From Candidatus Heimdallarchaeota archaeon (GTDB lineage: Archaea; Asgardarchaeota; Heimdallarchaeia; Hodarchaeales; Hodarchaeaceae), in contig RDOB01000002.1 of the NCBI GenBank assembly GCA_011364965.1, forward strand, positions 1 to 64,000: a stretch of DNA of 64,000 bases, in the 5' to 3' direction. The translations under genes were made by a program, and so were the position numbers. Each line of letters starts with the position of its first letter. The stretch's first letter is position 1. Under the pieces are notes generated by a model. It saw nothing but the letters and a program-made list of their open reading frames with translations. It did not search any database and was not told the DNA's origin. This document shows, piece after piece, positions 1 through 64,000 of the stretch.

Positions 1-1
1 T

Positions 2-571
2 GCTCTTGTTAATGGATTAGGACTTTCGCTACTTCTACCGATTTCTGCACTGTTTTTAGAGGATTTTTATCTTCTAGATCCTGGGGATATCGCTCTGATT
101 ATAGGTGTGATTGGGGTCTTCTCTCTCTTCGGGGCACCAGCGGGTGGATGGATAAGTGACAATTTAGGGAAAAAAATTACTGTTTGGAGTACAGGGATAC
201 TTGGTGGCATCTTAATGTTAGTAATGGGTTTCCAGATGCCTCTCTTAGTTTTAATTTTCCTCTTTACTCTAAGAAGATTCTTCTTTAGTATCCTGTCTCC
301 CTCTTTTAGATCATTGCAAAGCGTTTTAACTCCCGAAGCGGTTCGTGGAAAAGAATTTGGAGTTGTTCAAGCAGCGAACAATCTTGGTTCAAGTTTTGGC
401 CCAATTCTAGGTGGTTATCTATATGATATCTTCCTTTCAAGCAATTTTGTAGTCGGATCTTTCCTGTTCTTCGGTGGTGGGGTTCCTTTTGCAGTTTCTG
501 GACTTTTAGCAATTCTAGCAATGGTTTTCGTACTACTTTTTATAAAAGAAAAACCCGTTATTGATCCATAA
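2..571 (+). CDS. MFS transporter, C-terminal part (5' truncated by window)
   Basis: Frame open from base 2; hydrophobic helices; MFS motif-A-like GGWISDNLGKK and RGKEFG loop. Confidence 0.85.
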   Translation, partial: ALVNGLGLSLLLPISALFLEDFYLLDPGDIALIIGVIGVFSLFGAPAGGWISDNLGKKITVWSTGILGGILMLVMGFQMPLLVLIFLFTLRRFFFSILSPSFRSLQSVLTPEAVRGKEFGVVQAANNLGSSFGPILGGYLYDIFLSSNFVVGSFLFFGGGVPFAVSGLLAILAMVFVLLFIKEKPVIDP

Positions 572-587
572 ACCACTTAAAATGTCA

Positions 588-613
588 AAGGAAGAATGTG
601 GTCATTCTTCCTT
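588..613. terminator. Perfect 11-bp hairpin between convergent genes (bidirectional terminator candidate)
   Basis: AAGGAAGAATG-tggt-CATTCTTCCTT between the MFS and thiolase stop codons. Confidence 0.6.
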
Positions 614-616
614 ATT

Positions 617-1795
617 TTATCTCTCAATAACCATAGTCATTGCTTCTCCACCCCCAAGGCAGATTGTTGCTAAGCCTCTTTTTCCGTTCCTTTTAACTAA
701 TTCATGATACAAGGTTACAATGATCCTTGAACCTGAGCAACCAAGGGGATGTCCAAGGGCAACAGCTCCTCCATTTACGTTGAATTTTTCATCCGGAATG
801 TTAAAACTATTTCTTACGGCACAGCTGGCTGATGCAAACGCTTCATTATGTTCAATCAGATCAAAGTCTTTAATTGAAAAGCCAGTCTTTGCAAAAAGCT
901 GTTTAACTCCTTCTACTGGTGCTTCCATTACCCATTCGGGACGAGTTGCATTTGTATTATAGGGGCCGATTTTAGCTAAGATTGGTATTCCTTTTTCTTT
1001 TGCAAAATCTTCTGACATCACTACTACAGCGCTTGCCCCATCAGATATTTGAGATGCATTTCCTGCTGTTATTTTTCCATCTTTTTTAAATACTGGTGGT
1101 AATTTGCTTAAAGCTTCTATATTTGTGTCTGATCTGATCCCCTCATCCTTTTCAATTAAGATTGTTCCTTTTTTTCGATCTTTTAATTCTACTGGTACGA
1201 TTTCATCTTTAAATTTACCTTGTTGGGAGGCTTCATGTGCACGTTTATGAGATCTACAAGCAAATTCATCCATTTCTTGACGAGAAATATTAAATCTTTC
1301 TGCTATAATGTCACCAGTATTCCCCATTGCCATATCATTATAGATATCATACAGACCATCGCGATACATTGCATCGAATACTTGACTATTACCGAATCGA
1401 TATCCTTGGCGGCCATTCATTAATAAATAAGGTGACATGGTCATATTTTCCGTTCCACCTGCAACCACTACTTGCATATCCCCAAGCTTAATCATTTGTG
1501 CAGCCCACATAATTGCTGCCATACCGGACCCACAGACTTTATTTACTGTGATTGCCCCAGTAGAATACGGGAGATCGGCATAAATTGCACATTGTCTAGC
1601 GGTATTTTGTGCACACCCCGCTTGAATTACTTGTCCCATAATTACATGATTAACTTCGTTTGAGTCAATTTTAGATCTCAGAATCGCGTTCCTAATTGCA
1701 ATAGCACCTAGATTGGCGGCTGAGAAATTGGAAAACGCTCCCATCAGTTTACCCATGGGAGTTCTGACTAGTGACGTTATAACTGCTGAATTCAA
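617..1795 (-). CDS. Acetyl-CoA C-acyltransferase (thiolase)
   Basis: NKVCGSG (catalytic Cys), NEAF, GHPLG, CLGGG. Likely TTG start at 1795 behind GAGGT; ORF open to 1840. Confidence 0.93.
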   Translation of the reverse strand: MNSAVITSLVRTPMGKLMGAFSNFSAANLGAIAIRNAILRSKIDSNEVNHVIMGQVIQAGCAQNTARQCAIYADLPYSTGAITVNKVCGSGMAAIMWAAQMIKLGDMQVVVAGGTENMTMSPYLLMNGRQGYRFGNSQVFDAMYRDGLYDIYNDMAMGNTGDIIAERFNISRQEMDEFACRSHKRAHEASQQGKFKDEIVPVELKDRKKGTILIEKDEGIRSDTNIEALSKLPPVFKKDGKITAGNASQISDGASAVVVMSEDFAKEKGIPILAKIGPYNTNATRPEWVMEAPVEGVKQLFAKTGFSIKDFDLIEHNEAFASASCAVRNSFNIPDEKFNVNGGAVALGHPLGCSGSRIIVTLYHELVKRNGKRGLATICLGGGEAMTMVIER

Positions 1796-2323
1796 TGAAT
1801 TTACCTCAAAACTAACTTTATTAAAGCTTCTAGTGCCCAATTCTAGGACAACTAGGTGAAATTAGTCCTAACCTAACGATGAAATAAAGGTGAATCCTTA
1901 TCTTAGGCATCTATTTGTAATTAAGAATAAATTTATTAGAATTAGCATTAGAGTAAATTATCCTATAATCTCCTTAAAATAAATGACCTTCTGTTAATCA
2001 TCAATGAAACACAGAAGAGATTGGGAGTAGGAAATTTTTTATTATTTAGCTATTTTAATGCAATTAGATTCTATTCTAATATAGTTTGACAATGTTCTCT
2101 TCATCAAATCCTATACTATATGAGATTCATTCCAGAAGCTTCTTAAGGTGAATAATCTATTCCATTTCTATCTTCTTTATCTAAAGCTAGGAAAAGGAGT
2201 ACATTTATAAAGATGAATTTCGCTAAGTGACGAAACTAAACTCTAATTCATTTTTATAAAATAAATTGTACAATTTATAGCTTTAGAGGTCGGGATTAAA
2301 ACTCAAGATTAAGTGATCACGGA

Positions 2324-3013
2324 ATGAGTAGTAGTAGAGGAACGTCTCGCGGAGGTATTGCAGGCCAAAAGCTCCGTGCCAAGATTGTTTTAATAGGTGA
2401 CGGCGGGGTTGGTAAAACAGCTTTACGGCGCGCCTATTTAGGCGAGGGTTTTAAAACTGAGTACCTTATGACTATAGGAGCCGATTTCGCAAGCAAAGAT
2501 GTAACAGTATATTATCCAGAAACGAAAGAAACTTATGATTTGAAACTTCAAATCTGGGATCTTGCTGGCCAGCCCCGTTTCAAGGCTGTTCGCGATTTAT
2601 ATTACCGTGGTGCTATTGGAGCTCTCTGTTTTTTTGATATTACCAATCAAGAGTCATACATGAACTTAGTTGAATGGATTCAAAGTTTTTGGAATTTGAA
2701 TGGGCACGGGAAGCAATCACTTATCATTGTAGGCGCAAAATGCGATCTTAGAGATAATCCTGCGTTTCCAGCTCAGGTTTCTGCCCATTATGGAAAAGAG
2801 TATGCTGCTGAACTCACCAAGATGCTTAAACACAAGTACGGATTCACTGTTCACTATTTGGAAACATCTGCTAAGGATGATATTAATGTAGAAGAGGCAT
2901 TCAAACTCCTTGCCTTGGAAATTATATCAAGTTATTATTTCCAAGAAAAAAAAAGGAATGACAGGAAAACTAGTCAAAAAAAAATGATAACGGATCAAAT
3001 TCGGTCTAAGTAA
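2324..3013 (+). CDS. Rab/Ras-like small GTPase (Asgard eukaryotic signature protein)
   Basis: G1 GDGGVGKT, G2 TIGADF, G3 WDLAGQ, YYRGA, G4 variant AKCD, G5 ETSAK; no CAAX. Confidence 0.92.
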   Translation: MSSSRGTSRGGIAGQKLRAKIVLIGDGGVGKTALRRAYLGEGFKTEYLMTIGADFASKDVTVYYPETKETYDLKLQIWDLAGQPRFKAVRDLYYRGAIGALCFFDITNQESYMNLVEWIQSFWNLNGHGKQSLIIVGAKCDLRDNPAFPAQVSAHYGKEYAAELTKMLKHKYGFTVHYLETSAKDDINVEEAFKLLALEIISSYYFQEKKRNDRKTSQKKMITDQIRSK

Positions 3014-3215
3014 CCTTTTTTTCCTTGGTTCTTTTGCTTTTCACTACCTATCTGAAATGTTTTCACATTCTTAACCAAAAATCAAAATAAAGAATATATT
3101 CAAGTTTCTTCTAAAAAACACCTTTTATACGTTCTATTGGTTCTATCTATAAATTCGGACTTTATTATATCTACATTTTTTTTGGGGTTTTTTGTAATTA
3201 TTTTTTGGACAGAAC

Positions 3216-3228
3216 ATAACCCCATAAG
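3216..3228 (+). promoter_or_regulatory. Putative operator ATAACCCCATAAG, left half of an imperfect inverted repeat, upstream of the acyl-CoA dehydrogenase operon
   Basis: 12/13 match to 6444-6456 upstream of the functionally linked Fe-S oxidoreductase. Confidence 0.35.
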
Positions 3229-3292
3229 AATTTTATGAGGGTAACTCTTTTGTCGAATATAATTTTCTAAGCTGTGTCAGGTTGAAATGTAA

Positions 3293-4522
3293 ATGAAACA
3301 AATCATGAAGATATTGAATAATTATAGTTTTAACAAGGAGGAGCAAGAACAAAATCAAATGATTCTTGATATGGTTTTTGAACTTGCTATGAATGAAATT
3401 ATTGAGAAAGAACAAGACTGGGATGAGGAGGGTGCCAAATTCGATCCTGAGACCAAAAAAGTTTATTATCCTTCAGGTATGATGGATCTTTATAAGAAAT
3501 GCCAACAGAATGACCTATTCTCAATAATTGTCCCTGAGAAGTATAATGGTTTTGAACTTAGCTATACGCTGTGGACCGCATTAATTGAAATTATGGCTCG
3601 TGCATCTCTTGCGTTTTCAATGTTTTTCCCTAGTCAAGGATTAAATATTGAAATAATCAAAAATTTCGGTACACCCGAAGCAAAGGAAAAATATCTTCCT
3701 TTACTTGGCAGTGGAGATGCTATTGGAGCAATGGCGTTCTCTGAGCCGAATGCTGGATCAGATATATCTGCTGTTTCAACTAAAGCTGAAAAAGAAGGAA
3801 ATTCATATTATCTAACTGGGAATAAGATTTGGTTGTCCCATGGAGGTGCTGCTGGTACCTATATCACTTTTGCAGTTACGGATAAAACAGCAGGTCCTAG
3901 AGGACTAAGTGCATTTATTATTGATCCAAAAATCGCTGGTGATGCTCTCGAAGTTGTACGGATCGAAGAAAAAATGGGATTACACGGATCAATAACTTCA
4001 CAGGTCGCTTTAGATCGTGCAGAGGTTCCTAAGGAAAACCTTTTAGGAGCTGAAAACGATGGATTTCGATTGATTTTAGGAAGTTTGGCATCCAGTAGGA
4101 TTGGTATAGCTGCACAAGCAGTTGGTATAATGGAAACTGCTCTTCAAGAAAGTATTAATTATTCCTTGCAACGTACGCAGTTCGGAAAACCCATTGGACA
4201 TCATCAAGCGATTTCATTTAAATTAGCTGATATGGCAAGCCTTGTTCACCAGTCTAGACTTCTCTATCTAGATACAGCTCAAATGAAACATCGTGGAGAG
4301 GATACACGCGTTGAATCTTCTGTTGCAAAGTATGCTACAACTGAAGCTGCCCAAAGTGTGACATATCATGCAGTTCAAATTCATGGGGGTTATGGATATT
4401 CCCGCGAATATCGAGTTGAACGTTTATTTAGGGATGCTAGAGTTCTAACCATCTATGAGGGAACCTCTGAAATGCAGAAAACAATTATTTCAAGAGGAGC
4501 ATTGTCTCGTGCTGAGAAATAA
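3293..4522 (+). CDS. Acyl-CoA dehydrogenase
   Basis: AFSEPNAGSD, GNKIW, EEKMGLHGS, RTQFGKPI, QIHGGYGY, IYEGTSE. Confidence 0.95.
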   Translation: MKQIMKILNNYSFNKEEQEQNQMILDMVFELAMNEIIEKEQDWDEEGAKFDPETKKVYYPSGMMDLYKKCQQNDLFSIIVPEKYNGFELSYTLWTALIEIMARASLAFSMFFPSQGLNIEIIKNFGTPEAKEKYLPLLGSGDAIGAMAFSEPNAGSDISAVSTKAEKEGNSYYLTGNKIWLSHGGAAGTYITFAVTDKTAGPRGLSAFIIDPKIAGDALEVVRIEEKMGLHGSITSQVALDRAEVPKENLLGAENDGFRLILGSLASSRIGIAAQAVGIMETALQESINYSLQRTQFGKPIGHHQAISFKLADMASLVHQSRLLYLDTAQMKHRGEDTRVESSVAKYATTEAAQSVTYHAVQIHGGYGYSREYRVERLFRDARVLTIYEGTSEMQKTIISRGALSRAEK

Positions 4523-4542
4523 AAAGTTTTTGAGGTGAAAAT

Positions 4543-5343
4543 ATGAATATATTAGTTTTTGTAAAGGCAACTATTGATCGTAATGCTCCTCTCGATCCTG
4601 ATGAGATTTTTCCAGGAGATCGAGATGATAAAGCAGATATTATGACCAACAATTACGATAAGCATGCAATAGAGGCAGCTTTACGTATTGTTGAGGAAAA
4701 AGGTGAAGGAAAGGTCACTGCTGTTTGCCTTGGTTCTGATATGGCTGATAAAGTAGTAAAGGAAGCTATAGCTATGGGTTGTCATGGAGCCATAAGGATC
4801 GAGAATTCTGAAACAGAAATAACCAATTTTTTCTCTGTAGCTAAGATATTGGCTGCTGCTGCTAAAAAGATTGGTGAATACGACCTTTTGCTATTTGGAA
4901 TGCAATCCTACGATTTTGGTACTGCAACTATGGCTCCAATGGTATCAGAATTTCTCAATCTCCCTGTTGCGTGCTGGGTTGAAAAAGTGCTAGTTGAAGG
5001 TAACAAATTAAGAGTTGAAAAGGTCATAGAAGGTGGTACGAGATCAATGGAATTACAATTACCAGCTGTTCTAAGTATTGCCAGTACTGGTGACTATGAA
5101 GAACCTCGATATACAAGTGTTCGACGGATTATGACAGCTAGCAAAACAGAAGTACCTGTATGGGAGATAGACGAGCTGAATGTCGGTAATTATGAACCTA
5201 ATGTCAAATTTGATGACATAGAAAAACCTCCTGCTCGTGCAGAGAAGTGTGCCATCTTTAGCGACGGAGATCCAGCAGAAATGGTTAGTGAATTAGTTTC
5301 TACCCTTAAAGATAAGGGATTGAACTTGGGAGCTTTCAAATGA
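4543..5343 (+). CDS. etfB: Electron transfer flavoprotein beta subunit
   Basis: NNYDKHAIEAALR, AIAMG, EPRY; GAGGTGA RBS; followed by etfA. Confidence 0.92.
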   Translation: MNILVFVKATIDRNAPLDPDEIFPGDRDDKADIMTNNYDKHAIEAALRIVEEKGEGKVTAVCLGSDMADKVVKEAIAMGCHGAIRIENSETEITNFFSVAKILAAAAKKIGEYDLLLFGMQSYDFGTATMAPMVSEFLNLPVACWVEKVLVEGNKLRVEKVIEGGTRSMELQLPAVLSIASTGDYEEPRYTSVRRIMTASKTEVPVWEIDELNVGNYEPNVKFDDIEKPPARAEKCAIFSDGDPAEMVSELVSTLKDKGLNLGAFK

Positions 5344-5354
5344 GGTGAAAATAA

Positions 5355-6320
5355 ATGTCGAAGATTCTAATAATAGTTGAAACCGCGAAAGGAAATATCG
5401 TAGGGATTACTAAAGAGTGCATATCAACTGCTAGGCAATTAGCTGTAGATTTATCTGCTGAGCTTGAAGGTGTACTATTAGGACATGAGGTTGCAGATCT
5501 TGCAGTTGAGGCTACAAAATATGGATTGAAAAAGATTTACAAGATTGATGATCCACAGTTAGCTGGAGTGAATATTCTCTATCATACCAGAACATTAGAA
5601 GCTCTCATTAAAGAATTAGATCCTAAGATCGTTATTGCTGGAGCAAGTTTGTATGGTCAAGAGTTAATGCCTAGACTTGCTGCTAGATTTAATAGTGCAA
5701 TGTTTCCTTCTGTGAAAAAGTTGAAAATCGATGGAGATGAGCTTGAAGCTACTCATGCTCTTTTTGAAGAAAAACTTTTTGCAGAAATGGAAGGTGGCTT
5801 GGCAAATCTTAATTTCATTACCGTTGCAAGTGGGAATACTGCTGAAGCAGAACGAGATGACTCTTTGACAGGTGAAATAGCTGAATTTTCCCCAGTAATA
5901 GAAGATAGCGATAGAAGAGAAGTATTTGTAGAGGAAAAGATCGCAAAAGTATCTGTTGATATCACAAAAGCTAAACTTCTGGTCTCAGGTGGCCGGGGTG
6001 TAGGTAGCAAAGAGAAATTCGCGATTATCTTTGAATCTGCTAAACAAATGGGTGGGGAAGTTGGTGCTAGCCGAGCAGCTGTAGATGCAGGTTGGGTACC
6101 CTATGATCATGAGATTGGCCAAACTGGTAAATCAGTTACTCCTGATTTCTATATAGCGTGTGGAATATCTGGTGCTATTCAACATCTTGTAGGAATGCGT
6201 AATTCTAAAACGATTATTGCTATCAATACAGATGAGGAAGCCCCCATTCTAGAAGTAGCTCATTATGCTATCATCGGGGATCTCCACGAAGTTCTACCCG
6301 AGCTAACCAAAAGGATCTGA
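5355..6320 (+). CDS. etfA: Electron transfer flavoprotein alpha subunit
   Basis: SGGRG, GASRAAVDAGW, IGQTGK, GISGAIQH, AINTD. Confidence 0.95.
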   Translation: MSKILIIVETAKGNIVGITKECISTARQLAVDLSAELEGVLLGHEVADLAVEATKYGLKKIYKIDDPQLAGVNILYHTRTLEALIKELDPKIVIAGASLYGQELMPRLAARFNSAMFPSVKKLKIDGDELEATHALFEEKLFAEMEGGLANLNFITVASGNTAEAERDDSLTGEIAEFSPVIEDSDRREVFVEEKIAKVSVDITKAKLLVSGGRGVGSKEKFAIIFESAKQMGGEVGASRAAVDAGWVPYDHEIGQTGKSVTPDFYIACGISGAIQHLVGMRNSKTIIAINTDEEAPILEVAHYAIIGDLHEVLPELTKRI

Positions 6321-6443
6321 ACTTCTCCTTTCTTCTTTTTTTATTTCTTTAGAGGTCATTATAATTCTTTCATATGCTTATTTTCAGTACAAATTTTGTT
6401 CGTTTTCTCCTCAATTGAATTATTTTACAGTTACTTTTTGGTT

Positions 6444-6456
6444 ATAACCCAATAAG
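6444..6456 (+). promoter_or_regulatory. Putative operator ATAACCCAATAAG
   Basis: Near-identical to 3216-3228; overlaps the palindrome GGTTATAACC. Confidence 0.35.
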
Positions 6457-6633
6457 TTGAAATATTACTCGAATGAAGAAGGTTTCAGTTCTTCAATGGC
6501 GATAAAAAGAGGAAATTATTTCTTAATCTGCATATCTGAGCTACTAACATCATAAAAGCAAAAAATTAGCTATAAATTGATTTGAAGAAAGTTTTCCCAT
6601 TATTTCAATAGAAATTGGTCTTAGGGTGTCAAT

Positions 6634-8853
6634 ATGATACAAGAAATTCTCATGATTTTACAAGATTGGTTTTGGACCGCTGGAAGAGATGCATACTGGC
6701 CTCGTGGTATCGAAATTTATGGTGCACAAGTTGGATTCTTAGTTTATATTAGTGCATTGATTGCTATTTTTGCTGTTCTGATTGGAATCTACCGAGGGAT
6801 GAGAGTATGGTTCCATGGAAAATATGATAAAGAAAATCAAGGATTTTTATCTTTTTTATTTTCATTAATCAAGAGAGCACTCAAAAACCTCTTCTCGCTA
6901 TCTTTACCGAAACGTTTGTATTATCTTATCGGAACAGGAATAACCAAACGTAAAAGTATGCCTTGGATAAGTTTCATTGTGCATTCTATGATTATGCTAG
7001 GCTTTCTGGGCACAATTATTGCCACATTGATCTCCACCTCGCATGAATACCTATTTGCGGAGGAACTACTTGTAGGCCCGTTATATATTGCATTTTCTTT
7101 TGCAGTTGATCTAGCGGGATTATTGCTATTCATAGGAACTCTACTTGCAATAGCTCGTCGATATCTTCGTGAAAGAGATTTTTATCCAAGAGCAGGCCTT
7201 GAGGATATGTTTTTATTGTTCCTTCTATTTTGGGTTAGCATTTCTGGATTTTTCATGGAAGCTAGCCGCATTTTATATGGATTAAACAATGTACCTATCA
7301 CTATTCATCATACAGGGGTTATCTTAACTAATATTGATTTTGAAATCTTCTCTTTTATCGGTTATCCTTTAGCTCTAGTCCTACGAGCAATATTCAATCC
7401 TGTAAATTCTCAAATATTTGCAGTGCATCTTTTTTTCTATTTGTCTCACTTATTGGTAGCTTTTACTGGTGCTGCATATCTAGCATATGGAAAATTTTTC
7501 CATATTGGAGTAGGATTAGCAAATATTGTTCTTAATGACATGGAAACTCCCAAAGGAAAATTAACATTCAACTCTGATGGAATTACCAAGATAGAGGATT
7601 TCACGTTTCTGCAACTCTTTGAAGCTTCTGCTTGTATGAAATGTCATTTTTGTCATAACTATTGTCCAGCACAGGACACTGGGGAACCTCTTTCTCCTCT
7701 AAAGGTCGTTCAGGATGTAAAGAATTGGGGAAAGAAGCAATATGGATTTATAAGATCTAGGAAAAATGTTCCTATTCTAGGGGAGAATCAAGAAAAATCT
7801 GGTTTAACAGAAGAGGTTTTATGGGCATGCGTAACATGTTATGCATGTGTAAATTCTTGTCCCCATTTAATTAAACATGTAAATATGATCGTAGGAATGC
7901 GTGCAGCCTTGATTGAGGAAGGATGTGTTCCTGGAACCTATACAACAATGCTAGAAAGCGTATATAATTATGGAAATATCTGGAACCAACCAAAGCGAGA
8001 CCGTATTAACTGGTTGAAAGAGGGAAATTTACCCAAAATCAAAGACTCCGATACCAAATTGCTTTGGTTACCTGGCGATACTTTGGCTTATGATCCTAGA
8101 AACCAGCGTGTGGCTCGTGCGACCTATGAAATTTTTCAAAGGGCAGGATTGGATTACGGAACCTTTGGTGATGCGGAGAAGAACGATGGGAACGAGATGC
8201 GACGCTTAGGAGAAGAAGCATTATTCCAGATGTTAGCAGAGGAAAATATTAAAATGTTCAAAAAGCGAGATGTCAAGAGAATCGTTTGTTCGTCTCCACA
8301 TGCTTTCAATACAATCAAGAATGAGTATTCTGAGTTTGGTGGGAATTTTGATGTTGTTCATATCTCTCAACTGATATTAGAATTAATAGAGGATGGAAGA
8401 ATAAAATTTACAAAAAAATTGAATTATGATATTACTTATCATGATCCCTGCTACTTGGGACGATATAATAATGTCTATGAGGCTCCGAGAAAAATCCTAG
8501 GGAAATTATTAGGTGTTCGCATGAAAGAAATGCCTCAGAATCGTAAATTTTCTTATTGTTGTGGCGGAGGAGGTGGAGGAATGTTTCGCGAGACGCCTGA
8601 ATGGGTTAAAACCCGTATTTCGGAAAAACGCGTCATTGAAGCAAAAGGAACATTAGACTCGATCAATGAAGTAAATGGAGAAACCGTAAAGGCTCAAAAG
8701 GTTTTAGTAACAGCCTGTCCATTCTGTACAAGCATGTTAACTGATGCAACAAAAACACAGCAGTTAGAACAAGACATCATTGTCAAGGATATTGTTGAAC
8801 TTGTCCTTGAATCAATGGGTGATCTACCTTTTTCAACCTATAGTTTCACTTAG
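6634..8853 (+). CDS. Membrane Fe-S oxidoreductase, FadF/HdrD-like (probable ETF:quinone oxidoreductase)
   Basis: NarI-like N-terminal TM domain, two CxxCxxCxxxCP motifs, YHDPC, CCGGGGG, TACPFC; follows etfBA. Confidence 0.88.
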   Translation: MIQEILMILQDWFWTAGRDAYWPRGIEIYGAQVGFLVYISALIAIFAVLIGIYRGMRVWFHGKYDKENQGFLSFLFSLIKRALKNLFSLSLPKRLYYLIGTGITKRKSMPWISFIVHSMIMLGFLGTIIATLISTSHEYLFAEELLVGPLYIAFSFAVDLAGLLLFIGTLLAIARRYLRERDFYPRAGLEDMFLLFLLFWVSISGFFMEASRILYGLNNVPITIHHTGVILTNIDFEIFSFIGYPLALVLRAIFNPVNSQIFAVHLFFYLSHLLVAFTGAAYLAYGKFFHIGVGLANIVLNDMETPKGKLTFNSDGITKIEDFTFLQLFEASACMKCHFCHNYCPAQDTGEPLSPLKVVQDVKNWGKKQYGFIRSRKNVPILGENQEKSGLTEEVLWACVTCYACVNSCPHLIKHVNMIVGMRAALIEEGCVPGTYTTMLESVYNYGNIWNQPKRDRINWLKEGNLPKIKDSDTKLLWLPGDTLAYDPRNQRVARATYEIFQRAGLDYGTFGDAEKNDGNEMRRLGEEALFQMLAEENIKMFKKRDVKRIVCSSPHAFNTIKNEYSEFGGNFDVVHISQLILELIEDGRIKFTKKLNYDITYHDPCYLGRYNNVYEAPRKILGKLLGVRMKEMPQNRKFSYCCGGGGGGMFRETPEWVKTRISEKRVIEAKGTLDSINEVNGETVKAQKVLVTACPFCTSMLTDATKTQQLEQDIIVKDIVELVLESMGDLPFSTYSFT

Positions 8854-8948
8854 CTTTCTCGTCTTTCTATTTCCCCAATGAACATCTTGGAAAAATTCAA
8901 AAAATCTCTTTCTTATAAAATATAAGAACATTTTTTAAGGCGATAGGA

Positions 8949-9905
8949 ATGAAAGAGTATTTCATGGTCGTAAATCCAACCGCTGCAGGCGGAAGAGTCC
9001 ATACACAATGGACGGAGAAGATTAAACCGTTATTAGACGAAAAACACATTGAATATGATTTTCAACTTACAGAAAATCCCTTACAGGCTATTGATATCGC
9101 TCGTACAAAAGTGAATGAGGGGTATAAAATAATTTGTTCAGTGGGTGGAGATGGTACGGCCAATGAAGTCGTTAATGGAATCTTGAAAGCTGAGAAACCA
9201 GGAATTTTTTCTGCGTTTGCGATTGGAACTGGTAATGATATCCCTACTACATATGGCATTCCTGAAATGGATATCGAGGCAGCTTTTGATTGTTTAATAA
9301 ACGGAATGGACAAGAAATTCGATATTGGCTACTGTGAAAAAGCTGATCGTTATTTCGTTGGTGTTGCTTCCATGGGATTCGATGCAGAGGTTGCTAATCG
9401 TGTTAACAAAGGGAGTAAAAAGCGATCAGGAACTCGAAACTATCAAATTGCTATAATTGAGACTTTGGTTAAATTTAAACCTTATGAGCTAGTTATTACC
9501 CCAGATAATGACCCTCCTATCACTGGTCCTCGTATGCTCTTAGCTATTGGTAATGGGAAACGGTATGGCGCTGGGATGCACGTTTGCCCTTCTGCTGAAA
9601 TCACAGATGGTAAGTTTGCTGGAGCTACGATGTTAAAGATTAACCGAATAGGATTGTTAAGACTCTTTCCAAAAGTCTACGATGGGAAACATATAGGACA
9701 TAAAAAAGTGCAAACATTTACTGGAACGGAAGTATATGTTGATTCTCCTAAGAAAAAATGTCTTTATCAGGTTGATGGGGAAATTTTGGGTTATTTACCA
9801 GAGAGATTCATTACTAAACCTAATTTTGTTACAGTAAGAGTTCCGAATCCCTGGAGATCATATTCCGAAATATGGCAAGAGAAATTGACAAAAAAATCAA
9901 AATAG
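8949..9905 (+). CDS. Diacylglycerol/sphingosine kinase family lipid kinase
   Basis: NPTAAGG, GGDGT, GTGND, GFDA, YGAG, QVDGE. Confidence 0.9.
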   Translation: MKEYFMVVNPTAAGGRVHTQWTEKIKPLLDEKHIEYDFQLTENPLQAIDIARTKVNEGYKIICSVGGDGTANEVVNGILKAEKPGIFSAFAIGTGNDIPTTYGIPEMDIEAAFDCLINGMDKKFDIGYCEKADRYFVGVASMGFDAEVANRVNKGSKKRSGTRNYQIAIIETLVKFKPYELVITPDNDPPITGPRMLLAIGNGKRYGAGMHVCPSAEITDGKFAGATMLKINRIGLLRLFPKVYDGKHIGHKKVQTFTGTEVYVDSPKKKCLYQVDGEILGYLPERFITKPNFVTVRVPNPWRSYSEIWQEKLTKKSK

Positions 9906-10003
9906 AAGAAATTTAAATTTGATGTTTTTGACGAGAATTATAATATTGAAAGGAATATATTCTCTCTAAATGAGTTATAAATATATTTTTTGGTGAAGAA
10001 TTA

Positions 10004-11275
10004 ATGAAAATTCAAAAAATTCACTCTCGAGAAGTTTTTGACTCTCGTGGCAATCCAACTGTTGAGGTTGAATGTTATCTAGATGATGGCGGTTTCACTA
10101 AAGCTATGGTGCCGTCCGGTGCCAGTACTGGAATATATGAGGCATTAGAGCTCAGGGATGGAGGCAAACGCTTAATGGGAAAATCAGTGTCTAAAGCAGT
10201 GAATAATGTAAACAAAATTGCTCCTAAATTGATTGGAATCGATCCCAGAAACCAGACAGAAATAGATAAAGTTCTTTTAGATGAGGATGGAACTGAAAAC
10301 AAGTCAAATCTGGGAGCAAATGCTATTTTAGGTATTTCTATGGCTATATGTAAAGCTGGAGCTAAAAGCAAGGGAGTTCCGCTTTACAAACACATCGGGG
10401 ATCTTAGAGGGAATACAGAGTTTATATTACCTGTTCCAAGCTTAAATGTAATAAATGGCGGAAAACATGGAGGAAATGAGCTTGCGTTCCAAGAATATAT
10501 GCTAATGCCAGTGGATGCTCCGAGCTTCAAGGAAGGTCTTGTTTTAGGAGTAGAAGTATATCATACCTTGAAAAATATAATTAAAAAGAAGTATGGTGTA
10601 ACAGCGATTAATGTTGGCGATGAAGGCGGTTTTGCTCCCCCCTTAAAGCACGTTGAGGAACCATTAAAGTTATTAATGGCTGCTATTGATGAAGCTGGGC
10701 ATACAGGAAAATTTAAAATTGCACTCGATCCTGCAGCATCTGAATTTTATAGTGAGGGAAAGTATATCGTTGATGGAAGAGCTCTTGATTCAAAGGAATT
10801 TATGGGGATGTATGAGGAGTTTATTGAGAAATATCCAATAATTTCAATCGAAGATGCCTTCGACCAAGATGATTGGACGACTTTTCAGACATTTACCTTA
10901 CGAAATGGAAAAAAAATCCAAATTGTGGGTGATGATCTTCTTGTAACGAATGTAAAAAGAATTCAAACAGCAATTGAGAAACAAGCTTGTAATGCTCTTC
11001 TACTAAAAGTCAACCAAATAGGATCAGTGACTGAAAGTATTGCTGCTGCAAAATTATCCCAAGATAACCAATGGGGTGTCATGGTGTCTCACCGAAGTGG
11101 AGAGACCGAGGACTCTTTTATTGCAGATCTAGTTGTAGGTTTAAAGACTGGACAGATTAAAACTGGTGCTCCTTGTCGATCTGAGAGATTAGCGAAGTAT
11201 AATCAATTGATAAGAATCGAGGATTATTTAGGCAATGAAGCAAGTTATGCAGGTCTAAACTTCAGGCAATTATAG
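10004..11275 (+). CDS. eno: Enolase
   Basis: [48 protein letters not shown]. Confidence 0.98.
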
Positions 11276-11578
11276 TTTTATAATTCCTTTTTCTTATTTT
11301 CAAATGATCTAATGTTTGAATGATTTGAAACTACATATATTGTTAATTAATTTTCTATTTAAGTAATACATGAAGCATCAAATGAAATTCATAAACATTC
11401 CAGCCAATTTTCCCCTGAATAATTGCTTCATTTAACAGTGGAGATTGTAATATTGTATAAAATTACACTTTTATACCGCAATTAAAAATTGGCCACATGG
11501 CGAAAAACTCCGATTTTCAATATAAAATCGTCTATTAGTGCCTTATTTATGATAAATTTTTGGTATGTGTGTACTACT

Positions 11579-14029
11579 ATGTCCGAAACTAAGAATAAAA
11601 AAGACCGATACATTCTCTGGTTCGATGAGCTTAGGATCGCTGATGTACCTTTAGTTGGTGGTAAGAATGCCTCATTAGGTGAAATGTACCACTTCTTAAC
11701 TGAGAAAGGTGTTAAGATCCCAAATGGATTTGCAATCACTGCTGTTGCTTATAGGCATCTTCTTAAAGATGCTGGTATCGAGGATGATGTAAAAAATGCC
11801 CTTGCGGGCTTAGACACCCATGATATTAAAAATCTCCAAGAACGTGGACGAAAAGTCCGTCAAGTAGTCCGTTATGCTAAACTTCCTTTAGATCTTGAAG
11901 ATGAAATTCGAGTTGCTTATAGAAAATTGTGTAAAGATATGGATCGTCCTGATATCGATGTAGCAGTACGTTCAAGTGCAACTGCTGAGGATCTTCCAGA
12001 TGCTTCTTTTGCTGGACAGCAGGAGACTTACCTGAACATTCGAGGAGAGGAGTCTCTTCTAGATGCATGTCGTTCTTGTTTCGCAAGTCTCTTTACTGAT
12101 CGTGCTATCAGCTATCGAGAAGACAAAGGTTTTGGTCATTTCGATGTATATTTATCCATTGCCGTACAGGTTATGGTTCGATCAGATGCAGCTTCTTCTG
12201 GAGTCATTTTCTCCATTGATACTGAATCTGGATTTAAAGATGCTGTATTTATTACTGGCGCATATGGATTAGGTGAAACAGTAGTTCAAGGAGCAGTAAA
12301 TCCAGATGAATTTTACGTATTCAAACCTACTTTAGAGAAAGGGGCTCGCCCAATTGTCGGAAAACGACTTGGTTCCAAAGAAATTATGATGGTTTATACT
12401 TCTGATCAGCGCCGGCCTACAAAAATTGTTGACACTCCTGAATCGATGCGACAACATTTTTGTATTACTGATGATGAAATCCTCAAATTAGGAAGATGGG
12501 CTGTTATAATCGAAGATCACTATGGTAAACCGATGGACATTGAATGGGCTAAAAATGGTGATGGTGACTATGAAGGTGATGGTGAGCTCTATATTGTGCA
12601 GGCCCGTCCTGAAACTGTTCACTCTCAGAAAACAGCCAATATTATTGAAACTTATGTCTTAAAAGAGAAAAGTAATATTTTGGTTACTGGACAAGCAGTT
12701 GGTTCAAAAATTGGCCAAGGAGCAGTAAATGTTATTGAAAGTTCCGCTAGGATCACTGAATTCAAGAAAGGCGAAGTTTTAGTAACAGACATGACTGATC
12801 CAGACTGGGAACCAATCATGAAAATTGCTAGTGCGATTGTTACGAATCGTGGAGGTCGAACTTGTCATGCAGCGATCGTATCCCGTGAACTAGGGATTCC
12901 AGCAATTATTGGAACAGAAAACGCTACAGAAAAACTCAAAGATCGTCAAGAAGTTACAGTTTCTTGTTCTGAAGGACAAGAAGGAATTATCTATGAAGGA
13001 ATTCTGCCATTCGAGGTTGAAACGATCCAACTTGATAAAATGCCTGAAACCCGTACAAAAATAATGATGAATGTTGGAATTCCAGAAAAGGCTTTTGATC
13101 AAGGTCAGATCCCTAATGATGGTGTTGGGTTAGCTAGACTTGAATTCATAATCAATTCTTATATTGGCATTCATCCTTTGGCCCTTTATCATTATGAAGA
13201 ATTGAAGAACAAGGCTGAGTCTGATCAAGAGATTCGAGATATAATCCGAAAAATCGATGAGAAAACTGCTGCATATGAAAACAAAAAAGAGTTTTTCATT
13301 GAAAATCTTGCCATGGGCATAGGAAGAATTGCTGCAGGATTCTATCCAAATGATGTTGTTGTTCGATTATCCGACTTTAAGACAAATGAATATGCAAACC
13401 TGATTGGAGGACGGATATATGAACCTGTCGAGTCCAATCCCATGATTGGATGGCGTGGTGCTTCTCGATATTATGATGAAGAATTCAAACCAGCTTTCCA
13501 AATGGAGTGTGAAGCATTAAAACGGGTTCGTAATGACATGGGCCTTATCAATGTTATTGCCATGGTACCCTTTTGCAGAACCGTTGAAGAGGGCAAGAAA
13601 GTTATCCAAATTATGAAGGAATCAGGTTTAAAACAAGGCGAGAACGGATTCCAGATTTATGTTATGGCTGAAATTCCCTCTAATGTAATTCAAGCAGATG
13701 GTTTTGCTGAAATCTTTGATGGTTTTTCAATAGGAAGTAACGATCTTACTCAGCTAGCACTTGGATTAGATCGTGATTCTGAACTAGTAGCTCATATATA
13801 TGATGAACGTAATGTTTCTGTTAAAAGATTAGTTGAATCTGTCATCAAAACCGCTAAAGCTACTGGACGGAAAATTGGTATTTGTGGTCAAGCTCCAAGC
13901 GATTTTCCAGAGTTTGCTACATTTTTGGTAGAGTGTGGTATTGATTCAATGAGTTTGAACCCTGATACTGTCGTGAAAACCAAACTCGACATTGCTGCTA
14001 AAGAAAAAGAACTTGGAATTTCGAAATAA
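11579..14029 (+). CDS. ppsA: Phosphoenolpyruvate synthase (pyruvate,water dikinase)
   Basis: VGGKNASLGE, VRSSATAEDLPDASFAGQQ, GGRTCHAAI phospho-His, GSNDLTQ; ATG 11579 chosen as start. Confidence 0.96.
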   Translation: MSETKNKKDRYILWFDELRIADVPLVGGKNASLGEMYHFLTEKGVKIPNGFAITAVAYRHLLKDAGIEDDVKNALAGLDTHDIKNLQERGRKVRQVVRYAKLPLDLEDEIRVAYRKLCKDMDRPDIDVAVRSSATAEDLPDASFAGQQETYLNIRGEESLLDACRSCFASLFTDRAISYREDKGFGHFDVYLSIAVQVMVRSDAASSGVIFSIDTESGFKDAVFITGAYGLGETVVQGAVNPDEFYVFKPTLEKGARPIVGKRLGSKEIMMVYTSDQRRPTKIVDTPESMRQHFCITDDEILKLGRWAVIIEDHYGKPMDIEWAKNGDGDYEGDGELYIVQARPETVHSQKTANIIETYVLKEKSNILVTGQAVGSKIGQGAVNVIESSARITEFKKGEVLVTDMTDPDWEPIMKIASAIVTNRGGRTCHAAIVSRELGIPAIIGTENATEKLKDRQEVTVSCSEGQEGIIYEGILPFEVETIQLDKMPETRTKIMMNVGIPEKAFDQGQIPNDGVGLARLEFIINSYIGIHPLALYHYEELKNKAESDQEIRDIIRKIDEKTAAYENKKEFFIENLAMGIGRIAAGFYPNDVVVRLSDFKTNEYANLIGGRIYEPVESNPMIGWRGASRYYDEEFKPAFQMECEALKRVRNDMGLINVIAMVPFCRTVEEGKKVIQIMKESGLKQGENGFQIYVMAEIPSNVIQADGFAEIFDGFSIGSNDLTQLALGLDRDSELVAHIYDERNVSVKRLVESVIKTAKATGRKIGICGQAPSDFPEFATFLVECGIDSMSLNPDTVVKTKLDIAAKEKELGISK

Positions 14030-14035
14030 ATTCCA
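14014..14035. terminator. Hairpin overlapping the ppsA stop, followed by a T-rich tract
   Basis: TGGAATTT-cgaaat-AAATTCCA between convergent genes. Confidence 0.4.
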
Positions 14036-14057
14036 GTTTCCTTCTATTTTTTTTAAA

Positions 14058-14387
14058 TTAATTTCTAGACAGATAATCTAAGCATTTTGAGCATTTATTT
14101 CCTAAACAACGCGTTTTTAGCAGAACTAGTCTTCTTTCTGTTGATATAATAGCCTCTGTTGGACATAAAGATCTGATCAATTCCTTCTGAGAAAACGAGA
14201 TAGCTTTTAAATTTAAATCCATTTCAATTTGATTTAATTCTTTTTGATAAATTTGTATATCTGAATCTAATGATTCTAAATGTCTACTTCGATACTTAAC
14301 ATACAGATTTATGTTAAATGCTATTAAAACTAGTAATAAGAAAAGGATGATTAGAAAAGCTAGAAGTTCAAGAGATAAAGCGGCCAA
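14058..14387 (-). CDS. Membrane-anchored protein with a degenerate ferredoxin (NuoI/EchF-like) domain
   Basis: N-terminal TM helix; LCPTEAI...RCLGNKCSKC; starts 3 bp after the upstream stop. Confidence 0.5.
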   Translation of the reverse strand: MAALSLELLAFLIILFLLLVLIAFNINLYVKYRSRHLESLDSDIQIYQKELNQIEMDLNLKAISFSQKELIRSLCPTEAIISTERRLVLLKTRCLGNKCSKCLDYLSRN

Positions 14388-14390
14388 TTC

Positions 14391-15395
14391 TCATTCCACA
14401 GCGCTGATCCTAAGTTCTGGATCATAGAATAATAATAAAAATCGGTTATTTAGTCCTCTCGAAAGAAGTTCTTTCATTCCAGAGTAATTTGAAACTTGTT
14501 GAGGAACAATATTAAAATATTTTATGTTGTCATTTGAGATCTGGATAGTTAAATGACAATTCCCTAAAATATTGGTAAATGTACTTGTACATTCTCCAAT
14601 TTTTGGAGGAATTGAAAAACCAGCATCATAGATTGGTTTAAATTCCCCTAATAAAACAGAAGCTTGATTCAATGCTAAAATCAATTCAGCATATGCAATT
14701 CTAAATAAGGTTGTCATATTATTCTCCGTTGTGTAAGAGAATTTAAGAAATCTAGATGCTGGAGGGTTAATTGTAGATGTTGTTTGATTTTTGGGTAGTA
14801 TACCTTGGATTCTTGTTATTGGGCCTGTAATTCCTAACTTCTTGATCTCTTCTGGTGTGAATAAGTCCTCATAGAATGAAGGGGAACTATATTCTATTTT
14901 TTCGACTTTTTTAGCAATTTTTATAGCAATATTCTTTTGTACGTCTAAAAATCGACGGATATTAGAAACTTGATCGCTCTCGAGAGGTGGTGGTGTTATC
15001 GCTGGCCTAACTAAATTCCAAGGAAACCTTTCTCTATTAATAACCTCAAATATTTGTTGATTAGCAATATAACCCCGATTAACTTCCATCTCTGCATTCT
15101 CGTTTTCTAAATAGTTAAAATAATTCGTGAATAAGCAAAAATATATCAAAGCTGTTTCTAAATTTAGCAGAAATCCACGATACCTCTGTAATACTACAGG
15201 TACCTTGACTCCAGATATATATTCGATTGCTTCAGACAAATGGATCTGACGACTTATCGAAAATAATGGAGATTCTTTCTCAAGGGTGTTGAATACCTCT
15301 TCAACTGGAAGATTTCGTTTACTGGCGAATTGTTTTCTTTTTTCTGAGATATATTCCTCTAAGTTAAAAGTTTGAGTATTCATGCATATTTCCAC
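14391..15395 (-). CDS. Degenerate group-4 [NiFe]-hydrogenase large subunit / NuoD-like protein lacking Ni-binding cysteines
   Basis: SEAIEYISGVKVP..RYRGFLLNLE, KLGITGPITRIQG and C-terminal YDPELR match the family pattern; RxCGxC and DPCxxC absent. Confidence 0.6.
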   Translation of the reverse strand: MEICMNTQTFNLEEYISEKRKQFASKRNLPVEEVFNTLEKESPLFSISRQIHLSEAIEYISGVKVPVVLQRYRGFLLNLETALIYFCLFTNYFNYLENENAEMEVNRGYIANQQIFEVINRERFPWNLVRPAITPPPLESDQVSNIRRFLDVQKNIAIKIAKKVEKIEYSSPSFYEDLFTPEEIKKLGITGPITRIQGILPKNQTTSTINPPASRFLKFSYTTENNMTTLFRIAYAELILALNQASVLLGEFKPIYDAGFSIPPKIGECTSTFTNILGNCHLTIQISNDNIKYFNIVPQQVSNYSGMKELLSRGLNNRFLLLFYDPELRISAVE

Positions 15396-15620
15396 TTAAT
15401 AAAGCCCTAAGAGATGTGTTCTAACGTTAAATATGAATTCTTAATTAGCATTCTGAAGTCTTCAGCTATCCTTAACATTTCCTAAGAGATTTACAATATA
15501 TTTGTATCTATACTTTGTACGTAATATAGCTTTACTCAACCGCGCTAGAAATAGATAAATTAGCTTTTCAATTATTGGTGAAATAAGTGCTTAATTCTTC
15601 AAAGACTACAGTGGAGTGAC

Positions 15621-17735
15621 ATGAATTTGCGCTTTCGTCCTGAAAGAATGAAGATCGCAAAAATTACTCTTCAAAAAGACCAGAGTAGGGAATTTCTAAA
15701 AAAAGTTGGCGAGAAATTTGAGTTGGAATTTATTGATCTTGTTAAAACAGCTAAGATCGAACCTACAGCTCCAACAGAGTTAGAAAACAGGATTAATAAA
15801 GTCCATTATGAATATGCTCAATTAATTCAGTTATTAAAAGAACTTAACTACTATCCTAGGGATAAATCAGTTTCATTAGAAAAATCAACACTTGAAGAAT
15901 TCATAAAGGATGCACTAAACTTACTGAGTCGAACAAAGGATCTAAGTCAGGATCTTGAACGTTTAAAAGTAAATAGAGAGCAATTTATTTATTTTGAAGG
16001 TCTTCTGGGTGCATTAGATAAAATTAAGGCCCTTAATCTGCAAAATATACAAGATATAGGAGAGGGTACTCATTTTTACGCTACAGTAGGATTTCTCAAA
16101 ATTATTCATGTCTATCGGCTTGAGATGGCCCTTGATCAACTAACAGCGGGAAATTATTTATTTGAAACAATTGGTGATGAAAAACTTCAATCTCTTTGTT
16201 TAATTGGGGTAGATAAAGGTTTTAAGGGAGCTCTAAACCGTTTACTAAGTACTCTTAATTTTGAAGAAGTGATTTTTCCTGAAAAATTAAAAGGTTCTCC
16301 ATCTGAAGCCTTTGAACAGCTATCTAGAGATAAATTACATCTGAATGAGGAAATTGATAAGTTAAAATCGAATATACAATCATCTATTGATGAAAATATT
16401 GTTCAACTTTTTGCCATGGAAGAGCAATTAGGGATTGAACTTAAACGTATTGATTTGATAAGGAAAAGTCAACTTAGGAATAATCTCCTTACTTTTTGGG
16501 CTTGGCTTCCAAAAAATCAAGAGAAACAATTTGAGCGTGAGATAAGAAAAATTGATTCTTCCTTACAACTCAAAATTCACTCTCCTGATCTTGAAAGTGG
16601 AGAATTCCCGACAAAAATCAGTAATAATATATATTCACGTTCTTTCGAGGGTTTGGTTCACGGATTCGGAACACCAGGATACAATGAATGGGATCCAACT
16701 AAATTTCTTAGCATTTTTATCCCAATTTTCTTTGGAATCATGTTTGGTGATTTTATTGACGGATTAGTTGTTTTTTTGATTGGATTATATGGTTTAAAGT
16801 TAAATCCAAAGAAATATTCGAAAAATTCGATGTTAGCGGAGTTACAGACATATTTTGATCGTGGAGGGCCAGTTTTAGTTACAATAGGAATAAGCGCTAT
16901 GATTTTTGGTATTCTATTTGGAAGTTATAGAGGTTTAGGAGGGAGTCATGCTCATGAAGCTGGATTAGATCCACTTTGGTTCAGTCCTGAAGCTGAGGGA
17001 GGTCAGTTTGCGCTGCTTGAACTAGCAATAGTACTCGGAGCTATTACAATTGGAATTGCTTTGATTTTTCAATTTATTCAAGTTTGGTCACATAACAAGA
17101 GTGAAGCAATATTCCTACCTGGAATGTTTTTCATTTTTTATTTATGCCTCATCCTTTTGCTTTTCTCGTTTGGTCCAGATCCAATGAAATGGATTTCAGA
17201 GACAACAGGTCAAGTTGATCTTTTAGCTTTACAAATTAAAACAGCTGAGAGTTGGATCGGACATTTATTAGGATTAGATTGGGTAAGAAACGTTGGAATC
17301 CCTGTATTTGGAATATTTGGATTCAGTTATCCAATGTTTTTCCTTATTGTGTCGTTAATTATGACAACTGGTTATCATTTTCGACTTGGAATGGATGGAA
17401 TGTCTGAATGGCTAGATTACTTGATCACTATGATTTCAAACACCATTTCTTTTGCACGAATATTTGCATATAACATTGTACATGGCTCACTTTCTTTAGT
17501 TTTCATTCAACTATTCGCTGGCTCAATTACTCCTGGAATGACAAGTTTCGAGGTTCTACTTGCCTATATCCCAGGAATGATTATTGGAGCTCCGATTGTC
17601 ATTGGATTAGAATTATTAGTCTCTTTCTTGCAATCTCTGCGTCTTTGTTGGGTTGAATTCTTTGGAAAACTGCATTACGTGGGTTCTGGTTTCAAATTTA
17701 ATCCTTTTCATGAATTACGTATGTTTTCGAGGTAA
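15621..17735 (+). CDS. A/V-type ATP synthase subunit I (a)
   Basis: PGYNEWDPT, FFGIMFGD, SNTISFARI (essential Arg), LQSLRLCWVEFFGK. Confidence 0.93.
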   Translation: MNLRFRPERMKIAKITLQKDQSREFLKKVGEKFELEFIDLVKTAKIEPTAPTELENRINKVHYEYAQLIQLLKELNYYPRDKSVSLEKSTLEEFIKDALNLLSRTKDLSQDLERLKVNREQFIYFEGLLGALDKIKALNLQNIQDIGEGTHFYATVGFLKIIHVYRLEMALDQLTAGNYLFETIGDEKLQSLCLIGVDKGFKGALNRLLSTLNFEEVIFPEKLKGSPSEAFEQLSRDKLHLNEEIDKLKSNIQSSIDENIVQLFAMEEQLGIELKRIDLIRKSQLRNNLLTFWAWLPKNQEKQFEREIRKIDSSLQLKIHSPDLESGEFPTKISNNIYSRSFEGLVHGFGTPGYNEWDPTKFLSIFIPIFFGIMFGDFIDGLVVFLIGLYGLKLNPKKYSKNSMLAELQTYFDRGGPVLVTIGISAMIFGILFGSYRGLGGSHAHEAGLDPLWFSPEAEGGQFALLELAIVLGAITIGIALIFQFIQVWSHNKSEAIFLPGMFFIFYLCLILLLFSFGPDPMKWISETTGQVDLLALQIKTAESWIGHLLGLDWVRNVGIPVFGIFGFSYPMFFLIVSLIMTTGYHFRLGMDGMSEWLDYLITMISNTISFARIFAYNIVHGSLSLVFIQLFAGSITPGMTSFEVLLAYIPGMIIGAPIVIGLELLVSFLQSLRLCWVEFFGKLHYVGSGFKFNPFHELRMFSR

Positions 17736-17774
17736 ATATTAGGCTCTATAATATAATTAAAAGCATTAGGCGAC

Positions 17775-18857
17775 TTGAATATGTTTAGACAATTGACCGA
17801 AGCGAGAACTTACTCATATATTAATGCACGAATTAAAGCTCGTCGAAGTCGATTATTAACCGCTTCTGATTACGAAAAATTGCTTTTAGGTACTATCAAT
17901 GAAGGATTATCATATCTAGGTAATTTTCCATTATATGCTCATCTTCGTGAAAAGCTCTCACCAACAGAAGCCAATTTTAGCGTTCTATTCGAGAATCAAA
18001 TTAAATCTGACTTCTTTGAAGAAATTTCTTTGCTTAAAACAAAGATTCCAGAGGAAACAACCGCATTTATAAATGACTATTTAAGAAAATATTTTATTTT
18101 TAGCTTAAAGGTTATTTTACGAAATATTGATATGAAGAAACTGGAACCATTACCTATAGAGGAAATTTTTGTTGCATCAGCAGAGGAAAAATCAGAACTA
18201 ATTAATTTATCGGGAACCATAAGAATTGATGAAACAATAAATATGCTAAGTGTTCCATGGATTCGCAATGCACTTGTAAATGCATTACCTGAATATCAGA
18301 ACAAAAAAAATATCCTTATTTTAGAAGATACGTTGGATAAGGCATTTTATAAACATTTGTGGGAAAAGAGTTTATTAAAATTAAAGGGAGCTGATTATAG
18401 AATAGGAAAAAAGCTAATTGGTACAGAAATTGATCTATTCAATTTGAATATCGTCCTTCGAGGAGTAGTTCTAAAATTATCTCAGAGTGAAATATTGAAT
18501 CAACTAATCCCAATCTCTTTTCGACTTGGTAGCATTGAGGATCTTATGGAAACGACAAATACATTGCAGGACGTATTAGAATACCTCAATTCAACGGTGT
18601 ACAGTGATCTTGCCAATTTTGTGTATAAAAATTACTTGGATATAAATTCGATTGAGATATTAGATCAAAAAAAACAAGAATCATTTATTAGAACATTATT
18701 TGAGATAACTGCTGGATATCCTTTTCATATAGGTATCTTCTTAGTTTATATGGTACTTCGTATACAAGAAATTGATAATCTTAGAATCATCTTCGGAGCG
18801 AAAGCTAAAGATATTGATCTTGATTTCGCTCGGAGTTTACTAATTTACTTTAAATAA
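17775..18857 (+). CDS. A/V-type ATP synthase subunit C (d)
   Basis: YSYINARIKARRSRLL, EIDLFNL, EIDNLRII; lies between I and K. Confidence 0.88.
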   Translation: MNMFRQLTEARTYSYINARIKARRSRLLTASDYEKLLLGTINEGLSYLGNFPLYAHLREKLSPTEANFSVLFENQIKSDFFEEISLLKTKIPEETTAFINDYLRKYFIFSLKVILRNIDMKKLEPLPIEEIFVASAEEKSELINLSGTIRIDETINMLSVPWIRNALVNALPEYQNKKNILILEDTLDKAFYKHLWEKSLLKLKGADYRIGKKLIGTEIDLFNLNIVLRGVVLKLSQSEILNQLIPISFRLGSIEDLMETTNTLQDVLEYLNSTVYSDLANFVYKNYLDINSIEILDQKKQESFIRTLFEITAGYPFHIGIFLVYMVLRIQEIDNLRIIFGAKAKDIDLDFARSLLIYFK

Positions 18858-18910
18858 TGAGAAATTAAAATAAAAATCACTTAAGAATAATTAAAGAAAA
18901 CAAATTAGAT

Positions 18911-19285
18911 ATGGATGTATCACAAGTGAATTCAAAACAGATGAAGCAAATAATCAGAGTACAGTTTGTATTAGCCATTCTAGTTATGATAATAATCTGG
19001 GTGACCTTAATGGTTTCAACTGTAGCTGCTAGTACTGGAAGTACGCAGGAAGTGACTCAAAGCGACAATCTTTCTGGTTTAGGTATAGGTGCAGGATTAG
19101 CGATTGGTCTTGCAGGACTAGGCGCAGGTGTGGGCTTGGGTACTGCAAGCTCAGCCGCTATAGGTGCTATTTCCGAAAGACCAGAGATGTTTGGTCGTAC
19201 AATCATATTTGTAGCCTTCATTGAAGGGATTGGTGTATTCGGATTCGTAATTGCTTTCTTATTATACCTAGCAATCGGTGGTTGA
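18911..19285 (+). CDS. A/V-type ATP synthase subunit K (c, proteolipid) with N-terminal leader
   Basis: Gly-rich GLAGLGAGVG, ERPE loop, ion-binding Glu in FIEGIG. Confidence 0.92.
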   Translation: MDVSQVNSKQMKQIIRVQFVLAILVMIIIWVTLMVSTVAASTGSTQEVTQSDNLSGLGIGAGLAIGLAGLGAGVGLGTASSAAIGAISERPEMFGRTIIFVAFIEGIGVFGFVIAFLLYLAIGG

Positions 19286-19295
19286 ACTACCATTC

Positions 19296-19354
19296 CGCGA
19301 AATGGGGAAGATGGCACATAAATCCCCTTGAATTGCTTATTTCCCATTTTCGCG
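19296..19354. other. GC-rich stem-loop between convergent operons (terminator or structured 3' element)
   Basis: CGCGAAATGGGGAA ... TTCCCATTTTCGCG, about 14-bp stem. Confidence 0.5.
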
Positions 19355-19382
19355 CATAAAAAAGAATTATAACTAGACTAAC

Positions 19383-19682
19383 CTAATCAGAATTTTCTTT
19401 GATTATTTGTCTTAAATAATAACCTCTAATACTCTCTTTTTTGCTTTTGATAACTGGGTTTCTTGCTATATAATATAGTTCAAGTATGGAGATAATGAAG
19501 AATAGAAGAATAGTAAAAATTATTATAATCTCAGAAAGTGGCGATTCTTGCTCATTTGCAAGAAAAACTCCAATAATTGTGCCAGCAATAACCATCACAG
19601 GGATATTAAACGCAGCAGCTGCAATATTTGCTGGTGTATATAGATTTTTACGCTTCGGTTTGTCAGTGTTCATTGGTCTCAA
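19383..19682 (-). CDS. Small two-TM membrane protein, possibly AtpZ/AtpI-like
   Basis: Two hydrophobic helices with IAGTIIGVFL pattern; 3 bp after the coxS-like stop. Confidence 0.55.
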   Translation of the reverse strand: MRPMNTDKPKRKNLYTPANIAAAAFNIPVMVIAGTIIGVFLANEQESPLSEIIIIFTILLFFIISILELYYIARNPVIKSKKESIRGYYLRQIIKENSD

Positions 19683-19685
19683 TCA

Positions 19686-20153
19686 TTATTTCAGTTCATA
19701 AATACTATCAATAATTTGTTTATATCCCGTACAACGACAAATTATTCCATTTATCCCCTTTTTGATTGATAACAGATCCAAATTTCTCTTATTTTTAATT
19801 AAATAATAACCTACAAGCAAGAATGCAGAAGTGCAAAATCCACATTGAATTGCGCCATTTTTAACAAATGAATTTTGTAACTTTTGAAATAATTCATCTT
19901 CTAAAAGGCCTTCAACAGTCATTATTGATTTATTTCTAATTTCGTGAGATAAAACTAAGCAAGATTTCATCGGTTTGCCATCTATTAGTACTGTACAGAT
20001 TCCGCAGTCCCCTGACCAACAAGCTGCTTTAACTGATTTAATACCTAACTTTAGTCTTAAAACATCTAATAATGTTTCATTAGGTTTAACAGATATTTTG
20101 TGTTCTATATTATTGACATTTATAATGAGGGATTCGGATTCATTCACGATCAT
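19686..20153 (-). CDS. Molybdenum hydroxylase 2Fe-2S small subunit (CoxS/XdhC-like)
   Basis: CWSGDCGICTV, QCGFCT, CRCTGY. Confidence 0.93.
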   Translation of the reverse strand: MIVNESESLIINVNNIEHKISVKPNETLLDVLRLKLGIKSVKAACWSGDCGICTVLIDGKPMKSCLVLSHEIRNKSIMTVEGLLEDELFQKLQNSFVKNGAIQCGFCTSAFLLVGYYLIKNKRNLDLLSIKKGINGIICRCTGYKQIIDSIYELK

Positions 20154-21010
20154 TTTTGTAAAACCTCTTTAAGTGCCTTGCGTGTTAGGATTTCCGTCAT
20201 ATGCAAACGATATTCTCTACTCGCTCGTAGATCATTAATCGGTGATATTGCATTTTTTACCAATTTCCATATTTCTTTGAATTTTTCTTCGTTTGGGCGC
20301 TTATTTCCTGAAATATAAGCAGTTATATCTACCAAAATTGGTATGGGAGCTACTGCAGTAAATGCTAGCTTAGTTTGAGAATTATAATTTATTGCACTCA
20401 CCCCTATTAACGCTAGATCCTCGGAATTTCTTTTTAATTTTAAAAATACTGATTTTTCATTCTCAGTTGATATAGGGATATGGATTGCAGTTATAATTTC
20501 ATTAGGCATTAAGCAATTCTGTTTTACTCCTATAAAAAATTCTTGAATAGGGATTTCTCTTGATATTTTTTTAGAAGCAACGATAATTCTTGCACGATGA
20601 ATTAGTAATGGGCCTGCGGTGTCCGCTGCAGGAGAAGCAGTGCCAAGATTTCCTCCTATTGTGGCTCTAAACCTTAATATTTCGTCGCACATTTCATTGA
20701 GCGCAGTATATAAAGAATGAAAATTTTTTCTCACTTCTTTAGATTTCAAAATATCAGCAATGGGCACTGCGGCTCCGATTACAAATATATCCCCTTTTTG
20801 TTTCAATTCGTTTAACTCTGGGATGTTTTTAAGGTCAATTATAATATTTGGATTAATTGTCCTATTTCTTAAATCAACTAAAAGATCAGTACCTCCAGCA
20901 AGTAATTTAGATCGCGTATTATTGGTATCTAGTATAGACAACGCTTCTCTTAGTGTACTTGGCGTGACAATTTTAAATTCTGGTAAGGTTAGATGAGAAA
21001 TTTGATTCAT
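20150..21010 (-). CDS. Molybdenum hydroxylase FAD-binding subunit (CoxM-like)
   Basis: AGGTDL, ATIGGN, ASPAAD, DLRASREYR. Confidence 0.93.
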   Translation of the reverse strand: MNQISHLTLPEFKIVTPSTLREALSILDTNNTRSKLLAGGTDLLVDLRNRTINPNIIIDLKNIPELNELKQKGDIFVIGAAVPIADILKSKEVRKNFHSLYTALNEMCDEILRFRATIGGNLGTASPAADTAGPLLIHRARIIVASKKISREIPIQEFFIGVKQNCLMPNEIITAIHIPISTENEKSVFLKLKRNSEDLALIGVSAINYNSQTKLAFTAVAPIPILVDITAYISGNKRPNEEKFKEIWKLVKNAISPINDLRASREYRLHMTEILTRKALKEVLQK

Positions 21011-21012
21011 TT

Positions 21013-23385
21013 CTAATCCTCCTGTAAAAATTCTTCCTTCAACTTCAGCAATTCAGGGCGTTGCTTTTTGATTTCATACCATATTCGTTCTGAAGTAATT
21101 GGTGTATCATATATTTCAACATTTATCGCATTTGCTATGGCATTTCCAATAGCAGCAGGAACACCAAGCATTGTAAGCTCTCCAATCCCACGTGCTCCGA
21201 AAGGAGCATCAAGTTGAGGGTTTTCCACCAAAAAGAATTCAAATTCATCTGGGAGGTCATCAGCTCTTGTTAGCACATAATCGACGAAGTTTGGATTCAA
21301 TAGATGTCCTTTTTCATCGTACTGGAGTTTTTCATTCAATCCCAAAGATAATGCCATGATACTTCCTCCTAAAATTTGAGACTCACATAGTTGGGGATTA
21401 ATTGCTTTTCCAATGTCAAAAGCAGAAATTAGTCTTTTAATTTTGATTTCTCCTGTTAAAACATTTATTTCTACTTCTACTCCTTGTGAACCAAATGTTT
21501 CGAATATTGCTGGATTTCCAGCTCCTGTTTCTGCATCAAGCATTGTCATTTTAGCTATATATGTACCATGACCCATTATGGGTCCCCCTATCGCTTCGCC
21601 AGATGTGAACATATATCCCATTATAACATCAACTAAGTTAAGATTTTTCCAAGGTTCTCCTTTAGGATAAATGGATTCATTTTCTAAAACTAAATCATAA
21701 GGAGGAGTATGGAGAACTTGTGATGCTATTTCAAAAATTTGATGTTTTGCGTCAATACAAGCGTTCCTCACAGCATTGCCATCCATAAACAGTGATCGTG
21801 ATCCTACTGTTTGCCAAGTGTACGCGTCTCTATCTGTGTCTCTCTCTCCTTTGATATATACTTTTTCAATGGGAATGCTTAATTCTTCTGCTGCAATTTG
21901 GGCTAAGCTAGTGATCGTACCTTGTCCCATTTCTGAAGTTCCCACAGATACAAAAATTCCTCCGTCTTCATTAAATTTGACATAAGCAGAAGAAGCACTA
22001 TTTGGAGGTTGGGCTGGACCTTTCATAAAGCACGAAACGCCAATCCCACGGAATAACCATGGTTTATCACCTATTTTTCCTTTAAAGTGAGTTTTTAAGT
22101 CGTTCCACACTTTTTCTAGGCACTCGTCAACATTACCAGCGTCTTTTCTAAGTCGATGTTGGTTTGCTGTATAAGATTTCCCCGCTTTAAGAGTGTTAAT
22201 CTTTCTAAGTGCAATAGGATCCATTCCGAGATTTTTCGCGATAATATCTCGTTGCCGTTCAATAGCCCAATGCAGTTCCATATGCCCAAAACCTCTAAAA
22301 GCGGTGGCATAGGGTTTGTTTGTATATAGTGTATATGAATCAGACTTTATATTATCTATTTCGTAAGGTCCAATGGAGACATATCCCCCTGCTCGGCCAA
22401 CGTTAACTGCATAATCGGCACATGCCCCAGAGTCCCATATATATTCAATTTCCTCTGCAATGATTCGTCCATTATCCTTAACTCCAGTTTTAATTTTAGC
22501 TACCATACCAACTCTTATTGGAGCACTTCTAAAATTCTCTTCTCGTGTCAGTTGCAATTTCACTGGCCGATAATTAGAATTTTTGGATAATAAAACTGCT
22601 AAAGGTTCATAATTCAAACCTGCTTTTCCTCCAAAACCTCCTCCTAAATAAGGAGCATGTACTGTGACATTAGAGGTTGGAATTGCAAATGTAATTCCCA
22701 TGAGATAACGAACAGTGAAAGGAGACTGAGCAGAAGACCAGATCTCGATTTTTCCATCCCGTTTATAATGGCCAATTGCAACAATAGGTTCCAAGTATGC
22801 ATGAGCTACTTGAGGCATAGTAAAAGTATTTTCTATGATTTTATCAGATTCCTTAAACCCTTTTTCTATATTACCTTTTCTAAGCTTGAAATGATTTGCA
22901 ATATTAGTTCCTGGGATAGGATTAAAGGCTGGCGAGTGCTCATATTCTCCCAATTTTTCATGTACTAAAATATCATTTGATAATTTTGCTTTGACAGGGT
23001 CAATTATGGCAGGAAGAGGTTCATATTCAATTTGAATTTGCTCCAATGCTTTTTCAGCAATCTCATATGATTCAGCGGATATTGCTACAACTGGTTGTCC
23101 AGCCCAGACAACTTTATCCACTGCCAAAATATCACGATCTCCAGCGTACAATCCTATACGGACTGGCCAATCTTTTCCTGTTACAATTGCTACGACTCCA
23201 TTAATCTTTTCTGCTTTTGATATATCGATTGAGCGGATATGTGCATGTGCATAAGGGGAAGTGAGAAATTTTCCTATTAATAGGTTAGGTATGTTATCGA
23301 TATCAAAAGCATAAGTTGCTGTTCCATTAACTTTTTCAAGGGCATCTTTTCGTATTATTGATTCTCCTACATATTTTCCCATCAT
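21013..23385 (-). CDS. Xanthine dehydrogenase family molybdopterin-binding large subunit
   Basis: GGGFGGK, AFRGFG, MGQG, TVGSRS, ARGIGE. Confidence 0.93.
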   Translation of the reverse strand: MMGKYVGESIIRKDALEKVNGTATYAFDIDNIPNLLIGKFLTSPYAHAHIRSIDISKAEKINGVVAIVTGKDWPVRIGLYAGDRDILAVDKVVWAGQPVVAISAESYEIAEKALEQIQIEYEPLPAIIDPVKAKLSNDILVHEKLGEYEHSPAFNPIPGTNIANHFKLRKGNIEKGFKESDKIIENTFTMPQVAHAYLEPIVAIGHYKRDGKIEIWSSAQSPFTVRYLMGITFAIPTSNVTVHAPYLGGGFGGKAGLNYEPLAVLLSKNSNYRPVKLQLTREENFRSAPIRVGMVAKIKTGVKDNGRIIAEEIEYIWDSGACADYAVNVGRAGGYVSIGPYEIDNIKSDSYTLYTNKPYATAFRGFGHMELHWAIERQRDIIAKNLGMDPIALRKINTLKAGKSYTANQHRLRKDAGNVDECLEKVWNDLKTHFKGKIGDKPWLFRGIGVSCFMKGPAQPPNSASSAYVKFNEDGGIFVSVGTSEMGQGTITSLAQIAAEELSIPIEKVYIKGERDTDRDAYTWQTVGSRSLFMDGNAVRNACIDAKHQIFEIASQVLHTPPYDLVLENESIYPKGEPWKNLNLVDVIMGYMFTSGEAIGGPIMGHGTYIAKMTMLDAETGAGNPAIFETFGSQGVEVEINVLTGEIKIKRLISAFDIGKAINPQLCESQILGGSIMALSLGLNEKLQYDEKGHLLNPNFVDYVLTRADDLPDEFEFFLVENPQLDAPFGARGIGELTMLGVPAAIGNAIANAINVEIYDTPITSERIWYEIKKQRPELLKLKEEFLQED

Positions 23386-23405
23386 ACCATTCTTCCTTAT
23401 GTTAA

Positions 23406-23711
23406 CTAACCTCCACCCACTATTTCAATAAATCCAAGACAATCAATTATTACTCTGTCTGTGTCATTTAATTTAGTATTTAATCCTGCTTTCGACCTAT
23501 CAAGAGCATGTCCATTAATTAACAAAATAGTTCCGCGACTCAGTTCATCATTTGAAAGAAGAAAGTCCTTCAAGCCGGGATCTCTTTGAATTAAAATTTC
23601 AATTACTTCTCGGATAGAGGTTTGCTTATTTTTAGTCTCTATAAGTAGTTCTGAACCTAAATTTTTTCCTAATCGGCCAAATAATTGTACTCTTACTTTC
23701 GACATTGGCAC
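23406..23711 (-). CDS. MoaD/ThiS/SAMP-like ubiquitin-fold sulfur carrier
   Basis: About 100 aa, ILLING, C-terminal VGGG; heads the Mo-enzyme operon. Confidence 0.8.
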   Translation of the reverse strand: MPMSKVRVQLFGRLGKNLGSELLIETKNKQTSIREVIEILIQRDPGLKDFLLSNDELSRGTILLINGHALDRSKAGLNTKLNDTDRVIIDCLGFIEIVGGG

Positions 23712-23877
23712 TAACTGAATAGATATTCAGGCTTCAAAAAGTTTTGTGAAGAGAAAATTCAAGCAATGAAATTAAACTTGATTGTCTTATAACAGAAGAT
23801 GGTTCAAAGCTCCTTATTTTTATCATAAATTCAGTTTAAGGTAAGAAATACACCTTTCTAGCATAATTTACTACGAT

Positions 23878-24768
23878 TCAAGTAATTAATAGTATTGTTG
23901 GTAAGAATATCAAAAAAACACCAATAACAATGAAACTAGCTGCAATCACTCTCTGTCTAACTTTCTCTTGAAAGACAAGCTTTGCTAGGATTAAAACTAT
24001 AAATACATTCAAACTGCTAACAGGTTCAGCTATGGAGACATCAATTGCCGTGAATGCAATAAGCAAAGCAAGATATGAGAATGCATTCACCAGACCAGCT
24101 GATATGGAAATTTTTGGTTTCATTTGTACAATCTCTTTTGTTAGACTTAATCTTCCTTTAAAAGTAAGAATTAAAGCTAAATTAAATGTAACAAAAAAGT
24201 AGATGAAAAACGAATAAACAGTGGGAGTTGAAAAGTCAATAGCAAATCCATCAAATATACGACCTATAGCTGTAAGTAATGAAGAGATTATCATCATCTG
24301 ACAAGCTTTATCTCTGAATAGGTTTTCTAATGAGTCAATGATATTAGTAGATTCCTGTAAGAATGATAATCCAATAAAAATCAAAAGAATTCCAATCACT
24401 TTGAAAAAATCAATGCTTTCTTGAAGAAATAAGACAGAGAATATGAATAAAAATATGATATTAAAATTATATAATGGAGTAACAAGACTGACTTCTCCTT
24501 TTTGAATGGACGCCGTGTATAACCAAAATGCTGCTGAATAGAAAAGGCTAGATATGAATGCAACAACTATACTATTTGTAGAAATATAATTACCGATTGC
24601 GAAAGGAAATAAGGCCAATGTACCTATCCCAAAAAACACAATTGTACTTGCAATGGGAGTTTCTTCATCGGAGACTGAACCCATAAGTTTTAAGAAGATT
24701 CGTTCAAATCCAAGTAAGATAATTCGAATTACAAGAAATAAATATGGGATTAGAGCGATGTTTGACAT
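23878..24768 (-). CDS. EamA/DMT family transporter
   Basis: Ten TM helices in two repeats (GEVSLVTPL..FLQE; DVSIAEPV..FQEK). Confidence 0.88.
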   Translation of the reverse strand: MSNIALIPYLFLVIRIILLGFERIFLKLMGSVSDEETPIASTIVFFGIGTLALFPFAIGNYISTNSIVVAFISSLFYSAAFWLYTASIQKGEVSLVTPLYNFNIIFLFIFSVLFLQESIDFFKVIGILLIFIGLSFLQESTNIIDSLENLFRDKACQMMIISSLLTAIGRIFDGFAIDFSTPTVYSFFIYFFVTFNLALILTFKGRLSLTKEIVQMKPKISISAGLVNAFSYLALLIAFTAIDVSIAEPVSSLNVFIVLILAKLVFQEKVRQRVIAASFIVIGVFLIFLPTILLIT

Positions 24769-24867
24769 GGTTTACCTTGTTTTTGTCACTTCATTTATTC
24801 AAATATTTATCTATTTATTAAAGGAAAAAAAGAAAAAGGAAAGGAAATAGTGTTCTTTCTATGTACA

Positions 24868-25734
24868 CTATTTCCGCATTGAATCTATGAGTTTTTTCAA
24901 CCCAGAAAGATTGGCTTCCCTCATAAAAAGAGGATCTTTGTTCGTTTTATACGTAGGGAGATAATCCTCAAATGTGGGTTTCGAGTTAACGTAAAATACT
25001 CCTAAAGGAAGTTTTCCTTTCTCTGTTGCTCGTTTGAATGCCTCAACTTTATCTTTTGGGTTATGAGTTTCTTCAAGATAGTATGTATTTTCTTTGAACC
25101 ATTTCCAAGTATTTATTTTATTGAAAGAAACACAAGGTTGAAGAATATCTACAAATGAATAACCTTTATTCTCTATCGCCGTTTTAATAATCATCTTAGC
25201 GTTTTCTTGATCGCTAATCGAAACTCTTGCAACAAATGATGCATCAAGTGCAATTGCTAAGGCTACTGGATTAAAAGGTTCATTAGTAACTCCTTGGACT
25301 TGAACTGGAGTTATAAATCCAAATTGACTCGTTGGGGAAGCTTGCCCTTTGGTTAATCCGTAAACCATATTATTGTGAGCTAGATGAGTAATATCGGGAT
25401 TTCTGAGGATATTATGGAGGAAGTGGTTTCCCCCCTCTCCAAATGAGCATCCATCGCCACTCTCCACTATAACTGTCAAGCTTGGATTGACTGCCTTAAT
25501 TGCTAACGCTGCAGCAATAGCACGTCCGTGTAATCCATTAAAAATGTTGGTTCTGAGATAATGAGGAGTTTTAGCTGCCTGACCGATTCCAGATGCTATA
25601 ACTAGTTCTTCAGGTTTGATATTAAGTTCAGTAAGAGCCTGTTTTACAACTTTCAGAATACTAAAATTTCCACACCCAGGACACCAAGCAATATCTGTAT
25701 CAGCTGGCATATCAAAATTACTTACATCCAACAT
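24868..25734 (-). CDS. 2-oxoacid:ferredoxin oxidoreductase beta subunit
   Basis: WCPGCG, HGR, GDG..NN TPP motif, [11 protein letters not shown]. Confidence 0.93.
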
Positions 25735-25744
25735 AATTCCTCCT

Positions 25745-27472
25745 TTAATTAAGACCCTCCAAATACTTCTTCACTTCTTCTACTGAAAAAGGTAAACCAT
25801 TGAATTTGAGAAATGTTTTATCAACTGAAAAGTTGAGTTCGGTATGTAACAATTTAGCAAATTGAGCAGTTGCATTATTTTCTATACTTATGGTCATTTT
25901 AGCTTTTTGTAGATGGGAAACAACTTTTGGATTTAAGGGATAAACCTGTTTAAAGAATAGGAAGGCAATATCCTTCCTATCAATAGTTTCCAGAGCTTCC
26001 TTGATTACACTATAGTTTGAACCCCATCCTACCACTAAAATTTCGTAGTCTTTGTCACCGATTAGTTCAGGTTCGAAAGCGACCTTTCTTAACAATTTCA
26101 ACTTTTTATTGAGACGTTTCTCTACCATTTGAGGTCGAAGATAGTGTACATCCTCTGTAATATGTCCATCTTCATCATGCTCATCACTATCTGCATTAAC
26201 AAAACCATCTCCATACCCAGGAATGCCACGAGGGCTGATCCCGGTATCAGTTAGCTTATAACGTTGATAGTTGCGATCAGTTTTAATTATGTGTTTCTTA
26301 TTCTTAATATTTGATAAATCAAGATTTGGTATTGAGTAATGGGAATCTAAAAAATATTGATCAGTAAGGATAAAAACTGGAACTTGAAATTCATCAGCTA
26401 GATTGAAAGCTTGATGTGCGAGTATAAATCCATCTTCGGGAGTTCCTGGTGCAAAAACTATCCGGGCGAATTCTCCATGAGCAGCATTCACCACATGGGT
26501 AAGATCTTCTTGTCCAGTACGGGTTGGCAAACCTGTACCTGGTCCTGGACGTTGAGCAATGTGGAGAACCATAGGGGATTCGATTATCCCAGCAAGAGAG
26601 AGGCCTTCAGTCATTAATGCAAAACCTCCTCCAGAGGTTGTAATCATTGCTCTAGCGCCAGCGTACCACGCGCCTATACCTTTATTAATAGCAGCAATTT
26701 CATCTTCAGCTTGATCTATAATAATATCAAAATCTTGAGCTTTTTGAGACAAAAAAACTAATACTCCAGTGGAGGGGGACATTGGATATGATGATAGGAA
26801 ATTACAACCAGCAGCAATTGCTCCTAATCCGACAGAGTGCGTCCCACTAAGAAATATATTATTTTTAACAATTTCCTCTGTAGTAATATTAATCTTGATC
26901 TTATTAGACTGATAGAGATCGTTACCAAGCTCATATCCTTTCTCTACGGCTTTTACATTCATTTGTATAACAGATTCTCCTTTAGAGGAAAATCTCTCCA
27001 TAAGATGTCGGATAAGAATATCTTTGGGAATTACAAAGAATGCTGCTAGAACTCCAACTGCAATGATATTAGAATAGATACTACCTCCTATCTCCTTTGC
27101 GAGGTCAGTAAATGGAATCATGATGATATTCTGGGAATTTTTCACGAGATTTACATCAATATTTCTTTCCTCTCCTAGAATGGTTGTGCTTTCACCTATT
27201 CTAAATTTCAAATGATTAATAGCATCTGGACTAAGCGGGATAAGGATATCTATTTTATCCACAAAGGCATTTGATCTTTTGGAGCTGACCCGAACGAGTG
27301 TCGAATTTGTTCCCCCTCTAATTCTAGACATAAATTCACTGGTTGAATATGAATTATACCCAGCTAATCTAAGCATTGCTGTTAAAAGTTCTTCAACAGT
27401 AGCAATGCCTTGGCCAGCTGCGCCACATACAACTAGAGATACATCATCTTTATATTCAATAATTCTATTCAC
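25745..27472 (-). CDS. 2-oxoacid:ferredoxin oxidoreductase alpha subunit (gamma-alpha fusion)
   Basis: [39 protein letters not shown]. Confidence 0.93.
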
Positions 27473-27906
27473 GCACCTATCAGGATCTTTAATTTCTCAA
27501 AACAATAGTTCAAGGTAATTTTTATTCGTTCCCGATTTTATGATATAGCAATAGATGTTTTTTGGAGTATATTTTTATTAAATGCTGCGTTTATCGAAAC
27601 AATACTAAAGCTGAACGAAAATACCATTGATAATAGCTAATAATGCTAGCATAAGTGTCTTTATATTCCTTTTCAACTTAAATAATCTAGAAATGAGTCT
27701 CAAAATTCTCTATAATAAGCATGCAACTCTCAAATATTTGAGGATTTCACTCAAAGAAGCGAGAGTTTGTAACTGAAGCTTTATTATCTATGAACAGAAT
27801 ACAATTTTTGTTAAAAGGTCTCTAAGAAAAAGCTATTTCATGCGATGAGATGAGGAGTTTTAACCTTTCCTAAGTATTTAAATTACTCAAAGGATGAAAA
27901 TAATTA

Positions 27907-28290
27907 ATGAGTGCCCATGAAGTAATTGAGATAATCGAGCAAACCTTTACTGGTATAGATATTGCAGCTTGTATAAGCATTGTCGACTCTGATGGACTCG
28001 TAATCTATTCTACTGGGACTCAATGTGAAGAGCAGACATTATTAGAAAGTCTCAATGCCTATCTTATCATGTCGTTTGAATCTACTCTTAATCAATTAAT
28101 TGCACTGAATCAGATACTTGATTCCTTAATTATAAATACTGGAGATGCTGTTTTTTATATAGATGACCTAAGAGGTTCTTCTAGTTTATATATTATTATT
28201 CGTACTACTCCAATTCTTTTGAATAAAGTGCTACCTTTCCTAAAGAACTTTGTTCGAACCTTGGAAAAGACCCTCCAAGATTTGGGATGA
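27907..28290 (+). CDS. Roadblock/LC7-like (profilin/longin superfold) protein
   Basis: 127 aa; ISIVDSDGLVIYS resembles the roadblock beta-hairpin motif. Confidence 0.55.
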   Translation: MSAHEVIEIIEQTFTGIDIAACISIVDSDGLVIYSTGTQCEEQTLLESLNAYLIMSFESTLNQLIALNQILDSLIINTGDAVFYIDDLRGSSSLYIIIRTTPILLNKVLPFLKNFVRTLEKTLQDLG

Positions 28291-28440
28291 AAATAGCCAA
28301 ATCAAGAAATTTACAGATATTTTAGTTCTTTTTTTTTCTGTTTGGAGAATTCCTTGGAGTTTTTGGATTGTAGGTGAAACTGTTTAATATCACTAGTTAA
28401 CGTTTTGTTTCTGAATAGATTTAATCATAGGTTGATGACA

Positions 28441-29526
28441 ATGGACAAAATTCGGGTTGCAATTGCAGGATTAGGAAACTGTGCTGCTGCATTGGTTCAA
28501 GGAGTTCATTATTATCGCAATGAGAAAGATGACGCAACAGTGCCCGGACTTATGCATGTAAAATTCGGAGACTATCATGTGAAGGATTTGGAGTTTGTTG
28601 CTGCATTTGAAGTGAACAAAGATAAAATCGGGAAAAAAATAAGTGATGCGATTTGGGTTAGTCCGAATTGTACTCCTAAATTTTCTGAAGTGCCTGAAAT
28701 TGACGCGTTAGTATATCCTGGTCCGATTCTCGATGGCGTGGCTCCTCATATGCGTGAATCTTTTCATTGTTATGATGATAATGAAATAAAATCGGTAGAT
28801 ATAGCACAAATTCTGAGAGATACCAAAACGGATGTATTAGTTAACTTTCTTCCTGTTGGAAGCGAAGAAGCAACAATCAAATATGCTGAAGCATGCCTAG
28901 AGGCTGGAGTTGCCTTTGCAAATGGCATGCCTACTTTTATTGTATCTGATCCAACTAAAAAATGGCCCAAACGGTTTGAAGAGAAAGGACTTCCATGCGC
29001 TGGAGATGATATTAAATCTCAAGTTGGTGCTACAATTCTTCACCGCGTTTTGGCCAAATTGATGTTAGATAGGGGTATTGAGATTCAAAAAACGTATCAA
29101 CTAAATGTTGGAGGGAATACCGATTTTGAAAATATGAAATATGAATCTCGTTTAAAGACCAAAAGAATCAGCAAAACAGAGGCAGTTACCAGTTTATTAC
29201 CACATGATGTTCCCACACGAATTGGTCCATCCGATTATGTACCATTCTTGGAAGATCGTAAAATCTGCTATCTATTGCTAGAAGGAAATAAGTTTGGTAA
29301 TCAACCCGTGACAATTGAGGTAAAACTGAGTGTAATCGATTCGCCAAATTCAGCTGGCGTAATGATAGATGTTATAAGGGCTTTGAAAATAGCTATTGAT
29401 CGTAAAATCGCTGGTCCTTTAATTTCAATGTCTAGTTATGCCTTCAAACATCCCCCAGTCCAAATACCAGATTTCGAAGCGAGAGAGAAAGTCGAAGCTT
29501 ATATTAGGGGTGAAGTTGATCGTTAA
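28441..29526 (+). CDS. ino1: myo-Inositol-1-phosphate synthase
   Basis: GLGNCA, LPVGS, GDDIKSQVGAT, QLNVGGNTDF, DSPNSAG; start 28435 or 28441. Confidence 0.95.
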   Translation: MDKIRVAIAGLGNCAAALVQGVHYYRNEKDDATVPGLMHVKFGDYHVKDLEFVAAFEVNKDKIGKKISDAIWVSPNCTPKFSEVPEIDALVYPGPILDGVAPHMRESFHCYDDNEIKSVDIAQILRDTKTDVLVNFLPVGSEEATIKYAEACLEAGVAFANGMPTFIVSDPTKKWPKRFEEKGLPCAGDDIKSQVGATILHRVLAKLMLDRGIEIQKTYQLNVGGNTDFENMKYESRLKTKRISKTEAVTSLLPHDVPTRIGPSDYVPFLEDRKICYLLLEGNKFGNQPVTIEVKLSVIDSPNSAGVMIDVIRALKIAIDRKIAGPLISMSSYAFKHPPVQIPDFEAREKVEAYIRGEVDR

Positions 29527-29548
29527 TATCGGCTAAACTGAGGGTGAA

Positions 29549-30472
29549 TTGCGGTTGTCGTTAAAGACGATTGTACATGACTTTTATGATCTAACACGTC
29601 TGCCACTTGGGATAATGGCTGCATTAGCAGGATTAACTACTGGCATAATAGTTGTGCTTGTTGAAGAGGAAGGTCAAACGATCTTTACAGTGATTCCTCA
29701 ATATTGGCAACTCGCGTTATTTGGTCTCATAATCCCCTTCCTAATTGTGGGAGCCTCAATGGCGATTAATGATTACCATGATTTTGAAGCAGATAGGATT
29801 AATAAGAGAATGGATCGTCCACTAGTAAGGAATCCGGATTTAAATCCTAATAATGTTCTCTTTCTCTCTTTAGCGATGATTGTTTTGGGTATATTAGTAT
29901 CTTTTCTCCTATTTTTGGATAATGTCCTTGTAACATTCGGCGTGTCCGTTATTAGTTTATTAGCAATTTCTTATAGTATGTGGACAAAGGATATGGGTTT
30001 TATCGGGAATTTAACCGTAGCAACCTGCGATACTGCACCCTTTATTCTTGCTTTAATCGCAATGGGAGCTCAGGAAGAAGAGACAATATTAGTTGTATTA
30101 ATTATGGCCGCGTTAACTTTTTTTGGAGTAACTGGTCGGGAATTGATCAAAGGAATTATGGATATTGAGGGTGATAAGATTACTAACTCCCAAACATTTG
30201 CAGTCCGATATGGACCAAAACGAGCTGTTCAGCTAGCCTCATTTTTCTTCATCATTGTTATTATATTAGCACCGTTTCCTTTATTTGTCAAATTCCATAA
30301 TAATTACTTGTATCTTGTTTTTATGCTAATTACGATTGCATTGTTACTTTATACAGTCATATTACTTTATCGTGATCCTTCTATTGAAGCAGGGAAAAAG
30401 GGAAGACATTATACTCGTACTGCACTCTGGTGTGGCGCTATTGCATTTTTAGTAGGAGTTTTTTCTGTTTGA
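29549..30472 (+). CDS. UbiA prenyltransferase, probable DGGGP synthase
   Basis: NDYHDFEADRIN..RPL, GNL, RELIKGIMDIEGD. Confidence 0.85.
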   Translation: MRLSLKTIVHDFYDLTRLPLGIMAALAGLTTGIIVVLVEEEGQTIFTVIPQYWQLALFGLIIPFLIVGASMAINDYHDFEADRINKRMDRPLVRNPDLNPNNVLFLSLAMIVLGILVSFLLFLDNVLVTFGVSVISLLAISYSMWTKDMGFIGNLTVATCDTAPFILALIAMGAQEEETILVVLIMAALTFFGVTGRELIKGIMDIEGDKITNSQTFAVRYGPKRAVQLASFFFIIVIILAPFPLFVKFHNNYLYLVFMLITIALLLYTVILLYRDPSIEAGKKGRHYTRTALWCGAIAFLVGVFSV

Positions 30473-30482
30473 ATGGTAATGA

Positions 30483-31877
30483 GTGAATTTCATGTATGGA
30501 GAACCTTCAACTTTTTTCTCTCGTATCGCAGAGAAAAGTAATCTCAAGGAAGGAGACAGAGGAGTTTATCGCGTAATTTTGGAATTGTATCGTAGAAGAA
30601 ACAAGAAGATCAGTAATAAACTATTAGCTCGCTATACATGTATTCCAGTTCCAGTTTTATCAGCTGTGCGTGGAGAATTGTTGAAAGCAGGTTTCATGAA
30701 GACCAAAAGTCTTTTTTCTGAAACAGGTTTGGATTGGATACAATCTGAATTAATGTTAAAATTTAATATCGATTTTTTTGAGCAATTTATTCCTAGTTCT
30801 TCCATGGAAATTGCGACCTCATATTTGGAATTTTTTTCACCAGTGATTGATTTTCTTAAACGAAGGCCTCCCCCTGAATATAAGTATGACCAATCTAGGA
30901 GTCTTCCTGAGACAGTAATAAAAAGAAGTCTTGTAATGCTCAAAAATGGGGATGTAGAAGGTAAGAAAATAGTACTTCTGGGTGATGATGACGGAGTTTC
31001 CCTTGCACTCGCTTATCTTGAGTGTGCCAAAGAGATATTGGTAATTGATATTGATATTCGAATATTAGATTTCATTGAATCGTTTGCTTCGGAGTTTGAT
31101 CGGAAAAAAATATTAAAAACCCAATTATGGGATATTAGAAGTAATTTTCCACAAAAATGGATGAATAGATTTGATGTATTCGAAACTGATCCACCTTACA
31201 CAGTCTCTGGTTTTAAACTCTTTATAGATCGAGCTCATTCACTCCTGAAGATACCTGGCTACGGTAGAGGATATATATCTTTTAGTTCAAAATCTCCTCA
31301 GGAATCTTGGGTTTGTCAACAACATTTACTTAGCACAGGATTTTCCATAGAACAATTCATTTCTGATTTTAATTACTATATGGGTGCTACAATTCTTGGT
31401 AATTCATCCAATCTATACATTATAAATTCTAATCCGATCAAAATGCTCAGAAAAGAAAGAAAGTCTGAAATTAATGCTATATACACCTTTGATGAAACCA
31501 AAGTTAAAGAATTGCCTACTATAGGATATCAGATCATAGCTGAATTTTATGGCGTTGACTCAAAACTATTAAAAGATGCAGAAAGATTGAGAAAATACCT
31601 TGAAGCGGGTATAGCAGAGAGTGATCTACATCTAGAGGAAATTTTTGTAAAAAAGTACTCACCATATGGTTTGTCAATAGTAGCTATACTTGCAGAAAGC
31701 CATTGCCACCTCCATACTTGGCCTGAGCATTCTTATCTCTCACTTGATATTTTTGTATGTGAAGCAGAAAATAAGGCCGAAAACCTTTTTCGGTATTTAC
31801 TTCATATAATAAATCCAATCGATTTTCATAAATTTCAATTTTATCGTGGGAAACCTTCAATTAAGTCCGAAGAATGA
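30483..31877 (+). CDS. Fusion: BpsA-like branched-chain polyamine synthase + S-adenosylmethionine decarboxylase proenzyme
   Basis: DQ, GDVEGKKIVLLGDDD, DID, FETDPPYT (BpsA); C-terminal AESHCHLHTWPE..DIFVC (SpeD/SpeH). Confidence 0.85.
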   Translation: MNFMYGEPSTFFSRIAEKSNLKEGDRGVYRVILELYRRRNKKISNKLLARYTCIPVPVLSAVRGELLKAGFMKTKSLFSETGLDWIQSELMLKFNIDFFEQFIPSSSMEIATSYLEFFSPVIDFLKRRPPPEYKYDQSRSLPETVIKRSLVMLKNGDVEGKKIVLLGDDDGVSLALAYLECAKEILVIDIDIRILDFIESFASEFDRKKILKTQLWDIRSNFPQKWMNRFDVFETDPPYTVSGFKLFIDRAHSLLKIPGYGRGYISFSSKSPQESWVCQQHLLSTGFSIEQFISDFNYYMGATILGNSSNLYIINSNPIKMLRKERKSEINAIYTFDETKVKELPTIGYQIIAEFYGVDSKLLKDAERLRKYLEAGIAESDLHLEEIFVKKYSPYGLSIVAILAESHCHLHTWPEHSYLSLDIFVCEAENKAENLFRYLLHIINPIDFHKFQFYRGKPSIKSEE

Positions 31878-31883
31878 TATGGT

Positions 31884-32558
31884 GTGAGAATGGAAACAGA
31901 AAACAGTGGTACTAAAGATGAAATGGGTTTCTTCAATGAATTAGGTCGTAAAGCGGTTCACCTGTCGGTCTTTATAATCCCGATTGCTTATCATTGGCTT
32001 CAAATTGAATTATGGTTTATCCAACTAGCTTTATTTTTAGTTATCTGTATTTGGTTTCTTCCTATGGAATTTTATAGATTAAAGATTAATCCAAATACAT
32101 GGGTTAATTATATTACACGAGATACGGAGCATGAAGGTCCTGCAAATTATATTTTAACATCATTCATATGGCTAATGATATTACTAGGTGTAAATTTTTC
32201 CTTATATTCAATGGAAATTGCTGAACTAGCGTTGGTAGCTACTGTGATTGGGGATTCATTAGCAGCTTTAATAGGAAAAGGTATGGGTAAAATAAATCTC
32301 CCTCTGACTGAGAAAAAAACAATTGAGGGCTTTGTTGCTGGATTAGTTGGCACTTATTTAGTTGGATTGTTTTTTCTTTTCGCTATTAATTATCCTTATC
32401 CATCTGAAATCATTTTCCTTCCCATTCTTCCAACAATCGCGTGGGGAATCTTTGATTTTTCTGAAGATCTTCCATGGTATTTTGCTGATAATATATTTCA
32501 TCCAACCATAACTTTAATTCTTTCGTTTATCCTTAAAATACTGAATATAATCTCCTAG
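31884..32558 (+). CDS. CTP-dependent polyprenol/dolichol/phytol kinase family membrane protein
   Basis: RKAVH, GDSLAALIGK, KKTIEG. Confidence 0.8.
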   Translation: MRMETENSGTKDEMGFFNELGRKAVHLSVFIIPIAYHWLQIELWFIQLALFLVICIWFLPMEFYRLKINPNTWVNYITRDTEHEGPANYILTSFIWLMILLGVNFSLYSMEIAELALVATVIGDSLAALIGKGMGKINLPLTEKKTIEGFVAGLVGTYLVGLFFLFAINYPYPSEIIFLPILPTIAWGIFDFSEDLPWYFADNIFHPTITLILSFILKILNIIS

Positions 32559-32561
32559 GTT

Positions 32562-33266
32562 TTATTTTTTTATTGGAACCATTTTATTTGAAGCACAGAC
32601 CTCGCAACCTTTAATATTAAAGCAGTCTCGGCAGTAAGGGGTATTACAACCAAGATTCCCACATCTCACTTCCGCTAACTTATCACAAACATAACATTTA
32701 GTTTTCAACCCTAATATGTCATAAGTACTGCGAAATCGTTGCACACGAAAGAAAATAATAACTCCAATAATGAATAAAACCAATATTAATAAAGGCATGA
32801 AAAAGGGGAGATCAAATATTGTGAACGGTGGATTTGATGCATCTTTTAATATTTCTAATAATCTGATTTGATAAAATAATTCTTCACCATAAAATACATC
32901 AGTTGTGTTTGTAAAACCTTTCTCTGGAGGAACTACGACGTTATCCTCATCTTCCGCTTTCATTCCTACCAGAGCTTCCATAAATCCTATGTTTGGAGGA
33001 ACTTTGATATCTGGAAACTCCTCTACTATTTTCCCTGGAACTGGTTCCGATGGGTCATTAACGTACACTGTTCCTTCCTGATCATCCTGTCTTACATTAT
33101 TTACCCATAAAGTATAATTTACAACAACAACATCCTGTAATTCTACAACAGTATTAGGAGTGACTTCGAGAGCATAACTCAGCTGCAAAGGACTGTACAA
33201 AATTACAAATAGAGATAATGACAACATAAACCACAGAAATAAGCCAGAATTAGTCTTTAAAGCCAT
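32562..33266 (-). CDS. Membrane protein: signal peptide, FKBP-like domain, TM helix, Cys8 zinc finger
   Basis: DVVVVNYT, GFMEALVGMK, VVVPPEKGF, GEELFYQI; tail CYVC..C..GC..YCRDC..CEVC. Confidence 0.7.
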   Translation of the reverse strand: MALKTNSGLFLWFMLSLSLFVILYSPLQLSYALEVTPNTVVELQDVVVVNYTLWVNNVRQDDQEGTVYVNDPSEPVPGKIVEEFPDIKVPPNIGFMEALVGMKAEDEDNVVVPPEKGFTNTTDVFYGEELFYQIRLLEILKDASNPPFTIFDLPFFMPLLILVLFIIGVIIFFRVQRFRSTYDILGLKTKCYVCDKLAEVRCGNLGCNTPYCRDCFNIKGCEVCASNKMVPIKK

Positions 33267-33389
33267 TTAATATCAACAGTAATGCAACTAGAATATTAAT
33301 TATCTTAAGATTTTCCGTTTACCAAAAGATTATCAAAGATTTCAATAATTTAATGCAATTAGGGATTAAATAAATAGTTTTAAGACTAT

Positions 33390-33773
33390 TTGGAGACAAA
33401 AAGAGTGAATAAAGACGCTAAAGTCAAATTCATATTAAAAGGATGGTCCGCTAACAGTACACTTAGTTCCGAAGGGAATGCTCTTATCGCTGAAACTCCA
33501 AGTGATGCGCGCGAGCAGTTATCCCAAGTTAATGACAAGAAAGATTGGATTTTAGTCTGCCCCAGTATAGATTGGTCTTGGTCAGATATTGTCAATGAAG
33601 TTGCAGGAGCTGTAACTGATCACGGAACAAGGGTGAGTAGGGGGTCAGAAGTTTCAGGAATCGTTCAAGTGGCTGCTGTTCTAGGTACTAAGTATGCTAC
33701 TAGTAAAATTCACCCTGGAGATTATATTAAAATACATTGCAAAGGAAATGAAGCATTTGCTAAAGTTTATTAA
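33390..33773 (+). CDS. Stand-alone PEP-utilising swivel (phosphohistidine) domain lacking the His
   Basis: VTDHGTRVSRGSEVS..VLGTKYAT aligns with VTNRGGRTCHAAIVS..IIGTENAT of the PpsA in this window. Confidence 0.65.
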   Translation: METKRVNKDAKVKFILKGWSANSTLSSEGNALIAETPSDAREQLSQVNDKKDWILVCPSIDWSWSDIVNEVAGAVTDHGTRVSRGSEVSGIVQVAAVLGTKYATSKIHPGDYIKIHCKGNEAFAKVY

Positions 33774-33807
33774 GGTTTTGAATATATAGTTGCTAAAATC
33801 AGGATAA

Positions 33808-34437
33808 TTATCCAGATTCATCAGCTTCTCTAGTGTTTTCTGAGGTGGATTGAATTTCTTGTTCCGCAATCTTTAATTTAACGTAACTTTCCCATTCATC
33901 TTGGTTTTCCTTAAATTTCTTTTCCCATTCCGTATTAAGAAGATTGATTTGGTTTTGACACTCTTCTTGGACTTTACTGAGTTTAGCTTGTAGATTTTGC
34001 ACCATATTTGTCATTTGAGCATACTGCTCGAGTGTAGTTTCTTTTTCTTTTTCTAATATCTTTGTTCGATTCTCATATGAACGGATCTGAGCTTGATAAC
34101 CATCCAGTTCTCCTTTATGTTTCTCTACCCATTCTTTTAATTGTACGAATTCTGTTTCTAGTGCTTCTATCCGTTTTTTACTTACATTTCTAACTTGCTT
34201 GGCAATAGAGATTGAATATTGATTAATAACGTCTTGATTGATCCGATAAATTTGTTCAAATAGTTCTTTTAATAATCCCTCTGCTGACATAAGAGTAATA
34301 CTATTTCTAGCAGAATATTTCCGACCTAAATCCCTGATAAATTCTTCTTGAGTGTCATTCATTTTTTGTTTAGATTCTGTGATAAGAGAATCGAATAGCT
34401 TCATAATATATTGTCCTAAATCTGAGTACTCAGACAT
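33808..34437 (-). CDS. Coiled-coil hypothetical protein
   Basis: E/Q/K-rich heptad pattern over most of its length. Confidence 0.7.
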   Translation of the reverse strand: MSEYSDLGQYIMKLFDSLITESKQKMNDTQEEFIRDLGRKYSARNSITLMSAEGLLKELFEQIYRINQDVINQYSISIAKQVRNVSKKRIEALETEFVQLKEWVEKHKGELDGYQAQIRSYENRTKILEKEKETTLEQYAQMTNMVQNLQAKLSKVQEECQNQINLLNTEWEKKFKENQDEWESYVKLKIAEQEIQSTSENTREADESG

Positions 34438-34779
34438 GGGGAAGTGTCACCTATGCAAAAAGCGTATATCCAACGCAAACTAATAAATAATACTGAAACT
34501 AGAAATAAGATTGTTTCTAGATATAATAAATCCATATCTTTAATCAGAATTATAACTCTGTCTAATCTCAATGTCTATGTGAAGATTGCTGAAGCTTTTA
34601 AGAAGATCATTACCCTTATTGAAATTGTGTTTATTATAGGTGACAAATACTTACAATGATATTATTAAATAATGTATATCAATATGTCAATATAAATATG
34701 AATAAGCAAACATTTAAACATAGCAATTGATTAATCGTGTTAGTCAAATTCTAATTGAGATGATGAAGAGGTAGGAATA

Positions 34780-35148
34780 ATGAGTTATCAAGATACTATG
34801 AATTCCTTAATTCAGAATGGTTACATATCAATCGTGACCATATTGGATCCTAATGGTGGCGTTTACTGGACAAATCAGCCTGAATGGCAATTTGATGGTG
34901 CGTCAGTTCTTCAAGCTTGGCAGAATCGTGAACCCGGAGTTAATATCGCAGGAACCCGTTTTTCAACGATGGTAAATGATTGGGATGGTGGTAACTACGT
35001 TGCGCGCAATGTCGGTGGAGCTGGAATTGTTGTGATTGTACGTGCGCCTAATAATTACTATTTCTTAACGTGGACACCTGGAGATGTACAAATACCATCA
35101 ACTAATATCCATGCTGAAGTAGCCAAAATGGCTTCATTATTCAAATAG
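34780..35148 (+). CDS. Asgard profilin
   Basis: 122 aa; MSYQ start, ILDPNGGVYW, GVNIAGTRF, C-terminal helix; GAGGT RBS. Confidence 0.8.
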   Translation: MSYQDTMNSLIQNGYISIVTILDPNGGVYWTNQPEWQFDGASVLQAWQNREPGVNIAGTRFSTMVNDWDGGNYVARNVGGAGIVVIVRAPNNYYFLTWTPGDVQIPSTNIHAEVAKMASLFK

Positions 35149-35335
35149 AGTAAATCTAAATTTTATGTAGGTTTCTCCCCACATTAATTCATTTTATTTA
35201 AGGGAGTTTTTCTAAATATGATACTAAGGGAGCTCATATTTTCTAGTCTATGATAAACAAGATTTAACCATAAATCACTTGTACGATTAGAATCAGGGAG
35301 AAAATAATACATCCGATCGTTATGAGAAATTATAT

Positions 35336-38197
35336 ATGTCTCGTTTCAACACTAAAACTTTGAGTCAGATTATCAAAACATACAGTAACACTAGAGATTT
35401 CTTAGTAAACAAAGAATCAAATATTTCTGATATAAAGATGAAAGTGCAATGTATTGACTTTTTTATGTCAGTAATTTTTTTGATTTGGAGTATGGAAAAA
35501 AACGGAGTTATAAAGAAATTATTTCTTATGTCACAATTAGAAGAATATGATCCAAATCAAAATTTAATGTCTTTTTCCTGTTTTCTTATAGATTCTATTG
35601 AGAAGCTCTTTTTAATAGCAGATTCATCTAATTATTTTACCAAAGAGGAATTTAATATTCTTAAACAAGCAGATCTTCCATTAAGTTGTTTTTATATATC
35701 CAAATCAAAGAAAACAGATGGGATTTTGTCTCAAAATATAGAAATTAATAATATTGAGGCTCTTCCTTTATTTAACCTTTTGGAGTATTTAGATTCATCA
35801 TTTGGAGCGGTCAATGAATATATTTTGGGAAAAATATTCGAATTCTTGTTATCTAAACAAGATCTGAGGAAAAAATTTGGTATCTACTATACGCCTAAGC
35901 AATTTACGGATTATATGTCAAAATTAACGATTGAAAACTATTTTATAGACCAATTAAATATCAAATTTGATATTAAATTAATAAATTTATCTAATTTCTA
36001 TGAGAAATTAGATCTAGATGTGGCAAATTGGGCAATTCATATATTGAAGACATTAAAAATCTTAGATCTGGCGTTAGGAACTGGTCAGTTCCTCATAAGT
36101 GCTATATACCAGCTTTTAGAGATCCATGAGCACGTCAGGAACTTTTACAGAGACAAAGGCTTAATTGAGGTTTTAATACAAGAACTCGAGCTTCAAAATG
36201 ATACCTTCGTTCTTGAAAATTTCCGAAATATCGAAGATGATAACTTTTTTAAGTGTTTAGTGATTAATAAGCTAATAATCCCTCGCAATTTGTATGGAGT
36301 AGACATTAATTTTATAGCTGTACAAATTGCAAAGATTAGATGCTTAATGATAATGGTAAAATTCTTTTCTTCTTCCAAAATGAGAGTTTCACTACTTGCA
36401 AAGATGAATCACAATTTAAAGCAAGGGAATGCATTATTAGGATATCTAGCTTGTCCCAATGATCGTGAAGTATCATATACTTCCTTAAATCAACTGAATT
36501 TAGATTATATAAGCCAATTTGGTATTGAAAGTATTTCGGAAAATGATTTCCCCTTATTTCACTGGTTTTACGAATTTAAGGATGTATTCATTCAAAATAG
36601 TAAATTTCAAGTGATTCTTACCAATCCTCCTTATATAGGAGAGAGTGGGAATAAAAAATTATTTCGTTTACATGCTAAGGCATTATCTGAATACTATGAA
36701 GGGAAAGCAGATCTTTGGTATTATTTCCTGCATAGAAGTATTAATTTATTGTCAGAAAATGGATATTGCACTTTTATTGCTCCTAATTACTGGATTACAG
36801 CGTCGGGAGCATCGTTATTAAGATCTAGGTTAAGTTCTGAGACAACTTTTGTTCGTTATATTAATTTTAATCAAAATTCTGTCTTTAATTCAGCACAGGG
36901 GGTTCATATTAATATTCTAACCGTTAAGAAAGGCATTAACCCTGAACAAAACTTTGAATGCACGGTTTTTAATGATGTTGTAGAAACTAAGGAATTGATT
37001 AAATCTCTCCCTGATCAACAAACATTCATACTTAAGCAGAATGAGTTACTTTTTAATGGATGGGATCCATATTTTCATTTTATCCCTAGAAAATACAGAA
37101 TTATCCTCGAATTTATTATTTCCAAATCTTATAAATTGAAGAATAAAGGATTCTACGTTAAAGAGGGTATTATTACAGGTATGAATACAATTTCGGGAAG
37201 ACAAATATCCCGCTATAATTTATCCCCCGATAAAAAGGGCATTGGAGTGTTTATATTAGATGTAAATCATCCTGAAGATGAAAAGTATATTCAATCTTTG
37301 TCAGAAATAGAAAAATCGATATTGAAACCATTTTATAAAAATTCGGATATAAAAAGATATTATTCAGCATTCAATACTTCAAGAAAGATTCAGTATCTTA
37401 ACAGAAATACCATAAACATAGTCCATTTACCTAGAGTACGTTATTTTCTTGAACAGTTTAAAGAAATCCTCAATGATTCTCTAGATAATCCCCCCTATTT
37501 AAATCGACCCCGAGATCCATTTATGTTTGTATCTCCCAAGATTATTACTCCCCAAAGAAGTAATCTTAATAGATTTGCTTATAATTCTTTAGATTGGTTT
37601 GCTGGACAGGATGTATATTATATTTTAAATGAAAAAAATGATAAAAATGAACTTAAAACTTTACTACTTATTTTAAATTCCAAACTGGCATATTACTGGT
37701 TTTATTGGATGGGAAAAAGAAAAGGGAAACAACTCGAATTATTCAGTGAACCATTGGGATATTTCCCGATTCCTGATTTGAAAGGTAATGATCTCCATAT
37801 ATTGGCTGATTATCTCTTATTTCTCAATTTACTGCATAATGAATCTGAGTCAGCTCGGATTACTAAATTATTAGCTTTTTTTAACAGGTTAGCGGAGCTG
37901 GCTGTTTTCGAGTTCTATTTTTCAGAATTATGTTATAAAAAGGGATTCAGTGAAACAAAGTATCCATTTTCATTCTATATTCAAGAAAATTTAAAAGAAT
38001 TAAATTTTGATGTTATTCTGGAAAATTTCAAAGAGAACTATGATTCAAATAGGAATTTTATTATTCTCTCAGATCAGATTGAAGTGATAGAAGAAGCTTA
38101 CTATAGTTTAAAGACTAATGAAGATATAAAATCCTCCATAAATAAAATTAATACTTTTCCAATGGTAAAAACAATTGCTAAATTTTCGAGCCTCTAA
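35336..38197 (+). CDS. Eco57I/TaqI-like gamma-class N6-adenine DNA methyltransferase with C-terminal specificity domain
   Basis: GIYYTP, ILDLALGTGQF, YGVDIN, GNAL, NPPY, ILNSKL; no recognisable nuclease motif. Confidence 0.88.
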   Translation: MSRFNTKTLSQIIKTYSNTRDFLVNKESNISDIKMKVQCIDFFMSVIFLIWSMEKNGVIKKLFLMSQLEEYDPNQNLMSFSCFLIDSIEKLFLIADSSNYFTKEEFNILKQADLPLSCFYISKSKKTDGILSQNIEINNIEALPLFNLLEYLDSSFGAVNEYILGKIFEFLLSKQDLRKKFGIYYTPKQFTDYMSKLTIENYFIDQLNIKFDIKLINLSNFYEKLDLDVANWAIHILKTLKILDLALGTGQFLISAIYQLLEIHEHVRNFYRDKGLIEVLIQELELQNDTFVLENFRNIEDDNFFKCLVINKLIIPRNLYGVDINFIAVQIAKIRCLMIMVKFFSSSKMRVSLLAKMNHNLKQGNALLGYLACPNDREVSYTSLNQLNLDYISQFGIESISENDFPLFHWFYEFKDVFIQNSKFQVILTNPPYIGESGNKKLFRLHAKALSEYYEGKADLWYYFLHRSINLLSENGYCTFIAPNYWITASGASLLRSRLSSETTFVRYINFNQNSVFNSAQGVHINILTVKKGINPEQNFECTVFNDVVETKELIKSLPDQQTFILKQNELLFNGWDPYFHFIPRKYRIILEFIISKSYKLKNKGFYVKEGIITGMNTISGRQISRYNLSPDKKGIGVFILDVNHPEDEKYIQSLSEIEKSILKPFYKNSDIKRYYSAFNTSRKIQYLNRNTINIVHLPRVRYFLEQFKEILNDSLDNPPYLNRPRDPFMFVSPKIITPQRSNLNRFAYNSLDWFAGQDVYYILNEKNDKNELKTLLLILNSKLAYYWFYWMGKRKGKQLELFSEPLGYFPIPDLKGNDLHILADYLLFLNLLHNESESARITKLLAFFNRLAELAVFEFYFSELCYKKGFSETKYPFSFYIQENLKELNFDVILENFKENYDSNRNFIILSDQIEVIEEAYYSLKTNEDIKSSINKINTFPMVKTIAKFSSL

Positions 38198-38961
38198 ACA
38201 TCTCTCTTTCCTCCTTTAAGCTGTGAAATATGATCAACTACAGATGTCAAAAATTCTCCAGCTTTCGCTTCTATACGGATATCTGCTAGCATATCTAGAT
38301 CCGTTGGGCCGGAATTAACAATAATAAAAAGTGCACCTGATCTTTGTGCAATAACAGGTATTTCTGCTGCAGGAAAAACACTCAAAGTTGACCCGATTGC
38401 AAGAATAACATCACTTCTAATTGCATGGCTTCTCGCAAGTTCCATTTCTCTTTCAGGCATGGGATCATTGAAGTTGACAACTGAAGAAATTATTCTACCT
38501 GAACAGTACGGACATTTTGGTTGATTCCCCTTTATTTTTTCAGTTCGATACCCTTTCCCATGTTCTTGATCATCCCACCCAATCTCTCCCTTTTGAAGTC
38601 GTTCATCACAATCCATACATTTCATAAGTTCAAAATTACCATGCAATTCAGCTAAAAGTTCTTGCGGGATTCCTGACTTTAAATGGAGATTATCAACATT
38701 TTGGGATATGAGATATTTTAGAATACCCATTTTGTAAAGATCCACGATTGCAAAATGAGCTGTATTTGGTTCGATTAGTTCCATAGGTTGTTTTAGAGGT
38801 TTAGGTTTCAGCCCTTTCTCACGTAATGTCCATACACCTTCTGGTCCTCTATAATCTGGCAATCCTGATTCAGTTGATATGCCAGCTCCCGTAAAGATTA
38901 CAAGATAACTAGAAGAGTTTAAAATTTTAGCAATTTTCTGGATTTCTAAATTCAAATTCAT
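38194..38961 (-). CDS. Sir2-family NAD-dependent deacylase
   Basis: GAGISTESGLPDYRG, SQNVDNLH, HGN, CxxC..CxxC, GSTLSVFPA. Confidence 0.93.
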   Translation of the reverse strand: MNLNLEIQKIAKILNSSSYLVIFTGAGISTESGLPDYRGPEGVWTLREKGLKPKPLKQPMELIEPNTAHFAIVDLYKMGILKYLISQNVDNLHLKSGIPQELLAELHGNFELMKCMDCDERLQKGEIGWDDQEHGKGYRTEKIKGNQPKCPYCSGRIISSVVNFNDPMPEREMELARSHAIRSDVILAIGSTLSVFPAAEIPVIAQRSGALFIIVNSGPTDLDMLADIRIEAKAGEFLTSVVDHISQLKGGKRDV

Positions 38962-39076
38962 ATAGGAACCGCCTATAATAAAATAAAAGTTAAATAAGAT
39001 AGGAAATGGGTTATATGAGAGAATTATTTAGGAATTTAAGGATATTCTTAATACCTTTGTTACTTAATAGAATTTT

Positions 39077-39373
39077 TTAACGCGTTATAAAACGATCCTT
39101 TATCATTGGGTTGATTATCCAATAGCACCTCCGAGCATCATATAAATCATGTATTTTTATGACAAGATCCTCAGCTTTTAATTTCTTAAGGGCATATCTT
39201 ACAGTTCGGGGAGAATAATTAGAGATATTGGCGATCTGTTTAGACGAGGAAAAGTTATTTGACTCTAATTCTTTTCTGTGAAGAATAGAGTAGATTTCAA
39301 TTGAAGAAGGAGGTAAGCTCATTAATTTCGGAACTATTGTAAGATCAATGCTTTTCATCCTTGGAATCCTCAT
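39077..39373 (-). CDS. Winged-helix transcriptional regulator
   Basis: SKQIA..YSPRTVRYALKKL..DARR. Confidence 0.78.
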   Translation of the reverse strand: MRIPRMKSIDLTIVPKLMSLPPSSIEIYSILHRKELESNNFSSSKQIANISNYSPRTVRYALKKLKAEDLVIKIHDLYDARRCYWIINPMIKDRFITR

Positions 39374-39393
39374 TTTTCCATTTTTATAAAGTG

Positions 39394-39412
39394 ATTCTCA
39401 TTATGTGAGAAT
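39394..39412. promoter_or_regulatory. Inverted repeat operator candidate between two divergent wHTH genes
   Basis: ATTCTCA-ttatg-TGAGAAT, perfect 7-bp arms, next to TATA-like TAATATATAAAA. Confidence 0.45.
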
Positions 39413-39510
39413 GAATCTTATAATATATAAAAGATTATCCATAGAGACGAAAGGTTCGTTTCAGCCGAAAACGATTTATAAGTCAAGAACGCATCTTAAT
39501 GTGAAGATAC

Positions 39511-40263
39511 ATGAAGTTAAATGATACTGATTCTACCGAACAGGAAGTTCGAGATCTTCTCGATTATGAGCCTATTTTACTAAAAATAATTGAAGATGAA
39601 GCAATTCTAGAGGTTATTGAAGATGCTAACCTTTTTCCTATTGCGACTATTCTTAGGAATGGACCTATGACTGTACAAGAGATTGTTGAGAAATATAATC
39701 AACCAAAAAATGAAGGTGAAGCCAAAAGGAAAGCAGAAAATAAAAAATATATAACTATCTTTGGGGTAACAAATAAATCTGATAAAACAATTTATCGTTA
39801 TTTGAGTACACTCGAAGAGATGGGGATAATTGTACATGGAGGACAGAGAATTTCAGAGAAAAGTGTGAATATTAAAACCTCCTCTGATAAAAAAACACGT
39901 GTAGTTACTGAGAAGCTTTACATGCGTTCTGCCCATATTTTTGAAAGAAAAAACATAGAATGGATGTCTAAAAAAGGAGAAGAATGGGCTAATCAGTTTG
40001 GAATATTTATTAGTCGGATGATTGAGGGAGAAAATACTGTTTCTGTTGACTGTATTAAGAAATTTTTTGATAAATGGGATTCAGCAAAAACAAATTCACT
40101 TAAAAAATTAGCTGTGACTGCTCCTGATAATCTTTTGCCTATATCTATTATAACAAAATGGCAAGATATCGTTGAATTTATGGATCGCGTTTATATATTT
40201 GGTACACTTATGGATCAGCCAGAGCTCTTAGATGAACTCCGAGAATGCTTTCAAAAGAAGTAA
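39511..40263 (+). CDS. ArsR-like winged-helix protein
   Basis: LRNGPMTVQEI..KSDKTIYRYLSTLEEMGII..TEKLY. Confidence 0.7.
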   Translation: MKLNDTDSTEQEVRDLLDYEPILLKIIEDEAILEVIEDANLFPIATILRNGPMTVQEIVEKYNQPKNEGEAKRKAENKKYITIFGVTNKSDKTIYRYLSTLEEMGIIVHGGQRISEKSVNIKTSSDKKTRVVTEKLYMRSAHIFERKNIEWMSKKGEEWANQFGIFISRMIEGENTVSVDCIKKFFDKWDSAKTNSLKKLAVTAPDNLLPISIITKWQDIVEFMDRVYIFGTLMDQPELLDELRECFQKK

Positions 40264-40484
40264 AAATATATTTTTACTAGTTCTGGTTAAGTAAATAAAA
40301 ATGCAACTCTCGATGTGAACTATGAAAAAGTACTTGGAAAATTTGGATGGGGATTTAAGCTCCGTCTAAATCTTTATTCCAACAATCTAGTATAAACTAT
40401 TCCCTAGAATGAGAAGTTCTCGTTTAGACAATGAGCTTGAGTTACCAATCTTTGATAGATCCATTAATGTAGCACCAAAGAATA

Positions 40485-41378
40485 TTAAGAATTAATAAGC
40501 TTTTGAAGTCTTTTTACATAAGTCGAATTTTCAACTTTTTCTTTAAATTCCTGAGCATTTAAAAACCACCATACGTTCCACAATGCTCTATTTTTCCATC
40601 CTAAAGTTCCCCTTAATGTCAATTGCTCATAATTCTCAATAAATGGAGGTGAGTAACATTCAAATAATCTCTGATTCAAACCCTTTCCAAATTTCTTTTT
40701 ATAGAGCGCTTCATGAATATAAACAGATCCTTCGGGTGTATAACAGGAACACATAGCTGCATTTCTCCTCCATCCAATCCAGTCAATGGAATAAAGGTGG
40801 TTAAGAAAAGCAATTTGATGATATGGGCTACCTATTCCAAATCCATGGAAAAAGCAGTCTGAGCTGCTTTTTAAGATTCCCAACCACTCTGCAATTTCAT
40901 ATACACTACCTTTCTGGTTGATTTTTAAAGCCGGGACGACTCCTCCAAGCCCAATATATTTTTCGGATTTATAGTAATTCAAATTATCCGGATAATGTAC
41001 TACAGGCAAAATATTCATAGCAAATTTTCGATTTAATAGCTCCCAATTCCTCTTAGATTTCCTCGGATTACCAATTGAATCAAGATTAACTACTATATCT
41101 TCGGAACCTAGATTAATTCTCTTGAGAAATTGAACGTATTTAGAGATAGAAATTTCAACTCCAGAATTGAAAGCCGAATAAGCACCTGAATCAACAATAA
41201 TCGAACCATCCCAAGAAAAAAATTCCTTTAAACCTGACTGGATAATTTCAGATGTCTTTTTTCTGAAATTCCAGAAAGAAAATATAATTCCGACATCCAA
41301 TTTTTTCATTTTTTCCATGATTTTGACTTCTTCTAACCAAGGATACAGTCCTGGAACAATTCCTAAGTACAACTTCAT
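40485..41378 (-). CDS. TGT/DpdA-like guanine transglycosylase paralogue A
   Basis: WDGSIIVDSGAYS, NLD, PVVH, GLGG, FHGFG, SID; no CxCxxC-H Zn site or PUA domain. Confidence 0.72.
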   Translation of the reverse strand: MKLYLGIVPGLYPWLEEVKIMEKMKKLDVGIIFSFWNFRKKTSEIIQSGLKEFFSWDGSIIVDSGAYSAFNSGVEISISKYVQFLKRINLGSEDIVVNLDSIGNPRKSKRNWELLNRKFAMNILPVVHYPDNLNYYKSEKYIGLGGVVPALKINQKGSVYEIAEWLGILKSSSDCFFHGFGIGSPYHQIAFLNHLYSIDWIGWRRNAAMCSCYTPEGSVYIHEALYKKKFGKGLNQRLFECYSPPFIENYEQLTLRGTLGWKNRALWNVWWFLNAQEFKEKVENSTYVKRLQKLINS

Positions 41379-41526
41379 TTTTATTCACAATAGTTGGTTA
41401 AAATTAATTCTAACCTAATTTCTTTGATTTGGATTTTTATTTGCAGGAAAATCCTAAGAATTCAAAAATAATTCAATATATGGTTATTTTATTCTTACTA
41501 AAAAGCTTAAAGAGGTATAATTTTCC

Positions 41527-41985
41527 ATGAATTCAAATAAAGTATTGATTATTCTTTCTTGTGGAAAGAAGAAGTCAGAAAAATTATCTCAAGGAAAACT
41601 AAAGGCCTCTCAAGCGTATATTGGGCCAATGTTTCAGGTAATAAACAAAGCGAAGAGAGAAAGCAGATGGTCTGAGGATTTTTTTTTGGGTATTATATCA
41701 GCAAAATATGGATTTCTGAGAGAGAATCAGGAAATCGAATTTTACGACAAAAAAATGTCAAAAAAAAGAGCTTATGAGTTGAGAGATCAAGTGATTAATT
41801 CAATTCAGACTTGGAATTCAGAGGAGCAGTTTTCATTGATATATATTCTCATGGGGAAGATATATTTGTCCAGTGTGGAAAAATTGAAAGATTTTATAGA
41901 TACCAAAGTAATTATAGAGCCAATGGAAGGTTTAGGAATAGCTCAAAGAAAATTGCTCACCTTTTTGAAAAATCAAAACAAATGA
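41527..41985 (+). CDS. YaaA/DUF6884-like protein
   Basis: ILSCGKKK..ASQAYIGPMF..IISAKYGFL..IEFYD..MGKIY. Confidence 0.7.
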   Translation: MNSNKVLIILSCGKKKSEKLSQGKLKASQAYIGPMFQVINKAKRESRWSEDFFLGIISAKYGFLRENQEIEFYDKKMSKKRAYELRDQVINSIQTWNSEEQFSLIYILMGKIYLSSVEKLKDFIDTKVIIEPMEGLGIAQRKLLTFLKNQNK

Positions 41986-42024
41986 AGCAATTCAGCAAAA
42001 GAAATTACATTAGAGGATTTCTAG

Positions 42025-43041
42025 ATGATCTTTGCAATAGGCACCCCAGTAAATGCACATTTTCGTCCTTGGACATATGATTGGGCGCTAAAACCTGATG
42101 CTTTGATGATTTCAGCCATTGACTTCTTATCCAGCCCAAGGACGTATAAAAAGTTAAAGAGTAAGGGAATACATGATCTTTTGGCATGGGATGGCTCCAT
42201 TATTTGTGATTCAGGTGCATTTTCTGCTTTAAATCGGAAATCTGCTGTTACCATACAGTTAGAGGATTTATATGCATTATATGAGGAAATTAATAAACAA
42301 GATCCAAATATTCTTAAAATTACTTTAGATTTTCCTGACGATAGAATTATTGAAAATTATAAGAAGCTTTATCCTTTAGAAATAGAGCCTGTTGTACCTT
42401 TCAATAAAATTGAATTGATTGATTCGATATCGAGAATAACGGATGATTTAGATTGGTTATTTATTGGACGTCTTGTTCCATTAATGAGACAAGGTGGTGA
42501 TCACATTTCCAGACTCTCTCTGATATTTGATGTTTTTCGTGAGAAACTTAAAGAGAGAGCATTTACTCACAAAGTGAAACTTTGGGCTCTTGGAGTGGGT
42601 GCTCCAAGCATTCTCCCGTTTATTCGGAGTTTAGTTGAGGGATGTGATTCTTCCCGTTGGAGAGTTACGGGATCAAATATGATACTTTTACCAGCAGGTG
42701 GAGAACGAGGTGTTGGAAATCGTACAAAATGGCGGGGTACTCATCATCGAATTGATGATCAGAATGAACGACATCTGGTGATTAAAATTCTGAAAGATCT
42801 TGATACTCTCTCTGGAGGTTTTGAGAATATTGATCATTCTTTAACATATAATCAGCAACCTAAGCTGATAAAGGGAAGTTTTGAGATAAATTTGCCATCT
42901 ATTGGAGAGCTAATTACAAAAATACGCGAACACTCTGATCTTGTGACAGTTTACGAATTAGAACTCCTGTTAAGAACTTCTGGAAATTTAAGACTCATAT
43001 TTAATTATTGGTCAGCTTTAAATTTTAGTTCAACGGATTAG
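42025..43041 (+). CDS. TGT/DpdA-like guanine transglycosylase paralogue B
   Basis: GIHDLLAWDGSIICDSGAFS, TLDFP, WALGVG, GCDSSRW; no Zn site. Confidence 0.72.
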   Translation: MIFAIGTPVNAHFRPWTYDWALKPDALMISAIDFLSSPRTYKKLKSKGIHDLLAWDGSIICDSGAFSALNRKSAVTIQLEDLYALYEEINKQDPNILKITLDFPDDRIIENYKKLYPLEIEPVVPFNKIELIDSISRITDDLDWLFIGRLVPLMRQGGDHISRLSLIFDVFREKLKERAFTHKVKLWALGVGAPSILPFIRSLVEGCDSSRWRVTGSNMILLPAGGERGVGNRTKWRGTHHRIDDQNERHLVIKILKDLDTLSGGFENIDHSLTYNQQPKLIKGSFEINLPSIGELITKIREHSDLVTVYELELLLRTSGNLRLIFNYWSALNFSSTD

Positions 43042-43050
43042 TAATGAGTA

Positions 43051-45423
43051 ATGAACAGTCATAATTTATTAATTTGTCAACCATTGAATTCTGCTTTCGC
43101 GTTTCTTACTGAGATGAAAAAATTTAACTTCAAGTTAATACTTTGGGATTATCGATTCATATTTTTTCCAACTCCAAATCTTATCATAGAATCTCGTATT
43201 GAAGCCAATAATCCTCCAAACTTTAGGTTGATGGAAAATATAGATTTATTTTTATTTGATTTTGAAGAAAATCTCTCTTATTTGAAGCAGAACCTTAAAA
43301 ATTTTGGATTTATCGCTATTTTAATCAATGGTACACTTAAATTTAAAATTAAATCGATTTTGGACAAGGTTCTAGGTATTAGCACATTCCTAAATGAAAT
43401 TCTACTCGATTCACCATATCAGTTATCACATGACTCAAATAGACAAATCTTTGAAAGAACAGATTATATATTACTATATGGGAATCCAAGTAATCAAAGA
43501 GTCAATCCTGTATATAATGACAGGTTAAGTGGAGGATATTGGCATTCTTTTGTTTCAAAAGGTCAAGGATCAGCAAAAATATTTGTAAGAGATGGAAAGA
43601 AGATTGAGATTGCACCTCCACCTGGAACACACTGGAAGTTAAAACAGGAGACAATTCTGAAGTTCTGCCAAGAAGGATTAATCCGTTTCAATTCTAGTGG
43701 AAACCCTGAATACTGGGTAAAAGAGAAAAGAGGACAGATCATCGATACTAATTGGTTAGATATTGACTCTTTTGACACCCAAGGAAATATGATATGCAAT
43801 TCGAAATTTCTATATAAAAGACTCTTCAATCTAGTCTTAAAAGAAGGTGATCAATATTTAAATATCTTCTCGTCTGAAAATACATCTATTATATTAGCAA
43901 ATTCAAATAAAAATCCCTGGGTGAAAATTTACTCATCTGAAGTTCATTTGAAACCTGAAATCAATGAATTAAAAGGAAAAGGATTAACTTTTGAAGTATA
44001 TCAAGATAATCCATTCTCTATCCCTTCTTCAAATCACCACCATAAGATTTCTTCCCCTCCCCATGAAATAAACGCGGATGAAAAGGATATAGAAAATCCT
44101 ACTTTGTCAATCCATGAGTTATATAGCTCTCAGGATCCTGAAACTGTTGATTTATCTAAAGGTAAATGGATTAACAGTCTAATATTAGGAGATTGTTTTA
44201 TTGCTTTAACTTTGATTAAGAAACTTTTTAATGATAGAATTAAGTTGATATATATCGATCCTCCATATTTTACTGGGATTAATGAGATTATCACAATTCC
44301 AATTACACCTGAGAGTCATCACTTAATCGAAAAATTTGCATATCAAAATACAATTAACTCTACAGAACCGATTCAATTTTTTAAAAAATGGTTCAAAGTA
44401 AGATTGGATAAAATGAAAGAGCTCTTAGCGAATGATGGGCATATATTTGTTAGATATGACTATCATTTCGGGCATTATGCCAAATTAGTTCTTGATGAGG
44501 TGTTTGGGGTAGAAAATTTTGTCATTGAGTTATTTGTTAGGAGAATGAAGAAAAACCTCTCAAAGAAACAAGAGTACCATCAAAATCATTTAATTGTTCA
44601 TACTGATTCTCTATTTATCTATCGTAAGTCTAAAGATGCAGTATTAGATTTGAGAAAAATTACTAAAAGACATAAAAATGCTCAAGATATCGCTGAAAGA
44701 GAATTACATAATGATAATCTATGGATTGACATTACTGGATATGAAAAAGTGAAAAAAAGTCTCTATCCAACAGAGAATTCAGAAGTACTACTCAAGAGAC
44801 TTATTGAGATATCAACTGATCCTGGAGATATAATAGCTGACTTTTTTAGTGGATCTGGTACTACATTAGCTGTATCAGAAAAGTTAAAACGAAAATGGAT
44901 AGGTATTGACATTGGCTTGATGTCTATCAACGAAACAAAAAGAAGAATATTGAATCTACCGAATTTTCAGCCATTTGAGATATCAAGAGTAGTAGATAAA
45001 AAGAGGAGTTACAATATTGATTCAAGCGTTCCTGAATTTTTTCTTGGGATAGGAGGCAAAAAAAGGTTAGAAATTGATAAAAATGGGTTAGGGGTAACAA
45101 TAGAACTCCAACGGGATTATTCTGGTATTACTTTATATATAGTTCATTTTTCATCCCAGAAGATAGAGAATTTTCAACCTCTTACCACATTTCGATATTA
45201 TATTGACACTTGGGTACTTGATTGGTCTTATAATGGCTTTCAAATTAGGAGCACTTGGTTCTCGACTAGAAAAACAAAGGGGAAAAGGTTAATAAAACCT
45301 GTTGAAACATTTTGCAGATTTGAAGTTTTTAATAGAACTAAAATAGATTTAGCTTTGCTAATAACCGATATTTTTGGATTGGAATTAAATTATAAGTTTA
45401 AAATTATTTTGTTAAAACACTGA
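43051..45423 (+). CDS. Tandem beta-class (Mod-like) amino-DNA methyltransferase: inactive N-copy + active C-copy
   Basis: C-copy IYIDPPY and DFFSGSGTT; N-copy degenerate equivalents ILWDYRF and NIFSSENTS. Confidence 0.85.
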   Translation: MNSHNLLICQPLNSAFAFLTEMKKFNFKLILWDYRFIFFPTPNLIIESRIEANNPPNFRLMENIDLFLFDFEENLSYLKQNLKNFGFIAILINGTLKFKIKSILDKVLGISTFLNEILLDSPYQLSHDSNRQIFERTDYILLYGNPSNQRVNPVYNDRLSGGYWHSFVSKGQGSAKIFVRDGKKIEIAPPPGTHWKLKQETILKFCQEGLIRFNSSGNPEYWVKEKRGQIIDTNWLDIDSFDTQGNMICNSKFLYKRLFNLVLKEGDQYLNIFSSENTSIILANSNKNPWVKIYSSEVHLKPEINELKGKGLTFEVYQDNPFSIPSSNHHHKISSPPHEINADEKDIENPTLSIHELYSSQDPETVDLSKGKWINSLILGDCFIALTLIKKLFNDRIKLIYIDPPYFTGINEIITIPITPESHHLIEKFAYQNTINSTEPIQFFKKWFKVRLDKMKELLANDGHIFVRYDYHFGHYAKLVLDEVFGVENFVIELFVRRMKKNLSKKQEYHQNHLIVHTDSLFIYRKSKDAVLDLRKITKRHKNAQDIAERELHNDNLWIDITGYEKVKKSLYPTENSEVLLKRLIEISTDPGDIIADFFSGSGTTLAVSEKLKRKWIGIDIGLMSINETKRRILNLPNFQPFEISRVVDKKRSYNIDSSVPEFFLGIGGKKRLEIDKNGLGVTIELQRDYSGITLYIVHFSSQKIENFQPLTTFRYYIDTWVLDWSYNGFQIRSTWFSTRKTKGKRLIKPVETFCRFEVFNRTKIDLALLITDIFGLELNYKFKIILLKH

Positions 45424-45490
45424 TGTAATGATATTTCAGGGAAGTAGAAATAGAAAGTTGTTTAATGGATTTCATACAAAGGTGAGCGAT

Positions 45491-45913
45491 ATGACAGTTT
45501 ATCAATCTAAAATTCAATTAAAAGAGACTTTTGAGACAGAAATTGTGAATATTACAACTAACATACAACAAGAAGTTGATAAATCCGGCATCAAGAATGG
45601 CATAGCCACAATTTTTAATGTAGGATCGACTGGAGGTATTTTAACTTTGGAATATGAACCAGGATTGTTAAAAGATATTCCTGCATATTTAGAACGTACG
45701 ATTCCGAAAAGTAGCATAAAATATGAACATGAGAAAACTTGGCATGATGACAATGGTCATTCTCATGTACGAGCATCAATTATCGGTCCCTCTTTAACTG
45801 TACCAATAACACAGGGAAAATTGATTCATGGAACATGGCAACAAGTAGCATTTATGGAATTAGATACCCGTCCTCGTCGAAGAGGGTTACATATTACTAT
45901 TATTGGAGAATGA
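45491..45913 (+). CDS. YjbQ/UPF0047 family protein
   Basis: GSTGG, EYEPGL, YEH, NGHSH, GTWQ; ATG 45491 behind GGTGA. Confidence 0.9.
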   Translation: MTVYQSKIQLKETFETEIVNITTNIQQEVDKSGIKNGIATIFNVGSTGGILTLEYEPGLLKDIPAYLERTIPKSSIKYEHEKTWHDDNGHSHVRASIIGPSLTVPITQGKLIHGTWQQVAFMELDTRPRRRGLHITIIGE

Positions 45914-46108
45914 TCCCATTATAGAATTTTTTAGATATTGGGGATAATATGATTGCTGATAAATCAGTAGATATTTTTATCTAGTTAGAACAATAAAAAA
46001 TCTCAATTTACTCAAGAATATAAAGAAGAATTTAATGAATTTTACTTTTCATTTAGACAATTTACCAAGCATTAAACGTAAATAAGTACTTGTAATGGAG
46101 TTTAAATC

Positions 46109-46558
46109 TTGACAAGTGCATTCGAGGAAGCATATAGTTATCTAAATAGCTCAATTCGTACCTATGTTAATGCAACCTCTACTATAGATAAATTATTTGC
46201 AATTAAACTTATAGTTCTTTGTATGATAGTTGCAACTGACGCTCTTATGGAAAGCGTCGAAAAAACTACAGACACCCCATTTCATGGACATCTCGAAGAA
46301 TCCAGCTTTTTCCTCCCTATTGCAGCATACGAACAAAGGATGGCTGATCTGAGTCATCTTGAGGATACTGGTATTATTCCTGAGAAATATCAATTTTCAC
46401 GACGCTTGAGAAGAGCTTTAGACTTGTTGAAAGTTGCGTATGGAAATTATGGTCTTCGTTCCTTATTAGCAATAAACATTAAGGAGTTTATTAATGATTC
46501 ACAGTTTTTTGTACTTGATATCGAGATTCTTGTAGAGTCTCTAACTCAGGACAATTAA
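46109..46558 (+). CDS. Hypothetical helical protein, possibly HEPN/PaREP1-fold
   Basis: All-helical 149 aa; weak pattern resemblance only. Confidence 0.5.
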   Translation: MTSAFEEAYSYLNSSIRTYVNATSTIDKLFAIKLIVLCMIVATDALMESVEKTTDTPFHGHLEESSFFLPIAAYEQRMADLSHLEDTGIIPEKYQFSRRLRRALDLLKVAYGNYGLRSLLAINIKEFINDSQFFVLDIEILVESLTQDN

Positions 46559-46617
46559 ATGAATATTTATCTTCAATAGAGATAAACCATCCCTCCTCCT
46601 TGGTCTAAATGTTTCGG

Positions 46618-47604
46618 TTAAGACGAACTAGCAGCTTGTCGTTGTTGTCGAACCCAAGATGTAGGGTTTTTAATTACTACTGGTTTAGCAGCTGCTCCCC
46701 GTTTTACCTCAAAATTTTCTAATCCCAGTCCTTTAGCAAGCTCTTTGAATCGGTTTCGTATTGTAACAGGTGTAGTTCGTGCAGGAACAGCGATTTGCTG
46801 TTGCGTTCTCCTTTCTCCTGTTTGTATCGAGGCAATGTAGATTGCAGCAGCTGCAAGAGACATAGGAATCTTCCCAGTGGTAAGGCGTTTTTCTCGCGCT
46901 TCACTTAAGATGTCAATTGCTACCTTTCTAGTATACATAGTAAGTCCTAGATTTTCTCCCAGACGATTAATCAATGTAATAGGGTCTGGGGTATTACTAT
47001 TTACATTAATATGTTTCAAGAAAGTACGAATACATCGTCCGAGCTCTTTTGATGAAATCGTGGCAACTTCTGCCATATCTTTCAGCGTAATTGCTGTTCC
47101 TTTCTTTCGACACGCAAGATAAGTAGCAGCACTCATCATACCTATGACCGAGCGACCTTTAATCAAATCTTCTTTCAGTGCTAATTTATAAAGAAGTACA
47201 GCAGATTCGCTTACATCTTCTGCTAAACCAAGATGAGATCTAATACGTTTTAATTCGATTAGTGCACTCTTGAGATTTCTTGTTGTTTTGTCTTGAACTC
47301 GTTCATCAATTTGTGAAAGACGGGCGTATTTCACCTGTGACGCATTAGAGAGGGTTTTGCCGTAGGAGTCACGATTGCTGCCTCCTATAATCGTTCTCAT
47401 TTCACAATTATTTAGCTGAGAAGTGGGAAGGCCTACACGAACTTTAGATTTTTCTTCTTCCACACTATAAGCACGCCATTCTGGTTCGCGACTAAAAATT
47501 ACACTATTTGCTACTAACCCACAGTTTTCACATATGATTTCCCCACGAGCATCATCGTACAACATAGCTTTACTCCCACACTCACTGCATTTCTCAGTAA
47601 ACAT
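46618..47604 (-). CDS. tfb: Transcription initiation factor IIB
   Basis: CSECG..CENCG Zn ribbon, PEWRAY B-finder, two cyclin repeats, VTIRNRFKEL. Confidence 0.95.
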   Translation of the reverse strand: MFTEKCSECGSKAMLYDDARGEIICENCGLVANSVIFSREPEWRAYSVEEEKSKVRVGLPTSQLNNCEMRTIIGGSNRDSYGKTLSNASQVKYARLSQIDERVQDKTTRNLKSALIELKRIRSHLGLAEDVSESAVLLYKLALKEDLIKGRSVIGMMSAATYLACRKKGTAITLKDMAEVATISSKELGRCIRTFLKHINVNSNTPDPITLINRLGENLGLTMYTRKVAIDILSEAREKRLTTGKIPMSLAAAAIYIASIQTGERRTQQQIAVPARTTPVTIRNRFKELAKGLGLENFEVKRGAAAKPVVIKNPTSWVRQQRQAASSS

Positions 47605-47970
47605 AATGGCTATCTCCAAAATCAGTTGAAAAACACATTATTTTATACCTTTATAAAATTGACGTAGATAATATATCCGCAATATAATATTGATATATTA
47701 AATCATGTGTATATATATAAAGAATGTTATCTTAGAGTATATCCCGAGCATATCAAGTGAGAAAATATGAGGTCTTCTATCGTTATTCGAGGTTTAAAGA
47801 ACAGCTTTTCCCTCATTTTTTATCCTCCCCAATACTATACTGGCTTTTCCATTTTATTGCATAGATGCAAGATATTGTATCTGAAAAAGAAGAAAAAAAA
47901 GATGAATCGCAGATTTAACTGAATAAATTATGTTTTAATTTTTGATTGCGAAAAGTGTTAAGTATCAATT

Positions 47971-50772
47971 TTAACGCTGGCAACTTATTATCATAATTTC
48001 ATGAGGTTCAAAGGAAAGAATTGCATTTTGGTTATCCACAGGTTGGGATTTCTTTATTCTACCTTCAATCGTAAGAATATTAATGATTTTAAACTCAGAA
48101 TGAATAATCGCTCGAGTAGAAATCCGTTTTGGAGATAAATTGTAGAGAGTAATCAATGGAGTCCCTTTCCTCTGACGAATGGATGAAATTTGAATACTTG
48201 AATCATTAATTTTTATAATAGGTTTAATTTGTTCCTTCTTAGTGGGATCTAGGTATATTTGTTTGGTATATGGTTTAAGAACACAAGCTTCAGCCTGCTT
48301 TGAGCTCCAATTAATAGACTCTTTTGGTGAATGGGGGATTAAACTGTAATGAAATTCGTAACTCTTTAATTCTTGCGCACCTGGAGTTGCCAAGAAAGGA
48401 CCTGCGTGGACTGGCCGTTCCTCATAATCATCTCTCGATAGAAATCCCACTGATCGAAGTAGAGTCAAAGCTACTCTACCCTGATCAACAATTTCAATCT
48501 CTGGCAATCCTTTATTCACAAGAGTAAAAGCAAAAGATTTGTCTTCTCCTTCGATACGAATGAATCTTTTCTGCGGCTGTATTAGTGAAGGTTTTTCCAT
48601 ATAGCCTTCTGGATCTGGTAGGTTTGTTTCTCGTTTTATTACCCCAAAATGCGTACTGGTATGTATTTCCATAGTTTTTTGGGGAAACGGGAAAATTACT
48701 CGTAATCTATGATCTTTAGCTGTATTTTTGAATCTCGTAATAAAGTCTACTTGAGGAAGATCTTTATATATTCGTATTATGGAAATTATCTTAATGATTT
48801 CCTTTCCTACTCGCTTTTTTCGATCACTAGATAGTTCTGCAGGAATCTCCAGTGTCATTTCACGTTTTAGTTCCCCCACAAGTGGACCAGATTGACTAAC
48901 CTCTTGATTTTTAACTTTGGTTTCTGTAATAACTGGTTGAATTCTTCCAAATGTATATTCATCTCCTTTATCTCCCCAGTCTTCGAACTGATGTTGATTG
49001 AAATAACTTATTCCTGTTTCTTTATGGAGTAAATTGAAAGATCCATCTTTATTAAGCGTTATAGAGTAAAATTGATTATCTAGATGGTTCTTAGTAACTA
49101 TTAGAGAATTTTCTTTAATACTCAATGCTGTTTTTTCACTTGTATTAAAAATGGTAATACTCCAAGGTGCTAGTGGGATAACAGATGCAAATCGCTGTTC
49201 TCCTCCTTTTTTTATTAATACGTGGATTTTTTTGATTCCTGCTTCTTCTATGGTTGTAATTAATTCTTGCTTTTCTTTGAGTGATTCCACTTCCTGAGAT
49301 GGTGTTCTACTACATTCTAGGACAAGATCAAGTATTTTATCCTCTGTGACTGCATATGTCATCTTGTTAATATGATAACCTAATCCTAAAATTTCTGTGC
49401 CTTTAACTTGTTTTATTAATGTTTTAAAAACAAAAGGTTTGATATTTGCCTCATAAATAATTTCATCTGATTTAGAAAGGACTTGTAAGGGATATTGATT
49501 TCCTTTTTCATCCTTGATAGATCTTACCAGAAATTCTTCAATAACAGACATCTCAGTATAGATTAAACCCGAGAAGTTCGTAGGATTAAATACTATTATC
49601 GAATTAGGAGCTTGAATGATAGTACTATGGGTTAATGGTCCAAAAGCATCTTCTATCAAACCTTTAGCGATTTGTTTTGCCCAAGTAAATCTCGTCTTCA
49701 TATCATCGTGGGTATCATCAACAGAACAACCACAAATGGAATCGTGAGGAAGATTTCTAAGATACCACTTCCAAGCAGTTTGAAAGACTCCTGTGGGATA
49801 ATTTCTACCAATAATCCCGCTATACGTATTAAGAGGTTCAGCATAATGTATCAGTAGATCATTCACTTCTTGTGCTTCTTGCTTAATCCACATCCTAGCG
49901 CTATAAGTATCTTGTAATAAAGGGGCTCTGTAGGATGATCGAAATTCACCAATAAATTCAGGGATGTTTGTTTTTCGAGTTTCGAGGAGAACTTGAAGTT
50001 CCTTAACATATTCAGTTAATGGTGCGATTTTCAGGTCTCCTCCTATTTCTATTTCAGGGATTAGCTTCTTCACGACTGGTTGTGGGAACGTATGGTCTGT
50101 GCCATTCATTAGTAAAAAGATAGGCACAGGAGAAAATGGTCGTAATGCATTTATTCTATCCTGAATTTCTGTTTGTAATTGCTCCTTCCTTTTAGCTAAG
50201 TTAGCAGCATTACCATAACCAAATGGTAAATAAATTGTAAAAATTGACGTAGAACTCTCTTTATATCCTCTCCAATTAAATGCAACAGTAGAGATTTCAG
50301 GGCCTACCCCTCGCCAAACAACAGCTGTTTTTAAATCTGTTATATCGTGTAAGAGCTGTGGAATAGCACTTGAATGGCCGAACATATCAGGAAGATATGC
50401 AATGGGCATTAAAGGAAGATTATGTTGAGAAGCTAAGTCTATACTATATTCTAGATTTCTAATAAGGCTTTCTCCAGTGACAAGCCATTCGTCAGGTAGT
50501 ATATACCATGGTCCAATATCAATTTTGCCCCTTTGAATCAAATTTAGAAATTCTTCTTTCTTTTCTGGACGAACTTCTAAATAGTCCTCTAGAATAATTG
50601 TTTGACCATCTAACATGAAATAATAATTGGAATCGCGTTTAAAGATCTCTAACAAATAATCAATTAATTTAACTAATTCTCGTCTGAATTCCTGAAAAGG
50701 TTTATACCATTCTCGATCCCAATGCGTTGTGGGAACGAGTATTGCCTTGATATCGTGTTGTTTCTCCGTCAA
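47971..50772 (-). CDS. Glycoside hydrolase family 38 alpha-mannosidase (MngB-like)
   Basis: THWDREWY, LDGQ, GPWY, PDMFGH, NGTDH, HDSICGCS. Confidence 0.92.
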   Translation of the reverse strand: MTEKQHDIKAILVPTTHWDREWYKPFQEFRRELVKLIDYLLEIFKRDSNYYFMLDGQTIILEDYLEVRPEKKEEFLNLIQRGKIDIGPWYILPDEWLVTGESLIRNLEYSIDLASQHNLPLMPIAYLPDMFGHSSAIPQLLHDITDLKTAVVWRGVGPEISTVAFNWRGYKESSTSIFTIYLPFGYGNAANLAKRKEQLQTEIQDRINALRPFSPVPIFLLMNGTDHTFPQPVVKKLIPEIEIGGDLKIAPLTEYVKELQVLLETRKTNIPEFIGEFRSSYRAPLLQDTYSARMWIKQEAQEVNDLLIHYAEPLNTYSGIIGRNYPTGVFQTAWKWYLRNLPHDSICGCSVDDTHDDMKTRFTWAKQIAKGLIEDAFGPLTHSTIIQAPNSIIVFNPTNFSGLIYTEMSVIEEFLVRSIKDEKGNQYPLQVLSKSDEIIYEANIKPFVFKTLIKQVKGTEILGLGYHINKMTYAVTEDKILDLVLECSRTPSQEVESLKEKQELITTIEEAGIKKIHVLIKKGGEQRFASVIPLAPWSITIFNTSEKTALSIKENSLIVTKNHLDNQFYSITLNKDGSFNLLHKETGISYFNQHQFEDWGDKGDEYTFGRIQPVITETKVKNQEVSQSGPLVGELKREMTLEIPAELSSDRKKRVGKEIIKIISIIRIYKDLPQVDFITRFKNTAKDHRLRVIFPFPQKTMEIHTSTHFGVIKRETNLPDPEGYMEKPSLIQPQKRFIRIEGEDKSFAFTLVNKGLPEIEIVDQGRVALTLLRSVGFLSRDDYEERPVHAGPFLATPGAQELKSYEFHYSLIPHSPKESINWSSKQAEACVLKPYTKQIYLDPTKKEQIKPIIKINDSSIQISSIRQRKGTPLITLYNLSPKRISTRAIIHSEFKIINILTIEGRIKKSQPVDNQNAILSFEPHEIMIISCQR

Positions 50773-50995
50773 TTAATGCACCAGTTGCTTTACTACTCAT
50801 CTTGCTTGTAATTAGAGATTTACTCATTTTTTAAATGAATCTAATATCAATTCGGAATCTAATTTAATTGTTTATCTATCTGATCCGATCTAGATTTAAG
50901 AATAATAAAGATCAGAAAGAGCTTCAACTGAAGTTTTTCTTCTTTTGAATACCTGCCGGAAAAAAGGATCACATGGTGACATTCTCTGAGAAATA

Positions 50996-51403
50996 TTATT
51001 GATCTATACTCACTTTACAAATCTCGCATCCCTCATGAACCAATCCAAATTTTTTATGGAATTTACAAAGATATCCGCCCTGTTGAATGAATTTCAGTAC
51101 CCTTTGGACTTCACTGGGGGCGTATTTATCTTCCTCCGCGATTCTACGAGCTGCTTCTTCAATAAATTTAACAATCTCAGGCTCAAAATCGAGACTTCCT
51201 CTATCTCCCTTCTTATATTGTGAAATTGCTGGTTCAGTTAACCCAAATCTTTGAGCAATATCTTTCTGGGGAAATTTGTATTTATTTATCAAAGTATTGG
51301 TGATTTCTCGTCGAATACCAGGCAGAATATACCATACAATAATTTCCTGAGGTTGTACCAACTTCTTGAAGCGCTTTTTCTTTTGACTTGACATAACCAT
51401 CAA
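50996..51403 (-). CDS. Archaeal HTH transcriptional regulator with Cys/His C-terminus
   Basis: PQE..LPGIR, QKDIA..GLTEPAISQY..RG, CKFH..CEIC. Confidence 0.82.
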   Translation of the reverse strand: MMVMSSQKKKRFKKLVQPQEIIVWYILPGIRREITNTLINKYKFPQKDIAQRFGLTEPAISQYKKGDRGSLDFEPEIVKFIEEAARRIAEEDKYAPSEVQRVLKFIQQGGYLCKFHKKFGLVHEGCEICKVSIDQ

Positions 51404-51604
51404 TTCAATTATCTAATTTTACAATTGTGAATTAATATATAAATGCAGCGTTGTTCTTTAAAGATTTGGGAATTTAGTAGATAAAACCTCTTTTAGGAAC
51501 TAGGATGTTAAATCCTTGTATTTCGTGACCAGTTTCCAAATTTTTAAAAACTACGACGATTATAGAGTAAAATGTAAAGATAATCCATTATAAAAACCCG
51601 AGGT

Positions 51605-52957
51605 ATGATAGTGACTCGTATACACTCCCAAATTAACCCAAGTTCTTTGAAGGAATGTATATTACTATTACCTCTGCCTACAACGATCAATCAACAATTT
51701 TTAAATTCAGAGATGCGAGCCCTTGTAGACTCAGCTCAATATCAGGTGATTTCTGAATATAGTATTGATACAAATAATTTGAGTTATTTCTTTTCAGTTC
51801 AAAGGTTACAAGAAATCAAAAATCAACTAGAAATAGATTATAATGTGTCCTCATTGAATCTAGTGATTGGGTCTCACATCTCACCAAAACAAGGAGTAAA
51901 TTTAGAAAATCTATTTGAAATAAGGATAATTGATAAATTTGATTTAGTATTAGAGATATTTGCAGATCGTGCAATGACCGAAGAATCCAAATTACAAATT
52001 GAATTAGCTCAATTAAAGTATCAACGATCACGTGACCGCTTAAGACTTATGCATAGATTGGGTCTCGAAGGAGCTTGGCACAGTGAGAGAAGTGGATTTT
52101 GGGGACCTGGTGAAAATCCCTTAAATGTTCTAGATGCCAGTATAACAAAAAAAGAAGCGATTTTACGGAAAAAGTTATTGTTTCTTAAACGACAGCGGGA
52201 AGAGAGGAGAAGAGTACGAAAAAGGATCCATAAAAATAGTCTTTACATCAGTCTAGTGGGATATACTTCTGCAGGAAAATCAACTATTCTAAATACTCTC
52301 ACAGATTCATTTGCTTCAAGTGTCGATCCTCGATTATTTGAGACTTTAGACACAAGAATTCGAAGTATTCAATTAGATGATCTTAAAATATTTATCACTG
52401 ATTCAGTAGGATTCATTGAGGATCTTCCAACATTTTTAATTGACTCTTTTAAGTCAACTCTCGAAGAAGCTCTAGCAGCGGATATAATTTTTATGATAAT
52501 TGATGGAAGTGAACCAGTAGATTATGTTGTAAAGAAATTAAAGGTTACTTGTGATACATTGAGTGAATTAACTCTATCAAATAATCGTGTATTAATTTTG
52601 AATAAGACAGATTTAATCACTCAAAATGAGTTAGAACATCGATTATCAAAGTTAAATGAGTTGTACCCAGAAATGTTGACTATTCCCATTAGTGCAGTCA
52701 ATGATGTTACTCCATTAAAGAATTATATTAATGTAATTCGTCCAGTAAAGACTTATAAGTGCAATTATCCAGCTAATCACAGTTTTCGATCATTCTGCTA
52801 TGAAAATGCGAGAATTGAGTCAGAATCATGTACTCACTCGGATTGGGAAATGATTTTTGGACTACGTAACCCTGAATATAGTATTCCAAATATAAAGCGG
52901 AAAGCCAAGGCTCTTGGAGTTCCTGTTGAATTGGAGGTGGTGAAATCTGTCGACTAG
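51605..52957 (+). CDS. hflX: GTPase HflX
   Basis: LQIELAQLKY, GPGE, GYTSAGKST, LFETLD, DSVGFI, NKTD. Confidence 0.92.
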   Translation: MIVTRIHSQINPSSLKECILLLPLPTTINQQFLNSEMRALVDSAQYQVISEYSIDTNNLSYFFSVQRLQEIKNQLEIDYNVSSLNLVIGSHISPKQGVNLENLFEIRIIDKFDLVLEIFADRAMTEESKLQIELAQLKYQRSRDRLRLMHRLGLEGAWHSERSGFWGPGENPLNVLDASITKKEAILRKKLLFLKRQREERRRVRKRIHKNSLYISLVGYTSAGKSTILNTLTDSFASSVDPRLFETLDTRIRSIQLDDLKIFITDSVGFIEDLPTFLIDSFKSTLEEALAADIIFMIIDGSEPVDYVVKKLKVTCDTLSELTLSNNRVLILNKTDLITQNELEHRLSKLNELYPEMLTIPISAVNDVTPLKNYINVIRPVKTYKCNYPANHSFRSFCYENARIESESCTHSDWEMIFGLRNPEYSIPNIKRKAKALGVPVELEVVKSVD

Positions 52958-52979
52958 ACATATTTGGTTAAGTTCTCGT

Positions 52980-54107
52980 TTGGTTCTATATATGATTATT
53001 ATTCTTATGGTTACTGGAGTTAATAAAGAGATAAAATCATTGGATACTGAATATCATTGGCCTCTCTTTGAAGTTGGAGCTCCCCAAGCATGGAACTATA
53101 CCCAAGGTGACCCAGAAATTGTTCTTGCAGTAATAGATAGTGGAATCGATTTTACCCATCCTGATCTAGAAAACCAGTCATGGGTTAATCTTGATGAAAT
53201 TCCTGAGAATGGTATTGATGACGATAGAAATGGATTCATTGATGATATTATTGGATGGGATTTCCGTGGAAGCGATAATAATCCTAGTCCTGGCCACCCT
53301 CATGGCACATTTATAGCAGGAATCATCTCTGGGGATGATGATAATGATCTTATGGTAGGAATAGCTCCAAATATAAAGTTAATGGCTATAAGATTTTTGG
53401 ATGATAATAATGCATTTAGCGGGGACGATTGGGAGATGTTTGCTAACGCTATAAACTACTCAGTCGAGAATGGGGCCCAAATTATTCAGCTTTCGATTGA
53501 AGCATTTGGTACACCCCCCTCTGAATTCTATAATACAATTAAAAATGCTTATGACAATGGCGTAACTATCGTAGGTGTTACTGGCAATTATGGAGATCAT
53601 GTGACATATCCTGGTAAGTATCCAGAGGTAATAGCGGTTTCTGCAACTACGGAAACAAGAGAAATAGCAGATTTCTCTAATCAAGGGGAAGAGAATGAGA
53701 TTTGCGCCCCTGGAAAAGATATTTATTCTATTATTCCTGGTTCTACGTCTTATGCCACAGGATCTGGGACATCTTTTGCATCTCCACTCGTTTCGGGTAC
53801 TATTGCATTGATGCTCTCTCTAAATCGAACTTTGACACCAGACACAATCCGATTAATATTGCACGAATCTAGTACGGACTTAGGAGAGCTAGGTAAAGAT
53901 GCTACTTTTGGATATGGCCTTCTAAATGCCTCTGCTGCTGTTGAAAAAGTACTATATGAGTGGAATCATGGATTAATCCCCACTACATCCTCAACAACTC
54001 ACTATACCAGTGGATTCTCAAATAAAATCACTCCTCACTCCTCTGTTCTACTATCATCTTCTTGTCTATTTATACTAGCAATAGCAAATAAGAAAAATAA
54101 ACGTTGA
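52980..54107 (+). CDS. S8 subtilisin-like serine protease with C-terminal anchor
   Basis: VIDSG, HGT, GTSFASP triad; TSGF-hydrophobic-KKNKR tail. Confidence 0.92.
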   Translation: MVLYMIIILMVTGVNKEIKSLDTEYHWPLFEVGAPQAWNYTQGDPEIVLAVIDSGIDFTHPDLENQSWVNLDEIPENGIDDDRNGFIDDIIGWDFRGSDNNPSPGHPHGTFIAGIISGDDDNDLMVGIAPNIKLMAIRFLDDNNAFSGDDWEMFANAINYSVENGAQIIQLSIEAFGTPPSEFYNTIKNAYDNGVTIVGVTGNYGDHVTYPGKYPEVIAVSATTETREIADFSNQGEENEICAPGKDIYSIIPGSTSYATGSGTSFASPLVSGTIALMLSLNRTLTPDTIRLILHESSTDLGELGKDATFGYGLLNASAAVEKVLYEWNHGLIPTTSSTTHYTSGFSNKITPHSSVLLSSSCLFILAIANKKNKR

Positions 54108-56243
54108 TCATGAGTTATCTCGCTTGATTAGTTCTTCTAAATAGGCATTTAAAGCAGAATAGAGGGAATTCAACATATTTTTAATGTTTGAATCTGAAAT
54201 TCCTAAGAATCTAGCAATAGCAGCATCCAAGTCATATTTGGATTTCTTATTGAGTTCTACTTTGATAGACTCTTGTTTATTTGAGGCAAGCTTATCAAAT
54301 TCAGCAATTATTTGCTTTTTCAATTGTAAATTTCCCTTAAAAGGATCAATGAATAATCTTTCTTTCATATAATCGTTTATTTGTAAACGACCATAAGATC
54401 CTGCTATCTCTCTACGAATGGCAAGATATAACAATAAAAACCAGCTTGAATTTAGCCATGCAACTATAATTTTTGCTTCATTTGAAGTCAAATTCTTAAT
54501 CAAGTAGAAATTTTTCGAACATACTGTTTTAGCTTCCGTAAAATGTCCCAAGACGCCATTAGTGCTAACACTCAGCTTATCAATTAGAAAAACATGACCC
54601 AGAGGTTCCTTCACAAGAATTTGGGAATAAATATGAGATATCCAATTTTCACCAAATTTTTTCTTTGCTATTATACCGAACTCTGCTGTTTCTTGAACAT
54701 ATTGTCTTACCCATGGATCGTTAACATTTTTTGGTGAAAGTGAAATCGCATAATCCTCAATCTTATCCAATGATATTTTATCAATATATTTGCTTGGTTT
54801 TCTTAATGAGGAAACTAGAGATGATTTTGGGACTTCTAATTCAGAAAATTTAGACTGAATGACAACATTGGTTACTAAATCTCTCTTAATACGCCATATT
54901 TTGTTAGGAAGGAAAAAGAAATTCGGGCCGTACATTTCTACTCCCCGTATTATTTTTAATTTCAAGTCCCTTCCAGATTTTATGGTTTCATTACTAAGTA
55001 GCCTTTGGCGAATTTTAAATAATGATGGGTTAGTTAAGTAGACTAACCAGTTCCATTCAGATTTTAAATGCTCATATTCAACCCTGAGGAGGCTAGAAAT
55101 TCCCCAAATAGATGTTGAAGATGAGTCATGAAACTTCAAAAAAGAGATGCAGGATTTGATGTTCGTTTTGGTTCCAAGAAGAAATATTTCTCTGATATTA
55201 CTGCCTTCAGAAAAGGATTTATTATTCTTAGCGACTCCAATGATTTCTAGCGAGTACTTTTTCAGAATTAACCTACGAATATTTTGCGAGTAATCCGAGT
55301 AAATAGTTGAGGCTGGTAAAATAGCAGCTAATGTTCCCATATTAGCTAATAAGCAATCAGCAAGCAAAAAAGAATAGATATGTAAACCCATTTGTCCTTG
55401 TAGATATTTCTTATATCTTGTTTCTATATCAATTAATTTATTCCTTAACTCGTTGTCAATTCTATGAGTCCGTGTGAAGGGGGGATTCATTAAAACTAAA
55501 TCATATGCACCTAGAGAAAACGCATTAGATGGATCAAAAGCATCTCCAATTGTTGCTATTAGGTGTTCAAACCCTACTCCATGGCTAGAAAGTCTGATAA
55601 CTAATCTACATGTCGCAATTAATACGGATATTGGATCTATATCATTAATTGTTATCCTTGGAAAGCATTTAGTTGGAATCAGAATGTCAAGGTACGCAGA
55701 TATTAATCTACCTGTTCCACAAAAAGGATCAATGATTTTCCAATTATCTTTTTGCCTTATTAGGCTTACAAGATAAGTTGACGCGTCAAAGGTGGTATAA
55801 TTGACTGCAAGTCGTTTTCTTTCGTCTAATGGAATAGAATTTTGGAGGATAATACCGAAAAAATCTTGCTCAAGAGCACCTTGTATATTTGGGATTGGTG
55901 TCTCCAAAATTCCACTTAAAGAATCATATTCTTGCAGATGAGTAAAAATCTTGTTGATAAAGGTCCAAAGTGATTCAGATGATGGATACTTTTTGGATAA
56001 TGCTTTTCCTGTTTTCTTTATATTCCCAGGTGACCATTTCTCATATTTCAAAGGATTTAAAAACTTAATTAGCCAGACTGCTAACAGAATTATTATAATA
56101 TAAACATCTTTTTTCCCAAAAGGGATAAGAAAAGACTTTACAGATAGAACATCAGCACACGAATGCATCCAGTCAGAAATAGGCTGGTATTCAGAAATTT
56201 CTATTCTGTTGCTTCCTTCAATAGCTGGAATCGTACACACCAA
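54108..56243 (-). CDS. Gamma-class N6-adenine DNA methyltransferase
   Basis: IIDPFCGTGRL, NDID, GDAF, MNPPF, WLNS. Confidence 0.85.
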   Translation of the reverse strand: MVCTIPAIEGSNRIEISEYQPISDWMHSCADVLSVKSFLIPFGKKDVYIIIILLAVWLIKFLNPLKYEKWSPGNIKKTGKALSKKYPSSESLWTFINKIFTHLQEYDSLSGILETPIPNIQGALEQDFFGIILQNSIPLDERKRLAVNYTTFDASTYLVSLIRQKDNWKIIDPFCGTGRLISAYLDILIPTKCFPRITINDIDPISVLIATCRLVIRLSSHGVGFEHLIATIGDAFDPSNAFSLGAYDLVLMNPPFTRTHRIDNELRNKLIDIETRYKKYLQGQMGLHIYSFLLADCLLANMGTLAAILPASTIYSDYSQNIRRLILKKYSLEIIGVAKNNKSFSEGSNIREIFLLGTKTNIKSCISFLKFHDSSSTSIWGISSLLRVEYEHLKSEWNWLVYLTNPSLFKIRQRLLSNETIKSGRDLKLKIIRGVEMYGPNFFFLPNKIWRIKRDLVTNVVIQSKFSELEVPKSSLVSSLRKPSKYIDKISLDKIEDYAISLSPKNVNDPWVRQYVQETAEFGIIAKKKFGENWISHIYSQILVKEPLGHVFLIDKLSVSTNGVLGHFTEAKTVCSKNFYLIKNLTSNEAKIIVAWLNSSWFLLLYLAIRREIAGSYGRLQINDYMKERLFIDPFKGNLQLKKQIIAEFDKLASNKQESIKVELNKKSKYDLDAAIARFLGISDSNIKNMLNSLYSALNAYLEELIKRDNS

Positions 56244-56267
56244 TTCTATTATCAGAGAACTGAAATT

Positions 56268-57434
56268 TTAATGTTGGTATTTTACTTTAGTAATTAATCT
56301 ACCAAGTTCTATAAAATCTGAATCAAGGGGAATTGTTTTTTTCTTTGCTCCTTCAGAAAGAGAAACTGATTCGATTTTTTCTCCATTCAAACAGACCATT
56401 TTTCCAAATACTCCATCGAGGATTAATTTTGCTGCTTGTACTCCCAATCTAAGACCAAGAATTCTATCAAATGAATTTGGTGTCCCAGCTCTCATAGTAT
56501 GACCAAGTACTACGTCTCGGACCTCAAATTCGGAATCAAACTGTTTCAAATGCTCCGCTAAATCGTTTCGTGCAGAAATTTCTTCCACAATAATATCAGC
56601 CATATTTAACTTTGCCAGTAGTGGATTGCCAAAGTTATCTTTAGGAAGTTGATCCAGAGCTTCTTTTTTTATTGTCTTGAAATCACGTTTTAACGATTCT
56701 TCGGTTGGGATTGCTCCTTCACTACAAGCAATAATATGATATTTTCGACCGACGCGGGCACGATCTTTAATAACCTGAATAACTTCCTTTTCTAGATCAA
56801 ATTTGTGTTCTGGTATTAAAATTATGTCAGCTCCTGCTGAAATGCCGCTAATTAATGTTAACCAGCCAGCATCCCTTCCCATTATTTGAACAACAAAAAT
56901 CCTTTGATGGCTACGGGCTGTAGTGGTGATATTGTCTATAGAATTCGACGCTAATTGGACTGCGGACCAAAATCCGAATGTATAGTCCGTACTTGAAAGA
57001 TCATTGTCAATAGTTTTCGGTACTCCTACAACTTTTGCTCCTGCGTATTCATACATAGCTTCTGCAACTCCCAAGGTATCATCTCCACCGATACAACACA
57101 GAGCGTCTATCCCTAACTCCTCAAATTTTGAAGTCATATATTCAGCAGTTGCTTTTATCTTTTTTTGCCTTTCTGCAGAATCCTTTACTTTTTTGGCTTC
57201 CTTATAAGGATTTGTCCTTGATGTATAGAGAATTGTGCCTCCAATGGTATGAAGGTCATCAAGATCGGTTACTTTAAGTTCTCTTGTTTTATTCTCGAGA
57301 AATCCTTGCCATCCTTTTTCAATTCCAATTACTTTGACTCCTCCCTCGGATAATTTTAATAATAATCCATAAATTACACTATTTAGACCAGGACAGTCTC
57401 CTCCACCTGTTAATACTCCAACAGTTTGCACCAT
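56268..57434 (-). CDS. PfkA-family phosphofructokinase, predicted PPi-dependent
   Basis: GGDCPGLN, GGDDT, PKTIDND, MGR, LGH..R. Confidence 0.92.
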   Translation of the reverse strand: MVQTVGVLTGGGDCPGLNSVIYGLLLKLSEGGVKVIGIEKGWQGFLENKTRELKVTDLDDLHTIGGTILYTSRTNPYKEAKKVKDSAERQKKIKATAEYMTSKFEELGIDALCCIGGDDTLGVAEAMYEYAGAKVVGVPKTIDNDLSSTDYTFGFWSAVQLASNSIDNITTTARSHQRIFVVQIMGRDAGWLTLISGISAGADIILIPEHKFDLEKEVIQVIKDRARVGRKYHIIACSEGAIPTEESLKRDFKTIKKEALDQLPKDNFGNPLLAKLNMADIIVEEISARNDLAEHLKQFDSEFEVRDVVLGHTMRAGTPNSFDRILGLRLGVQAAKLILDGVFGKMVCLNGEKIESVSLSEGAKKKTIPLDSDFIELGRLITKVKYQH

Positions 57435-57550
57435 AATTAACACCAGCAATGATACCTAAAAGCATTCAAGATTTAAAAGTAGATTGAAATATATGATATA
57501 TTGTCTTCTTTCCATATAATTTGGGTTAGAAAAAAAGCTTCCCAAACTGC

Positions 57551-58354
57551 TTAACGTAATTTTCCGTAACAGTGGGGACAAAAGAACGCATTCGCAGGTA
57601 CTTGTTTTCCACAAAATTTACACGTTGTTTGGGAACCTCCACTAGGAGCTGCTTTTTTAACAACTGTCTTCTGGGGTTCTTTGGCTTTTCCCGTGGATTT
57701 AATCGCCATTTTTGGTCTACGTGAAGAAGTAGATCCTCCTGAAGTACCTCCCCACTGCAAAGTAGGTTCCCAACCAGCTACTGGTTTTGGTTGTTTTATA
57801 GAGGGCGCGCTTTTTCCTTTAACAAAGCCCAGAACTATTAAAACTAACCCAATTACTGCGATAATCCCAGGAATAATAAAAGTAAATAATGAAAAGCTGA
57901 TGGAAGCTTGTGTCCGGAGAACAGTTATATCTGAGTTCAAGTTATTTTCTAATCGAACTAGCAATGAGAATCCCCGGGATGAAGCAGAGTTTCCAATCAT
58001 AGAATTAAAATCATAAGTAATTGATTCAAAATTTCCAGCAATAAATGAAGGTCCTCGAATAACAGCTGAGGTCAATCCATCCACTGATTCATAAACTAAC
58101 GAAATATTGCATTCGAAATACGTGGTTGCTGAGATCTCAATGGAGACTCTTGTTGTTGTGAAGAGAGGATGTGAGACCTGAGTGACAGCTACGACATCGA
58201 GCGTCGAGTATCCACTCACAGTTTGATTTTGTTCGATCCAACCTGTTCCTAGTGTAAATGGAGGAATAGCTAAACCAATGATACCAGTCAATAGAATTAT
58301 TAGAAAACCTACTCCAAATATAGGAGCTCCCGCTTTGGTAAATTTATGAACCAT
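57551..58354 (-). CDS. Two-TM membrane protein with C-terminal zinc ribbon
   Basis: Two TM helices, low-complexity linker, CKFCG..FCPHC. Confidence 0.75.
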   Translation of the reverse strand: MVHKFTKAGAPIFGVGFLIILLTGIIGLAIPPFTLGTGWIEQNQTVSGYSTLDVVAVTQVSHPLFTTTRVSIEISATTYFECNISLVYESVDGLTSAVIRGPSFIAGNFESITYDFNSMIGNSASSRGFSLLVRLENNLNSDITVLRTQASISFSLFTFIIPGIIAVIGLVLIVLGFVKGKSAPSIKQPKPVAGWEPTLQWGGTSGGSTSSRRPKMAIKSTGKAKEPQKTVVKKAAPSGGSQTTCKFCGKQVPANAFFCPHCYGKLR

Positions 58355-58839
58355 TTTTCACACTCACTCACTTTAAACTCATAGAAGCATATCAAGAATA
58401 TCAAGAGCTAAATCTATACCATCTCACCCCCGCGCGGGTTACTTAAATATTTCGAATTACATAATGGAGAGCTAATCTTTTTTTGAAAATCCCAGATTTA
58501 TCCATAATCTGAGAAATCAAGATCGTAGCGATCCTATTAATTAATATTAAGAGGGGATAAAGCAAAAGAAGACGATATTAGACACTTATTTGTCTATTAA
58601 AGATCTTTAACATCGAACTTAATAGAGAAATACTGATTTAAAGTCGATTTTAAAGGAAGCATCCAGAATAAAATGAAATCCCCTGAGTAGATAAACTAAT
58701 AAAGAGCTTTAAATGAAAAATCCCCTCTAAGAAATCATTGGATTCTAATTAGAATTCATAATATCATAATGAAAGAAATTCTTTTTATAAACCAGAAAAA
58801 TGCTTTACCTTACACAACTTTACAAGCTGGGATCGATCT

Positions 58840-60033
58840 ATGCGTAATAATGCTACAAAATATATTATTCTCCTGTCCTTAGTTCTTAGCTATTTCACTT
58901 TTAATCCTACAAGTAGTTCCTCAAGCGCTAATATCCAGAATATTGCTTTGATTGTTGACGCTTCGGAGTTCTACGATGAAGATTTTGTACAAGATATTAT
59001 TAATGGTTTTTCAGTAGTCAATGAAACTTTTAATATTAATTTCTCAATTTTTATATTAGAAGATTACACTTTCTACAATAGATTTCCTTATAAATCCGGG
59101 TATTACTTTCGTAATCTGGTTACAAATCAAACTATATTAGCTATTGATGTCCTTGATACCAATGATTATGATCTAATTGTTTTGATGGGTTATGAGCTTC
59201 GTAGGGGTTTTGGAAGTTTAAGTAGTGGTTCACGAGTATTCTTGCCAAATCTATATCCTGACACAACTTTCTTGTTCTATGATCTAGCTGGAGAGATCCC
59301 CTCCTATTTTGGAGATAGTGCGAAATATGATAACGTTATTCTCGTAAGTTTTAGTGAAAATGAGATAGGTTTTATCGCTGGTACTCTAGCAACCGCATTC
59401 ATATCTCCATTTCCAGAAAAAATTGCTCTTGTGGGCACGTATTTTTCAGATCCTAAATCAACAGCTTTGATCGCTGGATTCCAAGCTGCGATTTTTCGTG
59501 AAATATCCGATATCGAAATTCAGATTTCTTATGTGGATAATGGTAATAATTGGTTTAATTATTCATCTGCAAGATCTCTCAGTGAAGAGCTGGAATCTGC
59601 TGATTATGGCCTGATTTTTAGTGCTGTTCCGAATAACAATACCTTGGGAATAATTGACGGCTGTTCAACAAATATACCAATAATCACAATCGATTCAAAC
59701 AGATCTGGTTTATATAGTAATGTTTATAGTATTGTAAAGAATAATACTCAAACGATTCTTTCATTATTTAATGTTCTTAACGGAACTGAGTTTACTGGTG
59801 CAATTTTCACCTATACTTTCGAAGATAACGTTTTTTATCCAGTGAATTGGGGCAATCCAGATCTACTTAATCAAACAATGACTGATTTATATCAAGATAT
59901 CGTCGTGGATAAAATTGAGATTCCTCGTACCCTGAATTATGCCCAAAACACCTCAGGATTTGAATTTCCATCAATGATAATTTTAACATTAGTATTAATT
60001 CCTTTTATCTCTGCTAAGAAGAGAAAACGATGA
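58840..60033 (+). CDS. BMP-family (nucleoside) substrate-binding protein with C-terminal anchor
   Basis: Signal peptide; FSENEIGFIAG..A, GFQAA; TSGF-TM-KKRKR tail. Confidence 0.72.
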   Translation: MRNNATKYIILLSLVLSYFTFNPTSSSSSANIQNIALIVDASEFYDEDFVQDIINGFSVVNETFNINFSIFILEDYTFYNRFPYKSGYYFRNLVTNQTILAIDVLDTNDYDLIVLMGYELRRGFGSLSSGSRVFLPNLYPDTTFLFYDLAGEIPSYFGDSAKYDNVILVSFSENEIGFIAGTLATAFISPFPEKIALVGTYFSDPKSTALIAGFQAAIFREISDIEIQISYVDNGNNWFNYSSARSLSEELESADYGLIFSAVPNNNTLGIIDGCSTNIPIITIDSNRSGLYSNVYSIVKNNTQTILSLFNVLNGTEFTGAIFTYTFEDNVFYPVNWGNPDLLNQTMTDLYQDIVVDKIEIPRTLNYAQNTSGFEFPSMIILTLVLIPFISAKKRKR

Positions 60034-60842
60034 AATTTTTGGACTCATCTTCCTCCATTGTATATGCAATAATTGGAGGATCAGGATTTTATGATTTTCT
60101 CTCCTCACCAACAAAGATCCAGGTAGAAACTCCATTTAAAAAGGAGTCAATCACCCTTTATCGCCAAACTCTCAATGAAAATGTCGTTTATTTTCTCCCC
60201 CGTCATGGATTAAACCATTCTATTCCGCCTCATATGATAAATTATAAAGCAAATCTTTTCGCTCTTCATAAATTGAACGTTTCCCGAATTATCGCTACCT
60301 GTGCAGTTGGAAGTCTTAAACATGATCTTTCTCCTGGAAATTTAGTAGTTCTTGATCAGTTTATAGATTTCGTAAGACCCCTTACTTATTTCGATGGGAA
60401 GTTCTCATTGAGATTTCCTTCTGGGTCTACTGTTTCAGGAGTTACACATTTAGATATGACAGAACCTTATTGTCCAGAAATTCGTCAAACCATAATTTCT
60501 GTTCTTGGTGAATCACCAATAGTTACATCAGGAACATATTTTACCTGTAGTGGGCCTCGATTTGAAACTTTAGCAGAAATTAAGGCTTTACAACTCTTAG
60601 GTGCTGATGTTGTTGGAATGACAAATTCATCTGAAGCAATATTAGCTCGGGAACTTGGGATATGTTATGGAGTCATCGCTGTTGTAACAAATTACGCGGC
60701 TGGTTTACAAGAAACTGTAAGCCAAGAAGAAGTGATTGAGATATTTAAACATCATTTAGGTAACTTAAAAGCTAAGATTCCAGAAATATTTACTCATTTG
60801 CCCCATTCAAGGCGCTGTGGTTGTTCTAATCATACAAAATAG
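60030..60842 (+). CDS. mtnP: 5'-methylthioadenosine/purine nucleoside phosphorylase
   Basis: IIGGSG, PRHG..H..PPH..NY.AN, GPRFET, VVGMT, ARELG, VTNYA; overlaps the BMP stop (ATGA). Confidence 0.9.
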   Translation: MKFLDSSSSIVYAIIGGSGFYDFLSSPTKIQVETPFKKESITLYRQTLNENVVYFLPRHGLNHSIPPHMINYKANLFALHKLNVSRIIATCAVGSLKHDLSPGNLVVLDQFIDFVRPLTYFDGKFSLRFPSGSTVSGVTHLDMTEPYCPEIRQTIISVLGESPIVTSGTYFTCSGPRFETLAEIKALQLLGADVVGMTNSSEAILARELGICYGVIAVVTNYAAGLQETVSQEEVIEIFKHHLGNLKAKIPEIFTHLPHSRRCGCSNHTK

Positions 60843-61032
60843 AAATTAATAATCAGAGCAATCTATTGATCAATAGTATAGTGTAAAAACAGAACTCACT
60901 TAAAATCAAACAGAGAACGTCTTCAAGAAGATAGGAATGTTACATCTCTTATTCAATTATTTTGCATCTATGAAAGTAACATTCTACTGGCTATTAACTG
61001 TTATTAATTGAAACTGAAGAAGGAATGAAAAT

Positions 61033-62187
61033 ATGCGACACATTTTTAGCTCTGAATCAGTAACAGAAGGACATCCAGATAAAATGGCAGATGCGATATC
61101 TGATGCAATTCTTGATGCTATAATAGCTAAAGATCCAGACGCTCATGTAGCCTGTGAGACATATTTAACGACAGGCATGGCTTTAGTTGGTGGAGAAATT
61201 ACTACCGAGACATATGTAGATATTCAAAAAGTTGTCAGAGATAAGATTAAAGAAATTGGGTATACAGATTCAGATATGGGATTTGATTATAAATCTGTAG
61301 CTGTACTAAATGCTATTCATGAACAGAGCCCTGATATTGCACAGGGGGTTGAAAGACAGAGTATAGAAGAACAAGGGGCTGGAGATCAAGGTTTAATGTT
61401 TGGGTATGCGTGTCGGGAAACAAAAACCTTAATGCCTCTCCCGATTTCATTAGCTCATGGATTAACAATGAGACTTGCTGAAGCGAGGAAGAAAAGAGAA
61501 ATTTCATGGTTGCGACCTGATGGTAAATCACAAGTTACAGTTGAGTATTCTAATGGTACTCCTGCTCGGGTTCCAGTTATAGTAATTGCTGCTCAGCATA
61601 CCGATGAGGTAAATCATTCAGAGATTAAGGAAGAAATAATTGAGGAAGTAATCAAAAAAGTAATCCCAGAGAGATATTTGGATCATAAAACTGAATATTT
61701 TGTAAATGAAACCGGAAGGTTCGTAATTGGAGGCCCTCATGGAGATACCGGTTTAACAGGCCGAAAAATTATTGTTGACACATATGGAGGAGTTGGATCA
61801 CATGGTGGGGGATGCTTTTCAGGAAAAGATCCTTCAAAAGTAGATAGGTCTGGTTCATACGCAGCTAGATGGGCTGCCAAGAATGTGGTCGCTGCAGGTC
61901 TTGCAGATGAATGTGAATTACAAATTGCATATGCAATAGGGGTATCTAAGCCACTTAACATTAATGTGGATACAAAAAGGACAAATAAAATTCCTGAAAA
62001 GAAAATAGTGAAAATAATAAAGCAGAATTTTGATTTTAGACCTGGATTAATCATTAAGAATTTAAATTTAAAAAGACCAATCTACTCAAAAACTGCAGCT
62101 TATGGCCATTTTGGTCGAGAGGATCCAGACTTTACATGGGAAGACATTAAACCAGCCCAAAATCTAAAAGATCAGATAGCGATTTGA
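61033..62187 (+). CDS. metK: S-adenosylmethionine synthetase, bacterial/eukaryotic type
   Basis: [41 protein letters not shown]. Confidence 0.97.
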
Positions 62188-62200
62188 GGATTTTGCAAAA

Positions 62201-62237
62201 GGGGATGATTATCCCCAATCCCTCTCATATTTTTTTT
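62201..62237 (+). terminator. Hairpin plus T-tract after metK
   Basis: GGGGAT-gatt-ATCCCC followed by a run of T. Confidence 0.5.
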
Positions 62238-62370
62238 AATCTTGTCCTGTTTTAGCTCTAAGAGACTTTTTAATATTTACGAATATTTTAACCAAAAACT
62301 GATTTAGGAGAAATTAACAGAGTAACCTGAAGAAATACTTCTAGATTTATAGGAGTAAGAGGCACTAAAA

Positions 62371-64000
62371 ATGACTGAAGTACTGGTATGCCCCATTTGT
62401 AAAAAGGAACAAGAAATACCAACACATTGCAAAAAACCGATGCATATTGAGGAGATAGAGGGAATAAAGACTCTAGTTTGTTGGATGGGGCGTTCATGTG
62501 GAGTTTTAAATCTTCCCACTCATTGTAATAGACCGATGGAGATACATCTACCCAGTCTGAGAGTTGATGATTCAGAGATAGAAGAACACATGGAAAATTC
62601 TGTTATTACCCCGAATCCAGATAATTTAGATGAACTTAAAACTAAAGATCTGCGAATCGGGGGTATGACGTGTGCCAGTTGTGTAGCTACGGTAGAGAAG
62701 GGGTTGAAAGACTTACGGGGAGTTCAAGAAGTATCAGTTAATTTAATGACTGAAACTGCACATATTATCTATGATTCCAAGTTACTTTCAACAAAAAACA
62801 TCATTGAACAAGTCCAAAAAGTTGGATATTCTGCTTTAGACTTATCTGTAGAAGATCAATCTAAGCGTGAAGTAGTTCTACGGATTTCTGGTATGTCGTG
62901 TGCGAGCTGCGTTAACACAGTTGAAAAGGCCCTCAATTCAAAAAAAGGAGTTATGAATGTTACTGTTAACCTAGCAACAGAAAAGGCTCAAATCAACTAT
63001 AATTCTGCTGAAATAAAAGTTGATGAGCTAATTAAGAGTATTAAAGACGTGGGTTACGATGCAAAAGAAATTAGTCGAAGTTATAAAGTTGATGATAGAG
63101 AAAAAGAACAACGAAAGAAAGAATTTCGACTTCAGCGGATTCGATTGATCAGTGCTATTTTATTTAGTATTCCAATCCTTATATATAGTTTAGGCTATAC
63201 AATTGGTTTTAGATTTCCTTTATTGATACCAGTCGACATTCTTCCTGGAATAAATTCACGACAATTACTTGTAATGATCTTTACAATTCCCGTGATGTTT
63301 GGGTCCGGTTGGCAGTTCCATTATGGTGCAGTGAAAGTATTACGCCATAAACAATTCAATATGGATGTTTTGATATTTATAGGGACAAACGCAGCATTTT
63401 GGTATTCAATACTCACCCTCTTCATTTTTCGAGAAGGCGCAGTTTTTTTCGAAACTGCGGCATTATTAATCACATTTTTGCTCATAGGTAAGTTTTTAGA
63501 GGCTAGAGCAAAAGGACAGACCTCTCAAGCGATTAGAAAATTAATTGACTTGCAGGCTAAAGAGGCTTCCATAATTCAAAATGATAGAGAAATTAAAATA
63601 CCAATAGAAGATGTAGAAGTTGGAATGATTTTAATCATACGCCCAGGAGAGAAAATTCCAACAGATGGAATAGTTCTTGAAGGAATTTCTTCCGTTGATG
63701 AATCTATGATAACAGGAGAGTCAATGCCAGTTATGAAAGAGAAGGGTAATTCAGTAGTAGGAGCTACGATTAATAAAAATGGACTTTTGAAAATCAAAGC
63801 TACCAGAGTGGGTTCAGATACAGCATTGGCGCAAATCATTCAACTTGTTGAGAATGCTCAGGCTTCAAAGGCTCCTATACAGCGATTAGCGGATAAAGTA
63901 GCTGGGGTATTCGTTCCCAGCGTTATTATAATCTCAATCTTTACATTTTTCTTCTGGTATGTAGGCTTTACCACTGGTATGCTGCCTATAATTTTGCTAG
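62371..64000 (+). CDS. copA: Cu(I)-translocating P1B-type ATPase, 3' truncated by window (absent from ORF track)
   Basis: Read manually from ATG 62371: two GMxCASC HMA domains, [39 protein letters not shown]. Confidence 0.93.

Follow-up and report, generated by a model that had tools for sequence, protein, structure and literature searches.

A chromosomal gene module with two DpdA-like proteins in the Asgard order Hodarchaeales may serve base exchange in nucleic acid

To our knowledge, the 7-deazaguanine modifications described in DNA all belong to phages or to patchily distributed defense islands of bacteria and haloarchaea that pair the mark with nucleases, and every characterized member of the TGT/DpdA superfamily takes guanine and 7-deazaguanines as its substrates. 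Among the known kinds, the closest to the proteins described here are the viral DpdAs of the DpdA1/DpdA2 type (Acinetobacter phage HD01, a mycobacteriophage, a Pseudomonas phage, and a Sulfolobus virus), compact TIM barrels of ~300 aa without a zinc site or PUA domain. In the bacterial Dpd system of Salmonella Montevideo, the TGT-fold insertase DpdA (structure 7ui4) uses the active-site aspartates D95, D130, and D256 as general acid/base, base-edge reader, and nucleophile, respectively (PMC10164549). BRIGADE systems are computationally described Dpd-like islands, found only in halophilic archaea, that combine YprA-family helicases and PLD or PD-(D/E)XK nucleases with a deazaguanine biosynthesis cluster; they are an archaeal, cellular gene set predicted to put a 7-deazaguanine derivative into the organism's own DNA (bioRxiv 10.1101/2025.09.15.676423).

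We examined a window of 64,000 nucleotides, the whole stretch of DNA analyzed, from a Candidatus Heimdallarchaeota archaeon of the order Hodarchaeales. Four open reading frames lie exactly where the original prediction had placed them: A (40485..41378, minus strand, 297 aa), Y (41527..41985, plus strand, 152 aa), B (42025..43041, plus strand, 338 aa), and, after the claimed gap of 9 bases, a methyltransferase (MTase) gene (43051..45423, plus strand, 790 aa). A gene for a YjbQ/UPF0047 protein (45428..45913, plus strand; PF01894, 6e-33; TIGR00149, 1e-30) begins 4 bp past the end of the MTase gene. In all loci with sufficient flank, the MTase is followed by an orthologue of YjbQ, a fifth, conserved cluster member that the earlier reading did not include. 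Between YjbQ and TFIIB lies a gene for a conserved hypothetical protein of 149 aa (46109..46558, plus strand), which has orthologues 53-68% identical at the same position in 17 loci and no match in Pfam, PADLOC, or Atlas. Besides the MTase, YjbQ, the hypothetical protein, and TFIIB, the cluster's neighbors include HTH proteins, SIR2, and a type IIG-like MTase; no Dpd helicase, nuclease, or PLD gene was present among the neighbor genes examined. The genes on the left flank vary but are of RM type: the source genome has a type IIG-like enzyme there, and relatives have a type II MTase.

Synteny comparison recovered the gene order A / Y-B-MTase-YjbQ in about 20 Hodarchaeales loci, consistent with the proposal that these genes form a module. 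Of the 24 genomes from the order, 23 have B and 19 have A, and a comparison with about 280 other Asgard genomes yielded no orthologue. Nearly all Hodarchaeales carry the cluster, in a single copy and by vertical inheritance. Absences in the source genome alone are soft because that genome is 87% complete, and the order-wide tallies bear that part of the argument. The reading that we favor, at somewhat better than even chances, is of a Hodarchaeales-specific, chromosomal, vertically inherited module for nucleic-acid base exchange, whose most likely action would be to place deazaguanine in the organism's own DNA.

Judging by its sequence, A is a DpdA-type protein of the compact phage type, a candidate guanine transglycosylase. 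It matched the viral DpdA family phrog_887 over residues 17-283 (E 5e-26, 92.7 bits) and scored 26.8 bits against the arcTGT model TIGR00432, which has a cut-off of 350. A tblastn search with A matched 128 phage records, and the protein is 25% identical to the DpdA of phage HD01 (E 5e-12); neither the PADLOC bacterial DpdA model nor Pfam DUF6610 (DpdA4 family) matched it. The predicted structure (pLDDT 93.4) is a TGT-type TIM barrel that aligns with arcTGT 1iq8 (Z 24.9, rmsd 2.6 A, 272 aa) and with DpdA 7ui4 (Z 20.9), and among viral structures it matches compact transglycosylases best. Residues D63, D100, H128, G145-G146, and D199 are invariant in the orthologue alignment, with the Asp triad D63/D100/D199 invariant in 28 orthologues. 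Paired indirectly, by motif order through TGT/arcTGT alignments, D63, D100, H128, the GG pair, and D199 correspond to D95, D130, H181, G206-G207, and D256 of DpdA (PMC10164549). The module also has in common with viral DpdAs the compact size, the barrel free of zinc site and PUA domain, and the motif series DSGA[YF]SA, LD, LP..H, GG(V/M)V, HGFG, and (C/I)D(S/W)..W.

B is a second, divergent protein of the DpdA/TGT fold, from a subfamily other than that of A. Its model (pLDDT 90.7) is again a TGT-type TIM barrel, aligning with 1iq8 at Z 19.9 (rmsd 3.1 A, 259 aa) and with 7ui4 at Z 17.9. The triad D62/D102/D208 is invariant in 29 orthologues, as are a GRLVPLM and a DSxRWR stretch in the orthologue alignment; in place of the His/Gln with which DpdA/TGT read the base edge, B has Pro-Phe. 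Its profile matches are slight (phrog_887, E 0.0061; TIGR00432, 20.7 bits against the cut-off of 350), and like A, it was not matched by the PADLOC bacterial DpdA model or by DUF6610. Relatives of B are rare, only 114 among 1.84 billion cluster representatives, and the nearest outside Hodarchaeales sit in deazaguanine gene contexts: they adjoin QueC, or Vut_1/YhhQ with the ArcS2 core domain DUF5591, or DUF5591 with NurA/HerA. An HhH-GPD glycosylase lies near one related locus.

The motif that the original prediction saw in both proteins was confirmed in the translations (A, FSWDGSIIVDSGAYSAFN; B, LAWDGSIICDSGAFSALN), and the similarity between them exceeds chance (BLASTP 2e-08; family profiles by hhalign, probability 98.3%, E 2e-14, 199 columns). 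Comparison of the models with 1iq8 gives both the TGT superfamily fold, and HMMER alignments to TGT/arcTGT place their aspartates at the catalytic positions, all three of which are invariant in both families, as the claim of retained catalytic aspartates would have it. The description of A and B as two DpdA-like paralogues stands as to fold, aspartates, and detectable similarity, but not as to close kinship: in a quick tree, A falls with phage DpdA and B among compact DpdA-like proteins of another set. A and B are of different DpdA subfamilies and did not arise by recent duplication. The reported lack of a zinc site and PUA domain was borne out. Neither family has a conserved CxCxxC...H set, A keeping only a variable CxC remnant and B no invariant Cys, and beyond the barrel and a few helices the two proteins carry no C-terminal tRNA-binding domain, PUA or other.

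Y is a stand-alone DUF6884 protein, a YaaA-related domain of the type that Pfam-based mining has given to DpdC. It scored 51.5 bits against PF21818 (1.5e-13; cut-off 30), with a weak YaaA match and a match to PADLOC PDC-M57A at 1e-13. The match to the PADLOC DpdC model (E 0.0034) covers just 66 of 312 profile positions, and with 152 aa Y does not reach half of that model's length (about 312 positions). Both defining motifs of DUF6884, CxxxK and (L/I)SAxxG (PMC11701544), are present in Y, where CxxxK (C12, K16) and SAxYG (S58, A59, Y61, G62) are conserved in 61 orthologues. The sole phage homologue of Y is encoded by phage HD01, immediately upstream of queE-queC-queD-folE-dpdA, so that a DUF6884 neighbor is a feature shared with the viral DpdA of HD01; with the domain itself, this preQ0/DpdA context upholds Y as a mini-DpdC candidate.

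PF01555 is a family of DNA amino-methyltransferases, and the MTase matches it over residues 397-623 (142.5 bits, 2.5e-41). It also matches PADLOC type II and type III MTase models at up to 5.5e-53. The suggestion of a DNA methyltransferase holds, with the correction that the protein is a tandem duplicate in which a dead copy precedes an active-looking one. The C-terminal half (44161..45423, plus strand) resembles a beta-class N6-adenine/N4-cytosine DNA methyltransferase with a C-terminal extension, and carries invariant IDPPY and FSGSGTT in the circularly permuted order of that class. Across 17 orthologues, the N-terminal half (about aa 1-321; 43051..44013, plus strand) aligns with the C-terminal half by hhalign (probability 99.0%, E 4.8e-18), but it has DYRF in place of DPPY and SSENTS in place of SGSGTT. 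Lacking the DPPY and FxGxG motifs, it is therefore classed as an inactive copy of the beta-class fold. This half also contains a highly conserved inserted segment at about aa 160-237.

Both models match the catalytic domain of arcTGT slightly better than bacterial DpdA, and alignment shows that arcTGT-like motifs such as (V/L)VP(L/A) are kept. Like arcTGT (TgtA), with which they have catalytic motifs in common, A and B would use preQ0 as the substrate base. It is conceivable, if unlikely, that they are RNA base-exchange enzymes that insert salvaged deazaguanine into tRNA or rRNA at additional sites, with Y finishing the base on RNA and the MTase unrelated or itself acting on RNA. The single-copy, vertical, near-universal occurrence of the cluster, which resembles that of genes modifying the translation apparatus, and its position beside TFIIB would agree with such a role. 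Unlike arcTGT, however, A and B lack the zinc site and the C-terminal C1-C3/PUA domains, score far under 350, and in the case of A fit the DNA-acting phage DpdAs much better; they are distinct from the canonical tRNA TGT, as predicted. The source genome has a separate, full arcTGT (G000:C12:113461-114774, 499 bits; protein of 648 aa) together with an ArcS of 612 aa, so A and B are not its sole TGTs, and arcTGT is present in 23 of the 24 Hodarchaeales genomes. The PF01555 assignment and the neighbors of related Asgard genes also speak against an RNA role: in other Asgard lineages, DpdA-like genes adjoin N6_N4 DNA MTases, PLD or PD-(D/E)XK nucleases, and AIPR.

The supply of the base differs from what the original prediction assumed, namely that archaea make preQ0. 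This fails for Hodarchaeales, where QueC is above cut-off in just one of the 24 genomes and no QueE was seen in the lineage; the 87% complete source genome has neither. An importer of the YhhQ/Vut_1 type is instead present in 20 of the 24 genomes, here on the same contig as the cluster, 350 kb away. As the cluster and genome hold no deazaguanine synthesis gene, base supply would depend on this importer. The inability of Hodarchaeales to make preQ0 or CDG is one reason to consider that the TGT-fold pair exchanges or removes a base other than 7-deazaguanine, putting a different purine analogue into DNA on which Y then acts. The altered base-edge position in B would fit this, as would the breadth of DUF6884, whose chemistry is unproven (PMC11701544), and the fixation in the cluster of the uncharacterized protein YjbQ. 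We regard this as quite unlikely given the guanine and 7-deazaguanine chemistry of the characterized superfamily, the invariance in both families of the Asp triad that reads a guanine-type edge, the retention of the importer, and the relatives of B and Y that adjoin QueC, YhhQ, ArcS2-core, and queCDE genes. It is very unlikely that A and/or B are glycosylase-type repair or counter-viral enzymes that excise damaged or virus-type modified guanines through a covalent Asp intermediate, with Y handling the lesion: the DUF6884 protein YfjM of B. subtilis was recovered in pull-downs with abasic and RNA-base lesions and has been proposed as a repair factor (PMC11701544), and the HhH-GPD gene and the variable RM-type flank could be read the same way, but the cluster lacks a conserved AP endonuclease or lyase, the nearest characterized relatives insert rather than excise, and co-retention with a precursor importer points to insertion.

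Returning to deazaguanine insertion into DNA, the analysis directly shows the folds, family relations, catalytic residues, synteny, phyletic pattern, and presence or absence of pathway genes; from these we infer that DNA is the substrate, that the base is 7-deazaguanine, how Y would act chemically, and that the genes are coupled in an operon. Import of preQ0, the 7-deazaguanine precursor, by the YhhQ-type transporter is proposed because Hodarchaeales lack QueC and QueE. A and B would each apply the TGT double-displacement mechanism to guanine in DNA, one Asp serving as general acid/base and another as the nucleophile that forms a covalent enzyme-DNA intermediate, and selected guanines of the organism's own DNA would be exchanged for deazaguanine. 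Y, with its conserved Cys and Lys, may then finish the inserted base, the model being a nitrile-to-amide conversion of dPreQ0 to dADG. The pseudo-dimeric beta-class MTase, presumably co-transcribed, would set a methyl mark at adenine N6 or cytosine N4, with target recognition probably supplied by its dead copy.

This module has the TGT-fold insertase type, the same three aspartates, and a DUF6884-domain partner of the DpdC type in common with bacterial Dpd systems (PMC10164549), and in both the modification is proposed to take place post-replication on the cell's own DNA. The absence of DpdB and of the DpdD-K restriction genes, part of the original prediction, was confirmed: a genome-wide search of the 87% complete source genome gave no match to the DndB/ParB-like ATPase DpdB (PF14072), none was found in the syntenic loci, and the cluster holds no DpdD-K genes. 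Unlike bacterial Dpd, the Hodarchaeales module is not a mobile island, is dependent on salvage, and has DpdA-like proteins that the PADLOC DpdA model does not match. Its vertical inheritance throughout the order speaks against the favored reading, since this would be expected of RNA-modification housekeeping genes and is unlike the known Dpd islands. The module differs from viral DpdA loci in being cellular, chromosomal, and vertically inherited, in placing two members from different subfamilies side by side, and in having no queCDE/folE nearby, its partners being a tandem-duplicated MTase and YjbQ; unlike BRIGADE, it has none of the helicases, nucleases, or biosynthesis genes of those islands. 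Since there is no nuclease partner, the mark is more likely to be housekeeping, epigenetic, or passively protective than part of restriction-modification defense. The lack of DpdB and of a nuclease, together with vertical inheritance, fits a housekeeping mark better than a defense island, and the anti-viral role first suggested for this single-copy, near-universal cluster is unsupported.

A more specific version of this idea, possible but doubtful, is that Hodarchaeales carry a lineage-wide, non-defensive hypermodified guanine (e.g., dADG), set by the two DpdA types from an imported environmental precursor and coupled to the pseudo-dimeric MTase, whose dead copy would read the deazaguanine site. 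The archaeal lineage placed closest to eukaryotes would then have a housekeeping epigenetic layer, a "fifth and sixth base," dependent on a micronutrient much as eukaryotes are on queuine. In these archaea, a DpdA enzyme type is fixed across a whole Asgard order in two distant subfamilies, with no nuclease and with an orphan-like tandem MTase, and precursor synthesis has been lost while the importer is kept. If the DNA is modified, this would be the first deazaguanine known to be stably inherited as a chromosomal mark by a cellular organism, and one whose supply depends on salvage from the surrounding community. The sequencing and assembly of Asgard metagenomes would be affected by such a mark, and DUF6884 mini-proteins, perhaps along with YjbQ/UPF0047, would gain a function.

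The cluster consists of A, a compact phage-type DpdA-like gene on the minus strand (40485-41378, 297 aa), followed by Y, a small DUF6884 gene (41527-41985, 152 aa), B, a second and divergent gene of the DpdA/TGT fold (42025-43041, 338 aa), a methyltransferase gene that starts 9 bp past B (43051-45423, 790 aa), and YjbQ/UPF0047, which starts 4 bp past the methyltransferase (45428-45913). A 149-aa hypothetical protein is encoded at 46109-46558; a family search found none for it. The ORF list and translations reproduced exactly the original prediction for A, Y, B, and the methyltransferase gene, including the WDGSII-x-DSGA[YF]SA-x-N stretch common to A and B. Homologues of A, B, and Y all come from Heimdall/Hodarchaeales-labelled MAGs, at 44-69% identity. 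We fetched 22 loci, and in all 20 with a readable upstream flank Y directly precedes B, with either a gap of a few bases or an overlap. Downstream of B in the fetched loci come the methyltransferase, YjbQ, the 149-aa hypothetical protein, and TFIIB, and A is divergent and upstream in most of the 22. B occurs once in 23 of the 24 genomes of the order, and A orthologues are found in 19. No orthologues were found among the ~280 other Asgard genomes sampled, where only remoter DpdA-like proteins of 375-410 aa turned up, and a search of 1.84 billion cluster representatives with the B profile retrieved just 114 proteins. No island-like GC shift is seen in the composition of the window. The Hodarchaeales module is a real feature of these genomes.

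The left flank of the cluster is variable. In relatives, it is a type II methyltransferase, while in the window it comprises a type IIG-like methylase, a SIR2 protein, and two HTH proteins. The methylase (35336-38197) is a 953-aa Eco57I/MmeI-type protein with a TaqI_C specificity domain, and at least eight related loci carry a homologue just upstream of A. It aligns with type IIG models solely over their middle and C-terminal part, so a nuclease domain may be missing from it. The 255-aa SIR2-family protein (38194-38961), between this gene and the cluster, keeps the same position in two related loci (L022 and L027). One clade of Hodarchaeales has a DUF362 gene separating A from Y, and an MFS transporter separating B from the methyltransferase (L010, 6548-7468 and 9111-10409; also L011, L015, L016, and L031). 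As neither has an orthologue in the source genome, we regard both as clade-specific insertions and not as core parts of the cluster; of the two, the transporter could serve as a clade-specific importer of the precursor.

A and B give weak TGT matches in the standard libraries (Pfam, 0.004 and 0.06; TIGR00432, 1.7e-6 and 1.2e-4, respectively), all far below the cut-offs. The structural models point with high confidence to a TGT barrel for both. The A model (pLDDT 93.4) matches the Pyrococcus horikoshii archaeosine tRNA-guanine transglycosylase, arcTGT, with Z 24.9 (rmsd 2.6 A, 272 aa) and the DNA preQ0 insertase DpdA (7ui4) with Z 20.9; for the B model (pLDDT 90.7), the values are Z 19.9 (rmsd 3.1 A, 259 aa) and Z 17.9. 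As predicted, both families lack a conserved set of Zn ligands and the PUA domain, and neither carries any other C-terminal domain for tRNA binding. A and B match each other by BLASTP (2e-08) and as family profiles of 28 and 29 orthologues (probability 98.3%, E 2e-14), and on these comparisons their resemblance is genuine. They had been proposed as two TGT/DpdA-like paralogues; the shared fold and mutual similarity hold, and the pair is not a recent duplication. A quick maximum-likelihood tree built from 68 compact relatives groups A (support 100) with the DpdA of Acinetobacter phage HD01 (99) and B (100) with a different metagenomic protein (98), and therefore places them in different subfamilies. 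With its very long arcTGT branch, the tree is in practice unrooted, and we therefore make no claim about rooting or donor.

At the level of sequence, A belongs with the viral DpdAs. It matches PHROG 887 over nearly its full length (5e-26), along with 128 phage and archaeal-virus records that include viruses of Mycobacterium, Pseudomonas, Rhizobium, Vibrio, Cellulophaga, and Sulfolobus, and it shares 25% identity with HD01 DpdA (E 5e-12). In structural comparisons with viral proteins, the best matches to A are compact, ~300 aa long, and annotated as queuine tRNA-ribosyltransferase. The residues that define DpdA are D95, D130, H181, G206-G207, and D256, with a stacking F99 (PMC10164549). When paired by motif order, via alignments to TGT and arcTGT, these correspond to invariant residues of A (D63, D100, H128, G145-G146, D199, and Y67; 28 or 29 orthologues per family). 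B retains D62, D102, D208, F66, and an arcTGT-like G-x-(L/V)VP motif, with Pro-Phe at the position of the histidine of A. We do not file either protein as a bacterial DpdA because the PADLOC DpdA models match neither, and DpdA4 (Pfam DUF6610) gave zero matches. The neighbours of the A-like protein P0220 bear no relation to B or Y. A separate, canonical arcTGT was located in the genome (499 bits, 648 aa, with CxCxxC), together with its archaeosine-pathway partner ArcS (320 bits). Since the genome already holds both, A and B are not the tRNA enzyme. We consider it unlikely that the module acts on RNA instead of DNA.

Outside the order, the nearest relatives of B adjoin QueC; Vut_1 and DUF5591; DUF5591 with NurA/HerA and an integrase; or another TGT gene with BrxC-like ATPases and a PLD nuclease. 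DUF5591 is the core of ArcS2, which makes dG+ in phage DNA (PMC10516641). In two uncultured archaeal contigs (L058, 7042-9721; L063, 6448-7987), a compact DpdA-like gene is flanked by a Vut_1 importer and/or DUF5591, accompanied by NurA, HerA (DUF87), a 1413-aa protein, DUF6364, and an integrase; these are candidate dG+-type modification-restriction islands. DpdA-like genes of other Asgard families lie beside small N6_N4 DNA methyltransferases, AIPR, and PLD or PD-(D/E)XK nucleases, and one of their proteins matches PADLOC DpdA at 4e-7. Another genome of the Heimdall class (G108:C13, L043, 4575-12537) carries two adjacent DpdA-like genes of 392 and 389 aa next to a 304-aa N6_N4 methyltransferase, an AIPR protein, and a PLD/NgoFVII-type nuclease. 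This locus is a putative defense-island version of the twin-DpdA plus methyltransferase theme.

The original prediction noted that archaea make preQ0 for archaeosine; for this lineage, the gene content argues otherwise. Searches of the source genome found neither QueC nor QueE: a ThiI-like PP-loop protein and further PP-loop ATPases account for the weak QueC matches, and the two radical-SAM matches to QueE are NrdG and a generic radical-SAM protein. Across the 24 genomes of the order, QueC is above the cut-off in one, arcTGT is present in 23, and YhhQ/Vut_1, a family of specific preQ0 transporters (Hutinet et al.), in 20. In the source genome, it is encoded on the same contig as the cluster (G000:C9:416847-417395, 120 bits). 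The sole QueC-bearing genome has no Vut_1 match. Taken together, the rarity of QueC in the order, the absence of QueE from the source genome, and the presence of arcTGT and YhhQ/Vut_1 make Hodarchaeales look like preQ0 auxotrophs that salvage the base. QueT (PF06177) had no match in the source genome; nor did Q_salvage (PF10343), a result without weight since its control was silent everywhere. A stand-alone 232-aa ThiI-like PP-loop ATPase, a GcvH-like protein, and a QueD/PTPS-like protein are encoded within 2.5 kb elsewhere in this genome (G000:C3:55990-58499, L006 and L007); the group may be either a remnant or an alternative route to pterins or deazapurines. That the module handles a different base seems a slightly poorer prospect than an RNA target.

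Y was anticipated to be YaaA/DUF6884-like, and it matches DUF6884 clearly (51.5 bits). Pfam's curators describe CxxxK and (L/I)SAxxG motifs for this domain (PMC11701544); both are present in Y and conserved in 61 orthologues. The dpdC domain is listed as DUF6884 in a genome-mining preprint. Y matches the PADLOC DpdC model weakly and the stand-alone candidate family PDC-M57A at 1e-13. The most telling pointer is the only phage homologue, HD01_00030 (152 aa, 32% identity, 3.7e-13 against the Y family profile), which is encoded directly upstream of queE, queC, queD, folE, and dpdA.

The gene after B proved a clear PF01555 member (142.5 bits), in line with its proposed role as a DNA methyltransferase. 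Residues 1-321 can be aligned with its C-terminal catalytic half (probability 99.0%, E 4.8e-18), and the protein is a single-chain tandem duplicate, with a dead N-terminal copy followed by an active-looking C-terminal one. The N-terminal copy has lost DPPY and the SAM-binding (FxGxG) motif and carries an insert of ~80 aa (about residues 160-237) that includes SGGYWHSFVSKGQG and PPGTHWKLKQ. The very strong conservation of this insert throughout the order suggests that its target is fixed, in contrast to RM methyltransferases, whose specificity domains vary. The protein is not a homologue of the phage dPreQ1 methylase DpdM because DpdM is DUF3109, not PF01555.

We lean modestly toward reading the module as a predicted DpdA-type DNA base-exchange system in which salvaged preQ0 would be the base used, a mini DpdC-like enzyme would finish the inserted base, and an orphan-like, pseudo-dimeric amino-methyltransferase would be coupled to the exchange. 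A glycosylase or repair role is improbable, the least likely of the alternatives. The module is predicted to work like viral DpdA pathways and like the DpdA/DpdC half of bacterial Dpd, but it does not belong to the bacterial system because, as predicted, no DndB/DpdB-type protein was found in the genome and no DpdD-K genes in the cluster, and because it lacks a match to the bacterial DpdA models. BRIGADE comprises predicted archaeal Dpd-like islands, in haloarchaea only, that are defined by helicases and nucleases (bioRxiv 10.1101/2025.09.15.676423); these are absent from the Hodarchaeales module. Neither DpdA nor deazaguanine is tied to Asgard or Heimdall archaea in any paper that our literature search covered. 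Without a nuclease, the DNA base-exchange module would have become fixed as a lineage-wide mark. All loci examined have YjbQ/UPF0047 as a fixed part of the cluster, on its downstream side. The family is widespread, and a literature search gave no lead to its function; its link with the cluster may point to what YjbQ does.

What the first reader, a model, noticed from the sequence alone, without database searches (positions are those of the whole stretch)
43051..45423. Single-chain pseudo-dimeric beta-class methyltransferase: dead copy with TRD fused to active copy without TRD
Seen: an internal duplication. KLILWDYRF pairs with KLIYIDPPY, TDYILLY with TDSLFIY, and NSKFLYKRLFNLVLKEGDQYLNIFSSENTS with NSEVLLKRLIEISTDPGDIIADFFSGSGTT. 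The N-copy has lost both catalytic motifs but keeps a long insert at the target-recognition position (GGYWHSF..PPPGTHWKL..EGLIRF..PEYW). The C-copy has intact motifs and only a short loop there. Established: beta-class enzymes such as EcoP15I Mod work as dimers in which one subunit recognises DNA and the other methylates. Inference: that division of labour is hard-wired into one polypeptide. No Res helicase gene is adjacent.
Basis: partly seen in the sequence, partly recalled or inferred. Interest (0 to 1): 0.75.

Follow-up and report, generated by a model that had tools for sequence, protein, structure and literature searches.

The report
Fused dead-plus-live DNA methyltransferase
One gene of an Asgard archaeon joins a chemically dead copy of a restriction-type DNA methylase, kept for its DNA-reading insert, to a live copy that lacks that insert, so a job that two subunits normally share appears to be built into one chain that has lost its restriction partner.

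Summary
ORF 43051-45423 (790 aa) holds two beta-class amino-methyltransferase folds (profile-profile E 2e-18; each half Z about 21-25 to Type III Mods, MboIIA and CcrM). The N-lobe has lost motif IV (WDYR for DPPY) and motif I. It keeps an 88-residue insert at the TRD position, which is the best-conserved part of the protein (72% mean pairwise identity).

This is not a recent internal duplication. The two lobes are orthologues of two separate genes that flank a Type III Res helicase-nuclease in other Asgard contigs, in the order dead Mod, Res, live Mod. The fused protein is a Res-less descendant of that pair.

It is syntenic in all 18 species genomes that hold it (mostly labelled Hodarchaeota/Heimdallarchaeota). 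It sits in a tight operon with two TGT/DpdA-like genes, DUF6884 and YjbQ.

The packing of the lobes, the target and the methylated base were not tested.

The scan has already reported orthologues of this protein in other genomes, with the same reading. I found no paper describing it. I rate it a new variant of a known kind, of moderate to high interest.

The parts
43051..45423 (+). Whole gene: 790-aa fused dead-plus-live beta-class DNA methyltransferase
   Evidence: Intact ORF. About 55 full-length homologues at 34-46% identity, nearly all labelled Asgard. AF2 model pLDDT 81.9, pTM 0.84.
43051..43497 (+). N-lobe, first part of the dead MTase core (aa 1-149)
   Evidence: Aligns to the C-lobe core and to Type III Mods. 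Mean pairwise identity in the family is only 0.38.
43132..43158 (+). Decayed motif IV of the N-lobe (KLILWDYRF, aa 28-36, in place of KLIYIDPPY)
   Evidence: hhalign column match. The family consensus is LIFLDLS; none of the 46 members has (D/N/S)PP(Y/F).
43498..43761 (+). N-lobe insert at the TRD position (aa 150-237: SGGYWHSF..PPPGTHWKLKQETIL..IRF..PEYWV..NWLD)
   Evidence: Absent from the C-lobe. Many invariant columns. Mean pairwise identity 0.72, the highest of any region. Aligns with 6k0w Mod residues 317-344.
43762..44010 (+). N-lobe, second part of the dead core (aa 238-320), with decayed motif I (NIFSSENTS at 43861-43887)
   Evidence: BLASTP to C-lobe aa 555-644, E 6e-6. FxGxG is lost in the family; the consensus is LDLSxxxGxS. 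Identity 0.28.
44011..44157 (+). Inter-lobe linker (aa 321-369)
   Evidence: pLDDT under 50 for aa 321-344. Identity 0.16.
44158..45000 (+). C-lobe: live MTase core (aa 370-650), with motif IV DPPY at 44257-44268 and motif I FFSGSG at 44842-44859
   Evidence: Pfam PF01555, 2.5e-41. VIA Z 24.8 to 6k0w Mod, 23.9 to EcoP15I Mod, 21.7 to CcrM. D403, P404, P405, G601, S602 and T604 are invariant.
45001..45420 (+). C-terminal all-beta domain, PKD/Ig-like (aa 651-790)
   Evidence: All-beta in the model. The profile hits the ColH PKD domain at 6.7e-4. Pfam PKD_4/PKD in 9 of 23 members. Also present in the split live and dead subunits.
42025..43041 (+). Upstream operon partner: TGT-superfamily-like protein B (338 aa), 9 bp before the MTase
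   Evidence: Weak TGT hits. Adjacent in 17 of the 18 relatives' loci (the 18th locus starts inside the MTase). Same order-restricted distribution as the MTase.
41527..41985 (+). Operon partner: DUF6884 (YaaA/DpdC-like) protein
   Evidence: Pfam DUF6884, 1.5e-13. PADLOC PDC-M57A 1e-13 and DpdC 3e-3. Syntenic.
40485..41378 (-). Divergent neighbour: TGT-like protein A, phage-DpdA-like
   Evidence: phrog_887, 5e-26. Present in 13 of the 18 relatives' loci.
45428..45913 (+). Downstream operon partner: YjbQ/UPF0047 protein, 4 bp after the MTase stop
   Evidence: Pfam, 6e-33. Syntenic in all 18 loci.

Best explanation
The gene encodes a single-chain stand-in for a heterodimeric Type III-type Mod methyltransferase.

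Shown:
- The protein has two beta-class MTase folds in tandem.
- The N-lobe has lost the catalytic motif IV and the SAM-binding motif I. It keeps a highly conserved insert at the TRD position.
- The C-lobe has both motifs, almost no TRD, and a PKD-like tail.
- The two lobes are orthologues of two separate genes. In other Asgard contigs these genes flank a Type III Res helicase-nuclease in the order dead Mod, Res, live Mod.
- In the genomes searched, the fused, Res-less form is near-universal in the window's own GTDB order and is syntenic there. Single copies turned up in one other Asgard family and in a metagenome contig.

Inferred:
- The two lobes pack like the two protomers of a Mod2 dimer. 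The N-lobe insert and the C-lobe active site would then face one DNA duplex.
- The N-lobe reads the site and the C-lobe flips and methylates one base (N6-adenine or N4-cytosine) on one strand.
- Because the insert hardly varies, the target is probably the same across the family. The enzyme therefore acts as an orphan, housekeeping-type DNA methylase rather than a specificity-switching restriction component.
- Its tight operon with two TGT/DpdA-like proteins and a YaaA/DpdC-like protein suggests it works within a DNA-modification module.
For: - Tandem folds: hhalign of N-halves against C-halves gives E 2.2e-18. The N-half model has Z 20.8-21.9 and the C-half Z 21.7-24.8 to EcoP15I, Mbo45V and 6k0w Mods, MboIIA and CcrM.
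- Motif loss in all 46 members.
- Regional conservation: insert 0.72, live core 0.60, dead core 0.28-0.38.
- Split operons: G244 has a 599-aa dead Mod, an 872-aa Res (ResIII 3e-20, RE_endonuc 5e-9) and a 611-aa live Mod. Metagenome contig L092 has the same order.
- Orthology of the lobes: N-lobe to the split dead subunit, 40% identity, E 7e-43. C-lobe to the split live subunit, 47% identity, E 4e-73.
- ML tree: the dead clade has SH-aLRT 100 and the live clade 99. Both join the single-copy active, TRD-bearing P0146 at 96.
- Whole-chain pTM 0.84 suggests a defined packing of the lobes.
- Synteny in 18 of 18 species loci, with 0-12 bp between TGT-like B and the MTase, or a 4-bp overlap, in several of them.
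- Established knowledge: beta-class MTases work as dimers in which the TRD of one subunit faces the catalytic site of the other. Heterodimers carry an eroded motif IV in the non-catalytic partner (PMC7544214, PMC4490356).
Against: - The relative placement of the two lobes could not be compared with the Mod2 dimer, because no model coordinates were available.
- No methylome, target motif or activity data exist.
- The insert is only about 88 residues and nearly invariant, unlike the variable TRDs of restriction Mods. It may be a scaffold or a reader of something other than a sequence.
- The PKD-like tail and the short C-lobe loop might by themselves provide DNA binding, as in CcrM.
- Motif IV DPPY/F does not tell m6A from m4C (PMC8259958).
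- The operon partners belong to a superfamily best known for tRNA work, so an RNA substrate is not excluded.
Confidence: 0.65

Rival explanations
1. The protein does not act as an intramolecular pseudo-dimer. The live C-lobes of two chains pair with each other, as in CcrM or MboIIA homodimers. The dead N-lobe is then an accessory module for DNA clamping, regulation, or docking of the TGT-like or DUF6884 partners.
For: The C-lobe with its C-terminal domain resembles the CcrM layout, Z 21.7. Related live forms of about 500 aa (core plus tail) stand alone in many genomes of another Asgard family, with no dead partner found in the four genomes checked. Lobe packing was not verified.
Against: The dead and live subunits occur as a conserved gene pair around Res in two loci. 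The N-lobe's most conserved part is exactly the insert at the TRD position. pTM 0.84 for the single chain argues for a fixed N-C arrangement.
Confidence: 0.15
2. It is an RNA (tRNA or rRNA) methyltransferase that works with the neighbouring TGT-family enzymes in an RNA-modification operon. The invariant insert recognises a fixed RNA substrate.
For: The operon partners are TGT-superfamily proteins. The recognition insert is invariant and the gene is inherited vertically and syntenically across an order, as for housekeeping RNA enzymes. Some beta-class MTases accept RNA (PMC7544214).
Against: Both lobes are orthologues of subunits of Type III restriction operons with Res. The nearest solved relatives are all DNA MTases. 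TGT-like A matches the PHROG family named 'queuine tRNA-ribosyltransferase', which I take from my own knowledge to be the phage DpdA type. DUF6884 is YaaA-like and proposed to bind DNA (PMC11701544).
Confidence: 0.1
3. It is still the modification arm of a restriction system whose nuclease is encoded elsewhere, for example the syntenic Type IIG-like gene at 35336-38197 or a distant helicase-nuclease.
For: An Eco57I/MmeI-type gene lies 5 kb upstream and is syntenic in about 10 of 18 relatives. The genome has ten ResIII-domain ORFs.
Against: Type IIG enzymes carry their own methylase. No relative of the Asgard Res was found in this genome, and none of the ResIII hits lies within 30 kb. An invariant recognition insert and strict vertical synteny are unlike restriction systems.
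Confidence: 0.07

Closest known systems
EcoP15I Mod2 and other Type III Mod homodimers (PDB 4ZCF, 6K0W, 7DSU; PMC4490356)
   Same: Beta-class fold in both lobes (Z 21-25). A TRD-position insert with the shared PPxGxxW(K/R)..Q.TI motif. The documented division of labour, in which one protomer reads DNA and the other methylates. Split relatives sit next to a Res helicase-nuclease.
   Different: Here there are two different, covalently joined protomers, one of them permanently dead. There is no Res. The recognition insert is short and invariant. There is an added PKD-like tail. The gene is chromosomal, syntenic and confined to one order.
METTL3-METTL14 and ciliate MTA1-MTA9 (MT-A70 heterodimers; PMC7544214)
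   Same: The same logic: a live subunit paired with a paralogue whose motif IV is eroded and which serves substrate binding.
   Different: Those are separate polypeptides of the MT-A70 branch. Structural similarity is much lower (Z 9.7-13.1, against 21-25 for prokaryotic Mods), and Pfam reported no MT-A70 match. No specific kinship is shown.
RsmC and similar tandem MTases with an inactive N-terminal copy (PMC1934991; review PMC10908127)
   Same: A single chain made of a duplicated MTase fold, in which the dead N-copy serves substrate binding and the C-copy catalysis.
   Different: RsmC is an rRNA m2G enzyme of a different MTase class and has no restriction ancestry.
CcrM (PDB 6PBD)
   Same: An orphan beta-class DNA MTase with a short TRD loop and a C-terminal DNA-binding domain. 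The two protomers have asymmetric roles.
   Different: CcrM is a homodimer of two live chains. Its C-terminal domain was not shown here to be related to the PKD-like tail.

Membership tests
Beta-class amino-MTase (Pfam PF01555 N6_N4_Mtase) | Motif order IV before I, with (D/N/S)PP(Y/F) and FxGxG present | tested here: met
   C-lobe: DPPY at aa 403-406 and FSGSG at aa 599-603; PF01555 E 2.5e-41. N-lobe: the order is kept but both motifs are lost, so it is a pseudo-enzyme member.
Beta-class amino-MTase (Pfam PF01555 N6_N4_Mtase) | Beta-class MTase fold in each half | tested here: met
   Predicted models only. N-half Z 21.9 (MboIIA, rmsd 3.0, 222 aligned). C-half Z 24.8 (6k0w, rmsd 3.0, 260 aligned).
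Type III R-M Mod subunit | TRD inserted between the motif IV-VIII block and the motif X-I block | tested here: met
   The N-lobe insert, aa 150-237, lies at that position and shares the PPxGxxWK motif with 6k0w Mod. The C-lobe has only about 40 residues there.
Type III R-M Mod subunit | Adjacent Res (SF2 helicase plus PD-(D/E)XK nuclease) gene | tested here: not met
   No Res in the window's neighbourhood or in 18 syntenic loci. No relative of the Asgard Res in the 87%-complete genome. Res is present in the split relatives G244 and L092.
Type III R-M Mod subunit | Mod2 dimer geometry, with the TRD of one protomer facing the active site of the other | not testable with these tools
   Model coordinates are not readable. 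The only evidence is pTM 0.84 for the whole chain.
MT-A70 (METTL3/METTL14, MTA1/MTA9) | Sequence membership in the MT-A70 family | tested here: not met
   Pfam lists only PF01555, and DUF4635 at chance level, at E up to 0.1. Fold similarity is Z 9.7-13.1, well below that to prokaryotic Mods.
Dpd-type 7-deazaguanine DNA modification system (context only) | DpdA transglycosylase with DpdB ATPase and DpdC | tested here: inconclusive
   TGT-like A hits phrog_887 at 5e-26. DUF6884 hits DpdC only at 3e-3. No PADLOC DpdA or DpdB hit. PDB sequence matches of the TGT-like proteins are at chance level.

The most novel reading that the evidence does not exclude
The fused enzyme is the methylation arm of an order-wide DNA base-exchange system of Asgard archaea, made of the two DpdA-like transglycosylases and a YaaA/DpdC-like protein. 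In this reading the invariant dead-lobe insert does not read a plain sequence. It reads the exchanged (7-deazaguanine-type) base or the complex that installs it, and the live lobe then methylates a neighbouring base or an exocyclic amine of the inserted base. The result would be a compound epigenetic mark in the archaeal lineage that some studies place closest to eukaryotes.
Probability: 0.12. Interest if true: 0.85.

Novelty: new variant of a known kind. Interest (0 to 1): 0.6.

Why it matters
Beta-class DNA methylases are thought to need a partner because their reading domain points away from their own active site. So far this has been seen as homodimers with hidden asymmetry (EcoP15I, CcrM) or as eukaryotic heterodimers with one eroded subunit (METTL3-METTL14, MTA1-MTA9).

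This family shows the whole series in prokaryotes:
1. An ordinary Mod plus Res pair.
2. A three-gene operon with a dead reader Mod and a live writer Mod around Res.
3. A single fused chain without Res.

That gives a natural, genetically simple system to test the division-of-labour model. One can cut the chain, swap the insert or delete the tail. It also shows how a restriction enzyme part can be domesticated into a conserved chromosomal methylase.

The fixed recognition insert and the operon with DpdA-like genes point to an undescribed DNA-marking pathway in Hodarchaeales.

Tried and rejected
Contexts came from the genome search, the fetch from genomes and the search for related loci instead.
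- The first genome-contig scan, with the single N-half, found nothing. The N-half alignment then found 18 loci.
- I looked for a separate N-half-like gene in four genomes that carry the roughly 500-aa live forms and in a closed 1.4-Mb Asgard genome (G001). Only the live MTase itself matched, weakly.
- DpdM, the known dPreQ1 methylase, is a DUF3109 protein and not PF01555, so this enzyme is not DpdM.
- G219 seemed to have TGT-like B without the MTase. That locus holds a 200-N scaffold gap, so it says nothing.
- A homodimeric 'internal duplication in place' is rejected in favour of the fusion of old paralogues.
- The idea that motif IV tells m6A from m4C is rejected, because m4C Type III Mods also have DPPY/F.
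- Literature searches for Asgard plus DpdA, for pseudodimeric or tandem DNA MTases, and for Type III systems with two Mod genes found no description of this architecture. The library is partial and REBASE could not be searched.
- PDB sequence searches with the two TGT-like proteins gave only chance-level hits.
Full report
**What is there**

The ORF at 43051-45423 (+) is intact and encodes 790 aa. Pfam places a strong N6_N4_Mtase domain on aa 397-623 (E 2.5e-41). The first 350 residues alone reach the same model only at E 1.3e-3, below the curated cut-off.

The two halves align with each other at E 6e-6 (BLASTP). I built profiles of the N-halves and C-halves from 18 orthologues. With these the match becomes hhalign probability 99%, E 2.2e-18 over 260 columns.
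- KLILWDYRF with KLIYIDPPY
- TDYILLY with TDSLFIY
- NSKFLYKRL...NIFSSENTS with NSEVLLKRL...DFFSGSGTT

It also shows an insert of about 80 residues in the N-half (aa 150-237) where the C-half has only a short stretch.

**Folds**

An AlphaFold2 model of the whole chain, made from a 46-sequence alignment, has pLDDT 81.9 and pTM 0.84. The linker at aa 321-344 is disordered and aa 651-790 form an all-beta domain.

The C-lobe matches several solved structures:
- 6k0w Mod: Z 24.8, rmsd 3.0, 260 aligned
- EcoP15I Mod: Z 23.9
- Mbo45V Mod: Z 23.0
- MboIIA: Z 22.6
- CcrM: Z 21.7

The N-half was modelled on its own (pLDDT 83.4) and compared with 48,161 representative chains. Its best matches are the same group:
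- MboIIA: Z 21.9
- Mbo45V Mod: Z 21.7
- 6k0w Mod: Z 21.3
- EcoP15I Mod: Z 20.8, with 293 of 320 residues aligned
- CcrM: Z 20.8

MT-A70 proteins follow at Z 9.7-13.1, and unrelated folds score below 7.5.

**Dead and live**

None of the 46 aligned family members has a (D/N/S)PP(Y/F) motif or an FxGxG motif in the N-copy. The consensus there is LIFLDLS and LDLSxxxGxS, and this window reads LILWDYR and NIFSSEN. In the C-copy, D403, P404, P405, G601, S602 and T604 are invariant.

Mean pairwise identity by region shows where selection acts:

| Region | Mean pairwise identity |
|---|---|
| N-lobe insert | 0.72 |
| Live core | 0.58-0.62 |
| Dead core | 0.28-0.38 |
| C-terminal tail | 0.31 |
| Linker | 0.16 |

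The dead copy therefore seems to be kept for its insert. Part of the insert (PPPGTHWKLKQETILKFCQEGLIRF) aligns with residues 317-344 of the 6k0w Mod, at the end of its TRD.

Its profile hits the ColH PKD domain at 6.7e-4. Pfam PKD_4 or PKD matches 9 of 23 members, and also the split live subunit.

**Where the family is**

About 55 full-length homologues of 745-870 aa at 34-46% identity are in the protein collection. Nearly all those that carry names are labelled Asgard.

Counts among GTDB species genomes:
- The window's own genus: 18 of 21 with the split-dead-form profile. Of the three without a match to that query, G062 holds a C-terminal fragment at a contig edge, and two are about 70% complete, one of them with an N gap at the locus.
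- The sister family of the same order: 1 of 2.
- The other families of the class: no fused form was seen. Two of those families (0/31 and 0/12 with the first query) have no match or only weak partial matches.
- One fused copy is in another Asgard family (G356) and one in a metagenome contig (L093).

A pattern scan with the N-half alignment returned 18 species loci, mostly labelled Hodarchaeota or Heimdallarchaeota.

**Origin**

A profile search with the N-half against 1.84 billion representatives found three kinds of single-copy relatives:
- Active MTases that have both the insert and the tail. P0146 (646 aa) has DPPF, the PPNGRHW..QETI insert, YPTENSE, FFGGSGTT and the tail.
- Forms of about 335 aa that are active and carry the insert but no tail.
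- Forms of 580-600 aa with an eroded motif IV (DLP, ELP or NLT). These come from Asgard MAGs.

One such eroded form lies in genome G244 within a tight minus-strand operon:
- A 599-aa dead Mod, with IDLPY, the insert, a spacer and the tail.
- An 872-aa Res (ResIII 3e-20, RE_endonuc 5e-9).
- A 611-aa live Mod, with DPPF, YPTENS, FFCGSGTT, a spacer and the PKD tail.

A second, distinct contig (L092) has the same three genes in the same order, with overlapping stops and starts.

The window's N-lobe is 40% identical to the G244 dead subunit (E 7e-43). Its C-lobe is 47% identical to the G244 live subunit (E 4e-73). The two lobes are only 19% identical to each other in the profile alignment.

In a maximum-likelihood tree of 46 cores:
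- All dead lobes and dead subunits form one clade (SH-aLRT 100).
- All live lobes and the G244 live subunit form another (99).
- Both clades join P0146 (96).

So an active, insert-bearing Mod duplicated. One copy lost its chemistry and the other lost its insert. The pair served a Type III enzyme as two genes around res. In the ancestor of this order the res gene, and the spacer and tail of the dead gene, were lost, which joined the two in the same order.

The G356 fusion may be independent, but its branch is long. Ordinary Mod-Res pairs of the same kin occur in G001, a closed 1.4-Mb Asgard genome, and in contig L095.

**Context**

The gene order is conserved across the 18 species loci: TGT-like A (minus strand), then DUF6884, TGT-like B, the MTase, YjbQ, a 149-aa ORF, and TFB (minus strand). 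The MTase and YjbQ are present in all 18; the other genes are missing only where a contig ends, or in a few loci.
- In this window the gaps between the plus-strand genes are 39, 9 and 4 bp. In several relatives TGT-like B and the MTase abut or overlap.
- Seven relatives carry an MFS transporter gene between TGT-like B and the MTase.
- TGT-like A matches the PHROG family phrog_887, named 'queuine tRNA-ribosyltransferase', at 5e-26. That these phage members are DpdA-type enzymes is my own knowledge, not a tool result.
- DUF6884 matches the PADLOC candidate PDC-M57A at 1e-13 and DpdC at 3e-3. Pfam's curators describe DUF6884 as YaaA-like and probably DNA-binding (PMC11701544).
- TGT-like B has the same order-restricted distribution as the MTase.
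- The distant fused copy in G356 lies beside a QueT transporter. The split operons and L093 have no such neighbours.

These links suggest a DNA-modification module but do not prove one.

No Res lies near the gene. The G244-type Res has no relative in this 87%-complete genome, and the nearest ResIII-domain ORF is 35 kb away.

**How it most likely works**

Published structures show that in beta-class MTases the TRD of one protomer and the catalytic pocket of the other form a single DNA-binding surface. In EcoP15I one Mod reads the site and the other methylates. Heterodimers such as METTL3-METTL14 have an eroded motif IV in the non-catalytic partner (PMC7544214, PMC4490356).

The anatomy here fits a covalent version of that arrangement. 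The N-lobe insert would read, and the C-lobe would methylate one base on one strand. The PKD-like tail may add DNA contacts.

This step is inferred. I could not read the model coordinates, so the lobe packing is untested apart from the high whole-chain pTM. The base cannot be called from motif IV, because m4C Type III Mods also carry DPPY/F (PMC8259958). The near-invariant insert argues for one fixed target across the family.

**Rivals**

Four alternatives are considered, with rough weights where I assigned them:
- A C-C homodimer with the N-lobe as an accessory (0.15).
- An RNA substrate in a TGT operon (0.10).
- A hidden restriction partner elsewhere in the genome (0.07).
- The dead lobe reads a base installed by the DpdA-like enzymes. 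This is the most novel reading that the evidence does not exclude.

**Novelty**

Dead-plus-live pairs are known as heterodimers, and tandem MTases with a dead copy are known in other classes (RsmC, PMC1934991; review PMC10908127). I found no description of a fused beta-class Mod pseudo-dimer, nor of a Type III operon with two different Mods. The paper library is partial and REBASE was not available.

The scan has already reported orthologues of this protein in several other genomes, with the same conclusions, including the split three-gene relatives. My analysis reached these points independently and agrees with those reports.

Noticed in passing
window 35336-38197 (+): A 953-aa Eco57I/MmeI-type (Type IIG-like) methylase with a TaqI_C specificity domain. 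It lies upstream of the cluster in about 10 of 18 relatives, which is unusually stable for a restriction-type gene.
   Followed up: partly
window 40485-41378 (-) and 42025-43041 (+): Two diverged TGT-superfamily paralogues. A matches phrog_887 at 5e-26; B matches it only at 6e-3. B is restricted to the same order as the fused MTase (22 of 23 genomes of the order, 0 of 59 in the other families of the class).
   Followed up: partly
window 41527-41985 (+): The DUF6884 protein matches the PADLOC defence candidate PDC-M57A (1e-13), and weakly matches DpdC and YaaA.
   Followed up: no
L036:2280-3590, L040:4849-7858 and five other relatives: An MFS transporter gene is inserted between TGT-like B and the MTase in 7 of 18 relatives. 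In L040 a 533-aa ORF with no Pfam match lies there as well.
   Followed up: partly
L080:1456-8250 (genome G356): A distant fused dead-plus-live MTase lies beside a QueT 7-deazaguanine-precursor transporter, two further N6_N4 MTases and a dCTP-deaminase-like gene.
   Followed up: partly
L079:6271-12519 (G244) and L092:2-5740: Three-gene Type III-like operons with two different Mod genes (a dead one with TRD and a live one without) around Res. I found no description of this restriction-enzyme layout in the papers searched. In G244 a DpnII/MboI-type REase gene and an integrase-like gene lie nearby.
   Followed up: partly
window 45428-45913 (+): A YjbQ/UPF0047 gene follows the MTase by 4 bp and is syntenic in all 18 relatives. 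Its link to the modification genes is unexplained.
   Followed up: no
C-lobe aa 573-578 (window 44767-44784): The live lobe, its split relatives and P0146 read YPTENSE where most beta-class MTases have a (H/Y)PTxKP motif (my own knowledge). The dead lobe keeps the NS (CNSKF). This is a shared derived trait of the clade.
   Followed up: partly
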